Part shown: positions 1 through 64,000 of the stretch, piece after piece
How the letters are laid out: the number at the start of each line of letters is the position of its first letter
How positions within the stretch are numbered: the first letter of the stretch is position 1
Source of the DNA: the human T2T-CHM13v2.0 reference genome, Homo sapiens
Length of the DNA stretch: 64,000 bases
Reading direction: 5' to 3' (one strand)
NCBI RefSeq assembly: GCF_009914755.1
Contig: NC_060942.1
Notes under the pieces: model-generated
Database searches by the model: none
The model's input: only the letters and a program-made list of their open reading frames with translations
What the model was told of the DNA's origin: nothing
Program-made: the position numbers and the translations under genes

Positions 1-450
1 GCCTCGGGCTCTTCCTCCGCACCTCGTAAAGCCGAGACCCCCTCGCAGTCCCCCACTCCGAGAGGCGGAAAAGTTACCTGGGATCAGCAGGGAGCCCGGG
101 CGCGCCGCGGCGTGGGGACTAGGCTCGGGCGCGCGTCCTCGGCGGCGGTGCGCAGGAGACTCGGGCGTGGGGAGGAAGCCGCAGCCCAGGGCTGCTCGCC
201 GCTGTTCCCCCCGCCCCCTGTTGCAGGAGACACCGAGGCTCCGCGGAGCTGCGGCGGGGGCCCACGCCCAGAGACCGTGCGAGGAAAGCCAACCTCGTCC
301 TGCCTGCCCTCCCAGCCGCGGGGGAGGGGGCCACCGCAGTACTTCAGGACAGTTACATGGGCACAGCCTCCTCCGTCCTGGCGCAGGGTCAGGCTCCGCG
401 GACGACGCCTGGAGACAGCTGCCAATGCCAATAGCTTTAGCCCTTTATTC
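1..450. promoter_or_regulatory. EPB41L3: CpG island / GC-rich promoter (truncated at window start)
   Basis: Very high GC and CpG density (e.g. cccgggcgcgccgcggcg) against an AT-rich, CpG-poor remainder; GC box ccccgcccc near 208-216; overlaps a minus-strand first exon. Confidence 0.9.
78..200 (-). other. EPB41L3: Non-coding first exon (5'UTR) of EPB41L3; 5' end approximate
   Basis: Minus-strand donor CAG|GTAACT with last exon base at 78. The sequence AGCCTAGTCCCCACGCCGCGGCGCGCCCGGGCTCCCTGCTGATCCCAG matches my recollection of the EPB41L3 mRNA leader; not verified by search. Confidence 0.75.
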
Positions 451-863
451 CCACTTAGATGATGGCCTGGCCTCTCCAGACCCCTCTCCCCTCCCAGACA
501 TCCCCTGTGAGAAAGGAGGGAGAGGGTGTTCCTGACCTTCAGGTGAGTTATTTATTGGCTAGGGACTGCAGTATTTTTTTTTTCTTTTTGGAAAGAAAAT
601 AAAATCAAGTTGGTGGTGTCTTCAAGTCATGTTAATAGAGAAGATCTGAATTAATGCTTGATAAGAGAAGTCGCCCATTTTTCAGCAACTCAGCTACTCC
701 GTCCTCTCCAGTATCTATAAAGCTTTCCACCGAAATTTACCTTGATTTTAAAGAGCGGAGGTGGCTCACTGACTTGTAAGTGAAAGAAGTAACTCCTGGT
801 CATCTCACAATATCTTAAGATCTAACCGACTAACCAAGATATTTAAGAAATATTTTTATGGGC

Positions 864-1115
864 ACAAAAAGAATAGAGTGAATAAGACATAGCATCTGAT
901 AGCACAACAGGGTGACTATAGTCAAAATAATTTGATTGTACATTTTAAAAGAAAGTATAATTGAATTGTAACACCAATGATAATGCTTGAAGGATGGATT
1001 TCCTGTTTTCCATGATGTGATTATTACACATTGCATGCCTGTATCAAAACATCTCATGTACCCCATAAACATATATACATACTATGTACCCACAAAAATT
1101 GAAAATAAAATATTA
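864..1115 (+). mobile_element. L1MA-type LINE 3' end fragment
   Basis: gatagcacaacagggtgactatagtc...catgatgtgattattacacattgcatgcctgtatcaaaacatctcatgtacccc followed by an A-rich tail. Confidence 0.8.
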
Positions 1116-1117
1116 AA

Positions 1118-1365
1118 TTTTTTTAATTTTTAAAATAAATTGTATGTATATTTAAGGCATACAACATAAGATACATATATAGTAAAATGGTTATTATAGT
1201 GGAACACATTAGCATATCTATCAACTCACATAGTTATGCATTTCCCCCAACACCCCTCTACTTGTGGCAAGAGTAGCTATAATATACTCATTTAGCAAAA
1301 TCCTGAATACAAGACACTTCTTAGCTCTAGTCCTCGTGTTGTACATCAGATCCCTTTCATGTTGT
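1118..1365 (-). mobile_element. Old L1M (L1MA8/9-like) 3' end fragment, tail-to-tail with the previous element
   Basis: T-rich tail then aattgtatgtatatttaaggcatacaacat...atctatcaactcacatagtta, the reverse complement of an L1MA 3'UTR. Confidence 0.65.
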
Positions 1366-2034
1366 ACGTTATTAATTTTTTTAAAATAGAGCCTTCTCCA
1401 AATCATCCGGTTGCCCCTCCAGGAGCTCAGGGACTCATTAAAAGAGGGAAAAAAATGGATTCACAAAAATATTGCATTTGCTACTGGGTGCCAAAGACAA
1501 GATACAGAACACGTGCCTCTGGGAAAGATTAGTGGGCCTGATCTGTCAGTGAGGCCCGGAGACGTGGGGAGACTTGGCGCAGGTTTCTAGAATAGGGAAG
1601 ACTTTGGTAGGAAAGGAGGATGGTATTTGATTTCCTTGGCTGGAGTGGAAGGGTTTTTTCATGTTGAAGAGGGAGAAGGTTGGAAAATTATAGTTACTAT
1701 GTTGCTATGGAGTTTATGGGACTATATTCTATAGATGTGTAGCTTTGGGAAATTTTGAGCAAGAAAGTGTGACTTAAGTAATGTTTTAAGAAAACTAATC
1801 TTATGGCTCTGCAAAGACTAGAACAGATGGGCAAATACCAGGTTGGTGTTCGGAGGAGACTATGGTATTAAGACAGTTACCAGAGGTAATGAGGGCCTGA
1901 ATTGTCTTTCAGGTGACAGATAAAGGTGACAGTTCCAATAGTGGATGTTTGGGAATTAACTGCATTTCCTGTCAGAAAGTGTTGCATATGAGTATTAGAG
2001 ATATATATGCACATATCACATACGCACCTGTATG

Positions 2035-2037
<3 letters not shown>

Positions 2038-2077
<40 letters not shown>
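2038..2077. repeat. (TG)n microsatellite
   Basis: About 19 perfect TG units. Confidence 0.95.
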
Positions 2078-2079
<2 letters not shown>

Positions 2080-2409
2080 CACATAAGGTCTGTGAATGAA
2101 GAAAGAATTCATTTTCCTTTTTTGCATGTACACTAAAGCACTCCATTGAAAGTGGACTTGAATAAATTGTATTGTTTACAATAAACACTCATTTGGCATT
2201 ATCATTCAAGACACAGATGGCTCCATATTTTCATTCATTTTGTTGCAGTATTTTTGCTATTCTTTAAAATTGAAAGCAAACTTTTTCTTATGACTCATGA
2301 ATCTTAATCTTTGTGGTGATGAAAATCAGCAATAGTGTCTGAATGGCAATTTTCTTGGGAGAAAAATGTTAGACAACTAAGTATTTTTTTAATTAGAAAT
2401 ACCTATCTA

Positions 2410-2719
2410 AGCCAGGCGCAGTGGCTCATGCCTGTAATCCCAGCACTTTGGGAGGCTGAGGCCGGTGGATCACGAGGTCAGGAGTTCAAGACCAGCCTGG
2501 CCAAGATGGTGAAACCCCGTCTCTACTAAAAACACAAAAATTAGCTGGGCATAGTGGTGGGCGCCTGTAATCCCAGCTACTCAGGAGGCTGAGGCAGAGA
2601 ATTGCTTGAACCTGAGAGGTAGAGGTTGCAGTGAGCCGAGATCTCACCACTGCACTCTAGCCTGGGCAACAGAGAGAGACTCGTCTCAAAAAACTACAAC
2701 AACAAACAAACAAACAAAA
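2410..2719 (+). mobile_element. Alu (AluSg/Sc-like)
   Basis: Full dimer gccaggcgcagtggctcatgcc...ggatcacgaggtcaggag with (CAAA)n tail. Confidence 0.95.
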
Positions 2720-5700
2720 CCCTAATTATGGTAATATTCCACGAATTGAAAATTTGGAGTAAAAACCATACTGCTGCATAGTTTGATAGGAAATCTTGGA
2801 AGCAATTACTTTGGAATCCTCTGGATTTAACCAAGTCTCTCCTCTATTATTTTTTTCCCCCTAGCACAGACAGGGAGAAAAAGAAACGTCAAATTCATGA
2901 GGGGTGCATAGCTGCATAGCTCCCTCAGCAACTTGCCTGCATCTTGATAATAGCGATCTCTTCATTCTTTCTTGTGAATCCCATGCAGGATCCTCTCTTA
3001 GTCCTCTCTGTCTCCCCACAGTGCCTCACTGGGCACATTGCAAGCCAAGCACTTCACATTTTTGCTAACTGAATGAATGGACATTGAATAATGAACTAAG
3101 CTGTCACTTTTCTTCAGGGATTCGGCTTCCTCATGTATAAAAGGGACTGATTCCAAAATTCTGTATGGTTCAATAATATTAGGGGCCTATAAAACTAAAA
3201 GATGTATCACCTCTTACTACTTACTAAGTAAAAGCAATAATGAAAACCCTACTATTTAGCTCTCATCAGGAAATAATGAGCTCTTCCACACAGAAAGGAG
3301 AAGGAACATAAAGTAGAAAGCAAGGTGAAGATACAATTATGATTGAATTTGCTTGCTTTCTTAGAATACTAACTTCTCTCCTTTTCCCTCTCACTACCAA
3401 AAATAAAGCCACTATAGCCCCAGAGAATTCTTTATTCTTGTCAATGTAACCCCCCTTGTGGTGCTGTTTCAATAAGTTATAGAAAAGTAGTTCTTGGGTC
3501 CAGTAAATGCCGTTTACACAGTCCTAGAATTAGTGCCAATTTGGCATGAGAACTCAGTTCTTCAGATTCTTAATTTACTATGTCCACACAGTACTAAAGA
3601 GAGTGTTATGCAAATACTGAAACAATCCATGGAAAGTCAGGAAAGATTCCATGACTCTAGCCTAGGTCTTAGGATGCCCATTCTGATCTCCACTACCTTA
3701 ACTTGGGCTTTCTCTACGCTAATCTTATTTATGGACTTCCTGAAATTACTCTATATAATTTATATCACTGAAGGTCACCAGCTATCAAGAATTCTAGCCA
3801 GAGAAAAGGTGCAGAGAAAAGGGTGCAGCTTACTTCAGGTAAGATATGTGTGTAAATTCATCCCAAGCTGAAGAGATTGGATCCCCCATGAACCTCTATT
3901 CCACCACAAATGTCAATAGAGTACTGACTTCTTGAGTGAATGAGTAACTGGTATTCTGCTACCTGAACAGCAATGATAATTCCAACCTGATAGCCAAGAC
4001 AAGGACAGAATTTGCAGTTGTATTGACAGCCATGTTGTCAGCCTTATGGATGAGACTCCAGAAAGAAATAATAGAGAATCAGTCTGGTTAAACTTATCTG
4101 AACTTTGCTCTCAAACATGAAAATTGAAGAAATATTGACGCTTGAGCAAACCCTACAAATGCCACCCTAATAGACATTCACACTCATTTGGCCTCATTTA
4201 TTCAACCTGATCTGCTGCCTTAGTGAAATGTTGACAACACTGGCAATAACTAGTTGAGGTTTATTTTATGCTCAGAATAATGTCAGGCACCTGAATTGCA
4301 TATCAAGTTCTTGAAATCAGGATATAAAGTCTTCAGCCACAGCGTTACTGGGGACCATAAATAAGAGAAATACAGGGATGAATGCATAATTCAAAAGCAA
4401 CAAGCTTATTCTTCTGAAATAAAAATTCATTGAAGAGTTTCTAGGCTCTAAGAATAGCTTTAAGTTTACAGCTCATTAAGGCTTCCAGATGCTCTCTTCA
4501 TATTGAGTTTGTATACCCCATTTCAGGGGTCTGTCTACATGCAAGGCACAGATGCAAAATGAAATAAAGTATTGATAAGTATAAATGTAGCACAAAATGT
4601 ATGAAAAGTATACATAAGATGGAGCAAGTTTAGGCATGCTAACACCATTTAAAATCATTCCTATTCATCAGAATTCCATATTTGCCTTTTTTATCTTTGT
4701 ATTCTTATATAAAGAATAGACTTAAAGGTGGACCCATACATAGTATGTAAGTTTTATTGTATTAAAACATATCCTTATTGATTTTTTTACTTTCTCCATT
4801 TCCAGTAAATTTTAGAAATAAGTCTCAGTACTTTTAAACGGAATAATTTTAATGATAAAATTGTAAGGGTTATTCTAGTGATCAATTCTTCATTAAATGT
4901 AAATGCTCAATGATTCTGTTCTTCTTAAGTAAAAATAAAAAATCCACTGAGAATGTTTTCTATTTAGGATTTTAGTATAAATATGGAATGGTAAAATATG
5001 AATGCTAGAATATAAAGAATGGAAGTTGTTAATCTGTAATATTAAATTCAGCTCTCAACCGCATGATCACTATTGAATTATATGCTAAGACACTTAACAT
5101 TTTAATCACTTTTCCCCCAAAAGACAAAATAAATGCCAGCAAGCCTGTCCATCCCCTGTAAAGCTGTAAGTAATCCTAATCAGCTATTATGTTTCACCCC
5201 AGAAGCTATCAACAAAAATTAACAGAGGAAGAAATAATAGATAGTAAGACACATTCAGAAGTCGGGCTTATTAACTTGTTAATGCTATCTCCTCTTTAGG
5301 AAAATGTGTGATGGTTAACTTTATAAACTAATAAACATACAGCAATAACTACTCTAAGGAAAAAGCATTAGCTTTCTTTCTTAATTTAATTCCTGTTTTC
5401 CAGCATGTTTTTTTTCCCCTTTCCAACTGTCTCACTGGCTTGCAGATTTCAACAGTGAGGGTACAACCTGAAAATGTCATTCCACTGTAGTCCACAGCTT
5501 CCAGAATGCTCTGGGAATCACTGAGAACATCATCTAGAATATCTTTGTCCCTTAAAATAAATTTGTTCAATAGGTCAAAGCCATTTGAAAGAAAGCCTTG
5601 GCTACTAACACTTTCCTATGCAAGATGTTTATTAGGGATTTGTCTGATATCCAAGGCTGACTCATTTGTAAATGATACAAATCTGAGGATACCAGAGTTT

Positions 5701-5794
5701 CTCAAACTGGCTTATTTGTGAACAGTTTTCTAAGTTTTACGTTTCTGTGTCAATAAAAATCTTAAAAAGAATAAAACTACCAGATGCACACCAT

Positions 5795-5953
5795 CGATAT
5801 CAGAATCATTCAAAGTACTTGTGAATGATGCAAATTTTGGGGTCCAGCCTTAACTGAGTCGGAAGCTCTGGGCTGGGGTCCAGGGAGCAGCCATTTTTAA
5901 CAAGTTCCCCAGGTGATTATAAATCACACCAAATCTTAAGAACCATTGATCTA
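5795..5953. mobile_element. MER5 (hAT-Charlie) DNA transposon
   Basis: atcagaatca...tttttaacaagttccccaggtgatt...ttaagaaccattg. Confidence 0.7.
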
Positions 5954-7555
5954 GGCGACCAGTCCATATCAAAAATCCCACAGGTGACAAAGTGCGTTCA
6001 GATAGATGTTTCATAGAAGTTGGAACCGAAAACGGGTGGAAAAACAGCCCACTCAGACATATACGAGAGCTGAACTGAAGATAATCTACACTACACGATT
6101 CACAGTTTGCAGGAGTTATTGCTTGGATCCTGTCATTGCATGCATCAGTCTGCAGCAGCAGTTCATTAGCAGTAAGTATAGTAATAAATAACAATAAAGG
6201 ATTGTCCTGTTCCCAATTCCAGCAATAATTGGATTAGATGCCTATTTATTAAAGATTGCAGTAACACTGCAACTCTGACCTTAATTTCCAAGTTTTTACA
6301 AAGTTGCCAAGGGATGTCTCATTAAAATGGGAAATTGAGGACTAATTGCCAGCAGTTTTAGTTAACTTTGAGATCTGACTATCTTAAACCCTGCAAATAG
6401 AGAATTTCAATACATTTTGGTATACCATACTTAGGCAAACAAGCATTCCCTGGGCTGCTTAGTAAAACTTAGTGAACCAAATTAAATAAGGAAACTGACC
6501 AGAGGCTCCATCCTTCTAAAGCACAACATGAGGAATTTTATTTCAGAAAAACAATATCATTTATCGTTTTAAATTAGTGTGTTGTTAATTTTAGTGTTCA
6601 GGCCTTGCATTTCTCCTATCAATTTATTAAGGTTATTTTGGTTTTATACTTGATGAGCCCTATAAACTTAAATCTGGTTTTACATCCATATATGTTTAGA
6701 AATATTTTCTTTCATTAAAGGATGAGATTTCAGCTCAATAAAAGAGGACCATCATTCTAATATGGGCCAGGCTGTTTTATAAACAGTGAGTTTCCAGTTA
6801 GAATGTTTAAGGAGATACCAGATGACATCTGTTAGTAATGCCCCAGAAGGCTTCTTCTATCAGGAGGGCACTTGGGCAAAATCAGCTATAAATTCCTGTC
6901 CAACTGGGAGATGAAATTGTGTTCCAAATGTTTGCCACTCTGGAACCAGGGCTTGCCTACCCTGTTTGAGGTAGCAACTCAAGCACTGACTTCATGAAGG
7001 AACACTCATGTACATATGTACATGGTCTTTGAATCCCCAACAACTTCTCAATTATAGGTTGAGATTAATTTGTCACTGGTTCCCTGCTTTTTCTCCATAA
7101 ATCTCATGACAGTTTCCACCACCTCTTCCCCTCCCACGTCTTCTCAGATCCATCAACTCTAATCTGCTTAGATTTATACAAGTCCTCAACCTCTCTAATC
7201 AAACCTTTCTTTACCTCTGAGCCAAGCTTTGGTGAATTAACATAAGTAGCTGGGCATGATATTGTTTTTGGAGTCAAGGTATAAATACTCTGAATGGGAA
7301 ATCATTAAGCCTATTTTGGAATTTTTCCTGGGTGTCTCAATGCCTATTCCCAAATTATCCCACTGTTTAACAGAATCAAACAGGCGTGCAGTGAGTACAT
7401 GCCATCCTCCTGAATGCCATTATAGCTTGATGAACAGAGCACCAAGTAATATCTGAAAATCGTTGTATAACCTTCAGCAAATTTCCACTTCTCTTGATGT
7501 GATATCAATATTCATTGAAATATTCCCTCCATTTTCTGTTTTACTAGCACAGACG

Positions 7556-8162
<607 letters not shown>

Positions 8163-8849
8163 AGGTAAAAGAAGACTAAAGCACATACTTAAATTGAATG
8201 TTAAGAATTCCTCAAAAGAGAGAGGCTATAAAAATAAACATTGATAACAAGCACTTATTTATATCTTTAAAAAATTACCTGAAGTCCTTGTAGAAGCCAC
8301 TGGATGACATGTGCATGTGCCCATTCTCTACGAAGTGAGTCAATTTTGAACAGGCTGTGTTTGCTTGGCAGTGCCTGCCATCAGATTTGTTGATTCTCAC
8401 AACCTAGGGGAAACCTATTACTGTAGCTGGCTACCCAGTTCATAGTAATGTGTCAATAAAATGCTGGCATATTTCACAACAGGCATAAAGAACTCATCAC
8501 ACGTTAAATATCGTGACTAGAATTTCAACAACTCTTCAAACACCCAAAAGAAAAAAATATCATTTCTGGTTTTATTCCAAGTTTCTGTGTAATGTGTAGA
8601 AGTTACACACGCGTACTTGTGGTTATCTCAGATGATGAATAATAGAAGGTTCCACCAGGTACTTTTTGATGAAACAGATAAAAATATTTGAAAAATTAGA
8701 GGAGCCAGTAGGAAATTGTGTCTAAGTGACTATAACCTGACGTTTTATGAATTGCATCTAGCGATTTTCCCCAGGTGTGTTCAGGCATTGGGATACTGGT
8801 ACATCACGATGCCTGGCCCAGGGATCTGTTTTCACTAAGAGCTAAAATT

Positions 8850-9080
8850 TACTGAGCATTTATCTTGTATGAGGAACTGTTTTACAAGCTATTGTTCCAG
8901 TTGAATAACTTTCACCATCACCAGAACCCCTCCAAGGTAGAATCTATTATTACCCTTATTTTCAAAAGAGGTCAATGAGGCAGAAGCTGTTTCAATAAGG
9001 TGCCCGACGTTACACAGGTTTTACTATCAGAGCCAGGACACAAGCTCGGGTAGTCTGACTTCTGAGCTAGTCCTCTAAAG
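8850..9080 (-). mobile_element. MIR
   Basis: MIR core: attattacccttattttcaaaagagg...tgcccgacgttacacag. Confidence 0.6.
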
Positions 9081-9399
9081 CCTCTAAGTAGACAGTCAAA
9101 TAAATACATACACACAGATATTCAGTTAAATCATATGAAATTGCCAATATTCAACAGTTTTGACTTTCAGAGCAGTAACTTTAGAGTACAATAATATACT
9201 CCAATGAGAACACATTGCATTGGCTACAAAGAAGAGAAACAGAGTTAAGAAAAGACTATTTCTACTACTATGGACACATTAGAGAACAGAAAAAGTCTTC
9301 CAAAAAGTCACTAATTTAGAAAGAATATGCAGGTTGTTTATAGTCTAAGAAGCTACTAAAAGACTGTAAGGCAACCGCTAATAAAATTATAATTATTAT

Positions 9400-9645
9400 T
9401 GTTAACTTGTATTTACCTCTGCTGTGTGCCACACAGTGTTTTAAGGGGTTTCTGTGCACATTATCTCTTTGTTCCTCACAATTCTATGAGGTAGGAACTA
9501 TAATTATCCATATTTTACAAGTGATTAAAAAAACTGAGGCAAATGAGAGGTTGAGTAGCTTGTCTCAGGCCTCATATTTGGTGAGTAGTAGAACCAGGCA
9601 ATTTTATTGTAGAGTCCATGCTCTTAACCATGATGCTAAACTGCC
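9400..9645 (-). mobile_element. MIR
   Basis: ctatgaggtagg...ccatattttaca...aaactgaggc...gagaggttgagtagcttg. Confidence 0.7.
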
Positions 9646-9809
9646 CCTACACAATTACATAAGGTTCCCTTGGAATTTCCTCTACAGAAAAGGGAAATTA
9701 ATTTCAAAAAGCTGTGCCCAAAATGGGGTCATTGTATAAACATGTATCCATTTGACCAAGAAGAGCAGTCTACAAGTTAAGAGTTTGAGAAAAAGGGCAA
9801 AGGCGAATG

Positions 9810-10516
9810 CTCTCATCCATCAGTAGATCCCGCTGGCTCTACCTTCAGGACATACCCAGAATCAGCCACTTCTCACTGCACCTGCCTCTGGCACCCTGGT
9901 GCAAACCATCACCATCTCCTGTCTGGGTTCCTGCAACACCTCAGCACATCTGTCTCTGTTGCCACCCTGAGACCCCTATAGTGATTCTCCAAACAGAAGA
10001 TACTGTCAGCCTGGTAAAACATAAGCCAGATCACGTCACTCTTGTTCAAAGTCTCTGGGGGCCGTGTTATCTGCCCTCACCCCAACCAGCCCCACCGTTC
10101 TGAACATATCTGCCAGCCACACTCCCCGTCCCACTCCAGGCACTCTGTGCTTGCTGTTCCTCACACAACCAGGTGCACTCTCACCGTCAGCTTTGGAATC
10201 AGCTCTTCTCTAGGAAATACTAATGCTCTTGCCTACTTCAAGTCTTTGCTCCCGTCGCCTCTCAGAGAGGCCTGCCCTGCACACCTTAAATATACACAGT
10301 AAAAGCAAAACTGTGACGGGGCTACCCCAGCACCTATTCTCTTATCCCACTCTCCTTTTTTCCCATGACCTAACATGGCATATCATTTCCTTATTTATCA
10401 TGTTTATTGTCTGTCTTCTGTCATTCCAGACATAAGTCCCACAAAAACAGGGGTCCAGCCACCTGGAACAGTGCCTGGCATGGAGAAGGCATTCAATCTA
10501 TGTGTGTTGAATGAAA
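9810..10516 (+). mobile_element. L2 LINE 3' portion
   Basis: ctctaccttcaggacatacccagaatc...cagtgcctggcatggagaaggcattcaat...gttgaatgaa (L2 3' terminus). Confidence 0.75.
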
Positions 10517-11569
10517 GAATTTTAAAAAGCTCAGAGATTATAAAATATGGGACTCTTTTGGAAGGATTATCAGAAGGATACAAGTATAAAATTGAAGAAT
10601 TAGCTTGCCCAGGATTGGGATTAGACACAGGAAGGAGATTTGGAAGGAAGAAACTAAATCTAAGGGAATGGTGGATATATGATAAAAATGTGACATAGTT
10701 ATATGCAACATACACTGGTTCCCTCCAACCATGGAACTAATTTAGGCAGCAACTCCCAATCACCCTAAGGAAAACCCCATTCCTTACTCCTGAGCCAACC
10801 CTGGTGACACCAGTAGGGCTCCTCTTCCACCACACACCCAGAGATGAGAGGGAAGAATGGTAAAGCCACCCCTCCCCAAATGCCACTGGGCCATTGTTAA
10901 CACCAGGGGCAATTTAATAAGCATTTATATTCTGAGGACAAAAGAAAATGTGACAGGATTCAAGCAGGGCCCTCTTTGCTCATGTGTACAAACAATGGCA
11001 GTGACCACTGCAGTGCAAAATGTCAGAGCATCTGAAGCAGAAGTGTCCAGGCTAACATTATTTCTCATATCAATGGTTGCCATGGTGATATTTATAAAGA
11101 TTTAGCCACCATCAAGCAGTGAATACTTTTACGGGGCTGTTGGAAGAGAAGACGTCGCAATCCACCCTTCGTCCTCACAAATCACTGTCATCCCACTTGC
11201 TCCCATGACATGGCTCACTTCTTTTGATTGCGCTTCACATGCCCACTAAAGATGAGTGTTAGATTCTGTCATTTCAGGCTTGAAGCCTGTGCTGTGTTTT
11301 TCCATTTGGTCTGCATTAAGCTTTCTTCAGTGATCCATAGTGCCCTTTCAAACATCGCCAGGTCATTCCTTCATCGATCTCCTTATCCCCAGCCTCTGCC
11401 TCCACCAGGGCACCCAAGTTCCAGGACCTCCCATCCCCTAGTCACTCTCTGGAGAGGGCATTCATGTGTGTTGACCATTGCCAAATTTATGCAACCTCCA
11501 TACTTCAAGAAAACATAAGGAGACAGTGAGTTGGTAGAGGTGTATCTTAACCAATCCCCCTGTACTGAC

Positions 11570-12325
11570 CCACTAGATTGTAAGCTCTGTGAGGGCAGTG
11601 GGTCTCTTTTACTCACATTTGTATTTTTCAGAATAAGTAGCATGGCACGTTAGCCCTAAAAGGAGCTGAAAAATGTCCTAGCACAAGGTAGTAGAGAGCT
11701 TAGTGAATGAAACCACAAATCCCCAGTCATGCAAATTAGAAACCCAGGCATCTCCTGGACACCTTACTCTCTCTCCCAAACCCTCTTGTCAGATCTATTA
11801 CCAAGCCCTTTGTACTTCACCTTAAATAATCTCTGGGCTCTGTCCACATCTCCCCAACTCCACACCAACATCCTATCCTGAAATAGTCTCTTCTCAGGTT
11901 TCTAATCCAGCTTCCCGGGACATGAGTGAGCACTCAGAGATACAAAGGTGATGCTCTCACCCCTGCCTAGAACTTTCCAATCCCATTGTTCTCAGGTGAA
12001 GACAACACTCTCAAATGCAGCCTCGATGCTGTAAGTGTTCCCTTCCTCCACTCCCGTCGGCCCAGCCATCTTTCCATTCCTCTTTTTCAGCTTCCTTAAC
12101 TAGATCACACATCCTCAGCAAGGGTTCTGGTAGCATCAGTCCCTCTGCTTCAAACATTGCACCTATGCGTTTGTGTGTGTGGCGATTCCATGAACCATTG
12201 TCTCCCTTCACTAGATGCAAGTCCCAATAGGGAACTTGGGTTGCTTCTACTCACCACTGTGTCCCCAACCTGCACACTGCCTGGCATGTAAGAGACGCTC
12301 AGTGAATATTTGCAATAAATAAATG
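11570..12325 (+). mobile_element. L2 fragments
   Basis: ctagattgtaagctctgtgagggcag and actgcctggcatgtaagagacgctcagtgaatatttg. Confidence 0.65.
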
Positions 12326-13557
12326 TTGATGGACTGTCATTATTGGAATCAGGACAGTACATAATGGTTAGGTTTCAGCCTCCACAGTTGGTAGCCAGGG
12401 GCTCACTACTTCTGCTAGATACAAAGGAAAAAGCAAACAAAAAGACAGAAAATCAACAAGGCTTTTCAGATCTTGGACATTTAAGTGAAGCTTGCAATGG
12501 ACACTCAAATATTTATCAATATCCTTTGCAAACATGGATTGAGCAGCTACTCTGGGTAGGGGACTAGCCAGAGCTGCTGACGACACTTTATCTTCCAGGA
12601 ACCAAAACCTTAATTTTCCCTAGCGGTGCTGCTGGAGTAGGAACATTTGGTGTTGAAATGCTGCCACAAGAGGCGGGAGAATGACTCAACTATTCTTCAA
12701 TTCAGAGGATCAGACTCTAAACTTTGATACTGATTCACATTTGCTCCCTGGATGCCAGTGATTAATCTCATTAGGAAAGTTAGAGGGCAGAAAAATAAGC
12801 GACATTTGTACAGCGATCTGTGATGGACTGAGGGAAACCCCAAGAGACAATGAGTTTTTCTGTCTGTCCATGGACCATTGTGGGGAACAGAGCAGGAAAC
12901 ATGGAGTCCACAGACCTGCCCTCTGCCCCGCTCCTCCCTCCCAGCTCTCTGACCTTGGCTTGGATTGCATTGCCTCATCTGCTCTCTCATTTATAAACTG
13001 AGTGACTAAACCTGCTTCAAGGATCATTGAGAGGATTAAATGAAATAATTCATGAAAAAAGCACTCAGTAAGCTCTCAATGCCATATAATGGTGTGTCAC
13101 GGTGATGACGGGGGCTCACAATAATACCACATGGCCACTCTCTCTCTGCCAGCACAGCTGGGGGGCCCCGGGGGTCTCCCTCCTTCCTCTCACCTCTGTG
13201 GACACATAGCTGCAAAAGCTGAGCAGGAAGGCCCTTGGAGAACCAGCCCATTTGATAAAGTAAAGGAGGTGGCTCTCGACTGCTGGGAGGTGTGCTGAGC
13301 TTATAGATCCATTTCCTAGAAATGCTGGGACGAAGCAGCCAGGAATTCTGATTAGTCTGCTGGGTCTGCAGACTTGATAATATTGCCTGATGGAAAGGGC
13401 TAAGTGCAGGAAATGGCATCTGCTCTGAGGTAACAGGCCTCAGATATTTAAAAAAGCATATAAAAATAGATATCGACATGTGGGCTTTTCCTAACATGTT
13501 TTTTTCCTGTCTTGTAGCACACACAATTCAAAAAAGTTTAAAAATGGCTCAAAACAC

Positions 13558-13868
13558 TTGTTTTTTTGTTTTGTTTTTGTTTTTTGAGACAGGGTCTCAC
13601 TCTCTTGCCCAGACTGGAGTGCAGTGGCACAATCTCGGCCCACCCCAACCCTCCGCCTCCCAGGCTCAAGCAATTCTCCCACCTCAGCCTCCCGAGTAGC
13701 TGGAATTACAGGCGTGTGCCACTACCACATGGCTAATTTTTGTATTTTTAGTAGAGATGGGGTTTCGCCAGGTTGGCCAGGCTGGTCTTGAACTCTGACC
13801 TCAAATGATCCACCCCTGTCGGCCTCCCAAAGTGCTGGGATTACAGGTGTGAGCTACTGTGCCCAGGC
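13558..13868 (-). mobile_element. Alu (AluS/Jb), antisense
   Basis: Full dimer with target-site duplication (TSD) ctcaaaaca at 13548-13556 and 13870-13878. Confidence 0.95.
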
Positions 13869-14199
13869 ACTCAAAACATTTTTATAGCATTTACTTGAGA
13901 AGTTCTCTCAAGAATACAGGCCTCATTTGGAATCACTTAAAAAATTGCAAATACTCATGATATTGGAGATGGATTGGTTTTTGGAAGGAGCCAAAATGAT
14001 TTTGCACTGGGCTAATAAATAAGGGGGTCAATGGGGTCAGATCCACTGAGCACCAAAATAAACAAAACAAAACCCTGAGTTTTAACTATAAACAAACTCA
14101 ACTAAATTCTTTAGAATAGTTTAATGTACTAGTTTGGAAGGGACTTCAAAAAGTAGTTCCAACAAGATTTTGAACAACAGAATCATCTTCATTCACAAT

Positions 14200-14980
14200 A
14201 GCAACTAATTTATTGAGCACTTAGTATGTGCCAGGCACTTTGCAAGTATTTGACATACATTCTGTCACTTACGTTTCAGGAAACCTGCCAATCTCTTATA
14301 CCCATCTTACAGAAGATAAGGTAAGTGACTTCTCTGAGGTCACAACCAGGTAAATGATAGAACTGAGCTTATCTGCGTGGATTTTTACTTGCCAGAAGAC
14401 AACATTCCTTTGAACGAATGCACTCTGATACATTTGTTTAAAAAAATCATCATTTAATGGTTGAGTTTCTTTTCATCAATGCAGAAACAGAACACTCTGA
14501 CAGATATGAGGACTTATTGGAGTCTGGACCCAAACCACTAAGATCAGGGATTTGCAAATGTATCCCAATTCCCAGAGGAACAATTATGAGACCCTTTTAA
14601 ATGGGAAGCAGAAATGAGCCTAACAAACACTTGGAAATGGGTGACAGATAGGGACATTGGTATCCAGACACCATTATACTTTTGTGGAGAGTGTACGCCT
14701 ATAGTATGCAGAATGATGATATATTTATTTAGGTATGTAGAAGGTGCATGGTCTGGGTGTTAAGAGATGAGCCTGGTCAGTCAGAGTTGAGTTTAAACCA
14801 GGATCTGGAGGTTGCTGGCTGTGAAGTAAGTTTCTTAACCTTCAAGGCCTCAGTGTCTTCACTGCAAAATGGAAATGACTACATTACCCACTTCATGGGG
14901 TTCTTTCAGCATCAAATATATTAAGCTCCTCCAATTGTGCCTAACACATAGTAGGCACATACCAGTTAGCTACTATTATT
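14200..14980. mobile_element. Two MIR fragments (about 14200-14370 minus; about 14750-14980 plus)
   Basis: tttattgagcacttagtatgtgccaggcac...cccatcttacaga; cctcagtgtcttcactgcaaaatgg...tgcctaacacatagtaggc. Confidence 0.6.
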
Positions 14981-17089
14981 AATACTTAAGTAAAAATACA
15001 TTACTTTAATTTTCCTAAGAGTCATTCTCTAGACGAGGACATAACAGGACAAACATTCATATTCTACAAGTGTACTTAGTCTTTAACAGCAGTGTTGTAA
15101 TTCAATTAGACTACATCAAGTATGAGTTTTTTGAATATTATGAGTATTTTCCTTGCCAACATTACATAGTGTCTGGAATTAATTAAGTGATTGGTGCTAA
15201 AGTGAAGTGTCCAGGACCATTTCTGTATAAGATCTCAAAAAAAGAATAATTTGGCATGTGCTCCTTATAAAGATGAATAAACAATTTTTTTTTTCTGGAG
15301 AGGACATTTTGATCTTCAAAATATTTGGCTACAGTTTTACTTTTATACAGTTGAACAGTTACACCAAAGTTGCAGACTAAGAACACAGATGATAAAGGTT
15401 TCGACAATGAAATGTTCTTATATCATTAAGTCTTGACTTATTAAAAGCCCTATTTACAAATAAATGGAGGAGGGAAATTTCTCAGATTTCTTAACTTGGA
15501 ACACAGACTTTTTGCAAAGGCAAAAACACAAAGGGAGAAGTCCTTACTTCTCCACCCGCCTTGCAAGGACAGAGAAATCTTACACTGGAGCTGTGAACAC
15601 CCAGCTAACTCAATAGCCACTAGAGATAGGATGCTAAAGGCAGAGCGTCATAGCAGCAATACAAAAAATGGCAATTTTTTGTAATGGAAACACTATAGTT
15701 TGTCCATACTTTAAGCATGTCATGGATTAATTAGGCTCTTATCCAATCACCTTGGACACCAAGAAGTGAAACAGTCTTTCTAAACGAAAATATCTTCTGA
15801 GTTCCGAATAATCATTCCACAAATAAACTTATGGATGTTTTTTATAAACTTATGATTATTTGATGTAATTTGAAATCCTCTTGCAGTTCATATCAATCAT
15901 ACAACATTTACTGGGTTACCTCCTTAGAAAAAAAGCTAAACAAAATTATGGATGGTTTAATTACTATCTCAGATTCTCAGTACATAATCCAAATAAAATC
16001 TTTTTCATCTACCACATAATTGACAGTTTTCCTAGTAGGACTAGAAAAAAGTTGTTATTACTATACCTATACTATGACCTTGGTTACTACATTTAAAATT
16101 TTTGCCTTTATGCACTCTGTAGAATGAGCATGTTATTTAGCCTTCCTTTATATGATTTTTCTTTTCATTGTATTTTGATCTTTGGCTCAGTTACTATGAC
16201 ACCATCCAGATGTGAAAATATGCCTCTATTGACCTTACACAATACGACCATTCCCAATATGATTTTGTTTTCCTACAAGTCCTCTCAAAATTCGTTTGCT
16301 GGATTAGGTTTTTCTGCAACTATGACTTACAAAAATGCTGAAAGTAATCTAAGGTGTTTGTATAAAAGGATGATATAAAAATGGAAATAGCACAAGAGCT
16401 GATTAAAGCTAAACCTAAAATTAGATGGGTTCCCTTGATTAATGGCATAGCAACAGCCTGATGAGTGATGGGTGAAGAACAGCCATAATTGACACTAATC
16501 TAGATTCAGCAACTTTAAGAGTGAAGAACTCTCATCCCTACCATAAAGTTTTTTTTTAAGAACAAGCTTCCTCAGAGATACATAAAGTCTAAACTATTTT
16601 GGCAGTACAATCAGCTTGATAAGAGCAACTTTTTAATTTTAACTTTTTCAAACTTAATTCACTTTGCAGGAAGAGACAACTGGTTATGAACTAAGTCAAA
16701 GCCTCAGGTAAAGTACAAGTTCTTCTAGATAGGGGAATTGAGCATGCAGATCCTAAAATTCCTAGAGAACACCGCAGGATGCCTGCTGCACCATTTGCCG
16801 CACCGTTCTGAAAACCGACATTTGTTCAGGTACATTGATCAGGAAAGGGAACATTTGCACATTTATTGAGAGGAAATTAAATGGCAAGTATTGTTATGTG
16901 ACTGGAATGTAACATTCCATACTCTACCTGGTAACTTCCAAGGCTTTATTTTGGGGGGTGGGGAGAACGAAGGACTTACTACCCTCTGTGGCTTCCTTAT
17001 GGTCACATGAGGCAAATCCTTTATGAGAAGCACCAGGCTTCTAAAAGACTAGTGATCGGCTGCATGACATGTCCAATGAGAAATTTTAA

Positions 17090-17439
<350 letters not shown>

Positions 17440-17464
17440 AGTTGTAATTAATTTTTTAAATTTG

Positions 17465-18495
17465 CTTCATTTCTCAGCCTGGAGCATCCTTTTGGTGCCA
17501 GAAAGTAAAGAAATGCTTTAAAAAGGGGACAGGGGGATATAGAAAGGACACAGGAGACAGCCTGAAAGAGCTCCTAATGGCCAAGATTGAAGAATTTGAA
17601 CAAAAATATGAAATGAAGGTATTGGATTATAACACAAGGAATCTAGTAAATACCCATGAGTCCATACTCCTAAAAATAAATGAACCAAAAAATAAAAGGA
17701 GGAAAAGAAACAACTCTTCCTTATAGACTGATTCCAATTAATAGTTGTAGTATGAATGAAGAAAATAGAAAAATCACCATTAGAAAACCACAGTAATAAT
17801 TGCTACAGAGAAGATCCACTGATGAATGCTAACGTTAGTGGTTGGAAATTTAAGCTGCATAGTTTCAAAGTTTCTCCCCGCAAATACTTATTATCGCAAA
17901 GGGAAACATGTTAACAGTACAGTAGAGAAAGCCAGTAGACGCCACCTTAACCAAGTGATCAACACTAACATCATCAGTAACAAGACACATAGATATCATG
18001 TGCCCCCGATATGACAGAGGGCACGTTACCACTGTAGATTCTTTCCCAAGATGCATACCCTCAATCTAACCATGGGGAAACATGAGACAAATCCAAATTA
18101 AGGGACATTCTACGAAATGATGAGATACTCTTCAAAAGTGTCAAAGTCATGAAAGACAGGTGAAAACTGAAGAACCGCCATGGATGGGAGACCAAGGAGA
18201 TCCTAATGAGTCAACTAGTATGCAAAGTGGAATCCCAGATTGGGTCCTGGAACAGAAAAAGGACATCAGTGGAAAAATTGCGAGATCTGAACAAAGTCTG
18301 CATTTTGTTAATAGTGTGGTACCAATGTTGGTTTCATAGTTTTGGCCATTGTGCTGTGTATTTATAAGATGCTAACATTAGGGATAGCTGAATGTGGTAT
18401 ATATAGGAACTCTGTGCTGAGTTTATAACTCCTCTGTATGTCTAAAACTATTTCAAAATAAAAAGTTTAAAGGTAAAAAAAAAGATTAAAAAATA
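17465..18495 (+). mobile_element. L1MC-type LINE 3' end
   Basis: gtgccagaaagtaaagaaatgct...caccttaaccaagtgatcaa...ctggaacagaaaaaggacatcagtgg...tctaaaactatttcaaaataaaaagtt. Confidence 0.8.
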
Positions 18496-19004
18496 TAACT
18501 TGCTTTGTTGCTCTGTGTCCACATTGAGTGGTAACTTGTAGGATGGTCAGGAGTTAAACAATGAGAGTAGGGATCGTAAGTAGCTTAGAAAAGAGAAGCA
18601 TTAGTCATATGACTTGGTTCCATTTCTCCCTCAACCAATTATGAGCTGTGTGACCTAGAACAAGTTAAAGTTACTTTTCTGTAAGTTTTTTGATATTTAT
18701 AAAGGGGATGGGTCAGGGTACCAACCTCGTAAAGCTAGAAATGAAGGTTAAACAAAATCAGCTATCTAAAGAATGTAATAGTGCCTGGCGCATTGTCAGA
18801 ACCCAATCAATGTTAACCATGGTGGTGGTGATGATATGGAAGTATTGACAATGATGACAGTGAACATGAACAGCCTGTATGTGACAGCCACTAGCTCAGA
18901 CCCTCTCTCTCCACGAAGCCCCTGAGGATGTCTCATCCCCCCACACTGCTGCAGATCCCATCAGAGCCCTCTGATACTTTCTCTGTATTCCCATCCAGCC
19001 TTCT

Positions 19005-20320
19005 TCGGATGTTTATTGAGCACTTACTGCGTGACTTAGTAATGTACAGTATTAAGTAGCAGTAACACAGAGATGAAATAAAAGTGTGGGTCTCTGCTTT
19101 GGAGGGAGAAATGGACATGTTTCTTGTCTAGTGGGACAACTGCTACATGAACCAATCCTTTCTTTTAATGCAGGGAATGCTTTGCTGGAAATAAGCTCAG
19201 GTAGTATGGGAGCACCTAACCTAGCCTGAGCTGAGTCTTACCAGACGGATGGGCAGAGGATGAGGGGAAGGGATTCCAGACAGAAGGATCAAATGGATTA
19301 GAAAAGCCACAGGATCCTTGAAATAGTCATTAGTATGGGGAATATGTAAGAAGAGAGGACGGGAACATTTTGAAGAGAAGCAGGTAAGGCCCAAGTGATT
19401 GACAATTATGCACATTGAGATAAGTCCTTGAGTTTTACCCTGTGGGCAATGGATTGTAGTCAGGGGAGCAACACAGTTCTATTTGTATTTTGGAGCTACC
19501 ACTTTGACAGCATTCTGGAGAAAAGACTGGAGAAATGTAAGACTGGTTAGTGGCAGGAAGACCAAGTAGGAGAGTCTTGCCATTCTTTAAGCAAGAAATA
19601 ATAATATTAATAGTAACAAAGAAGTTATTATCATTATTATATGAATAAATTATTCTTAGGGCAATAATAGTAGAGGTGGGAAAAAGCAAGATGGATTGAG
19701 GAATATGCAGGAGGAAAAAACTGACAGGACTTGACGTCCCATTACTTGACACATAGCCTCCACTCAATGCACTAGTGCTGACTGCACCAACAGTCTGACT
19801 AGGAAAGGAGGAGTCTGCCCTGAATCCTGCTTTCTAGCTTAGGTAACTGCTGGTAATGGCACCCAACTGGGGGTGGTGCCATTTTTTGATAAAGGAGAAG
19901 GGATTGGGGAGAAATATGTTGTTGGAAAGACTGAAAGAGTACAAGATAAATGATAAATTCTGTTGTGTACAGCTTAAGGCTGAGTTGCTCATGAGGCATC
20001 TAATTCATATTTCTAACAATCCGTAAAATATTTGCCTGCAGCTCAGGAGAGGTTGAGACTAGGGAGAAGTTAAGACTCATCCCAAAGCAGTATGGTGAAA
20101 AAGAACAACTTGGGTCAAAGATGAAGCCCTAGGAAACACCAACAGGTAAAGGTTGAACAAGCGCTGTCTTGAGGAAGACCAACAAGGAAGTATCGAAAAG
20201 AGAGACAGCAGATCTAACTAAGTCTTGTACAAAAAGAAGGGCTCAGAAGAGTCCACTAGATTTAGAATGTAGTCACAAGCGGCCTCACCAGGGCGATTTC
20301 AGTTGAGTTTTGGGGATAAA
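19005..20320 (-). mobile_element. L2 fragments (antisense)
   Basis: gtttattgagcactta at the 3' end followed by purine-rich degraded L2 sequence. Confidence 0.55.
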
Positions 20321-21277
20321 TATTAATAATTCTGTGTATCAAGGAGTGAAAGATTTAAAGAAATGGAGATATTTAAATATAAATGACTATAGATACTACT
20401 ACTAATAATAATAATTGCTATGTTTTACTGATGTCTTACAGGTAAAGATAGGGCTTTGTATGTTTTGCAGGTATTATTTCATTTAATTCCCTCAATAACT
20501 CTATTATCTCTGCCATGTTAGAGACGAGGAAATAGGAAAGGGAAGGAGAAAGATAGGATGCTAGCAAGAAATTAATCAAGGAAAAGGGGTTTTTGTGTTT
20601 GCTTTGTTTCTGAAGGATAAGACAGACTTGAGCATAATCATAACTACAGGGAAAGGAATCACAGAGATGGAAAGGTTGGGATTATGGAGCCGATGGTGGG
20701 TCACAGGGCAGATTTCTGGAGGAGAGGGGATCAAGGCACAGGCGGAGGTAATGCCCTTGAACTGAGGGCTTCTCCTTCTCAGAAATCAGAAGGAAGATGA
20801 GCTCATTTATCAATAAACACCTACAAAATGGGTCAGGAAGTTGAGATAGGTCAACTGTATCACCTCAGCTTTTCATCTCAGTGCCCAAGGAAATCAAACT
20901 TCTCACTTCCTTCCCCAACTCCTCCCACTCCTACTGGACTCCCTGCCACCAACAGGACCCCAGTTCCCTGCAGCTACTCACAAGCTCGATGAAGGCTTGT
21001 GTATTGAGTGGGTTGGGGGAGATACTGGACAATGCAAGGTGGCACACAGATACCAGAACTCTACCTGATTCGGCTTTTTAAATATAATGGTAGCATCTGT
21101 AGGGCAACTAAATTCATAATGAGAACTTTTCCCTCAAAATAAACGGCCACATAGCAAAATATTTATTATTTACAATAATGATCTTCAGACTGGAGCACGC
21201 ATGCCCCTGGGAGCACACAGCTTCTCTCAAAGGCATATGCTGGCAATTGTCTAGTTTTAAGAGACTCAGGGTTTTTG

Positions 21278-21590
21278 GGCTGGCCACGGTGGCTCGCACC
21301 TGTAATCCCAGCACTTTGGGAGGCCAAGGCAGGTGGATCACTTGAGGCCAGGAGTTCGAGACCAGCCTGGTCAACATGGCAAAACCCCATCTCTACTAAA
21401 AAAAAAAAAAAAATACATACAAAACTTAGCCGGGCATGGCAGTGTGTGCCTGTAATCCCAGATACTCGTGAGGCTGAGGCAGAAGAATCACTTGAACCCG
21501 GGAGGTGGAGGTTGTAGAGAGCCAAGATCGTGCCATTGCACTCCAGCCTGGGCAACAGAGCAAGACTCCGTCTCCAAAAAAGAATAAAAG
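21278..21590 (+). mobile_element. Alu (AluSz/Sx-like)
   Basis: Full dimer flanked by gagactcagg(g)tttt duplication at 21261 and 21592. Confidence 0.95.
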
Positions 21591-21616
21591 AGAGACTCAG
21601 GTTTTCTTCTCTTTTC

Positions 21617-23281
<1,665 letters not shown>

Positions 23282-23433
23282 TAGAGCCTCAGCTTCTGGA
23301 TCCTCACACAGCTCTGCTGAAGAAAGTGGCTGTATCTGCAGCCTTTCTTTTCTCACAAGCCTCTTCCTTCCACTTGGCAATACAAACGCAAACCGGCCCC
23401 ATCCCCAAGGCAGACAGTGCACTGTCCCAGGAC

Positions 23434-23452
23434 ACAACACCTCTAGTGGGCA
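23434..23452 (-). promoter_or_regulatory. Candidate CTCF site
   Basis: Minus strand TGCCCACTAGAGGTGTTG matches the CTCF core CCAC(C/T)AG(A/G)GG; motif match only. Confidence 0.5.
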
Positions 23453-23719
23453 GAAAGAAGAAACTGTCTAAGAGATTGGTGCTGACTTCGAGAAAACAAT
23501 TTTTTTCAATAATTAGAATTACTTCAATGACTGATTAACAAATTGTTAGCCACTGAGGTAGATACATTTTAAGTTTCTCCTTTCAATCAAATTGAAGAAG
23601 GAGAATATGAAGTAACTCATAAATTAATTCAAATTGGAGGCTGTACGCTGTCATATGGTTCTCCTTCCATTTCTATCCATCCAGTTTTGTAGGTTTGTAC
23701 CTCGAGTTTATTTGTGCTT

Positions 23720-23832
23720 ATCTCAGAAAGTGAGAAAGAGAAAGAGAAAAAGAGAAAGAAAGGAGAAGAGATAGGCAAGGAAGGAAGGAAGGAAAGAAGG
23801 AAGGAAGGAAGAAAGGAAGGAAGGAAGGGAGG
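23720..23832. repeat. GA-rich/(GGAA)n simple repeat
   Basis: Polypurine tract of aaga/ggaa units. Confidence 0.9.
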
Positions 23833-26730
23833 GGTTGCTAAACCCTGTTTCATTTTAGCAATATGTAATATTTATCAACAGATACATGAGCTAGTGGGGA
23901 AAAAAATGCTCTGCCTGTATTACTAAGAGATTATTTTCCAATAACACTTTACTTTTTATGTGTAATAATTATTTGTCATAATATGTAATATGTTTGTGTC
24001 ATTTATGTCTAAGTGTGTACTTCTAATCATTGTAACAATCACTTAATCCAGAGAATATTTTTTAAAACTGAGAATATTATAGTCACATAGAATGAAAAAT
24101 TAAATTTAAATTTATATACCCATTTTGTTGCAGATGGTAACCAATAAAATATTTTCAAGCATAAAAATATTACATTAGGGTAATATTTTGAGGAGGAAGT
24201 AGAATGGAAACAGAAGTTTACGTAGGAAAAGAAATGATGCAAAATATCTGTAAGAGAAAAGTTTGTTCTTGTGCTTCTGAAATATATGATGATGGATAGA
24301 AAATTGCTACAGTATTTAAAAGATAACATAAAAGTGATGTTTGGTCATAAAAAGTATAACTGATATATAATATCTGAAATTACATGCTATATAATCATTT
24401 AAATTTAAGATAAAAATTTTAGGTGTGAACTTAAAAATGTGCATGCAGTACGTAGGTTTTCAGTGTTGTTTAGGTGGCGCATAAGTGAAAAGTGAAGACC
24501 ATTAGTCCTCAAGAGAGTACCATCTCCATCCATTCCCCAAGAGCTTCCCTTCTCTCTTCTCTATGGTTTCTACCAATTCCTCTGGATAGTAAAAAAAAAA
24601 AAAAAAAAAAAAAGTATGAGAGAAAGCAAAGGCTTTGTTGACACATCAAAGAATCCTTTTGAAACACTAAATGTGAAATAAGGATCTCCATTTCCCAGAG
24701 GTATAGCCACATTGCTAGGGGCCCCACAGAGTACACGCAAGACCTAATTAAATGCAACACGTCTGTGGGTGATACTGATTATTTGTCAACATGAGAAGAA
24801 ACTAAGGAAGTTCCAGTAACTTTCCCCAAGGCATCCTCCTAGCAATAGATATTCAAAACATTCACTGGCTCTGGAATGGAGGAAGCAGGTTAAATATTTT
24901 GTTCCTAAGGCCCATAGTTTCAGACCCCTAACTTTCCGAATTTAGAAGTTGTTGCAGGATATGTTTTGTTGTGTGCTAATCACTTCTCACCAGATACTGG
25001 AAGAGCCCTCACATGGCCCTAATATGTTCTGAACTCAAGAAATTCTATAAAAAGCTCAAGCTGAATAATTAGGGAAGGAAACCCAAAACTTTCATTAAAA
25101 CTTAAGAAACTATTTGAAGATTGATTTAATGCTGGTTATGCAGTCTCTAAGGAACATTTCTATCAATATAATCTTACAAAATTCCTCTTGATTACAATCT
25201 GTAGGTTTGATTGGACAATGTTTCCTTCAACAGGACTGCCTAGCATTTTAGAACAATTTTCAGTCATCTGAACAGGAGCACTCAAAATTATTCCTGCAGA
25301 TACAGAGGCAATCTAAAGGAAGAAATAACAAAACAAAACAGTAACATTAAACTCCCTTTTGGTAAATAGAACATTTTTAGTTAGATGGCTGCATCTTAAA
25401 GAGGTGGTCAGCTGGCTCCAGTATATTTAGCAAGTATTGGTATTTATTATACAAACTTAATCCAATGCTTAATACCAATCACTCACCTTTTAATTTGGAA
25501 TTACTGTCGCTGCTGTGTACATGACTAAAACAGTAATTAAGAGTCAGCAGGGCTCATGAACAATTAGATTAAAATGTTGCTGAGGTGTAATATATAAAGT
25601 AGTCCCCCTAATTAGAGATACCCCCATTGTGAATGAGCAGCCACATGAGTGATCACCTCAGGGATGAGAGAGGGATGAGAGGAAGGATGAGAAAGGTACA
25701 AATTCATGGTCTCCTTAAGGGCAAATGCCTTTTACTGCCCTGTTGGTAACACGCTGGTGACTGACATAGAGGCATGACTCTCTCTTACATGGAAAATATC
25801 TCTTTTTCTATGTACCTCTGCTAAGGGCAGACAGCTTTCTACAGCTACTTCTCCATGCCTTCAGGTGGGTAGTGGTTTTTCCGGCATTCCTAATTGGAAT
25901 TCATAATATATTTCTCCATGGCAACATCTTATAAAGTGTAGGTATAATTAGTTTGTATTTTAATAGTAAACTTTGGCTTTGCAGAACGCTCGGATTTTTG
26001 TTACTCTAGCTCGATGAACTTTGCTTGGAGCTGAATGCATACTCCTTTCAAATGTGTAGTCAATGCTGTTTTCTTTTAAATGTTAGCTATTTATGTATCA
26101 AGTTTTCTAAAATGCACACTTCTGAGTTTTGTTAAAAAGCACTATTTTGTCAGCTATGGGATGGTTATTGTAATTCTTACAAGGAGATATTACACAGTGA
26201 TGCTCTCAGGAGGTCTACAGGTAAGCAGCACTGCCTACCTTATTGGAAAAGGCGACAGACAACTGTGCTTTGATTGGTCTGCCTCCTCTATCCTATCCTG
26301 CCTTTAGGCTGTCAGCGATCACATCTTTATTTTTTCTGCAGGCCTCCTTTTACCATCCTCTGTCACCCCTCAAATCAAATAGGTAAGCTTTAAAATTATA
26401 TTTAGAATGAGAATACATGGTCTGTGGCTTCATCTGACTTTCCCTCTGAGTAAGAAGGACATGCTGTAACACAAGGGCTTTATAACATCTATTTTGGCTG
26501 TTCAGTGGCATTTTCTCATTTCCTGGAATATGGCATTTTGCACAAGAGAATCAAGTTATACTGAAGAGGAAAGGTGTTGCTTTTCATTACTTAAAGGGAA
26601 TTATGAGTTAACTAGGCTTGCAATGGCTGTCTTGGGTACTAAACTACCATTTATAATATTTTTAACATAAAAACTGTGTTTAAATTTCTAAACAACTGGC
26701 TCACCAGCTTCTAGAATACAGCCCATTCTT

Positions 26731-26920
26731 TTTCTTTTTCTTTTCTTTTATTTTATTTTACTTTATTTAATTTTATTTTTATTATACTTTAAGTTCTAGG
26801 GTACATGTGCACAACGTGCAGGTTTGTTACATATGTAGACATGTGCCATGTTGGTGTGCTGCACCCATTAACTCATCATTTACATTAGGTATATCTCCTA
26901 ATGCTATCCCTCCCCCACTC
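26731..26920 (-). mobile_element. Short 5'-truncated L1PA (3'UTR only)
   Basis: T-rich tail then attatactttaagttctagggtacatgtgcacaacgtgcagg; TSD cccattctt at 26722-26730 and 26921-26929. Confidence 0.92.
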
Positions 26921-28714
26921 CCCATTCTTATGTTGGGAACTTCCTTTACTCACACAGGTTTTATTTCTCTGCTGTTGCCTGGCAACGGAGATGTGGCAAG
27001 AGATGTCAGAGGTTAAGGAGCAGACTAAAGTCATTATGGAAAGCAAGCTCTTATCAGCATTTTCCATCTAACTTTGTAATCTTTGAAATAAAATAGTTTT
27101 CATTGTATCAAATGTCTGTAATTTTTTTCTTATCAAATGCCAAGTATTTAGAGACATTTTTTTCTTTCTGAATATAAGTCCACTACACATGGAGAATTAT
27201 AATTATGTGCATTGCTTTGAAATTTTGAAATGGGCTTCTCTATTACACTAGCATACTTTGAAGGTTAAAGTGAAAAACTGGCATTCTGAAGCCATGTACT
27301 ATGCCAAAAGTAGTTGTGAACACATTTGAAAGCATTCCAAGAAGTATCAGAAACAAATATTGGCTCTAAATAATATCCTCACTTTGAACCATTAGTTAAT
27401 GTTGAATTAAATTCTATTTTCAAATACATTGGCCTGCCTATTAGAAAATTATTCTTTAGAGAAAGGAACCCAAAATGTTCTATAGGTTCTCTTGTCTCTA
27501 TTTTGAAATGGAAAGGAATGTGACCAAGATTTAAGCATCATCTTTAGAGTTTATTTTTTTCAGCCTATTCTGTACCAAATGCAAGGCTCCTAAGGATTTG
27601 TTGCTCATAGGTGATTAATTGTACTCAGCGTGACACAGTTTAAGACTTCTCCAGTGGGGATAGCACAATAGGCTTTCATGGCATTTCATTTCTAGGCAGT
27701 GGGTTGGTTTCATGAGTCCTAACCCAAATTTTAAACGTTTACAAATTACTGCTATAAAGGTTAAGCGACCTGAGTTAGAATCATATCCCACATTGGTTTA
27801 AAGTGGATCCAGAGTTATTTTTGGAGAAAGATTTTTATCCCTGCTGGTTGATCCTCCTTCATTTCATCTCTGAGAGAAACCACAGTGGCTATCCATTGAG
27901 GGATATGTCCTTACATTTCATCAGGGCAAAATAACTCCACCCTTCCTCCATTCCCAAATATGTTGGCAACACTGCACTCCAAGTTTCAGTCAGAGACTAT
28001 AAGCCAAGACTCTGGGTTGGATAATTCTTCTCAAAAGCCCAGTTGGGAAAAATATATCCATGAAAGTAATTGCCTGAAGGATATAGGGACTGCCTGTTCC
28101 TCACAATTTCCTGCATTTCACTCTTGGCTAGACCTGCGTACTTGGAATCATTAGCCCTTTCAGAACTGCTTGTCCTTGCTTAGGTTTGTGCACTACGTAA
28201 ATAACCATATATTGATGAGGTCAGAGTCAGACGACAGTCTCACCAGTAGGCTTGGGAGTCTCCCACTCTACATGTGAAAAGGATGCTATCTAAGTTGTTG
28301 CTTTTTACATTACCAGTTAAGAACATCCATGGAAGAAACTTGTCTTAGGTTTTAGTACTAGGAAAACTTGGGGTTTTATGTTACAGATATTTCATATCTT
28401 CACGTTCATGTTTTCCTCTTCACTTTCACTGCTAGGAATCTAAGAGCCAAATTCCCAACCCACCTTTGTCAACTGTAAAAGACATTAAAAATATACATTT
28501 ACCCTACTTATTTTTCCTTGGCTTTAATTTTGCTTCCCATATTTTCTTTGCATCCTGACATCGTCAACTATTTATGCTACTGGAATAATTGGGATGCCTA
28601 CCTAGAGTGCCTTTGTTTTAGAATAAAGTGGGATGTGAATTTAAACAACTAACAACAAACAAAACAGTCACATGGAAGAGAGAGAAGTTGATTTTCTTAT
28701 TTGAACTTCTGAGT

Positions 28715-29037
28715 TTGTTTCTGTTTTTGTTGTTTTGGTTTTGGTTTTGTTTTTTAGAGACAGGGTCTCACTCTGTTGCCCAGGCTGCAGTGCAATGGTG
28801 TCATCGTGGCTCACCGCAGCCTTGAACTCCTGGGCTCAAGCAATCCTCCTGCCTCAGTATCCCAAGTAGCTGGGAATACAGGTGGACACCACCACACTCA
28901 GGTAATTTTTTAATATTTTGTAAAGACGGGGTCTTGCTATGTTGCCCAGGCTTATCTCAAACTCCTGGCCTCAAGCAATCCTCCCACCTTGGCCTCCCAA
29001 AGTGCTGGGATTACAGGCATGAGCCACTGTATCTGTC
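28715..29037 (-). mobile_element. AluJ, antisense
   Basis: gcagccttgaactcctgggctcaagcaatcctcc AluJ diagnostics. Confidence 0.93.
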
Positions 29038-30030
29038 AGCTCTTCTGCTTTGTGAATCCAGGTGGAAAGAAGGACACCCATGCCCTCTCCCCACTTCTTG
29101 CTGCTGAGAGCCCTGGTATTTAGAGAGATGTTGAGAGCTGGGCATAAAAGGAATAAGGGGGAGCCAGGAGGGTGCAGAAGAGGGAAATAAAGGATGTCTC
29201 ACTCTTTGGCAGCAAGGAAGAAAGTAAGTTTCTACGGTCACGTCTAAGGAAAGTCAAGAAAGTGCAAGTCAGGAACTTCTTGCATTAAATGCAAGGGTGA
29301 CATTTAAAATCCTGACACATCCAATTTGTGTAACATAAGAATGTCATCTCCAGAATGCATATTTATGAAGCAGTTTTCTTCATCTAACTACAATACTACT
29401 GCATCACCACTTGGCCCACACACAGACGCAATTCAAAGTCATCTCAAACCTGTTACTATATTTTCTACCCACAGAAGTAAGAGAACAGCTTCATTAGAAA
29501 ACAAAACACATGAGGAATTTTAAAAAATTGCCTTGGCTAAGTAAAATGGTAATATTGCCAATCAAAAGCAATCATATACCTCCAATAAATAGGACTAGAA
29601 TAATTCAGTAGCTATACGGAGGAAATGTAACTATAAATATGGACTCTTAGAAGCCACTATGGCTAGAGACAGGGTAGGGATATCCCTAGGTAGCTAACAT
29701 TTACTCATATATGTAGATCATCAGTGGGGAAGAGGTTTTATGTTAGAATGTTTAGAAGTCTAGGTACACACATCAGTTCACTGGGTTGGTTCAAAGACTA
29801 GCAGGCACCTCAGCACTTCAGCAGACACCATTTCCTATGTTCCTTTCCTACTTCTATACCCATCAGGACCCTCATCCCATGTAGAAAACAAACCTCTAGA
29901 GATTTTTTATTATAAATATTATTACAGTCACATTATGCTTACACAAATAAGAAAAAATTAACTACTTATGTTTTTAAAAAGTCAAGAATAGGTTAGAGAG
30001 CTCAGACGAAGAATTACCTAACTTCAATGA

Positions 30031-30336
<306 letters not shown>

Positions 30337-30404
30337 TAATTTACTTTAATTCGCTAGTGATTACACTAGATGTACCATGGATATGAACCTTATATTACAG
30401 TCAG

Positions 30405-30537
30405 ATTTTTTTCTTGTTTAGAAATGGGGTCTTGCTACATTGCCCAGACTGGCCTTGAACTCCTGGACTCAAATGATCCTCCAACCTCAGCCTCTAGAGT
30501 AACTGAGACTATCAGCACATGCTACCTGAGCCTGGCT
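30405..30537 (-). mobile_element. FLAM/Alu left monomer
   Basis: ggggtcttgctacattgcccagactggccttgaactcctgg. Confidence 0.8.
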
Positions 30538-30699
30538 AGAATCAGTTTTTTTTTTTTTTCTATTTTCAACCTTATTAGACCTACCTCAACCTGATTTTAT
30601 TTATTTATTTATTTATTATTTTTCTATTTTAGTAGAATCAGTTTTTTTTTAAGTGTAATCTTCCTAATTTGATTCCCTCTGTCATCTCAGAGTCCGTAT

Positions 30700-31103
30700 A
30701 TCCAGAACTTAGAATGTTTCCCCTCCTCATGCTAAACAATGTGGTTGATGCTGCACACTCCTGCTTTCCTTCTTGGAATCTGAAATTTTGATACATACCA
30801 GGCAGAGGCTCTGCCTATGTGACCTGCTCCCTGTAAAAGTCCTGGGCCCTGAGTCTCTAATGAGCTTCCCAACATATCACGTGTCATCACAGTTTGTTGC
30901 TATAGAATTAAGCATATTCCTTATGACTATTCTGGGAGAGGACCTTGGCAGCTTGTGCCTGGTTCCCCCAAGACTTTGCCCCTGTGCACCTTTTCTCTTA
31001 GCTTGGTATCATTTCCCTGTAATAGAACTTGGCTGTGAGTATGACCATATGCTGAGTCCTATAAGAGCCCTCCAAGCCAATCACCAAACCTGGGACCCTG
31101 ACA
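30700..31103 (+). mobile_element. MER68/MER21-family ERVL LTR fragment
   Basis: cctgctttccttcttggaatctg...ctgagtctctaatgagcttccc...tatgctgagtcct...gggaccctgaca. Confidence 0.65.
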
Positions 31104-31408
31104 CAGCTCTCACAGCAATTACATCATTTCTAGCCTCTTCTGTCTAACTTGAGGAGCCCTTCATCACTTCCTGTACCATCACTTCTGCAAGCTTTACCAC
31201 TGGATATGAGCATGTGCCCACTACTAACTAGGGTTACATCATGGTTTATGAAGTAAGGAATGGCAGTTCTTGGGAGGGTGGTTCTCAGCCATGAAAACTG
31301 GTTTCTGTTCTTAGTTCCCTGTTTGTTCTGCCACTTGCTGTTTAATTGTGAGTAATTCGCAATCTTTCTTGGTCTTAATATCCTTACCTATAAAATATCC
31401 TCAATAGC

Positions 31409-32113
<705 letters not shown>

Positions 32114-33224
32114 ATATCTTTACACTTAAGATCTGAATACAACTACAAATATGAATAACATCCATACGTATAATTTTGATTTTCAGTAATTTCTTACCAG
32201 TTTGCTGCTAAAAGGCATATTCTATCAAAGTTTATTGTAAAGTCAAACAGCTCTGTTAAGGGAGGCTCATCTTCTCTGTAATTTCCATTATGGAAAGTAA
32301 TTTTTATATAGTTTTGTTAAAGTTTCTAGAATTATCGAAAAATTAGACATTTAAAGGAAAATTAGACACTTAAAGAAAATGTAATATGCTATAAAATAGG
32401 AATAATACTTAAAATATCTTACTACAAGTTACTTTTCCCAAATAGTAGGATTGTTTTTGAAAGTTAATGTCAGAAAAATAAATAAATAAAAGATATCAGC
32501 AACTTAGTAGTTGGCAGGAAAGGGGTTGGGTTCCTGTCCAGACATTGACCCTCGTCCCTCAGGATGAGGCAGGTGACACAGATAAGAAACAGTCCCTTCT
32601 GAAACATTAAGAACCCCCTTAGCTAAATACATATCAAGATCAAAAGGTTTCAACAAAAGAGCCTAATGAAATACCTCTCTGAGTTTATTTACTACTGCTT
32701 ATGTTTACAAACCTTGCTAATTAGCCACTTCTAATACCACTTATTGTTGAAATATATTTTCCCAAGGATCAACAGAAGACAGGCAAACCCACTAAGAGAC
32801 CCATACGTAAGACTCTGAAGCCTTAAATAGGTTCCTGAGCTGGGCTTGTGGGCAGCCCCATGCCTCTGAGGTTTAAGTAACATCCATGTTTCAATGAAGT
32901 TGCGTGGCCAGTTGTTTTTACAATTACTTACAAAATAAACTGAAATTATATTTCACTATACTTCTGTGTAATTCTTGGCACAAAGGAAAGTGAATTACAA
33001 CTTGTGGATTGCAAAGTCTAAGCATAAGTACACGGCATTCTTGTCTTTGGAGAGCATTCACACTTTTAACCATCCCCTAAATTGAAGTTGCCATCACAAC
33101 TGAAAGCTGTTTCCAAACTCCTCAAGTGAATGTCCCCAGAGCAAAGACTTTCTGACGAATGGTCAGGCTGGCATGTACTAAGTAAGAAGGACAAAGGGAA
33201 AGGTGAGATACGCTGTAGCTAGAC

Positions 33225-33441
33225 TTCATCCATTTTCATTTCTGGATTTTTCTACTAAAAACTGAAAAGCAGAGCTTTCAAATCAGAGAAAAACTAGAGA
33301 ACAATTAGCGTAGCAAAGACATAAATAACAAACATTTTAAGAGGCATCATGCACGAAAGAAGAATTCCACATTTCCCTAGTTGAATTTACATGTGGATTT
33401 TGTTTAAATATGTATCCAATGCAGAGTTATAATCACTAACA
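33225..33441 (+). repeat. Arm 1 (donor) of a 217-bp inverted duplication
   Basis: Reverse complement of 34468-34684 with 7 mismatches and no indels (hand-aligned). Confidence 0.97.
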
Positions 33442-33492
33442 ATGGCCACTTCTCACAAGCATACATTAATGTTAGCAATCCGAAAATTTTAC

Positions 33493-33547
33493 CTCCAAAT
33501 CCTAAGAGAGACTTTGAGCACAGATAGAGACAGATGAAAGATGGCAT
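33493..33547 (-). CDS. EPB41L3: Candidate coding part of an alternative upstream EPB41L3 exon (MPSFICLYLCSKSLLGFG, phase-1 donor)
   Basis: ATG at 33547 with A at -3; 18 codons then G|GTAAAA donor at 33493. Acceptor TTTCTGTGTTTCACAG precedes 33617 and TATAAATA lies at 33745-33738. Assignment to EPB41L3 is inference. Confidence 0.4.
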
Positions 33548-33737
33548 GCTGCAGTGCAGCAATTTCAAAGTTACTGTAGCATTGACTCTCCGGCTTCTAT
33601 TCCTCCAGGAATATTCTCTGTGAAACACAGAAAGATCCCGGAAAGGTAAAAGCAATTGCTTTCTATCACATCCAGATTCTCTCCTTAAATTCAACACTCC
33701 AAAAATCAAGCCGGGGCAGGAAGCAATAACTGCACAG

Positions 33738-33745
33738 TATTTTAT
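33738..33745 (-). promoter_or_regulatory. Candidate TATA box (TATAAATA)
   Basis: Canonical TATAWAW on the minus strand about 250 bp upstream of the 33493 donor. Confidence 0.35.
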
Positions 33746-34334
33746 AGTGTCCTTCAGATTCTTCTTCTAATATTTCCCCTGGTTCCCAGTGTAGCTTCTC
33801 CGCATGACTGTGCAGCATTCTGCAAAGTGCTGTAGATCCCAGCAGCAGAGAAACAGAAAACCTAAAGTGTCATGGGGCCACCTATGACCACTGGCTTCTG
33901 AGCATCATCATTTTGCTTGATATTGAATTTTCAGTTTAGTTATGTATATATTGTTATCCTTATCTTTCACAATTGTCATATTAATACACATTTTGAACAT
34001 CTACAGATAGGGCTACTGAGATCAACAGGATAATTATACTGATTTTTGCTTTTAATTTTGCCAAAGACTGCATTGAAATTCTCCCCTTGTACTTTCTTTC
34101 TTCATATTTCCTTCAAAGGAGTCTGAGCTCATTTAACTTGCTTTATTCTCTAAAGTTCAACAATACTAGTAGGACTACACTGGCCACACCGATAAGCAGC
34201 AATCTGTACTAAGCAAAGAGGGCCAGTTCCAACCAAGCCAGTCCACTGATAGGAGGCTCCAGGGTTGGGGGGGTGGCGGGGTGGGGCAGGGCCCAGAGAG
34301 AGCAAAAAACAACATTTTTTTGGTTGTCTATTAT

Positions 34335-34725
34335 GCTGTATGCCAGCACTTACAGTTCCATTTGTAAACATTAATTTAATCCTAAGTCAACTCAGTGAAC
34401 ATTGTATTATCCACATCCCCATTTTTACAGATAAAAAAAGATCTCAAAATGATCAAGAAATTGTTACTGTTAGTGATTATAACTCTGCATTGGATACATA
34501 TTTAAACAAAATCCACATGTAAATTCAACTAGGGAAATGTGGAATTCTTCTTTAATGCATGATGCCTCTTAAAATGTTTGTTATTCATGGCTTTGCTATG
34601 CTAATTGTCCTCTAGTTTTTCTCTGATTTGAAAGCTCTGCTTTTCAGTTTTTAGTAGAAAAACCCAGAAATGAAAATGGATGAAACCAAGAAATTTGCCC
34701 CACATCTCCTGCAAACCAATAAGAA
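34335..34725 (-). mobile_element. MIR split by the inverted insertion
   Basis: cccatttttacagat...gatcaagaaatt [insert] caagaaatttgccccac follows the MIR core (ttaagtaacttgcccaagg). Confidence 0.65.
34468..34684 (-). repeat. Arm 2 (inserted copy) of the 217-bp inverted duplication
   Basis: Flanked by direct repeat caagaaatt at 34454-34462 and 34687-34695, with fillers gttac and ac. Confidence 0.97.
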
Positions 34726-34729
34726 GATG

Positions 34730-35560
34730 ACAATCTTACAGAAAAATGATCAAAGGATAAGAATAGACATTTTGTGGCAGGGAAAGCACATCATGCCCAT
34801 AAGCATGAGAAGTGGTGGTCAGCACCATTAGTAGTCAGATAAATGTAAATTAAACCCCAGTGAGAGAGAACATAATGCAATAAAGAGCCTCAATTTTATA
34901 CCCATTCACTTAGCAAAAAATGAAAAAGTCTCACAATTCCAGGTGTTGGAAGGAATGTGAATCCACATTCTAATGAGAGTGAAAAACTGGGCAACCACTT
35001 TGGAAAACAATTTGGTACTGTCTCCTGATGTTGAACATTCATACGCCCTACTACCCAGCAATTCTATTCCCACCCAAGAGAAACTGGCACATGTGCATAG
35101 GAGTTACAGTTACCTTCAACAGTGCTGAAACAGCTCCCTCCACAATAGCAAAATCGTGAAGACACCCACATGCTTATCAAGAAGACATTGTAAAAATAAA
35201 CTGCAGTATGTTTTACACACTGGAATATTAAACAATAGAACAAAACAGATGTTATTACAGCATATCACAATGTAGATGAAACTTCACAATAAAAAATCTC
35301 AGAGAATTATATACAACAAGATGTCCTTTTTAAAAACTTAAACACAATTAAAATTTAAAATTTTCTTTTCAGAGTGTAATAAGATTGCATAAACAGGAAA
35401 GTAAAGGCATACTTTACATGCCAGACAGGATGCTGTCTCTGTTAGGTGGAGAGAGAGGATAAGACAAGGAAATTGCCAAATGGTGAGATGAAGGTTATCG
35501 TCGAAATCCTAGCTGTTGTTTTGGCAGGTGGTTCATAGGTGCTTCTTATTTAAGATGTCT
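34730..35560 (+). mobile_element. Old L1ME fragment
   Basis: aaccactttggaaaacaatttgg...cccagcaattctattcc...aaataaactgcagtatg. Confidence 0.65.
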
Positions 35561-36324
35561 AATAGATAAGTAAAGAGGAAACACCGATGAGTACATATCA
35601 TTAACCAAAGATTATTAGTAATCTAATTTTGTACCTCTGAGGTCCTAAAAACACCCAAAGGACCAAGATAAAAACAACAAATCAACATAAATCAGGCCCA
35701 AGTCATCCAGTGATGCTTCAGGAGCTCAAATTCAGTCCTGCCAGGCTCCAAAGCCCAAGCTCTTCCTTTCTGAACTAGAGATCCAAAGCCATACAAGTTA
35801 CTCCCATTCTCTCATGATGATGAGTGACCTTGTCTATAGGTCATAGCCAGAGCTGATAAACTTATTTTTTCCAGGACTGTAGAAAGACAAGAAAGATATT
35901 ACCAATCTGACAGAGACTTCTGGGCAACAGAAAGTCTGAGCTAGGCTAGAATCCTGGACCTACCACATACTGTAACCAATGTCTCTAGATGGGAATGTTT
36001 CACTCTCTCAGCCTCAATTACCTTAGGATGTGAGGATTAGAGATGACGGTGAAGATGATGATCACGAAGACTGACACTGTTGGTTGCTTATAAGCCAGAG
36101 TTTTATCAACATTTTAAAATATGACCCTCAGTGCAACCTATAAGGCATGAATTACTATTAATCCCAATTTAAGGGTAAGGTGATTGAGAGAAAAAGAGCT
36201 TAAGAAATTTCCACAAGGTCATACAATTATGATGAAAGATGGCTGGCTCTCTCCTGGCTCCATTGCCCATGCTCTAAACGTCTAAGATAAGTACACACTT
36301 CTGTATAGAAACAGACACTCATTT

Positions 36325-36880
36325 ATGGATAAATACATATGTATACATATACTCTCATGTATAGATACACAAAAATGGGGTAGATACACTCATACACACA
36401 TATGTATAGACATGTGTATAGATACACTTATACACACAGATACACACTCAAGCACACAGACACACACCCATACGAATATGTATAGACACACATGTATAGA
36501 TACATACTCATACACATGTGTATAGGCACACAGGTATAGACACATACTCATGCCATGTGTATAGACACATATATAGATACATATACATACATGTATATAG
36601 ACACACATGTATAGATGCACTCACAAATATATAGATACAGACTCATATGCACATATAGGCACACATGTATATATACATATTCACATGCAAATATGTATAC
36701 ATATATAGATAAGTATACATATATATGCACACGCACATATACAATCATATATCCATTAGTATCAACACATATTCATACACACATATATATATAGATACAT
36801 GCTCATGCAGACATATGTATAGACACACATATGCATAAATGCCCACACTTATGCATATGTATTCACAAATACACACAAAA
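36325..36880. repeat. Degenerate (TA/CA)n purine-pyrimidine low-complexity tract
   Basis: About 550 bp of tatagatacaca/catgtata units. Confidence 0.9.
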
Positions 36881-37877
36881 TGCTGCCTAGCTTTTCCGGC
36901 ATTGCTCAAGAGATTCATTAACTGTTGTTAAAACTTCCTGCTTCGTCTCCCTCCAGCACATATCACATAGAGTAGTCCACGCAAGAAGCAACTCACCTAA
37001 AAATAAATGTAAACCCCTTGCAGAACCTGGCCTCATAACGTCCATTCTGGGGCTGCTACTCACACCAGCATTTGCGTTTGCAGCATAGCCTTCTTAGCAT
37101 GACCTGTCCCTCCACATCAGTGGCCATGGCAGCCTCTTATTGTATCTCAGTTTCTGCCTCTCTGGAGACTAAGTGACTCTCTGAGGGTCTGTGATTGGCC
37201 ACACAAAGTGAATTTGGAGGAAGCTTAATAGCCAATATTTGAAATCAGATTTTTCTAATTTTCAAAAAATCCACCAAGTCTTTGTGGTGTGACACAACCA
37301 AATGAAGAAAAATGTAGCATTATTTACATAAACATGTAGTGGATGAAGTCTAAAATGTAACCAGTGTTTAATGAATGATAGCAATATAATTATGAAAAAT
37401 AAGAATATTATTATTACTTTTGGAGAATCTGGTTTTGCTAAATTTATCTTTTCATATCTTATTTTTGAGCATTTTACTTTTGGGAGTTTACCCTTATAGT
37501 GTCTAATATAAGGTACACCAGTGAGTTTAATTTCAGTTACAAAAACAGTCTGTTAAACTAAATTTTAAGATACTAGAGACTCTAGAGAATAATGTGAAGG
37601 TAAATACGTTATCATTTTCAATATTTTTTGTTTATGTAAGTAAGTAGGATGGGTAAGAGTTAGAAATAAAATAAAGAAATGCAAAACAAACAAACTCAAA
37701 CCTCTCTAAACCCTTAATATCTCAACATATAAGAACCAAATACAGTTACTCCAAGGGGAAAAGGTGAATGTGAGCCTTCTCCAACAGCCATACCCACTCC
37801 ACAGTTTAGTTCTGCCTTATTCCATCAAACATAGTTTAGGTCTTCAAAACACAGAAATGAAACTTTTTAATGATTAA

Positions 37878-38180
37878 GGCCAGGCATGGTGGCTCACACC
37901 TGTAATCCCAGCACTTTAGGAGGCCGAGATGGGTGGATTGCTTGAGCCCAGGAGTTCAAGGCCATCCTGGGCAACATAGCGAGACTCTATCTCTACAAAA
38001 AGATGAAAAAATTAGCTCAGCCTGGTGGCATGCACTGTAGTCCCAGTTACTTGGGAAGCTGAGGCAGGAGGATGGCTTGAGCCCAGGAGTTTGAGGCTGC
38101 AGTGAGCTATGACTGTACCGCTGCTCTCCAGCCTGGGTGTCAGAGGGAGACCCTGTCTTAAAAACAAACAAACAAAAAAG
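37878..38180 (+). mobile_element. AluJ
   Basis: AluJ diagnostics; TSD gattaag. Confidence 0.93.
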
Positions 38181-39968
38181 ATTAAGATGTTGTGGTTTCA
38201 CACAAAAGGATGAAAAGGAACATAAATAAAGGTTTGGGATGTTCCGTTTTACATCGAACTAGAAACATTTGTTTTATGGTATCTTAGTAGAAAGCCCGAG
38301 TAGATTTAGAATTCAAAGACCACAGAGGCTTTTTCTCAAATTGAATCTCAAGGCAGTGGGGCTCCCTGGTCACTCCGTTTTGCTGGTATATCTTGGGAAA
38401 TGCAGTGAGGAGGCTGTAACATGACACCAGGCTAGAAAGCTGCCCAACACAGGAGAGGAGAAGACAACGGAGCAGCTGGGCCTGCTTCACACAATCCTCA
38501 TCTTAGAAGAAAACAGGTAAAGGAAAGAAGATGGGGTGGGGGGAGGACCAAGAACTTGGCAGCTGCCTCAAGGCTGCTTAGAGATCTGTGATTTAAATAT
38601 TTATCTCCACAGAGAATTGAACCACATCTGGAGCCTACAATTTAATTTCTCCCAACGTTAAACAGATGTTTACTTTTTAAATGCTAAACAGTATATGTTT
38701 AAGGATATTCTAAAACTAATGTTTTCTAAATATTACAAATGAAACTTGGTATTTTTTACAAGGTCCATGATGATTTTAACACAGAGAACATGAGTGCTAG
38801 AAAGGACTCACGCAATGAGCTATTCTAGCTCCCACTTTGGAAAGGAAGAAACTGAGTCCCCTATGGCTAAGTGACTTATTGATTCTACACAAATTGTTTA
38901 TGACTGAGCTATAAGTAGAATCTATGTGGTCATTTTCACTGTAAATATTTTAACCTCTCATAAAAATTTAAATATCCCATGGAATGACAGGGGCTGTCAC
39001 ATAGTGTCAGTGCAAACTTAAGAAGCTGGAGCGTCAGCAGAGGCAGTGAGGCATGCCCGGGAGTGGGGGCAGCCACTTTCAGGAGCCACTGCAGACATCA
39101 CTTCACAGCAGGGGCTGGGGAAACAGCTACCATAGGGTGATGGAAGGGACCCTGCGGATGAATCAGCCCTCATCACTGTGGGGGAAAAGTTGGTGAAAAG
39201 AGGTGGGAGAACGTTGGAAAGATTCTGGAATTTCTGAGACGCAGCTGAAGAGATGAGTCAGGAAAATAATATGCTGTGACTATTTTTACTATACTATTTT
39301 AACTGTCAGGTAGGGTGGCTGAGACAGTCAGACAACTGTCATAGAACACAGTAACTGTCCCTACCGCCCGCCAGATACTAGGCAAGGTACTCAACAGATG
39401 GTAGTTTTCAAAACTTCACAAAGGCCTCGTGAAATAGGCATTCTGCTACTCACTGCATAGAGGAAGTCTGGAGAAGTTCAGTGACCCCATGGCTGAGTCC
39501 AAATTTTAATCCATGTCTACCTAATTCAAGAGCTCTTCCCTGTCCAGAAAGCCCACAGCCCCAGTCATGACTCTTTAACCGGAACCACAGTCTATACAGG
39601 TCATTAAGAGTAGCACAATTCAAAATCAACAGGCTTTGATTGTTTTCCTTCCTTTTTCTTTTCAGAACATTATCTGGATTCAACTGACTGCAAGGGGAAA
39701 AGTTTACTTCCAGAAAATTATGCCAGGAGCAACTTCTTATTTCCTCATTTCTAGCATGTACTTTTCTGCAAATACGTCAACATGTCTGAAATCAGGATGT
39801 GAAAATGATTCATATATTTAATGCAATAGTGTTTTTCCCCTTAAATGCTGTTATTAAATTGATGGGGTAATCATACAGCATCTTAAAATTGAAGAGCTAT
39901 ATTTTTTTTTCAGATGATAAATGCCTTTGAAACTTTCAAGTTAGCCATTTAAAGGGACGTGGGTCTAG

Positions 39969-40271
<303 letters not shown>

Positions 40272-41469
40272 TAATTCTTAAATGCTTCTCCAACATGTTT
40301 CTGACCTGGGCTCCACCTTTGATGTATGGGTTCTCTACCCATAATGCCACTGGATATAAGAGCACAGCCAAGACAGCCAATAGCTGGGTCCTTTACCTCT
40401 GAGATTAAATCCCTAAGGATCAGCTAGGGCCTATGCTGCAGATCCAACATTCCTTGCATGGATTTGCTACAACAGAACGTAACCCGTCTGAAGCAAGTGT
40501 AATCTGGAAACATTCAATATGTGTGGTGAAAGTCATATTTTGTTGCTTTCATGGTTTCAGTTTAACATTAGCAGATCATCTAGTATTTATTAAGGAGACA
40601 GTAAGCTTTAACATAAATAGATGGGTCATTTCATAGTTTTATAAAGTTACTTAAGTTTTCCCAACCTTTTCCTCAACTGTAATGTGAATTTAGTGGTACC
40701 TACAGTATATAGGTGCTCTAAAGCTTGTTACCCATTGACAAAAATTATCCCCAAATTCTTTGTAGAATAAAATGAGGTATGAAGAAAAGACTAAACAAAA
40801 AGATAAAAGGATTGTGCCACGTAATAGATGTTCAATAAATGTTAGTTACCTTCTCTGAGTAAAATTGATGCTTCTTTTTATTGCAAAGGGAAGAATTTTA
40901 CCACTATAATCAACAAATAACATGAAAATAACTTACAACCATCAATGGTGAGACATCCCAAAGTATCAAATTATTTCATCTGATTCAAAGTGAAAATCTG
41001 TAGCAAATTGAAACGAAAGGCATACAGCTTCAAAGAGAAGACTGTCTTAAATAAAAAAATGAATATACAGCATGAGACGATGACTCAGAAAATTGGATTG
41101 CAGGACTGTGTGACTCTTACTGTCTCAGTCAATGGTTGCCTTGTGTAGAGGAGGTACAGTTTCCCAAAAATTAACATAATGATCTTTTTAATCCCTTCAG
41201 GAATTGTCTGATACTTTTCAAGAAAGAAGACTCAGAAACTGAAATTTAAAAGAAAAAGGAAAATAAACATGCCTAGCTTCTGCAGTTGAAGTTTAGCTTT
41301 TGCTCTCTTTGAGTTCTTCCAGTTTTTCTGATTGGAATCTGTGTTTCTAAGCTACAAGAAGTGGATGTTGAGTTTTAGCTGTGCTAAAACAATTGCTAAT
41401 GTGTGATCGTGTCTCTACTTGTTACTGCTACTCGAATAAGACATAAGGATCTTAAGATCTTAAATATTT

Positions 41470-41683
41470 ATGGTTTTTTTGGTTGTTGTTTTTTGTTTTT
41501 GAGTCGCCCAGGCTGGAGTGCCGTAGTGCGATCTGGGCTCACTAGTAACTCTGACTCCTGGGTTCAGGCAATTCTCCTGCCCCAGACTCCGGAGTAGCTG
41601 AGACTACAGGCATGCACCATCATGCCTGGCTAATTTTTGTATTTTTAGTAGAGACGGGGTTTTGCCATGTTGGCCAGGCTGGC
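41470..41683 (-). mobile_element. 5'-truncated Alu, antisense
   Basis: Right arm, linker and part of the left arm. Confidence 0.88.
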
Positions 41684-41814
41684 CAACAAGTAATTTAAAA
41701 CAAGCAATGCAAGTCCAGATCTATTTAAAAGATTCTATTGAATGCTGCTCTTCTGAACGTGTTAACCAAGCGATTTCCTCAAAGAGAACCTAAAAATTCT
41801 ATTATGCTTATTTT

Positions 41815-42335
41815 ATGCCATTAGGTCCCCAGATCTATCTCCTACCTTTCTTTGCTAGGCACTGTGCTATGGAGTTAGGGGGATGGTCCACTTCATGAAC
41901 TGCATCACTCAGGCTCTCTGACCCTCTGGTGTGGGTTGGCTTTGGCCAATGGGAGACACTATGAAGACTAAAGAATTAGCCTGAGAAGCGGGGGTATTTC
42001 TCCCAGGCTTCCTCCCTGCTTGGGTGTCATGTTTCTGCCAGTGGCTTCATCCCTCTGCCAGTGGCCTCATCCCTCGGCAAGGGCAGCTCTTGTTAAATGA
42101 CCTTCTACGAAGTCAGCTCTTAGTGGGCTCAGTTAACACTATTACCTCCCCTTACCATTTCAGCCCTAGGGGCAGTAACAACTTCCCACCATTACTAGCC
42201 CTTGGGGCTCAACACCAATGTCAGTTTCTTTTTTCATACCCCTCTATAAAATTCCCTGCATTCCATTCTCCAAAACTCACAGCTAAATGTGCCTCTGCTT
42301 CCTATGATGTGATGGTCCTAATTGATACATCCAGA
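41815..42335 (+). mobile_element. LTR33-like ERVL LTR
   Basis: ccctctggtgtgggttggctttggccaatgggagacac...ttcagccctaggggcagtaacaacttccc. Confidence 0.6.
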
Positions 42336-42553
42336 AATTAAGCCAATAGATAGTAAAATTTGTTCCTTACTTCAATAATTCAGTTACAGCAAAATTCTAT
42401 ATTTTGGCATATGTCAGACTTTTTAAAAGGGCATTTATTTGACCAAGCCACACTAGACAGTAGACAGAGAAGCTGAAAGATTCAAGAGGCAGATATTATA
42501 AGTAAATAGTCTAAATGATTTCTTTTAAAGCAATGTATTATACTGTGATTTTC

Positions 42554-42865
<312 letters not shown>

Positions 42866-43388
42866 TTATATTGTGATTTTCTGTGTGTGGTATTATTTAA
42901 GATAAATAGGAGTTCATGTATTGTAATTTAAGTTATTTCAAAAGATAACTATTTGGCAGCTTGATTATTCGGTTTGCTCTATGAAGCCTGACAACATAAC
43001 ACATTTACAGGCAGGTGTTGGAAAAACAGACTCAGTATTTGAGCCCTAAGGGTCCCAGGTAATTATAGTCATCAGTTTTTAATCTGTTCAGAAACCTCAC
43101 AGTTCTTTCACCCTGTACCTGTGCATGAATAAGCAGTAAGACCCTAACATATTAAAAGATCCTGAGTAATTATGAATAAATTACATATTTTAGTTTGCCA
43201 TGTTTATAAAATTTACTAAAATAGGTGCAAATGTATATCTTGGGCATGGAAATTAACTCATATAAGTTACTATATCTGCCAAAAATCAATTTGTAAGGAG
43301 AAAAATCTTAGGCAGCTTTGTGGAAATAGGAATATTCAGGAAGAAGCAGGGAAGGGCAGAAGTTAATCAAATGACCGTGGGCGTTAGA

Positions 43389-43746
43389 CAGCAGTCCCCT
43401 CTCATCTTTTAGCTTTTACTAAAAGTTTAGCTTTTGCACGTTCTTTTACATTTAGCTTTTGCACGTTAGTTTTGCACAGTTGACCCATGGTCAACTGTGG
43501 TCTGAAAATATTATTTTGAGAGAGAGAGACCATGTTCACATAACTCTTATTAGAATATATTGTTATAATTGTTCTGATTATTAGTTACTCTTAATCTCTT
43601 ACTGTGCCTAATTTATAAACTAAACTTTATCATAGGTATGTATGTATAGGAAAAAGAGTATATACAGGGTTCAGTACTATCTGAGGTTTCAGGCATCCAC
43701 TGGGGGTCTTGGAATGCATCCCCCAAGGATAATGGGGCACTACTGT
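43389..43746 (+). mobile_element. MER44A (TcMar-Tigger) non-autonomous DNA transposon
   Basis: TIR-like ends cagcagtcccc / ggggcactactg; internal ttttgagagagagagacca...caggcatccactgggggtcttggaa. Confidence 0.8.
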
Positions 43747-44569
43747 ATTTGGAAGACTATCCCAGGGAAGGCGCACTGGTAGCATAGACCACAAATAGCC
43801 ATAAAATTCCTTCTTGCCCTTCATGCTTCTGTTACTTACATGACATTCACAATGATTTCCAAATAGTGTCACAACAACCAACAAAGTGTTAAAAGAATAA
43901 CAGAATTTTAATTCCAGAGAGCAGCTAGAGTTTGTTTGTTTGATTCATCTATTATATGGCTCTAATTTAATGAAATGAAATAATTTGGTATGACATGAAA
44001 ATAAGGACTAAGATGATGATAAAAACAGATACAATTATGACAATAATGCTTCTCATATTAGGAATGTAAACCTTTTAGAAATAACCTTAAATCCCTTAAG
44101 ATAATACCTAACCTCAACTTAGACAAGAGTAAAATGCAGATCAGATCACGCAAAAGAACGCTAACATGGCACACTTTAAAACAATATTCAGCATCACAGA
44201 CAATGAAGGCAACACAATTTTAAATAAATATAAGGTACTACCTCATACCTACTGAGCTAGGAAACACAAATTAAAATAATAAATCTAACACTGGCAGAAG
44301 TTGCAAGGAGTCATATACATTCCTGTAAATGAGTGCAATAAACTTGGAAAACAACCACACAATAGTCAGTAAGAGCCAGAATATTGATTCCAGCCTGGGA
44401 CTTGGGAATTCCAATTTTAGAACCAGTATCCTGAAGATAGAACTCAAAACAACAAAATTATATGAATAGGAATTTTTTAAACATGCCCTTAATAGTGTGG
44501 AAATGGCCTTTTCCTAATTATAAATGAGTAACCTAAAACTGGTATATTATTATAACACTAAAACAACGT

Positions 44570-44720
44570 TTTAATACACAAACTACATATACTTAAATAT
44601 ATATTAAACACAATACATATTTAAAAATATTTTAAATGTCATATATATACACATAAATATGTGTATATATTTATGTGTATTATGTGTATGTAAATATGTG
44701 TATATATATATACACATAAA
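44570..44720. repeat. AT-rich (TA/TG) repeat with palindromes
   Basis: Includes the perfect 24-bp palindrome tatgtgtatatatatatacacata at 44695-44718. Confidence 0.85.
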
Positions 44721-46549
44721 TCTTGAGAGGAAAAGTAGAAACAGTACATCCATCCATTCATTTATTCAACAAATTATTAGTCCCATGTTCATTTTTCAAA
44801 TGAGAAAAGTACAGTGTTAGAGGTGAAGTATATTGCCCAAGGTCACAAAGGCTTTGGTGGTGAGCAAACACCAAGAGTCCATTACCTGGACTGTGCCTCC
44901 AAGAACTAAAGGTTATCTCTCCACTGTAATTAAAGCAACAGTTTCCTGTTTGTCTAGGCTTTATGATGAGTTGAAAAAAGCAATTGCATCTAAGTAAAAT
45001 CTTGAGACTTGCATTAATAAATATGATGATTTTATTTCTGAAGACAATAAAGAGTAGGGCCAGTTATTACAGATGTATTTCCAGGCACCCAAGGATTTAT
45101 GACTTCTCAGTTCAATAAAAAAAAAAATGATTACTCTGTAGATGAGAAAGTGTATTTAATTTGAAAGTGTATTTCAATACTTGTACTACATTGCACTTAG
45201 AGGGATGTAGGCACACTATGTTCCCACAAATAATTAAATGAGTAGGCACATGATACTGGGGATTTATTACAACTAAGGACATAAAAAGAGTTTACCGTAA
45301 TTTCCTCTTTCCATTGAGGAGAATTCAAAGCTAATTTTATGGTGTCAACTCATTACACAGTGTATTCTTATAAATGCTAATGATTACAGGAAACCATGAA
45401 AATATTCAGCAAACCATATCAGACTTCTTTCTCTGTCAACACTCCCCAGGTAACACTCCCCACCACCCCCACCCCTAAAAAATTACTAAACTACTTGAAT
45501 CTCTTGTAAAAGATGATTAAGGATGGTATTTGTTTTATAATAATATGCAGTTATTTATCTCTTAACTCAAGGTGATTATGACCTGACAATGGAAAAATAT
45601 AGCAATAAAGCAAGTAATTTAATATATCTTTTTTGATCATGTGGCTATAAAACATATGAAGATATGGTGCTCCATTAGGCACACTTAATTGTGTTTAGAT
45701 GAGTCTTTATCTCAGTGTAGTCTTATCCAAATCTGTTATAAAAAGAAAATGTTTGAAAAGAAGAGAAACCTTTCCATTGTTTATATATACCCCCGTCTTC
45801 CCATACCTATGCTTTAATTATCAATTTTTTAAATTCTAAATTTTGCCAATATTTTTATTCCAATATTTTGAAAAAGAAAAAGTTATGCCAGTCCTCATAA
45901 TTTTATGCACACTTTTTTGGGGTCTGCTGCTGTTTTAAATGAGGACTCCTGGCAGGAGAGTGACTTTCTGATGCTTCAAGGACATTAATCAGATTCATAG
46001 CTGGTGGCACAGTGATCTAGACAAACACACAGAGATCCTTTGATTATTTCAACTTCTTCTTGCTAGAACTTTTTCCTTCCATCACTGTTCAGTGGAGTAA
46101 AATTGTGTTTTGTCCTTTTCGGGATAGAAAGCAATTTAAATTAAAAGGAGCAATTTCCACATTTGAATTGGAGTGAAAATTAAAATTTGAATCGGAAATA
46201 AAAGGAGAACCATCCATTTATTTTCCACTGAGGGCGAAGGAGGAAGGAGAAAATGGGAGAAAGAAGAAGGACAATACACACTGCTCCATTCTTTTGAAGC
46301 GGCCTCTGATCCTGTTCATCTCTTTCCCCATCCCCTTCGCTTTGGGCTTTCGAAGCTTGTCCAGGACAGGGACCTCTGAGCTGCCTATATCAGAGGTTCC
46401 CAAGGAGAGCAGTTCTGTTTGAGGTCCCAGTGCACCTCTGACTCTGCAGAGTAATCAGTAGCTCAGATAGTACCAAGGGTCTGTTCCTTTCCTCCTTTAA
46501 AATCCAATCCTGGGCCACTGTATGTGTATTAGAATGGCTTAAGAAAAAG

Positions 46550-47240
46550 TATGGACAATACCAAGCAGTGGCGAGGATGCAGAGCACCTGGGACTCTCAT
46601 ACACTGCTGTCGAGGATGCAAAATGGTAGAGCTACTTTGCAAATTTGGCAGTTTCTTACAAAGTTCTCACCATAAGACCCAGCAATCCTATACTCCTGGG
46701 CATTTACCCTAGAGAAGTGAACACTATGTTCACACACACACACACACACACAAACACACATGTTGCACATGAACATTTATAGCAGGTCTATTAATAATTG
46801 CCAAAAGTTGGAAACGATCTAAATGTCTTTCACTGAGGAATGGGCAAATACACTTCAGTATATGCCTATAATGAAACAATACTCAGCAATAAAAAGAAAC
46901 ATAATTGATACATGCAACAACTTGCATGAATCTCAAAGGTGCTACCTGAATGAAAGAAGTCAGTCTCATAAGGTTGCATATAATGTCATACAAGTAATTC
47001 CATTTGTTTGACACCCTAGAAAACATAAAACTCTAGTGATGGAGAAGAGATCAGTGGCTGCCAGAGGCTGGGGTGGGGGATGGGTATGACTATGAAGGGG
47101 TAGCACATGGGAGTTTTTTATGGTGATGGAACTGCTCTGTATCCTGATTGTGCTGGTGATCTCACAAATCTGTACATACAGAAGTACAGACATGAAGATC
47201 AAATTTGCTGTACTATATTTTAAAAATAAAATTAAAAGTA
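46550..47240 (+). mobile_element. Old L1M (L1MC/ME) 3' fragment with internal (CA)n
   Basis: gacccagcaatcctatactcctgggcatttaccctagagaa...atcagtggctgccagaggctgg...gtgatggaactgctctgtatcctgattgtg. Confidence 0.75.
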
Positions 47241-47399
47241 AAAAGATGTCTTAAAGAGAGACAGAGGAAGAAAAGAATCAATTAAATATCCAAAATGAAA
47301 ACACAATCTATATATTATCTTCTCTCTACTCTTTTCCATTCGTAAATATTCATGGAATCTGCACACTTCAATGCCTCACTTTTCAAGCTTAAGAGAAAT

Positions 47400-47763
47400 G
47401 TCTCAGTCTGTTTGGGCTGCTATGACAAAATGCCACAAACTGGGTAACCTATAAACAACAGAAATTTATTTCTCACAGTTTTGGTGGATGGGAAGTCCAA
47501 GAGCAAGCGCCATCAGATTGGTGTCTGGTGAGGGCTCATTTCCTGGTTCACAGGTGGTGCCTTCTCACTGTGTCCACATACAGTGCAAGGGGTGAGGGGG
47601 TTCCCTTGGGCCCACTTTATAAAGGCACTAATCTCATTTATGGGGGCTCCACCCTCATGACCTAATTACCTCGTAAAAGGTCCCATCTTCTAATAGTATC
47701 ACTGCAGGTGTTAGGATTTCAACATATGAATTTTGGGGAAATACAAACATTCAGATTCTAGCA
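47400..47763 (-). mobile_element. MLT1A-like MaLR solo LTR
   Basis: gtctcagtctgtttgggctgctat...aacaacagaaatttatttctcacagt...aacattcagattctagca. Confidence 0.8.
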
Positions 47764-48324
47764 AGGGAAGATATTTTCTTGGAGGAAGAAAAGTGGAAGA
47801 AATATTAGAATATAAAATTTCAAAGAGCACAGCAACAATTGCTAAAATTTTGGATGTGTCATTTTTCTTTTGTAAAACATATGAGAATCTCACTTTATTC
47901 CGACCCCTCAGTAAAGGATAAACAAGAAATGTCAAGAGTAAAAGTAAAGTGAAATCAACAAAAACTTTCAAAATATTTCAATCTACCATTTTCAGGAAAG
48001 AGAACACTATTAAATAGATATGTGATGTAATCCTTTATAGTCACTACCCTTCCCAGAAAAATGAAATAATTGCCAAGCAACTGCTGGGTCAACTGTTGTC
48101 TGAGGGACTTTCTAGATTTCTTTCCTATAAAGAAACTCTAAGCTAAGCATGGTTTGGACTTACAAAAAAATGCTTTAGACCATGGTGAAATTTCTTCAGC
48201 ATCTTGACTCTTAAAAACAGAAAAAAACAATGAGCTAATCAACTATTATAATAAGTAATTTACCTAAAAAGTTATGCTACAAAAACTTGCAATTAGAAAA
48301 GTCATTCAAGTCTTTATTATTTTG

Positions 48325-48621
48325 TTAATTTTTAAATTTTTATTCTTTTGAGACAGAGTCTCGCTCTGTCACCCAGGCGGGAGTGCAGTGGCATGATCTT
48401 GGCTCACTGCAACCTCCACCTCGCGGGTTGAGGTGATTCTCCTGCCTCAGCCTCCTGAGTAGCTGGGATTACAGGTGTATGCCACCATGCCTGGCTAATT
48501 TTTGTACTTTTAGGAGAGACAGGGTTTCACCATGTTGGTCAGGCTGGTTTCGAACTCCTGACCTCATGATCCACCTGCCTTGGCTTCCCAAAGTGCTGGG
48601 ACTACAGGTGTGAGCCACCGC
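48325..48621 (-). mobile_element. AluS, antisense
   Basis: Dimer with ctgacctcatgatcc (Sg/Sc-type deletion). Confidence 0.93.
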
Positions 48622-49381
48622 AAAATAAAAGTCAGATAAACTGCTAACTGGCTGTGGCAGGAATAGACCATACACCCTGGGAATCCTGGCTAGGCTGGCT
48701 AAGGGATTCTCCCAGGAGTTCCTTTGCAGTCTTGTAGCACATACCCAGGACTGTGCAGAGGAGGGAGGGTTGTGCCAGCTACTTACACCATGTGAGCAGC
48801 AAATATGGAGCCAGGCTTCCCATAACAGAGGCAGAGGGGTTGGGACATCCGGTGGTGAGACAGAAGTCTGGACAGCTCAGGTCAGAGTGGCCAGTGATTC
48901 TACCTGCACCTGGGAGGTCCTCACTTCACATGGGTGTTACCAACCGCAACTGTGCATCATCTTAGGGACCTGTGGGGGCCTGGAAAGTCAGATCTCTAGA
49001 CAAGTGCTGTGTTATATCTTGCTTTATTGTCGTAGTCTCTGGATGTCTTCAAATCAATTGCAATTAAAAAAGAAAACAACTTTGTATCTTTCGGCTGTAT
49101 CTGTCAGCATCTTTCCATCAGTCACATCACTGCCCGAACATGACAGCTATGCAGGTATCATGTAGGGCAGTGCTATGCTTGAGAGTCATTCAGAAGGCTT
49201 TAAAAACCAGTGCCAGGGCCCAATCTGCAGAGATACTAGCTTAATCAATGGGGCCCAGTTGATTGTAATGATCAGAACCACTGACAAAACCATAGACCTT
49301 TTACTGTTCTTTTTTAGCATTGCGTAGACACGGTTCTGATGCATAATTCCCACCCACCTCACCCCCACCCCCCTGTCCCTG

Positions 49382-50468
49382 TATCGGGGGAAATTCAGCC
49401 AGATATCGGGCAAAATTCACCCCTGATATTTCATGTATGTTCCATTTTCCCTAAGCAACAGCCGATTTGAGAAATAAAGGGAGAGAGTACAAAAGAGAAA
49501 TTTTAAAGCTGGGCGTCCGAGGGAGACATCACATTTTGGTAGGTTCCATGATGCCCCCTGAGCCGTAAAACCAGCAAGTTTTTATTACAGATTTTCAGAA
49601 GGGGAGGGAGTGTACGAATAGGGTGTGGGTCACAGAGATCACGTGCTTCACAAGGTGATAGGATATCACAAGGCAAATGGAGGCAGGGCGAGATCACAGG
49701 ACCATGGGACCAGGGCGAAATTAAAATTGCTAATGAAGTTTCAGGCACCATTGTCATTGAAAACATCTTATCAGGAGACAGGGTTTGAGAGCAACCGGTC
49801 TGACCAAAATTTATTAGGCGGGAATTTCCTCATCCTAATAAGCCTGGGAGCACTATGGGAGACTGGGGCTTATTTCATCCCTAAGGTCTCAACCATAGAA
49901 AATGGCCACACCCAAGGGGGCCATTTTAGAGGCCCACCTTCAGGGGCGCATTCTCTTTCTCAGGGATGTTCTTTGCTGAGAAAAACAATTCAGCGATATT
50001 TCTCCCATTTGCTTTTGAAAGAAGAGAAATATGGCTCTGTTCCGCCCGGCTCACCGGCGGTCAGAGTTTAAGGTGATCTCTCTTGTTCCCTGAATATTGC
50101 TGTTATCCTGTTCTTTTTTCAAGGTGCCCAGATTTCATATTGTTCAAACACACATGCTCTACAATTTGTGCAGTTAACGCAATTATCACAGGGTCCTGAG
50201 GCAACATACATCCTCCTCAGCTGACAGGATTAAGAGATTAAAGTAAAGACAGGCATAGGAAATCACAAGGGTATTGACTGGGGAAGTGATAAGTGTCCAT
50301 GAAATCTTCACGATTTATGTTTACAGACTGCAGTAAAGACAGGCATAAGAAATTATAAAAGTACTAATTTGGGGAACTAATAAATGTCCATGAAATCTTC
50401 ACAATCCATGTTCTTCTGCCATGGCTTCAGCCGGTCCCTCCATTCGGGGTCCCTGACTTCCCGCAACA
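49382..50468 (-). mobile_element. MER11 (HERV-K11/HML-8) solo LTR, about 1.09 kb
   Basis: Minus-strand start TGTTGCGGGAAGTCAGGGACCCCGAATGGAGGGACCGGCTGAAGCCATGG, end ...GAATTTCCCCCGATA; internal repeats of about 90 bp; degenerate TSD tccctg/cccccg. Confidence 0.9.
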
Positions 50469-52394
50469 CCCCCGCAAAATTTTAAATATCTGTTACCCAC
50501 CATTGGTACATTACCGATCTGGTAAACCTCTCAATTACATTTAATGCACACAAAGTAAAGTTATTGAATATTTTATCCTGTGTGACCTCATTTTAAGAGG
50601 TACATAAGAAAATACTTTTTCTCTGAAGGCCTTGCATTGTAATAAAATATACGGAAAAAAATAACATGTAGTTTTCATAAAAATTGATTTAATTGGTAAT
50701 TTCAAGAAGGGTAATTTAACTTTTAATTATGTCACCCTAAATTCCTAAGATTGTGTATCTTCCAGCTTCAGACTAGGCAATATCATCATTTTCCCTTCAC
50801 CCAACCTTTTAGAGGGCAGACTAAAAAACCAGTTTTCTAAATTGTTTGCTCCCCTCACTGTGAATTTAAGCAGCATTTGGCAGTACTGAAGCCTTAATCT
50901 AGTCCAGCAGTGAATACTAAGGATGAAGATTTGATCAAGTTGGAAAACCACTTTCACACAGCCCTATTTCTTCTGGAATTAAACAACCAGGACATGATGT
51001 TGGATTACATAAGATTATCAAGACAAAACTATTGAAATTGTAATAGGAAACATACGGAAAATAAGGAGAAAATTATCTTTCCTGCAAGAATTAATAAAAA
51101 TCTTGTTAAAAGACTATAAGGCAATGCCTTATGAGAAACTACTAAGTATACAGAATTAATCAATCCACACTAGGCACATAGAGAATATGCAATGTATTCG
51201 TTGTTAGATCTCTAAAAATGACCCAGCTTTTGGCTTCTCTAATGTTGAAGTAAAAATATAGCTCAAAATTCTGGGCATTGACTTCTGGGCAAATGGTTAT
51301 AACTTGCTCTGTAAAGAGAACCAGCCTAATTGTTTAAGATCCAATACCCTCCATTGAAAGAAATGCTTTGTTTCCAAGAGAATCCTTGGAGCTAAAGCAG
51401 AGAATTGACAACTGTCCATGTTAAAATAAGTGCAGAAGGAAAGATTCCACTTCATCTCCTTCAAGAGATTTATATGTAGCCCTGGAAGAAAGCTTAGCAG
51501 GAGCCACAGATTCCACACTGACTGCTCCTCCATCAGTCTGGGCTGTGCACGCCCTCCCCAGAAGCCAGGAATACACTGTCTCCTGGACAGCCTTCCATTT
51601 TCCAGCCCCTTCTTATGCCATCCTCTCAGCAAGCAGGAGCTCCTGCACCTCCTCTCCACCTTGAGGTCTACCCTAGGGGCCATCTCACGTGCCATGTCTT
51701 TTGGGAACATTTCCTGGCAGAAGGAATCTGTTGCTTATTTGTTATCTGATGTGCCCACTTCTGCAGTAATTGTGTGAAAGCTCAGAGAGTAGGATGCATC
51801 CCACCCCAGCAGCTCAAACAGTGCCTTCCCCATCAGTAAGTGTTTGATACATACTACATACTTGATTTTTAAAAAAAGGCAACTGTAGTAAATTTACTGA
51901 CCGATTCTCCATTTCAGAATTCCTGGACATGTGCTTATTTTCCTTAACTGTCCACCAAAAAATTTCTAAATCGGTGCTTCTTAAGCAGGTCCATGGGGAT
52001 CATGGAATACTATTGGGGGTAATCTGTAATCCTCCAAAAATTGTATATTAATTTAATGTATATTCCAGTAGGTGGCTCCCATCTTCCACTCCATCCCCAC
52101 ATTCTCTGGGGAATCTTTATAACTGTTTTTAAGTCTTTAAGGTAACTGTAATCCAAAAAGCAATTTAAAATTCACTGCTCTAAATTTATTTGTGTTTAAA
52201 CAATGAGGTATAAGAGCTTCCTGAGATGCTTAAACAATGGAATGAGCCACCTCACACAGTGTCCATCCTCTGAATATTTCTCTGTTCGGATTGGTCCAGA
52301 AAACCACTTACCTGAAGGCCAGAATGAGCCATATGACTTCTGAGAATCTTAGATCATTGAAGCTAGAAGTGTTCCTAGCGATCACATCAGAGGG

Positions 52395-52531
52395 CATGGC
52401 AGAACACTGATTTCTGGGTCCCACCCCTGCAGTCTATGCTTCTGTAGGTCCTGGGGCCAAGGAATGGATTTCTAACAAGTCCCAGGTAAGGCTGACGTGC
52501 TGGTCAGTGGACCAGGCTTTGAGAACCACTT
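52395..52531. mobile_element. MER5A
   Basis: tttctaacaagtcccaggt...gctggtc...ggaccaggctttgagaaccact. Confidence 0.7.
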
Positions 52532-53127
52532 ATCTAACCTTATTTCCTATATTACAAAAGTAGACTGAGGCCTTCAGAAGCTGGGTGTGACCCACCAAAA
52601 GTAACAGCTAAGTAGGACGCCCAGGGTCTAACCACATTATGATTAGCAGGGTCTTCTTAAGCAGGTCTCCTATGAGTTTCTGAAACTTGCAGATAAACAC
52701 CAAGACACAAAAATGTGTCTCAGCCGTAGACACTCATACTTGTTGGCAATACTAGTTTTACCTGATATCGCTGAGGTTATAAAGAGAAAAGAATCCACCT
52801 TTATGGCTGCTCATCCCAAGCAAAGTTGAGAAACATTTTCTGTTGTTTTTCTTTTTCTTCCTCTAAATGATAAATATCCTGTGGCAGTTTTATTCCTGTG
52901 GCTAAAATGTTCTTTTAAAATAAAAACATTACATCATCCTTCTGACAATGCAATAAGAAGATTCTTTTCGTGAGGTCATTTTCATAGTGTTTTAATAATG
53001 AGGTATTTTTCCATAAGCCTTTTAAATATATTTTAAAAATTATTTTTAAGGAGTTTATTTTCCAGCATTTTGAAATCTCCTCTCCCAGCTCTCCGCATAA
53101 ATAATCAACATGATAGATAAAAGCATA

Positions 53128-53240
53128 GTCTATCCCAGCTACTCAGGAGGCTGAGGCAGGAGGATTGCTTTGAGTCTAGGAGTTCAAAGCCAGCCTGGGC
53201 AACTTTGCGACACCCCCATCTCTGAAAAGAAGGAAAAGGA
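53128..53240 (+). mobile_element. Alu monomer fragment (FLAM/FAM)
   Basis: tcccagctactcaggaggctgaggcaggaggattgc...cagcctgggcaac. Confidence 0.8.
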
Positions 53241-54254
53241 AGAAAAGGAATAGTCTATAAGACTGGCTTGGACCAAATTGTTTCACACCCTTGCCTCACC
53301 TCAATCTGGGTCTAGCTTCAATCTACCATTTGTTCCTAATCTCCCCCTCATGCCACCAGACCCTCCTCAAGTGCCTTTTGGTTTTTGCTCCTTAGTCATT
53401 CTGCTTCTCAGATCAGTGACCCTTATTCTGGATCTGTCTCATAACCTCAGATTTTTCTAACCCAGAATATCCAAATTCATCTCTCTATGATATGACTTGG
53501 CTTCAGGACACTCCCTTAGGAGCAGCCTCCAGTGTCCTGCTGAGATCTGACTACATCCCATTAGTGCATTACATTACAATGTATTCATCCGAAAATTCTG
53601 AGGTTTTACAATGTATTTGTAAAACCTTCTCAGAATTTCTGGGTTTTTATTTTCTCCCAATCCCATGGTAACTGTATTCTACTGTTTATTTTAGGAAAAT
53701 TTGCAATTATTCATTATACATTAAACAATGAATTTTGTAAGAGATGAATATACAATATAAAACCCACCTTTGTTCTATTTTGTTATAATAACCACTATAA
53801 ATGGTTCTCTAAGTGTAGTGAATTCAGAATTTAGGAAGATTGTGCAAATCCTGCAAATCAGCCTCATTCTGGAAGGGAACAGCAGAAGTCAAATAACCTA
53901 GGAAAGATGGATCCTGTCTTGTCAATTTATGGTATCACTGTCTTCCACACAGTCTTACTCCTAGACACCCCCAAGTGGGGTGTGACTTCATTTTCCAACT
54001 CTGGAAGCTGCTCTTCACACCACTCAAGACCAGGAGAGTAGCACCAGCCATGGAAACCACAGCAGTAGCAGCAGCAGCTCATCACCATGGGCATCTCCAC
54101 CACGTGTTTGAGTGCTCTCTCTGTCCCAGATCCTGCATGCACAATGTTTCTAATTCCTGTAGCAGTTCTGTCAAAGATGAAGTAACTTCTCAGGGCTTCA
54201 GATCTGGGAAATAAAAGAGCTGAGACTTGAAAGTAGGCCTCATCTTACTTATAC

Positions 54255-54775
54255 CAGCAGTTCTCCAACTGAGGCCCAGGAACCCCTGGGGGTTCCTTGA
54301 AACCCTTATCTGAAACAGCAAGGTCAAAGAATTGCCCGAAAAGACTAATTGAGATACTCTTCCCTTTTCCAGCAACATTTCTGAGTGAAGTTGGATTTTC
54401 TGTGCATTTTCTTACTATACTACAAAACAGTGTATCGTAACAGATTGAATGCAGAAGCAGATGAGAATACACTTGTCTTCTATTAAGTCAGACATTAAAG
54501 AGACTTATAAAAATGTAAAACAATGCCATTCTACTCATTAAATTGTTCTATTTTGGAAAATGTAATTACTTTTCATAAAAGTATGTCATTCGTTTATGTT
54601 AACATGTAATGGTTTACTAATGTTATTTTTAAATGAATTAATAAATATTTTAAAATATTATTAGTTTTCATGTTCAAAATGGTAAATATCAATAGGTATA
54701 ATCTACCTAAGCAAAAGTTTTTTGTGGATTCTCAGTAGTGAAAAACGGTGTCAACCCTCAAAAGTCTGAGAACCT
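54255..54775. mobile_element. Charlie1-family hAT transposon fragment
   Basis: gattgaatgcagaagcagatgagaat...tcttctattaagtcagacattaaagag...aaaacaatgcca; ends cagcagttctc / gagaacc. Confidence 0.7.
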
Positions 54776-55607
54776 CCATATTAGATAATACAGTATTAGA
54801 ATTCAACATTAGATAATACTCCATGGTTTCATTGTATCACCTGCATTCCAGAAGGAAGGCTCTCATTGCTGGAGAAGAAGAGGCAGAAAAGCAGATGTCC
54901 TTGCCTTTAGAATTCTGCCTTGTCAATTAACACTATCACTGCCTTGTTGCAGCTATTCTCTCTAGGAGTATACCATGTATGTGGCCTTAACTAAATGCAC
55001 CAGGGAATATAGGATCATTAAAAATACACTTGTGCTCAGTCTCTTCGGTTAAACTGAAAGTTTCTTGAGGACACGGACAGCATCAACTCCCTTGGAATCT
55101 AGCACATTTTAAATCTTGAATAAGAACAGTGATTAACTGGAAAAGGAAAGAAGAGTTCATGCCATGAGGATTTTGGAAGTTTGACATGCAGAATACGATG
55201 CAGAAGAACAAACATGTACTATGGAGAACAAACAAACATGTATTATGGAACAGAGATCTGAGTTCAAATCCTGACACAACCTAGATAAATCATTTGATTT
55301 TTCCATGTGTCAGTTTCCTAATCTATGAAATAGATTCAGGAGTCCCTAATTCACATAATGTTAGGAGAATTAAATACATCATGTATGCCCAACACCTGTC
55401 CTGAGGTAGGCACACAGGAAATATTACTCCCATTGTAATGGCGATGGGCCAAAGTGAGAGCAAACTCTTCACATCAGAAAAGCCAAATATTTGAGGGGAC
55501 ACATTTCTTAAGGAAACGTCTCAATTCTCTGTATCCCTTGGCTGTTGATGTCATCATCAAGGTAGGGCATTTTCCTGTTTAGGCACCTCAGACCAGTATT
55601 TAGTCCC

Positions 55608-56026
55608 TGATATGGTTTAGATCTGTGTCCCCACCCAAATCTCACGTCGAATGGTAATCCCCAGTGTTGGAGGTGGGGCCTGGTAGGAGGTGACTGGATC
55701 ATGCATTTGTTTCTCATGAAAGGGTTAACATCATCCCCTTAGTGCTGTTCTCGTGATAGTGAATGAGCTCTCACAAGTGCTGGTTGTTTGAAAGTATGTT
55801 GCACCTTCCCCCTTGCTCTATCTCTTGCTCCTGCTTTTGCCATATGACTGTGCCTGCTCCCGCTTTGCCTTCCGCCATGGTTGTAAGTTTTCTGAGGCTC
55901 CCAGAAGCCTAGCAGAAGCCACTATGCTTCCTGTACAGCCTGCAGAATGATGAGCCAATTAAATCCCTTTCTTTACAAATTACCTAGTCTCAGGTATTTC
56001 TTTATAGCACTGCATGGATTCATACA
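55608..56026 (+). mobile_element. MSTA MaLR solo LTR
   Basis: tgatatggtttagatctgtgtccccacccaaatctc...tctcaggtatttctttatagca...cataca; TSD gtccc/gtcct. Confidence 0.88.
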
Positions 56027-58619
56027 GTCCTTTAGAGACGTATTTATATTCTCTTCTTGGAACTCACGGGCAACAGATATAAGCACCAGAAACTCTCCTC
56101 TATAAGAAAAACATATTTAAAAATTGAATACCGTGATACAGTGATATTTTCAAAGCTGTAAAAAGTTGTACCATCAACTGTAGTACACTCCACTTAGTGG
56201 CTGCTAAGTAAACAATTCTGAATCTTAAGGCTGGATTCAATATAAAAACTTTCAAAATGTAGTTAGATGATGTTCTTAAAATTATTAAATAAAATCATTG
56301 ATCTAAAATTTAAGCACCTGTTTACAAAAAGAAAGAAAAAAATTTCAGGCAGTAACTTTCTTAAGTTTACCAAGGGTTGAGGCATGGCAAACTGTCTCAT
56401 TTAAGATTCTTCTCTTGTCATACTGCTAGAAAATTGGATCTAAATTCATTCACCACAGGCAAAGGTAATGTTTACAACCTAAAATTATATTTGGACACAT
56501 AAGAGATGTAATTTTGCCTTTTTAAAAAGTAGATAAAAATAAGAATCTGTGGAGAAATGAGAGAATCAGAAGGAATGTCTGTATAAATCACATGAATGAT
56601 CTGAACCATAAAAGCACTTTATAAAATATCAGTCTTTTGCTTTACAGTCTCATCATAAAAAAAGAGTATATTCAACTAATTTTTGCCCCTTCTATACTAC
56701 TTACATCCATATTATTTTTTAACCTAAAACTTACACTAGGTGGAGCCCCTTGTCCAAGATTGGGAGAGATTTAAAAAAGCAAAGGGAAGAAAAAAACATT
56801 ACAATTACAATCAAAACCAAAAAAGGCACTCATCCTTTCGTTTTAAAAATATATCCTTAAAATCTACAGTACCAACAAAACCAATGTTCTTTCTAATCAT
56901 TAAAACCATTAAAATGAATACAGAGTACCATTAACATTTACTACAGAGAAGAAGTAGTTACCAAGCTGCCGCTGCAGAGTCAAGAGCTAGAAGGCCCTGA
57001 ATTCCAATGCAAACATTAAATTTCAGTTGGGGCGGAGGTGTAAAAGGCATGGAAGATAAAATCTTCTCTGGATACTTCTAAAAATGTTTTAACCGTGTTA
57101 ATGCTCTCATGCTGTAAAGGGCACATAGTACTCAGCTAATTCATGGCATTCCAGTTAGAGATACATTGTTGTCAAACAACAACAACAGCTCTTAAAAAAC
57201 ACCAGAGCACTAACAAATGGCAAAATATCCAAAATACATGGATATTTTGCTCTTTGCTTTCCATGATTCAGATATATAGGAATATGCAGGCATTTGAAGA
57301 CGTTGGGAGGGGGAAGGGCTTCTGAACTGAACAAATCACATGTTCAATTATGGTTAAGCAGGACCTGCAGTTAAAAATAGGCTCTAAGTCTTGAGACTCT
57401 TAATGGACTGTAACTAGAGAAGGAGATAAGGCTTCAGAGATAACACCATCAAACTTAGGTGATCAGTCATTGCTGTAGGATAAAACCACCCCTACCTCCC
57501 TCCAATGCTGCTAAGTTGCCTCCCCCTGTGCTATCCCAGGGCTGGCTTTGCAACCCAACCTGCTGGAAATGCAAAGTTCAGACCAGCAGCAAGAACTCTT
57601 GCCCCATGCTTCTGCTGACATAGCCTGCAGGGATCTGTCAGTTCACTGTGTAATAAAACCTTGTAGTGTGTGTTGTTGTTTTTTTCCTTCAGATTTCCAC
57701 AAAATCTTGGGCCAGGCAAGACAAAGTTCTGCTGACAGCTGAATTACGCAGCAGAGTAACCTTTGAACAAGTACGAATCATTGACCTCACATAAATTTCC
57801 CCCAGAAAGTCCAAGAAACTGGTTGTATCAGGGGTGAGATAAGCATGAAGGCAGTTAGAACTATCCCAGAAATCCAGTTCCATTCTTAAGTAGGTATTTA
57901 CGTCTGTTACACTAAAATGATTATGAAAAACAAATTTTCTTTGATGTTTTCCTCATCCTTTCCATATGCAAGCTGAATGTTTTTCCTTTGCAAACTAATT
58001 ACTAAATTAAACTGTAACTCCATTATCATAAATGATTTATAAAAGCAAAACTAACAGGGATAAAGAAGAATAGCACTTCGGAGTGGTTGATTTTCTTTGA
58101 TGACGGAGGTGATTTTTTGAAAAGAAATGAAGCTAGTATAGAGGACCTGTGGCTTCAGGTTCTCCAGCCATTTATTGCCTAAAATAAAGATCGGACAAAT
58201 TAAACAAATTATGTTAAGTAGGATTTTTCAATGCCTGTCCGCAGCTTTCATGTAAAATTGGTCCTTAAACTCTGTATATTTTCATACCAAGTTCTCATTT
58301 TGATGGTAAAGAAGTTTGACCTTCTGCTACAATAACATCAAGTGTTTCAATTAGTTTTTCACATGGGGTGTGGGGGAACTAGCAGCATGTCCTGTAGTAT
58401 ACACACTAACTCATTTTCCCCTAAATGCTGCACGTTTTCCATCCCTCCTGCCAGTATTAATCATAGCAAAGCTTATATACAAATTGTTTCCCTAAAAGAT
58501 GAAGCTGAGCACCTTGTGCCTACTTGTGGCACAATACCAGGAAGGTGATGCTAATCCACTTGGAAGGATCAATAGGGACTCCACAGATTTACAGTCCTTC
58601 TGTCTTCTGCTCTCTCTCA

Positions 58620-58910
58620 CTCATTGATTGATTGACTGAGACAGGTCTCATTCTGTTGCCCAGGCTGGTATGCATCATAGCTCACCGTAGCCTCAAACTC
58701 CTGGGCTCAAGCGATCTTCCCATCTCAGCCTCCTGAGTAGCTGGGACTACAGGCATGTGCCACCATGCCCGTCTAACTTTTTCTTTCCCCTGTAAAGACG
58801 AGGTTTCACTTTGTTGCCTAGGCAGGTCTTGACCTCATGGCCTCAAGCAATCCTCCTGCCTCAGCCTCTCAAAGTGCTGGGATTACAGGCATGAACCACT
58901 GCACCTCACC
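58620..58910 (-). mobile_element. AluJ, antisense
   Basis: gcctcaaactcctgggctcaagcgatc. Confidence 0.9.
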
Positions 58911-59767
58911 TCACCTCCTCCCTTGATACCTAGGGTGACAAGTCCAGAAGAAGAGGATAGGTAACCGATGTTTAAAGATTTTTAAATATAGGACTTTAGG
59001 ACTGACAGGAAAATGGTTGATAAGGAAAGCTACAGACTAAAATAGATTTTAGAATAAATTTCTCTAGCTAATAATCTCATTCTCTATATGCCAGGGAAGA
59101 AAGAACTTCATGAATCAATTGTTTTTCATTTTGCTGACACTCAGTATTGGTCCTGAGAACAATTTCTTTCTAAGCAAAGTAATGTTTAACTACTTCCCTA
59201 TCATCAACACTGCCTCATAAGCATAATTTAGAACCTTGCTGTTGTAATTCAGTATGCTTCAATTTTTTTTCCTTTTCATTAATACTTTGAAAGGGAGACT
59301 TAATGTCTTATTCATCAGGACTGTTATCATCTGAGCAATAATTAAAGATAAGGTAGAAAAAACAAAGGACGTGCATATACATAGGAGTCATTAAAAGGAA
59401 GGGAAGCCTCTCTAAGTGAGAGGAAAATGAACAAAGTCACTTTCTTTTGGACTGGGTGGAAATGAGCTAAGGCCCACCTCCAACCCAAATCATGGGAGGT
59501 TCTTAGAGGACAATGTCAGAAGGCAAGACTTGGACAAGGCTGCAGGCTCAGCCCTGGAACGGAAGCATGTTCCCGTGTTTTGGAACCTTGCTCAGCTACA
59601 GGAACCAACCTGCAAGTCTTGACGGTCATTGTACTTTTAGAGTCTGGGAGTGGAATAAAGAGGAAGAGTGATAATTCTGATTTTGGGCAATTACGGGTTT
59701 TGCCAGGAGTGCCTCTCCTTTCAATGGATATAAGTCAGCAACTGCAGGAGCTATAAAATTTGAAGAA

Positions 59768-60052
59768 GGCTGGGCATGGTGGCTCACGCCTAATCTCAGC
59801 ACTTTGGGAGGCCAAGGCAGGAGGATCACTAGACCCTAGGAGTTTGAGACCAGCCTGGGCAACATAGTAAGACCCTATATCTATAAAAAGGAAAAAATAG
59901 CCTGGCATGGTGGTATGTGCTTATAGTCCTAGCTACTTGGGAGACTGAGGTGGGAGGCTGAGGCTGCAGTGAACTATGATCAATCACGCCACTGCACTCC
60001 AGCCTGGGTAACAAAGTGAGGCCTTGTCTCAAAATTAAAAATTAAAAAAAAA
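59768..60052 (+). mobile_element. AluJ with a small right-arm deletion
   Basis: ggctgggcatggtggctcacgcc...gaggctgcagtgaactatgat, A tail. Confidence 0.9.
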
Positions 60053-60170
60053 GTTGAATGAGATATTATTTGGGTAAGAAAAGTAAAAGTTAACATTTCC
60101 TGGAAGGGTCAAACTCAAATCTCTGGAAGTTCAAAGCTTAGCTCATTTGATATCTCCTTCCAGAAGTGTC

Positions 60171-60262
60171 CACACACACACACACGTGCACACACAAACA
60201 CACAGACATACACATATACATACATGCATACACATGCCCACACATACACATAAATACACATG
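60171..60262. repeat. (CA)n/(CATA)n compound microsatellite
   Basis: Direct reading. Confidence 0.9.
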
Positions 60263-60618
60263 TAACTTCCACTCAGCCAAGTTTGATGTAATGCATCTTT
60301 TCTAGTATACTCTGCTTGTAATAGTATTAGAATCATTCTTTCATTCTGCTTTGTATTATGATCAATAGTTTAAATGTCCTTACCCACCAATGGCTTGAAA
60401 TCTCCTTGGTATTTGACTTACTCTTTTTTTTTTAATGATCCCATAGCAGCAACAGTGGTGCTGTCCCCTTTTTGGGCACTCAGTAAATGTTTACAGAATA
60501 AGTAGCAGAAATTTAAATATTTGCCATTTGCTGCTTTTAGAGTTGGAAGCCTTCACTAAAATTTCAGGGGTCTTTAAAAGTCATACCTTTTTATTCAGAG
60601 AGAAATCCATTTTATTAA

Positions 60619-60923
<305 letters not shown>

Positions 60924-61053
60924 TAAAAACCATTTCTATTAATAAAGCAGATTGAAACAGCCCATGTTTCATTTCCTCTCCTTATCCCCTAATTTCCCAA
61001 AGCCACAGGCATTTTGCTTTTTTTCAGCTAATTTCACAAAAAAGTTACGCCCA

Positions 61054-61483
61054 TATGGTGGACACTATGATATACCTCCCAGATCCCCTTACAGGAATAA
61101 AGGATTTATAATCCTCTAGCTGCTAAAAGTGCTGCCAGCAGGTGGCCCTTAGCTGTCAACCATCTGTGGGGATTGCCTCTGCCGAAGACAACTGCTTACC
61201 TCAGGTCACACCTCCTCCTGGGGAGGGCCAACATCCAAAATGACTAGTCTCTGTGGGGGAAGAAATGCTCCAGCCCTCTTACTCTAATTAGAAACAACTT
61301 GGAAGTCATCCCCACTCCAGTACTCCCCAGGTAAGGTAGGTTGAGGCCTCTGCTGGGACTACAACCAGCCCAACTTCTCCCTCTGCCCAGCCCTGCTTTC
61401 TTCCTTAGTAATGAGCTCAATCAACACCTTGGCCACCCATGTTCATCTCACAGCCGACATCTTAAGAAACACAATCTATGACA
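61054..61483 (+). mobile_element. LTR16-family ERVL LTR
   Basis: tatggtggacac...cccagatcccctt...cagcccaacttctccctctgcccagccctgctttc...ctatgaca. Confidence 0.65.
61132..61150 (+). promoter_or_regulatory. Candidate CTCF site
   Basis: CTGCCAGCAGGTGGCCCTT closely matches the CTCF core CCA(C/G)CAGG(G/T)GGC. Confidence 0.5.
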
Positions 61484-61524
61484 GCCTACCAAATTTCAAG
61501 TGTTAGGTACACAGACATCACTAA

Positions 61525-61893
<369 letters not shown>

Positions 61894-63046
61894 TCTTTCT
61901 GATTTTAGAAAACAATGAAGGCAGGTAATACAAGTACATTCATCACTCCCATAATATGCGAAGTTGTGTGAGAAAGGCACACACCAGATGCTGTAAGAGT
62001 ACCAGGAGGGGTTCGGAGGCAGGAGGTTATCAGAATTGACTTCTTGTAGGAGCTGTGTGTAAAAGACAAGCTAGGTAAAGACGAAGTAAGGAGTTGGAGG
62101 CAGAAGGAGGAGGATGAAAAAAATCACAGATGCTTGAGGCTTCCAGGGACGCTAATGGCACACACACCAATGGGCATGTGGGGGTGACAAGCAGGGGATG
62201 AAAGTGACAGCAAAAGTGAAAATGACAGATGCATCCAGTAGGCAGTAATAGCATCAGGGAAAAACTTGCACTTCATCCTATGGAGCTTGGTTCTTGGCCA
62301 ATTTTTTTAAGATTGAGACATAAGGCCAATGACCTTTCCATGCAACATATACTTCCAGATTTTTCCAAATCCTCACCTCCACCAAAATAATTTGGGAAAA
62401 TAAAGCAAAGAGCAGCAACACAGACATTTTGGGAGGGCAGGTGGGTTATATCGATAACATCTTTACATGAGCATGTGAGTAATGACATCTATTAAACATG
62501 AAATCATCTGTTTCAGAAGAAAAATTATCAACACATAAAATTTTTTGAACATCTCATTCTATTTTGAAAAAAAGAATCATTCTTTTTGTTTAGGCCTCCC
62601 TTACATAGATAATATTAAAAGGCAAACAACAATGTATTATTGATGAGTATACATGTTACTTATTATTATTGAAATAAAGGAAATGTACAAACTTTAACCC
62701 TTTATTCGTATGACTTATCTTCTTGCACATTTTAATTTTAGTATCATTTTTCTATTTATTTGGTGGTCATAACTATTTGTCATAAGTAAGAATGTTCATA
62801 GCATCATTAATACAATATAAATATTTGAGCTTTCTTCATCTATCCTTGCCCTCCTTCTTATCTAGAAATTGTCCATTAGTAAAATTACTAGACAAAATTA
62901 ATAACTGGTAAAAATCATAACTCACAAGTACTACAGAAGCTCTTGAGAACCTCAGTTATTAGCTGTGTACCAGAAACCATTAGGAAATGGGATAAATAAG
63001 CAAGGCTGATGAATTTACACAGTCCCTAACACCTGCCCACCATGGC

Positions 63047-63051
<5 letters not shown>

Positions 63052-63097
<46 letters not shown>

Positions 63098-63118
63098 TCT
63101 CCGTCTCTCTCTCTCTCC
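63052..63118. repeat. (TC)n microsatellite
   Basis: About 30 CT units; polypyrimidine tract. Confidence 0.95.
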
Positions 63119-64000
63119 CTCAACCCCCTACAAAGAAATAATACAGGAAAAAAAGGGTGAATAACATTGCTATCATGGTAAACGTGAATCCAGTCTATTT
63201 TACTGAAAAATAATTTTTAAACTGTAGTACCAGATTTATTATTAGTAACACATTACTCGTGACACCCACATATGATCAACAGTCACCAGGTTGTTGAATA
63301 CTACCGTGGAGAGGAACTACTAGAAGCCATGTGAAGCCACTGGAATGTCGAAAGCAAGAGCGAGGCATGGTCAGAGTTATAGCTTGGACCTGTCTCTCTG
63401 GAGTCAGATAGAAGATGGGATAAAGATGTTTTGGGAGAAGTCTTTAGCAAGCTGTCACAAAACTCAGGAAAGATATGATGAGGATCTGCCCAGTGTCAGG
63501 CGATGGAAAACAGCCTCATTCTGGCTGAGCCCTTCCACGGCGAGGCTCTATGAGTGTCTACACTTGACAGTCGAGTTCCTTGAAAGAGGCAAGCAAGACG
63601 AGCTGACCAAGATAATTCTCTGCTTTTCATGTCCCTCTGCTTTTGAGAAAGGCCATATTACCCTGACTAATAAAGCAGGAATTACCTATTAGAGAAGGAC
63701 TCACAATTAGATTTTGAAGCCCCAACACTCAATAACAAGAGCTGAAAATCTAAATAAAATTTGCAGGTACAAGGGTTTGTCTGGATTTAGAAAAAAGTTA
63801 GATTCTACACAGTTTGACTTTTACTCCTAGGTTACCATCCGTTCCATTAAAATATGTTTATACCATCAGGTGCAAAGTTCTTCACTTATCTAGAGACAGA
63901 AATATCATATATTTCTTTAATATAATCCCCCCTGTTCCCCAACCTTGCCACCACGGAACTGTCAGTTTTGACTCATGAAAGAACTTTACGTAACTGCCAG

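What the first reader, a model, noticed from the sequence alone, without database searches (positions are those of the whole stretch)
33225..34695. 217-bp inverted duplication of apparently unique DNA enclosing a candidate exon: possible promoter-dependent RNA stem splicing switch
Seen: 33225-33441 and 34468-34684 are reverse complements (210/217 identical, no indels) with a 1026-bp spacer, and I do not recognise the arms as a repeat family. The spacer holds a minus-strand acceptor (before 33617) and a donor at 33493, only 52 nt from arm 1. Four of the 7 mismatches become G-U wobbles in a minus-strand RNA but only 1 in a plus-strand RNA (small numbers). Inference: minus-strand transcripts starting further upstream would form a long duplex that loops out the exon, favouring skipping, back-splicing to a circRNA, or ADAR editing. 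A transcript starting inside the loop has only one arm and would splice normally.
Basis: partly seen in the sequence, partly recalled or inferred. Interest (0 to 1): 0.8.

Follow-up and report, generated by a model that had tools for sequence, protein, structure and literature searches.

The report
Local inverted duplication in EPB41L3 intron
A 217-base stretch of single-copy human DNA was copied backwards about 1 kb away, so rare long EPB41L3 transcripts should fold into a long RNA hairpin there, but nothing suggests it controls splicing.

Summary
Arms 33225-33441 and 34468-34684 are reverse complements, 210/217 identical with no indels. They are the only two copies in the whole T2T genome. 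The same tool found 36 old repeat copies at 68-90% identity in the right flank, so the arms are not a detectable repeat family.

New here: arm 2 is bracketed by an 11-bp direct repeat, ATCAAGAAATT / ACCAAGAAATT. Only 27 of 20000 random intervals score as well. Arm 1 and the whole unit have no such repeat. Arm 2 is therefore most likely an inserted inverted copy of arm 1. There is no poly(A) and no homology beyond the arms. Divergence of 3.2% suggests roughly 10-33 Myr.

Both strands fold into the full stem. The main EPB41L3 promoter lies at window ~162, about 33 kb downstream of the repeat on the gene's strand. Only transcripts from the distal CpG-island promoter (~86830) contain the arms.

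The "candidate exon" is unannotated and ordinary: 470 equally good acceptor-donor pairs lie on that strand of the window. The G-U bias (4 vs 1) is not significant (p=0.19).

Verdict: a real, probably neutral mutational scar and a predicted intronic dsRNA. The splicing switch is unsupported.

The parts
33225..33441 (.). Arm 1, the inferred source copy of the inverted duplication (217 bp, GC 0.31, 2 CpG).
   Evidence: It has no flanking direct repeat (best 4 matching bases).
34468..34684 (.). Arm 2, the inferred inserted inverted copy of arm 1 (210/217 identical, 0 CpG).
   Evidence: It is bracketed by an 11-bp direct repeat. No poly(A) at either end.
34452..34462 (+). Left copy of the target-site-like direct repeat, ATCAAGAAATT.
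   Evidence: 10/11 identical to 34685-34695. 27 of 20000 random 217-nt intervals score as well.
34685..34695 (+). Right copy of the direct repeat, ACCAAGAAATT. It abuts the last base of arm 2.
34463..34467 (+). 5-nt junction filler, GTTAC, between the left direct repeat and the arm 2 core. ATTGTTA at 34460-34466 equals the reverse complement of 33437-33443, so the junction holds a second, overlapping partial copy of arm 1's inner end (a 'stutter').
Evidence: Read from the sequences printed.
33442..34451 (.). Spacer, the loop of the predicted hairpin. It is single-copy DNA.
   Evidence: the 1002-nt spacer query 33454-34455 had 1 genome match, itself. Rfam found nothing at E<=1 in 32500-35500.
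33493..33617 (-). Acceptor TTTCTGTGTTTCACAG|A, donor GAG|GTAAAA.
   Evidence: the donor matches 6/9 of the consensus and the acceptor tract is 12/17 pyrimidine. 470 equally good pairs lie on the minus strand of the window. The hub table lists no exon here.

Best explanation
This is a lineage-specific local inverted duplication. About 217-222 bp of single-copy DNA (arm 1) was copied in reverse orientation into a staggered break about 1 kb away. The break's roughly 11-nt overhang was filled in, leaving a flanking direct repeat around the new copy (arm 2).

The copying step was most likely DNA-templated repair or replication synthesis using the nearby sequence. This is inferred; the exact enzyme pathway is not resolved. 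The event is old: arm divergence is 3.2%, roughly 10-33 Myr. It is probably neutral.

Its one predictable molecular consequence is at the RNA level. EPB41L3 pre-mRNAs that start at the distal CpG-island promoter, about 52 kb upstream on the gene's strand, carry both arms inside a first intron that, from the hub table, must be at least 86 kb long. They should fold into a hairpin of about 217 bp that is more than 96% paired, with a 1-kb loop. That makes it a likely ADAR substrate that is discarded with the intron. Transcripts from the main promoter (window ~162) contain neither arm.

It is not a splicing switch.

**Shown:** the repeat, its uniqueness, the flanking direct repeat, the folds, and the positions of the two promoters.

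**Inferred:** the direction of copying, the mechanism, the age, neutrality, and editing.
For: **The repeat and its uniqueness**
- 210/217 identity, no indels, sharp ends.
- only 2 matches in 3.1 Gb.
- the spacer and the left flank are single copy.
- the same search returns 36 diverged repeat copies (68-90% identity) for the right flank. An old repeat family would therefore have been seen.
- 60 inverted pairs of at least 100 nt were found in the window and the 25 longest were listed. Among those 25 this is the only pair above 87% complementarity. Most of the other arms fall in NCBI-masked, Alu-length stretches named in the hub list.

**Direction of copying**
- an 11-bp direct repeat (10/11) brackets arm 2. 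One copy abuts the arm end; the other lies 5 nt from the core. 27 of 20000 random intervals score as well.
- the best flank matches are 4 bases for arm 1 and 4 bases for the whole unit.
- a position-free local alignment of arm 2's two 40-nt flanks is reached by 8 of 500 shuffles. There is no homology beyond the arms and no poly(A).

**RNA consequence**
- the full-length stem is predicted on either strand.

**Promoters**
- exon 78-162 lacks an acceptor and has an 8/9 donor.
- window 1-600 has GC 0.65 and CpG o/e 0.71.
- window 85831-87080 has GC 0.66-0.73 and CpG o/e 0.71-0.89, with donor CAG|GTGAGC 287 nt from the annotated gene end.
Against: - No outgroup genome was available. The direction of the event, the empty site and the age are untested.
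- The tolerances of the direct-repeat statistic (left copy within 8 nt, right copy within 3 nt of the boundaries) were set after I had seen the repeat. The figure 27/20000 is therefore optimistic.
- The two repeat copies differ at 1 of 11 positions, and a 5-nt filler separates one copy from the arm.
- No known pathway fits all the features.
  - Class 1 templated insertions have target duplications but also poly(A) and a TTTT/A site (passages of PMC5110952). Both are absent here.
  - The short template-switch model did not observe events whose return point precedes the departure point (passages of PMC5453318). A flanking duplication implies exactly that.
- Six of the 7 mismatches lie in 33300-33355, and the last 86 bp are perfect. 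This could mean partial gene conversion, which would make the age an underestimate.
- Neutrality is assumed, not shown. Expression of distal-promoter transcripts and editing were not tested.
Confidence: 0.68

Rival explanations
1. Micro-inversion scar. A roughly 1-kb segment was inverted after staggered breaks, and the stretch between the paired nicks was duplicated in inverted orientation at both ends of the inverted segment. This is the staggered-break model proposed for Drosophila inversions.
For: In passages of PMC1885836, 17 of 29 fixed Drosophila inversions carry inverted duplications of non-repetitive DNA at their breakpoints. The geometry here is the same: unique arms flanking a unique spacer.
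Against: That model predicts no direct repeat around one arm. The 11-bp repeat around arm 2 is unexplained by it unless it is chance (27/20000). The orientation of the spacer in the ancestor could not be tested. No paper searched links an inversion to this site. One search found 24 papers holding both EPB41L3 and 'inversion'; the one I opened (PMC11092980) concerns a large human-specific inversion that contains the gene.
Confidence: 0.12
2. RNA-templated insertion. A fragment of intronic RNA from arm 1 was reverse-transcribed, by L1 ORF2p or another reverse transcriptase, and inserted nearby. This would be a class-1-like templated sequence insertion.
For: An 11-bp target duplication is in the range recalled for L1-mediated events. 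Class 1 TSIPs are defined by a duplication of at least 5 bp and can derive from intronic sequence (passages of PMC5110952). On the plus strand, arm 2 reads in the sense of the EPB41L3 pre-mRNA across arm 1.
Against: There is no poly(A) tract at either end. Neither possible nick site resembles TTTT/A (read). [quoted passage not shown]
Confidence: 0.1
3. Functional RNA element. The hairpin regulates distal-promoter EPB41L3 transcripts, either by looping out and skipping or back-splicing the 125-nt exon or through ADAR-dependent processing.
For: The stem is predicted to form. The arms flank splice-like motifs in the geometry recalled for circRNA formation driven by intronic complementary sequences. 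Four of 5 transitions preserve G-U pairing in the minus-strand RNA.
Against: The hub table lists no exon here. The signals are ordinary: 470 comparable pairs in 64 kb. The G-U bias is not significant (p = 0.19). No start site or CpG island lies in the loop. No paper names a circEPB41L3. Nearly perfect long dsRNAs are reported to be depleted even from pre-mRNAs (passages of PMC7006430). That speaks for mere tolerance of this one rather than selection for it.
Confidence: 0.05
4. Non-autonomous DNA transposon with long terminal inverted repeats, or two independent insertions of one repeat family.
For: Terminal inverted repeats bounding a 1.46-kb unit.
Against: The arms have only two genomic copies and the spacer one. 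No target duplication flanks the whole unit (best 4 matching bases). The arms are 97% identical, whereas human DNA transposons are recalled to have been inactive for about 37 Myr or more. The two arms end at exactly the same bases.
Confidence: 0.02

Closest known systems
Non-repetitive intramolecular dsRNAs and inverted duplicated sequences in human pre-mRNAs. Sources: dsRNAscan catalogue, PMC11838218 (passages); Barak et al. 2020, PMC7006430 (passages and supplement search).
   Same: An intronic inverted duplication that is more than 96% paired, with a kb-scale loop, and is predicted to be removed with the intron. The class is reported as sparse, about 2 non-repetitive dsRNAs per Mb. 31,017 of 5,134,754 predictions are more than 96% paired.
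   Different: At 217-229 bp it falls below the 300-bp cut-off used for the 'long and nearly perfect' lists. It is not among the chr18 rows of Barak's supplement: 4 occurrences of 'chr18', 2 passages shown, neither at this site. I could not query the dsRNAscan web resource, so whether this hairpin is already listed there is unknown.
Inverted Alu pairs (IRAlus) as ADAR substrates and drivers of circRNA formation (recalled knowledge).
   Same: Two inverted arms a few hundred nt long within one intron, forming dsRNA. Alu-like inverted pairs lie in the same intron, for example 28750-29027 / 31730-32007.
   Different: The arms are single-copy DNA. They pair at 97%, against 71-87% for the other listed pairs in the window.
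Templated sequence insertion polymorphisms (Onozawa and Aplan 2016, PMC5110952; passages).
   Same: Insertion of a few hundred bp copied from elsewhere in the genome, with a target duplication of at least 5 bp as in class 1.
   Different: No poly(A) and no TTTT/A site, so not class 1. It has a target duplication, so not class 2. The donor is 1 kb away on the same chromosome rather than distant. Whether it is fixed or polymorphic is unknown.
Inverted duplications at inversion breakpoints from staggered breaks (Ranz et al. 2007, PMC1885836; passages).
   Same: Inverted duplicates of non-repetitive DNA flanking a unique segment, with fill-in of staggered breaks as the source of the duplication.
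   Different: A different organism and scale. The direct repeat around one arm is not predicted by that model. Inversion of the spacer is untested.
Template-switch mutations that create hairpins. Sources: Löytynoja and Goldman 2017, PMC5453318 (passages); Mönttinen and Löytynoja 2022 and 2023, PMC8794818 and PMC10710096 (search listing only).
   Same: A nearby fragment copied in reverse complement creates a new inverted repeat, and hence an RNA hairpin, in one step.
   Different: Those are described as short-range events within a few tens of bp, filtered at a copied fragment of at least 14 bp. This one copies 217 bp from 1 kb away. Its flanking duplication implies a return point upstream of the departure point, an order those authors did not observe.

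Membership tests
Interspersed-repeat inverted pair (e.g. IRAlu) | Both arms belong to a multi-copy repeat family. | tested here: not met
   2 matches in the whole genome, both the arms themselves. One search shows the same search detects old repeats at 68-90% identity.
TIR DNA transposon / MITE | Target-site duplication flanking the whole element. | tested here: not met
   the best direct match between the outer flanks of 33225..34684 is 4 bases.
TIR DNA transposon / MITE | Other copies of the element in the genome. | tested here: not met
   the arms occur only here, and the spacer is single copy.
Class 1 templated sequence insertion (L1 ORF2p-mediated) | Duplication of at least 5 bp of recipient sequence at both junctions. 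| tested here: met
   11 bp, 10/11 identical. Definition taken from PMC5110952.
Class 1 templated sequence insertion (L1 ORF2p-mediated) | Non-templated poly(A) of 10-40 nt with an upstream AATAAA. | tested here: not met
   the insert ends read ...AAAATGGATGAA and GTTACTGTTAG...; there is no A or T tract.
Class 1 templated sequence insertion (L1 ORF2p-mediated) | Insertion at a 5'-TTTT/A-3' site. | tested here: not met
   Read. The two possible nick sites are ...TTGAT/CATT... and ...AAATT/TGCC....
Class 2 templated sequence insertion (DSB patch) | No target duplication, with NHEJ-type junctions. | tested here: not met
   A target duplication is present. A 5-nt filler at one junction is compatible with end joining.
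Staggered-break inversion with inverted duplications | The segment between the duplicates is inverted relative to the ancestor. | not testable with these tools
   No outgroup genome is held. The genome search states that the assembly has no relatives here.
Short template switch (four-point model) | A fragment copied in reverse complement from nearby sequence. | tested here: met
Short template switch (four-point model) | The return point does not precede the departure point (only such orders were observed). | tested here: not met
   The 11-bp flanking duplication implies re-copying of target sequence. The observed orders are described in PMC5453318.
Long, nearly perfect dsRNA (candidate MDA5 ligand) | Stem longer than 300 bp. 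| tested here: not met
   217 bp core, 229 with the fuzzy end. Thresholds from PMC11838218 and PMC7006430.
Long, nearly perfect dsRNA (candidate MDA5 ligand) | More than 96% paired. | tested here: met
   210/217 Watson-Crick (96.8%); 214/217 counting G-U in the minus-strand RNA.
circRNA exon flanked by intronic complementary sequences | Inverted complementary sequences in the flanking introns. | tested here: met
   The arms lie about 850 nt upstream of the acceptor and 52 nt downstream of the donor on the minus strand.
circRNA exon flanked by intronic complementary sequences | The exon's splice sites are used (linear or back-splice reads). | not testable with these tools
   No RNA data. The hub table lists no exon here. 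0 papers name a circEPB41L3.
ADAR hyper-editing substrate | Clustered A-to-G mismatches in RNA reads over both arms. | not testable with these tools
   No RNA data or editing catalogue was available. One search listed 6 papers holding both EPB41L3 and 'A-to-I'. None has either term in its title or abstract; I read none.

The most novel reading that the evidence does not exclude
The inverted copy created, in one step in an ape or Old World monkey ancestor, a promoter-specific RNA structure. Only EPB41L3 pre-mRNAs from the distal CpG-island promoter carry the near-perfect hairpin of about 217 bp. The hairpin might mark those transcripts for ADAR hyper-editing or nuclear retention. Alternatively it might drive back-splicing of the enclosed cryptic 125-nt exon into a lineage-specific circRNA. 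Either would give the two promoters different RNA fates.
Probability: 0.05. Interest if true: 0.6.

Novelty: new member of a known kind. Interest (0 to 1): 0.3.

Why it matters
This is a clean example of how a single local copying event can create a long, nearly perfect hairpin from non-repetitive DNA inside a human gene. Published surveys describe that class as sparse and as depleted even from pre-mRNAs.

The flanking 11-bp duplication without poly(A) does not fit either described class of templated insertion, nor the observed template-switch types. If confirmed by an empty site in another primate, it would be a useful datable case for the mechanism of such events.

For EPB41L3 itself the practical points are modest. 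The hairpin is confined to distal-promoter transcripts and should be a non-Alu editing hotspot. The inverted arms could in principle mediate inversion of the 1-kb spacer. There is no reason at present to think it regulates splicing.

Tried and rejected
- **Rfam** scan of 32500-35500, both strands, E<=1: 0 matches. There is no known miRNA or structured-RNA family here.
- **Transposon reading:** rejected. The sequence is single copy and no duplication flanks the whole unit.
- **Two independent repeat insertions:** rejected.
- **Homology beyond the arms**, with gaps: none. The 229-nt figure therefore overstates the repeat. The inner 12 nt match at 7/12.
- **Paralogous 'empty site':** I looked for an old repeat spanning a junction that could serve as one. 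The spacer and left flank have no other copies. The right-flank repeat starts about 200 nt from the junction. The test was not possible.
- **Literature**
  - EPB41L3 with circRNA names: 0 papers.
  - EPB41L3 with 'A-to-I': 6 papers, none with either term in its title or abstract (listing only).
  - EPB41L3 with 'inversion': 24 papers, 15 listed. The one I opened concerns a large human-specific inversion.
  - Aguado et al. 2014 (PMC3961182): no chr18 or 18p11 mention.
  - One search returned mostly chloroplast papers and was useless.
- **Barak et al. supplement:** no EPB41L3, and no row at this site among the 2 chr18 passages shown. This is expected, since their table covers only stems longer than 300 bp.
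- **Splice-site scoring** used a crude match count to a consensus recalled from memory, not MaxEntScan. It may underrate the donor, which has six contiguous U1-pairing positions.
- **Microhomology at the outer junction:** I looked by eye and found nothing convincing, so I claim none.
Full report
**1. The observation**

The repeat finder on 32000-36000 reports one strong inverted pair. Its arms are 33225-33453 and 34456-34684: 229 nt, 95% complementary, 1002 nt apart.

A base-by-base comparison shows a clean core, 33225-33441 against 34468-34684, with 210/217 matches and no indels. The 12 further inner bases match at only 7/12. Identity stops abruptly at the outer end.

Gapped local alignments of the 200 nt beyond each end are no better than shuffles. 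For the inner flanks, 96 of 500 shuffles reach the observed score; for the outer flanks, 302 of 500 do.

So is the wobble count: the minus-strand RNA has 4 G-U pairs and 3 mismatches, the plus-strand RNA 1 and 6.

**2. Is it a repeat family?**

No, as far as these tools can see.
- A search of the whole 3.1-Gb assembly with arm 1 returns two places, the two arms (E = 1.7e-113 and 1.5e-97).
- The spacer and the 1-kb left flank are single copy.
- As a sensitivity control, the same search on the right flank returned 36 other places at 68-90% identity. They belong to an old interspersed repeat at about 34893-35180. A diverged family would have been visible.
- One search found 60 inverted pairs of at least 100 nt in the window and listed the 25 longest. 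Among those 25 every other pair is 71-87% complementary. Most of their arms fall in stretches the hub lists as masked. These are Alu-length pairs.
- The arms are not in the hub's list of masked stretches, which includes items as short as 187 bp.

**3. Anatomy that polarises the event**

Arm 2 is bracketed by a direct repeat: ATCAAGAAATT at 34452-34462 and ACCAAGAAATT at 34685-34695, 10/11 identical. The right copy starts at the base after the arm. The left copy ends 5 nt (GTTAC) before the arm core.

With the same tolerances, 27 of 20000 random 217-nt intervals in the window score as well. I set those tolerances after seeing the repeat, so this figure is optimistic. A position-free local alignment of the two 40-nt flanks is reached by 8 of 500 shuffles.

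Arm 1's flanks share at most 4 matching bases. So do the outer flanks of the whole 1.46-kb unit.

The simplest reading is that arm 2 is a copy of arm 1, inserted in inverted orientation into a break with an 11-nt stagger.

At the inner junction, ATTGTTA (34460-34466) is the reverse complement of 33437-33443. After one C, the arm restarts from 33441 (read). This looks like an aborted first copy primed on the 3-nt ATT overlap. That reading is inference.

There is no poly(A) or T tract at either end.

**4. Which mechanism?**

No described pathway fits every feature.
- **Class 1 templated insertions** have target duplications, but also poly(A) tails, a polyadenylation signal and TTTT/A sites. **Class 2** insertions have no duplication (passages of PMC5110952).
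- **The staggered-break model for inversions** explains inverted duplicates of unique DNA (17 of 29 Drosophila inversions; passages of PMC1885836). It does not predict a direct repeat around one arm.
- **The four-point template-switch model** creates inverted repeats from nearby sequence. It describes short-range events within a few tens of bp, and its authors did not observe orders in which the return precedes the departure (passages of PMC5453318).

I therefore commit only to this: a DNA-templated copy of nearby sequence was captured at a staggered break and the overhang filled in. An RNA-templated variant and the inversion model are kept as rivals.

**5. Age**

Seven differences in 217 give p = 0.032 (Jukes-Cantor 0.033; Poisson 95% range 0.013-0.066).

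With recalled substitution rates of 0.5-1.0e-9 per site per year, this is about 16-33 Myr. Leaving out the three differences at the two CpG sites gives about 9.5-19 Myr.

Both CpGs survive in arm 1 and are lost in arm 2.

Six of the 7 differences lie in 33300-33355, and the inner 86 bp are perfect. Partial gene conversion is possible and would make these ages too young.

**6. Transcription context**

The annotated exon 78-162 of NM_012307.5 is preceded by CC, not AG. It has an 8/9 donor and lies in a CpG island (window 1-600: GC 0.65, o/e 0.71). It sits back to back with the lncRNA that starts at 176. It is a first exon.

The repeat therefore lies about 33 kb upstream of the main promoter on the gene's strand. 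Main-promoter transcripts contain neither arm.

The annotated gene end at 86830 lies in a second CpG island (85831-87080: GC 0.66-0.73, o/e 0.71-0.89). A CAG|GTGAGC donor lies 287 nt downstream of it. Transcripts from there would carry both arms in a first intron that, from the hub table, must be at least 86 kb long.

The loop itself has no CpG-island signature (o/e 0.09-0.32) and no annotated start.

**7. RNA structure**

The minus-strand RNA 34694->33215 folds with the complete stem (MFE -612.3 kcal/mol). So does the plus strand (-584.2). The arm-arm cofold is -350.4 against -341.0 kcal/mol.

The 4:1 excess of G-U on the minus strand rests on 5 transitions (binomial p = 0.19 one-sided, 0.375 two-sided). 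It is no evidence of selection on the RNA.

A stem of about 217 bp at 96.8% Watson-Crick pairing is the kind of duplex that ADARs edit promiscuously (recalled knowledge). The two arms of the minus-strand RNA hold 82 and 65 adenosines. Editing itself was not testable.

**8. The candidate exon**

On the minus strand the acceptor is TTTCTGTGTTTCACAG|A, with first exon base 33617. The donor is GAG|GTAAAA, with last exon base 33493. The exon is 125 nt.

I used a crude measure: matches to the recalled consensus MAG|GTRAGT, pyrimidine count, YAG, and no upstream AG. By it, 580 of 3416 GT sites and 217 of 4383 AG sites on that strand are at least as good. They form 470 acceptor-to-donor pairs at 50-300 nt, involving 200 acceptors. 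The plus strand gives 489 pairs.

For comparison, the annotated lncRNA exons score 7-9/9 at their donors (three 9s and one 7). The annotated EPB41L3 donor scores 8/9.

The hub table lists no EPB41L3 exon here. This is an ordinary pseudoexon until reads show otherwise.

The geometry, with inverted arms flanking it, is right for back-splicing (recalled from the circRNA literature). That is why the reading keeps a small probability.

**9. Comparison with what is known**

Surveys of inverted duplicated sequences place this element in a known but sparse class.
- dsRNAscan reports about 2 non-repetitive dsRNAs per Mb. [quoted passage not shown] 96.43% of genic predictions are intronic (passages of PMC11838218).
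- Barak et al. report depletion of nearly perfect inverted duplicates even from pre-mRNAs. Of 197 long, nearly perfect human structures, only 20 have both arms expressed above FPKM 0.01 (passages of PMC7006430).
- This stem is shorter than their 300-bp cut-off and is not in their supplementary table.
- I could not consult the dsRNAscan browser, REDIportal, circBase, Dfam or any other primate genome.

**10. Verdict**

The repeat is real and unusual in being made of unique DNA. It is best explained as an old, local, inverted templated insertion with a target-site duplication, with no demonstrated function.

It is a new member of a known kind, with one mechanistically interesting feature: a target duplication without retrotransposition hallmarks. 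The splicing-switch interpretation is unsupported.

Noticed in passing
window 1-600: A CpG island (GC 0.65, CpG o/e 0.71). The EPB41L3 exon 78-162 (minus strand) has no acceptor and sits back to back with the plus-strand lncRNA LOC107985145, which starts at 176. This looks like a bidirectional promoter and is the main EPB41L3 start.
   Followed up: partly
L003 (window coordinates 85831-87080, outside the window): A second CpG island at the annotated distal end of EPB41L3 (GC 0.66-0.73, o/e 0.71-0.89). A CAG|GTGAGC donor at window 86543 lies 287 nt from the gene end.
   Followed up: partly
window ~34893-35180: An old interspersed repeat, with 36 other genomic places at 68-90% identity. The family was not identified.
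   Followed up: no
window 33300-33355 versus 33356-33441: Six of the 7 arm mismatches cluster within 56 bp, while the inner 86 bp are perfect. This may be partial gene conversion between the arms, or chance.
   Followed up: no
window 28750-29027 / 31730-32007 and 30085-30230 / 31864-32009: Alu-length inverted pairs (82% and 86% complementary, 2.7 and 1.6 kb apart) just downstream of the finding on the gene's strand. They are further potential dsRNA in the same intron.
   Followed up: no
window 34262-34292: A G-rich run on the plus strand inside the loop, made of several G3-G7 blocks (C-rich in the EPB41L3-sense RNA). It has the look of a G-quadruplex motif on the plus-strand DNA (read).
   Followed up: no

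What the first reader, a model, noticed from the sequence alone, without database searches (positions are those of the whole stretch)
33493..33760. Candidate TATA-driven alternative exon adding a Cys-containing hydrophobic N-terminal extension to protein 4.1B
Seen on the minus strand: TATAAATA (33745-33738), two tiny uORFs that stop early (ATG TGA at 33671; ATG CTA CAG TAA at 33582), then AGCATGC at 33547 reading MPSFICLYLCSKSLLGFG and a phase-1 donor GAG|GTAAAA. From memory, EPB41L3 exon 2 begins AACAATCAACC-ATG (11 nt). If so, G plus 11 nt gives E-Q-S-T in frame with the MTTESGSD start, a 22-aa extension. Protein 4.1 genes (EPB41, EPB41L3) are known to use multiple alternative first exons. 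The two Cys in a hydrophobic stretch suggest palmitoylation or membrane targeting (inference).
Basis: partly seen in the sequence, partly recalled or inferred. Interest (0 to 1): 0.7.

Follow-up and report, generated by a model that had tools for sequence, protein, structure and literature searches.

The report
Conserved upstream start exon of EPB41L3
This stretch is the intact human copy of a short alternative first coding exon of the protein 4.1B gene that many other mammals are predicted to use to add a highly conserved, cysteine-bearing 22-residue head to the protein, although no human or ape gene model found here uses it.

Summary
The one correction is that the TATA string is TATAAAATA, 33746-33738. 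The recalled start of exon 2 is real: 11 nt precede the ATG behind a strong acceptor, 88 kb downstream. The frame therefore gives MPSFICLYLCSKSLLGFG-EQST-MTTESGSD.

The motif pattern alone is not above chance. 81 of 100 simulated windows hold such a composite.

Comparison settles it. All 199 listed named 4.1B proteins, from 34 mammals, carry this 18-mer followed by EQSTM. Six unnamed read-through ORFs keep 17-18 of the 18 residues while their flanks fall to 9/40 and 5/29. Only Phe4 and Phe17 vary, to Leu or Val.

So this is a real, conserved alternative 5' coding exon. Three things remain open:
- Human use: 0 of 42 listed human isoforms carry the extension, and no ape or macaque protein surfaced.
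- The TATA promoter.
- Palmitoylation.

It is a new member of a known kind. Interest is moderate.

The parts
33738..33746 (-). TATAAAATA, candidate TATA box 199 nt upstream of the start codon
   Evidence: TATAAAA occurs 10 times and TATAAA 43 times on this strand of the 64-kb window, so one within 60-300 nt of a given ATG has a chance of roughly 4-16% (my arithmetic). The residues compatible with it (T-I-K in this frame) are kept in P0122 and P0123 only.
33493..33717 (-). Proposed alternative first exon of EPB41L3. The 3' end is firm; the 5' end is inferred, about 30 nt downstream of the TATA.
   Evidence: The 3' end is fixed by the donor and by the orthologous proteins. The 5' extent is inferred. 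Rabbit models carry 29 more in-frame residues that are colinear with human 33636-33548, so there the exon reaches at least 87 nt upstream of the ATG. The region is AT-rich and is not a CpG island: GC 0.39 and CpG o/e 0.23, against 0.73 and 0.81 at exon 1.
33666..33671 (-). Mini-uORF ATG TGA
   Evidence: Its conservation is unclear; the residues compatible with it are seen in P0122 and P0123 only (back-translation inference).
33571..33582 (-). Mini-uORF ATG CTA CAG TAA
   Evidence: Human has N-A (AAT GCT) here. P0123 and P0124 have S-A and P0125 has T-P, so the ATG is not general.
33493..33547 (-). Coding part: ATG plus 17 codons (MPSFICLYLCSKSLLGFG) plus the first base of the split Glu codon
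   Evidence: The 18-mer is identical in 159 named proteins and has one substitution in 40 more (F4L in 20, F4V in 1, F17L in 19); all 199 continue with EQSTM. It is an invariant block in the alignment of 7 read-through translations. No second copy exists in the genome.
33485..33492 (-). Donor site GAG|GTAAAATT, phase 1
   Evidence: It scores a modest 1.80 bits on a rough matrix built from recalled frequencies, against 4.52 for the exon-1 donor; 194 of 3416 GT sites on this strand score at least as well. The residues G-K spanning it are kept in 5 of 6 other read-through sequences and are G-N in the sixth. The same site therefore serves in species whose models use the exon.
33225..33453 (.). Arm 1 of an inverted duplication. 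It is intronic, starts 40 nt downstream of the donor, and is the ancestral copy.
   Evidence: P0124 reads on into it.
34456..34684 (.). Arm 2 of the inverted duplication, 710 nt upstream of the TATA. It is the derived copy.
   Evidence: 229 nt at 95% complementarity; 97% over 217 nt, and no other copy in the genome.

Best explanation
The stretch is the human ortholog of a conserved mammalian alternative 5' exon of EPB41L3 (protein 4.1B). It lies between the distal start of the gene (window 86830 in the hub table) and the CpG-island exon 1 (162-78). The exon carries its own start codon ('AUG0', 33547) and 55 coding bases. Its phase-1 donor (33493|33492) joins the normal acceptor of exon 2, 88,141 nt downstream. 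The 11-nt leader of exon 2, untranslated in the reference mRNA, is then read as (E)QST, and the canonical Met becomes residue 23. The product is 4.1B with a 22-residue hydrophobic N-terminal extension holding two invariant Cys and one Lys. I think the human copy, which is intact in every part, is most likely still used from a non-CpG, tissue-restricted promoter just upstream, possibly the TATA at 33746. I also think the extension serves as a membrane-binding, possibly S-acylated, head. Shown here: the sequence, the frame, the orthologous models, and the conservation island. Inferred: human transcription, the transcription start, translation from AUG0, and lipidation.
For: The sequence and frame are verified. 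A search with the 47-residue read-through ORF found 311 proteins among 336 candidates; of the 120 listed, 114 are named 4.1B proteins that start with the 18-mer plus EQSTMTTESGSD. A second search added 85 more proteins, all carrying the extension. In all, 199 of 199 named proteins from 34 taxa and 7 orders have it. They come from several pipelines: NCBI models, and UniProt entries for dog, cow, sheep and bats (names). Six unnamed read-through ORFs show a conservation island that matches the ORF. It scores 18/18 in five and 17/18 in one, while the 40 codons upstream score 37, 28, 27, 21, 15 and 9 of 40, and the 29 downstream score 29, 17, 17, 11, 7 and 5 of 29. The only substitutions are Phe to Leu or Val at positions 4 and 17. 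A third of possible non-synonymous or stop changes would be hydrophobic-to-hydrophobic, so 4 independent events all of that kind have p of about 0.01 (the count of events is my estimate). The upstream AG at 33619-33618 is not kept in other sequences, and the region is coding exon in the rabbit models, so this is a first exon rather than a cassette exon. A is at -3 of the ATG.
Against: No transcript data could be consulted. 0 of the 42 listed human isoforms, and 0 of the 78 listed ape isoforms, that carry the exon-2 peptide have an extension. In one search a human, ape or macaque protein with the extension should have ranked above marmoset (93% identity), and none did; among catarrhines only Colobus appears. 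The hub table lists no EPB41L3 exon here. The donor is unremarkable, and the motif pattern is expected by chance. The TATA is not generally conserved. No orthologous DNA could be fetched, so synonymous versus non-synonymous change is untested. Some animal models may have been propagated by protein homology rather than by that species' own RNA. The peptide was absent from the 11 held supplementary files of one human N-terminomics paper, two of which were cut when stored.
Confidence: 0.55

Rival explanations
1. It is the same conserved mammalian exon, but in humans (and apes, perhaps all catarrhines) it is a silent or nearly silent relic. Its promoter is no longer used, and the reading frame is intact only because too little time has passed for it to decay.
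For: No human, ape or macaque protein with the extension appears in a database that holds 42 human and many ape isoforms. The hub table shows no exon here. A lineage-young inverted duplication (arms 95-97% alike, unique in the genome) sits 710 nt upstream of the TATA and could have disturbed the promoter. By my arithmetic about one substitution is expected in 58 nt since the ape ancestor, so intactness does not discriminate.
Against: ATG, frame, both Cys, donor and TATA are all intact in human. The primate-like read-through ORF P0122 is 100% identical over the 47 residues. Marmoset and Colobus models carry the extension. Absence from annotation is weak evidence for a tissue-restricted non-CpG promoter.
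Confidence: 0.3
2. It is a real transcribed 5' exon, but the conservation reflects an RNA or DNA element (5' UTR, promoter-proximal or splicing signal). The AUG0 peptide would then have no function of its own, or would not be made.
For: Only protein-level comparisons were possible and synonymous sites were not seen. About 10 codons upstream of the ATG are also well conserved (TVTLKLLHCS).
Against: The invariant block starts 2 codons before the ATG and ends at the donor. All observed changes are conservative Phe to Leu or Val, and the Cys and Lys are invariant in 205 of 205 sequences. With A at -3, AUG0 would be met by scanning ribosomes before the canonical AUG.
Confidence: 0.08
3. It is a chance intronic pseudo-exon, and the animal models are an annotation artefact copied between species.
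For: The pattern alone is expected by chance: 81 of 100 simulations hold at least one such composite. The peptide comes from a pyrimidine-rich tract, which by itself gives F, L, S, C and Y codons (one search prints the DNA).
Against: The six unnamed read-through ORFs owe nothing to gene models and still show 17-18 of 18 identity against strongly diverged flanks. Models come from independent pipelines. The rabbit models extend the frame upstream in a species-specific way, which homology transfer would not produce.
Confidence: 0.04

Closest known systems
Predicted 4.1B (band 4.1-like protein 3) isoforms of other mammals that begin MPSFICLYLCSKSLLGFGEQST (for example P0233 Colobus, P0161 Callithrix, P0213 dog, P0210 cow)
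   Same: The same exon, the same junction to exon 2 and the same 22 residues; the human DNA encodes the identical 18-mer and the identical 11-nt leader.
   Different: These are automatic models in other species. No human or ape counterpart was found in the database, and I found no paper describing the isoform.
Alternative first exons of EPB41 (4.1R) and EPB41L3 (4.1B) coupled to acceptor choice at exon 2'/2. Sources: Parra 2003, Gascard 2004, Tan 2005, Parra 2008 and Parra 2012. I saw these only as titles in reference lists, plus one Discussion passage of PMC2614411; the details are recalled.
   Same: The same gene family and the same gene. N-terminal diversity is made by alternative promoters or first exons far upstream of exon 2.
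   Different: As I recall them, those first exons are non-coding and act by deciding whether the AUG1-bearing piece of exon 2 is kept. Here the first exon itself supplies the start codon and 18 codons, and turns the exon-2 leader into codons. None of those papers could be read here.
Alpha isoforms of the MAGUK scaffolds PSD-95 and SAP97, in which an alternative 5' exon encodes a short N-terminal double-cysteine palmitoylation motif (recalled knowledge, no call)
   Same: A short alternative N-terminus with two nearby Cys in a hydrophobic setting, on a membrane-skeleton scaffold and produced by an alternative 5' exon.
   Different: There is no sequence similarity, and lipidation of the 4.1B extension is untested. 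Its Cys are at positions 6 and 10, inside a longer hydrophobic run (mean Kyte-Doolittle 1.23; core FICLYLC 2.66).

Membership tests
Alternative first exon of a protein 4.1 gene | Donor spliced to the acceptor of exon 2 of the same gene | tested here: met
   Met for orthologs: 199 of 199 named proteins read 18-mer, then EQST, then MTTESGSD, which is exactly this donor joined to the exon-2 acceptor. Not shown for human transcripts.
Alternative first exon of a protein 4.1 gene | It is a first exon with its own transcription start, not an internal cassette exon | tested here: inconclusive
   The only good upstream acceptor (cag| at 33620-33618) is not kept in 5 other read-through sequences, and the region is coding exon in the rabbit models. 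A TATA lies 199 nt upstream. No CAGE or 5' RACE data were available.
Alternative first exon of a protein 4.1 gene | Transcribed in the organism in question (human) | not testable with these tools
   No RNA data were available. Indirectly negative: no human or ape protein with the extension was found.
Protein-coding exon under purifying selection | Conservation confined to the ORF, with flanks diverging | tested here: met
   ORF 18/18 in five and 17/18 in one. Upstream 40 codons: 37 down to 9 of 40. Downstream 29 codons: 29 down to 5 of 29. The invariant block runs C72 to G92 of the human translation, apart from F90.
Protein-coding exon under purifying selection | Excess of synonymous over non-synonymous change | not testable with these tools
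   No orthologous DNA was obtainable. One search gave 3 chance bacterial hits and one search gave none.
N-terminal S-palmitoylation motif | Cysteine(s) near the N-terminus in a hydrophobic or basic setting | tested here: met
   C6 and C10 sit within FICLYLC and are followed by K12. All three are invariant in 205 of 205 sequences.
N-terminal S-palmitoylation motif | Demonstrated acylation | not testable with these tools
   This needs acyl-exchange or metabolic labelling.
Cleavable secretory signal peptide | Positively charged n-region, h-region of 7-15 hydrophobic residues, small residues at -3 and -1 | tested here: inconclusive
   By eye: there is no basic residue before the hydrophobic core, the core is 7 residues, and G at -3 and -1 before E19 would fit. 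No predictor was run. A cytoskeletal FERM protein is an unlikely secretory cargo (inference).
Transposable-element-derived exon | Multiple related copies in the genome | tested here: not met
   The 451-nt and 1611-nt queries found only themselves and the local inverted arm. The stretch is not in the hub's masked list. The search skips very common words, so this is a lower bound.

The most novel reading that the evidence does not exclude
Humans make, in some restricted cell type, an unannotated 4.1B proteoform started at AUG0. Its invariant Cys6 and Cys10 would be S-acylated, giving this membrane-skeleton scaffold and tumour suppressor a lipid anchor of its own that directs it to particular membrane domains. 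In addition, the ape-age inverted duplication that brackets the exon and its promoter (arms 33225-33453 and 34456-34684) would have changed how or where that promoter fires in apes.
Probability: 0.15. Interest if true: 0.65.

Novelty: new member of a known kind. Interest (0 to 1): 0.5.

Why it matters
Protein 4.1B links membrane proteins to the spectrin-actin skeleton at paranodes, synapses and epithelial junctions, and it is silenced in many tumours. Its known N-terminal variety comes from non-coding first exons. A coding first exon whose 18 residues are almost invariant across seven mammalian orders points to a function nobody appears to have studied, plausibly direct membrane anchoring. If the exon is used in human, three consequences follow:
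- The reference proteome lacks a proteoform.
- Proteomic searches cannot find its N-terminal peptide.
- Variants at T2T chr18:5737493-5737547 are currently read as deep-intronic.

If apes have lost its use, it is a dated example of a conserved proteoform being switched off.

Tried and rejected
- **Chance reading.** This was my first view (about 85-90%, stated). It rested and on the pyrimidine-rich DNA. I abandoned it.
- **Internal cassette exon using cag| at 33620-33618 (125 nt).** Rejected because that AG is not kept elsewhere and the region is exonic in rabbit.
- **Transposon or repeat origin.** No other genomic copies were found.
- **Structured RNA.** Rfam at E<=1 over 31000-36500 gave nothing between 32003 and 35575, only Alu-type hits at 31720-32002 and weak sub-threshold hits elsewhere.
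- **Paralogous exon elsewhere in the genome.** The 18-mer finds only itself.
- **Orthologous DNA for a codon test.** Genome contigs gave 3 chance bacterial hits at 58-59% over 22-29 residues, and viral contigs gave none.
- **ESM Atlas on residues 1-30 of P0233.** No usable hit.
- **Papers.** Seven full-text searches found no description of this exon or peptide; the peptide string itself gave 0 papers. Gascard 2004 (pmid 15488987), Parra 2012 (PMC3372232) and Parra 2008 (PMC2206138) are not held. A description there cannot be excluded.
- **Splicing to the second AG 52 nt upstream of exon 2.** This would run into a stop (my reading).

Full report
**Observation.** On the minus strand the window reads as follows:
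- TATAAAATA at 33746-33738.
- ATGTGA at 33671-33666.
- ATGCTACAGTAA at 33582-33571.
- An ATG at 33547 followed by 17 sense codons, giving MPSFICLYLCSKSLLGFG.
- Then G (33493) and GTAAAA.

**Place in the gene.** Exon 1 of the reference mRNA (162-78) has no acceptor in front of it. It lies in a CpG island (GC 0.73, CpG o/e 0.81) and ends CAG|GTAACT. The candidate lies 33 kb upstream of it, between that promoter and the distal gene start given by the hub table (86830).

The whole genome could be searched. One of them lies inside the gene, at C18:5649351-5649338 on the minus strand, which is window position -54649. There it follows ...CCCTTTTTTCTGCTTGCAG| and opens an ORF MTTESGSD...VRRE ending at |GTGAGC.

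The leader is therefore 11 nt. G plus 11 nt reads E-Q-S-T, and the frame runs into the canonical Met. The intron would be 88,141 nt long.

**Is the pattern more than chance? No.** I used a rough donor matrix built from recalled base frequencies.
- The site scores 1.80 bits, against 4.52 for the exon-1 donor.
- 194 of 3416 GT sites on this strand score at least as well.
- 21 distinct phase-1 donors of that quality are preceded by an ATG with 18 or more open codons.
- Requiring TATAAA 60-300 nt upstream leaves 2 on this strand (the other lies in an Alu at 31954) and 4 on the other strand.
- First-order Markov simulations give a mean of 1.59, and 81 of 100 hold at least one.

The peptide's hydrophobic, Cys-bearing look also follows from a pyrimidine-rich tract. 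At this point I rated the finding a chance pseudo-exon.

**Comparison reverses that.** I searched the 5.8-billion-protein collection with the 47-residue read-through ORF (P0121), asking for longer proteins at E<=10. It returned 311 proteins among 336 candidates.

Of the 120 listed, 114 are named band 4.1-like protein 3 or Protein 4.1. All 114 begin with the 18-mer followed by EQSTMTTESGSD.

A second search used residues 1-83 of the Colobus protein P0233. It listed 120 proteins, 85 of them new, and all carry the extension.

Altogether, 199 of 199 named proteins have it:

| Form of the 18-mer | Proteins |
|---|---|
| Identical to human | 159 |
| F4L | 20 |
| F4V | 1 |
| F17L | 19 |

All 199 continue with EQSTM. 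By my count of the name columns they come from 34 taxa: carnivores, bats, ruminants and whales, moles, cricetid rodents, rabbit, and four primates (Microcebus, Otolemur, Callithrix, Colobus). The order assignments are from my own knowledge. Both lists were cut at 120, so other species, mouse included, may be missing.

**Evidence independent of gene models.** Six unnamed proteins (P0122-P0127) are plain ORFs read through this stretch of genomic fragments. Aligned with the human translation, the invariant block runs from two residues before the Met to the Gly-Gly over the donor. Only residue 17 of the 18-mer, Phe, differs within it, in one sequence. Identity to human by segment:

| Segment | Identity in P0122 to P0127 |
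|---|---|
| ORF, 18 codons | 18, 18, 18, 18, 18, 17 of 18 |
| 40 codons upstream | 37, 28, 27, 21, 15, 9 of 40 |
| 29 codons downstream | 29, 17, 17, 11, 7, 5 of 29 |

The only substitutions anywhere are Phe to Leu or Val. Cys6, Cys10 and Lys12 are invariant in 205 of 205 sequences. About a third of possible non-synonymous or stop changes would be hydrophobic-to-hydrophobic. Four independent events all of that kind would have p of about 0.01 (the number of independent events is my estimate).

Orthologous DNA could not be fetched, so synonymous change was not seen. A nucleotide-level constraint is not formally excluded.

**First exon or cassette exon?** Human has a decent acceptor, ...ctttctgtgtttcacag|, at 33620-33618. 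That would make a 125-nt internal exon.
- The His-Arg pair that holds this AG is His-Gly, His-Cys, Pro-Trp, Arg-Trp or His-Trp in the other sequences.
- 18 rabbit models start 29 residues further upstream. That part is colinear with human 33636-33548 apart from a frame shift, so the region is exon there.

A first exon with a start more than 87 nt upstream of AUG0 fits best.

The TATA lies 199 nt upstream. TATAAAA occurs 10 times on this strand, so its presence is mild support. The compatible residues are kept in only 2 of 6 other sequences. The region is AT-rich and CpG-poor, as in tissue-restricted promoters. The ATG of the second mini-uORF is absent in P0123-P0125, so the uORFs look incidental.

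**Human status.** A search with the exon-2 peptide returned 3778 hits among 4094 candidates, with 120 listed. The list holds 42 human and 78 ape entries, and 120 of 120 start at MTTESGSD.

In one search, a human, ape or macaque protein with the extension would have outranked marmoset (93% identity). None appeared.

The hub table shows no exon here. The peptide is absent from the 11 held supplementary files of a human N-terminomics study, two of which were cut when stored.

The human copy is nonetheless intact in ATG, frame, donor and TATA. By my arithmetic only about one substitution is expected in 58 nt since the ape ancestor. Intactness therefore cannot separate 'used' from 'recently silenced'.

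**Mechanism.**
- Shown: the junction and the product in orthologs.
- Inferred: an upstream non-CpG promoter fires; AUG0 (A at -3) is the first good start; 22 residues are added ahead of the unstructured headpiece.
- The extension is hydrophobic (mean Kyte-Doolittle 1.23; core 2.66) but too short to span a bilayer.
- Invariant double Cys suggests S-acylation or interfacial membrane binding.
- A signal-peptide reading is possible on paper but unlikely for this protein.

**What is known.** Alternative promoters and first exons coupled to exon 2'/2 splicing are established for 4.1R and 4.1B. For this I saw one Discussion passage of PMC2614411 and titles in the reference lists. The primary papers are not held. 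As I recall them, those first exons are non-coding.

Seven literature searches found nothing on this exon or peptide. It is thus present in automatic models of other species, undescribed in the print I could search, and absent from the human protein set. That makes it a new member of a known kind.

**In passing.** The exon and its putative promoter sit in the 1002-nt spacer of an inverted duplication: 33225-33453 and 34456-34684, 229 nt at 95% complementarity.
- BLAST gives 97% over 217 nt, and the arms are unique in the genome.
- The arm next to the exon is ancestral, because P0124 reads on into it.
- The upstream arm is the derived copy, of roughly ape age by divergence (my estimate).

Whether this bears on the missing ape models is speculation.

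Noticed in passing
window 33225-33453 and 34456-34684: An inverted duplication: 229 nt at 95% complementarity, or 97% over 217 nt. Both arms are unique in the genome. It brackets the exon and its putative promoter in a 1002-nt spacer. The arm beside the exon is ancestral, and the upstream arm is a young inverted copy. In pre-mRNA from the distal promoter the arms could pair into a long double-stranded stem; in DNA they could mediate inversion of the spacer.
   Followed up: partly
L021 (G000:C18:5647838-5650851), minus strand, 52 nt upstream of the exon-2 acceptor: A second acceptor-like site, TTTTCTTGCAG|AGGGAAGG, precedes the used acceptor of EPB41L3 exon 2. Splicing the new exon there would meet a stop after three codons. 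It may relate to the paired acceptors described for 4.1 genes (recalled, not checked).
   Followed up: no
window 31720-32002 (+): An Alu element: Rfam SRP-type hits at 61.5 and 49.8 bits, plus mir-1268 and mir-1285 look-alikes below threshold. Its antisense strand gives the only other ATG/ORF/donor/TATA composite on the minus strand (ATG at 31954).
   Followed up: no
window 35576-35648 (+): A weak SNORD112-like match: 28.8 bits against a gathering score of 58, E 0.0099. Probably chance.
   Followed up: no
proteins P0261-P0279 (rabbit models): 18 rabbit 4.1B models start 29 residues upstream of AUG0, at an in-frame ATG that human lacks. In rabbit the extension would be 51 residues long.
   Followed up: partly
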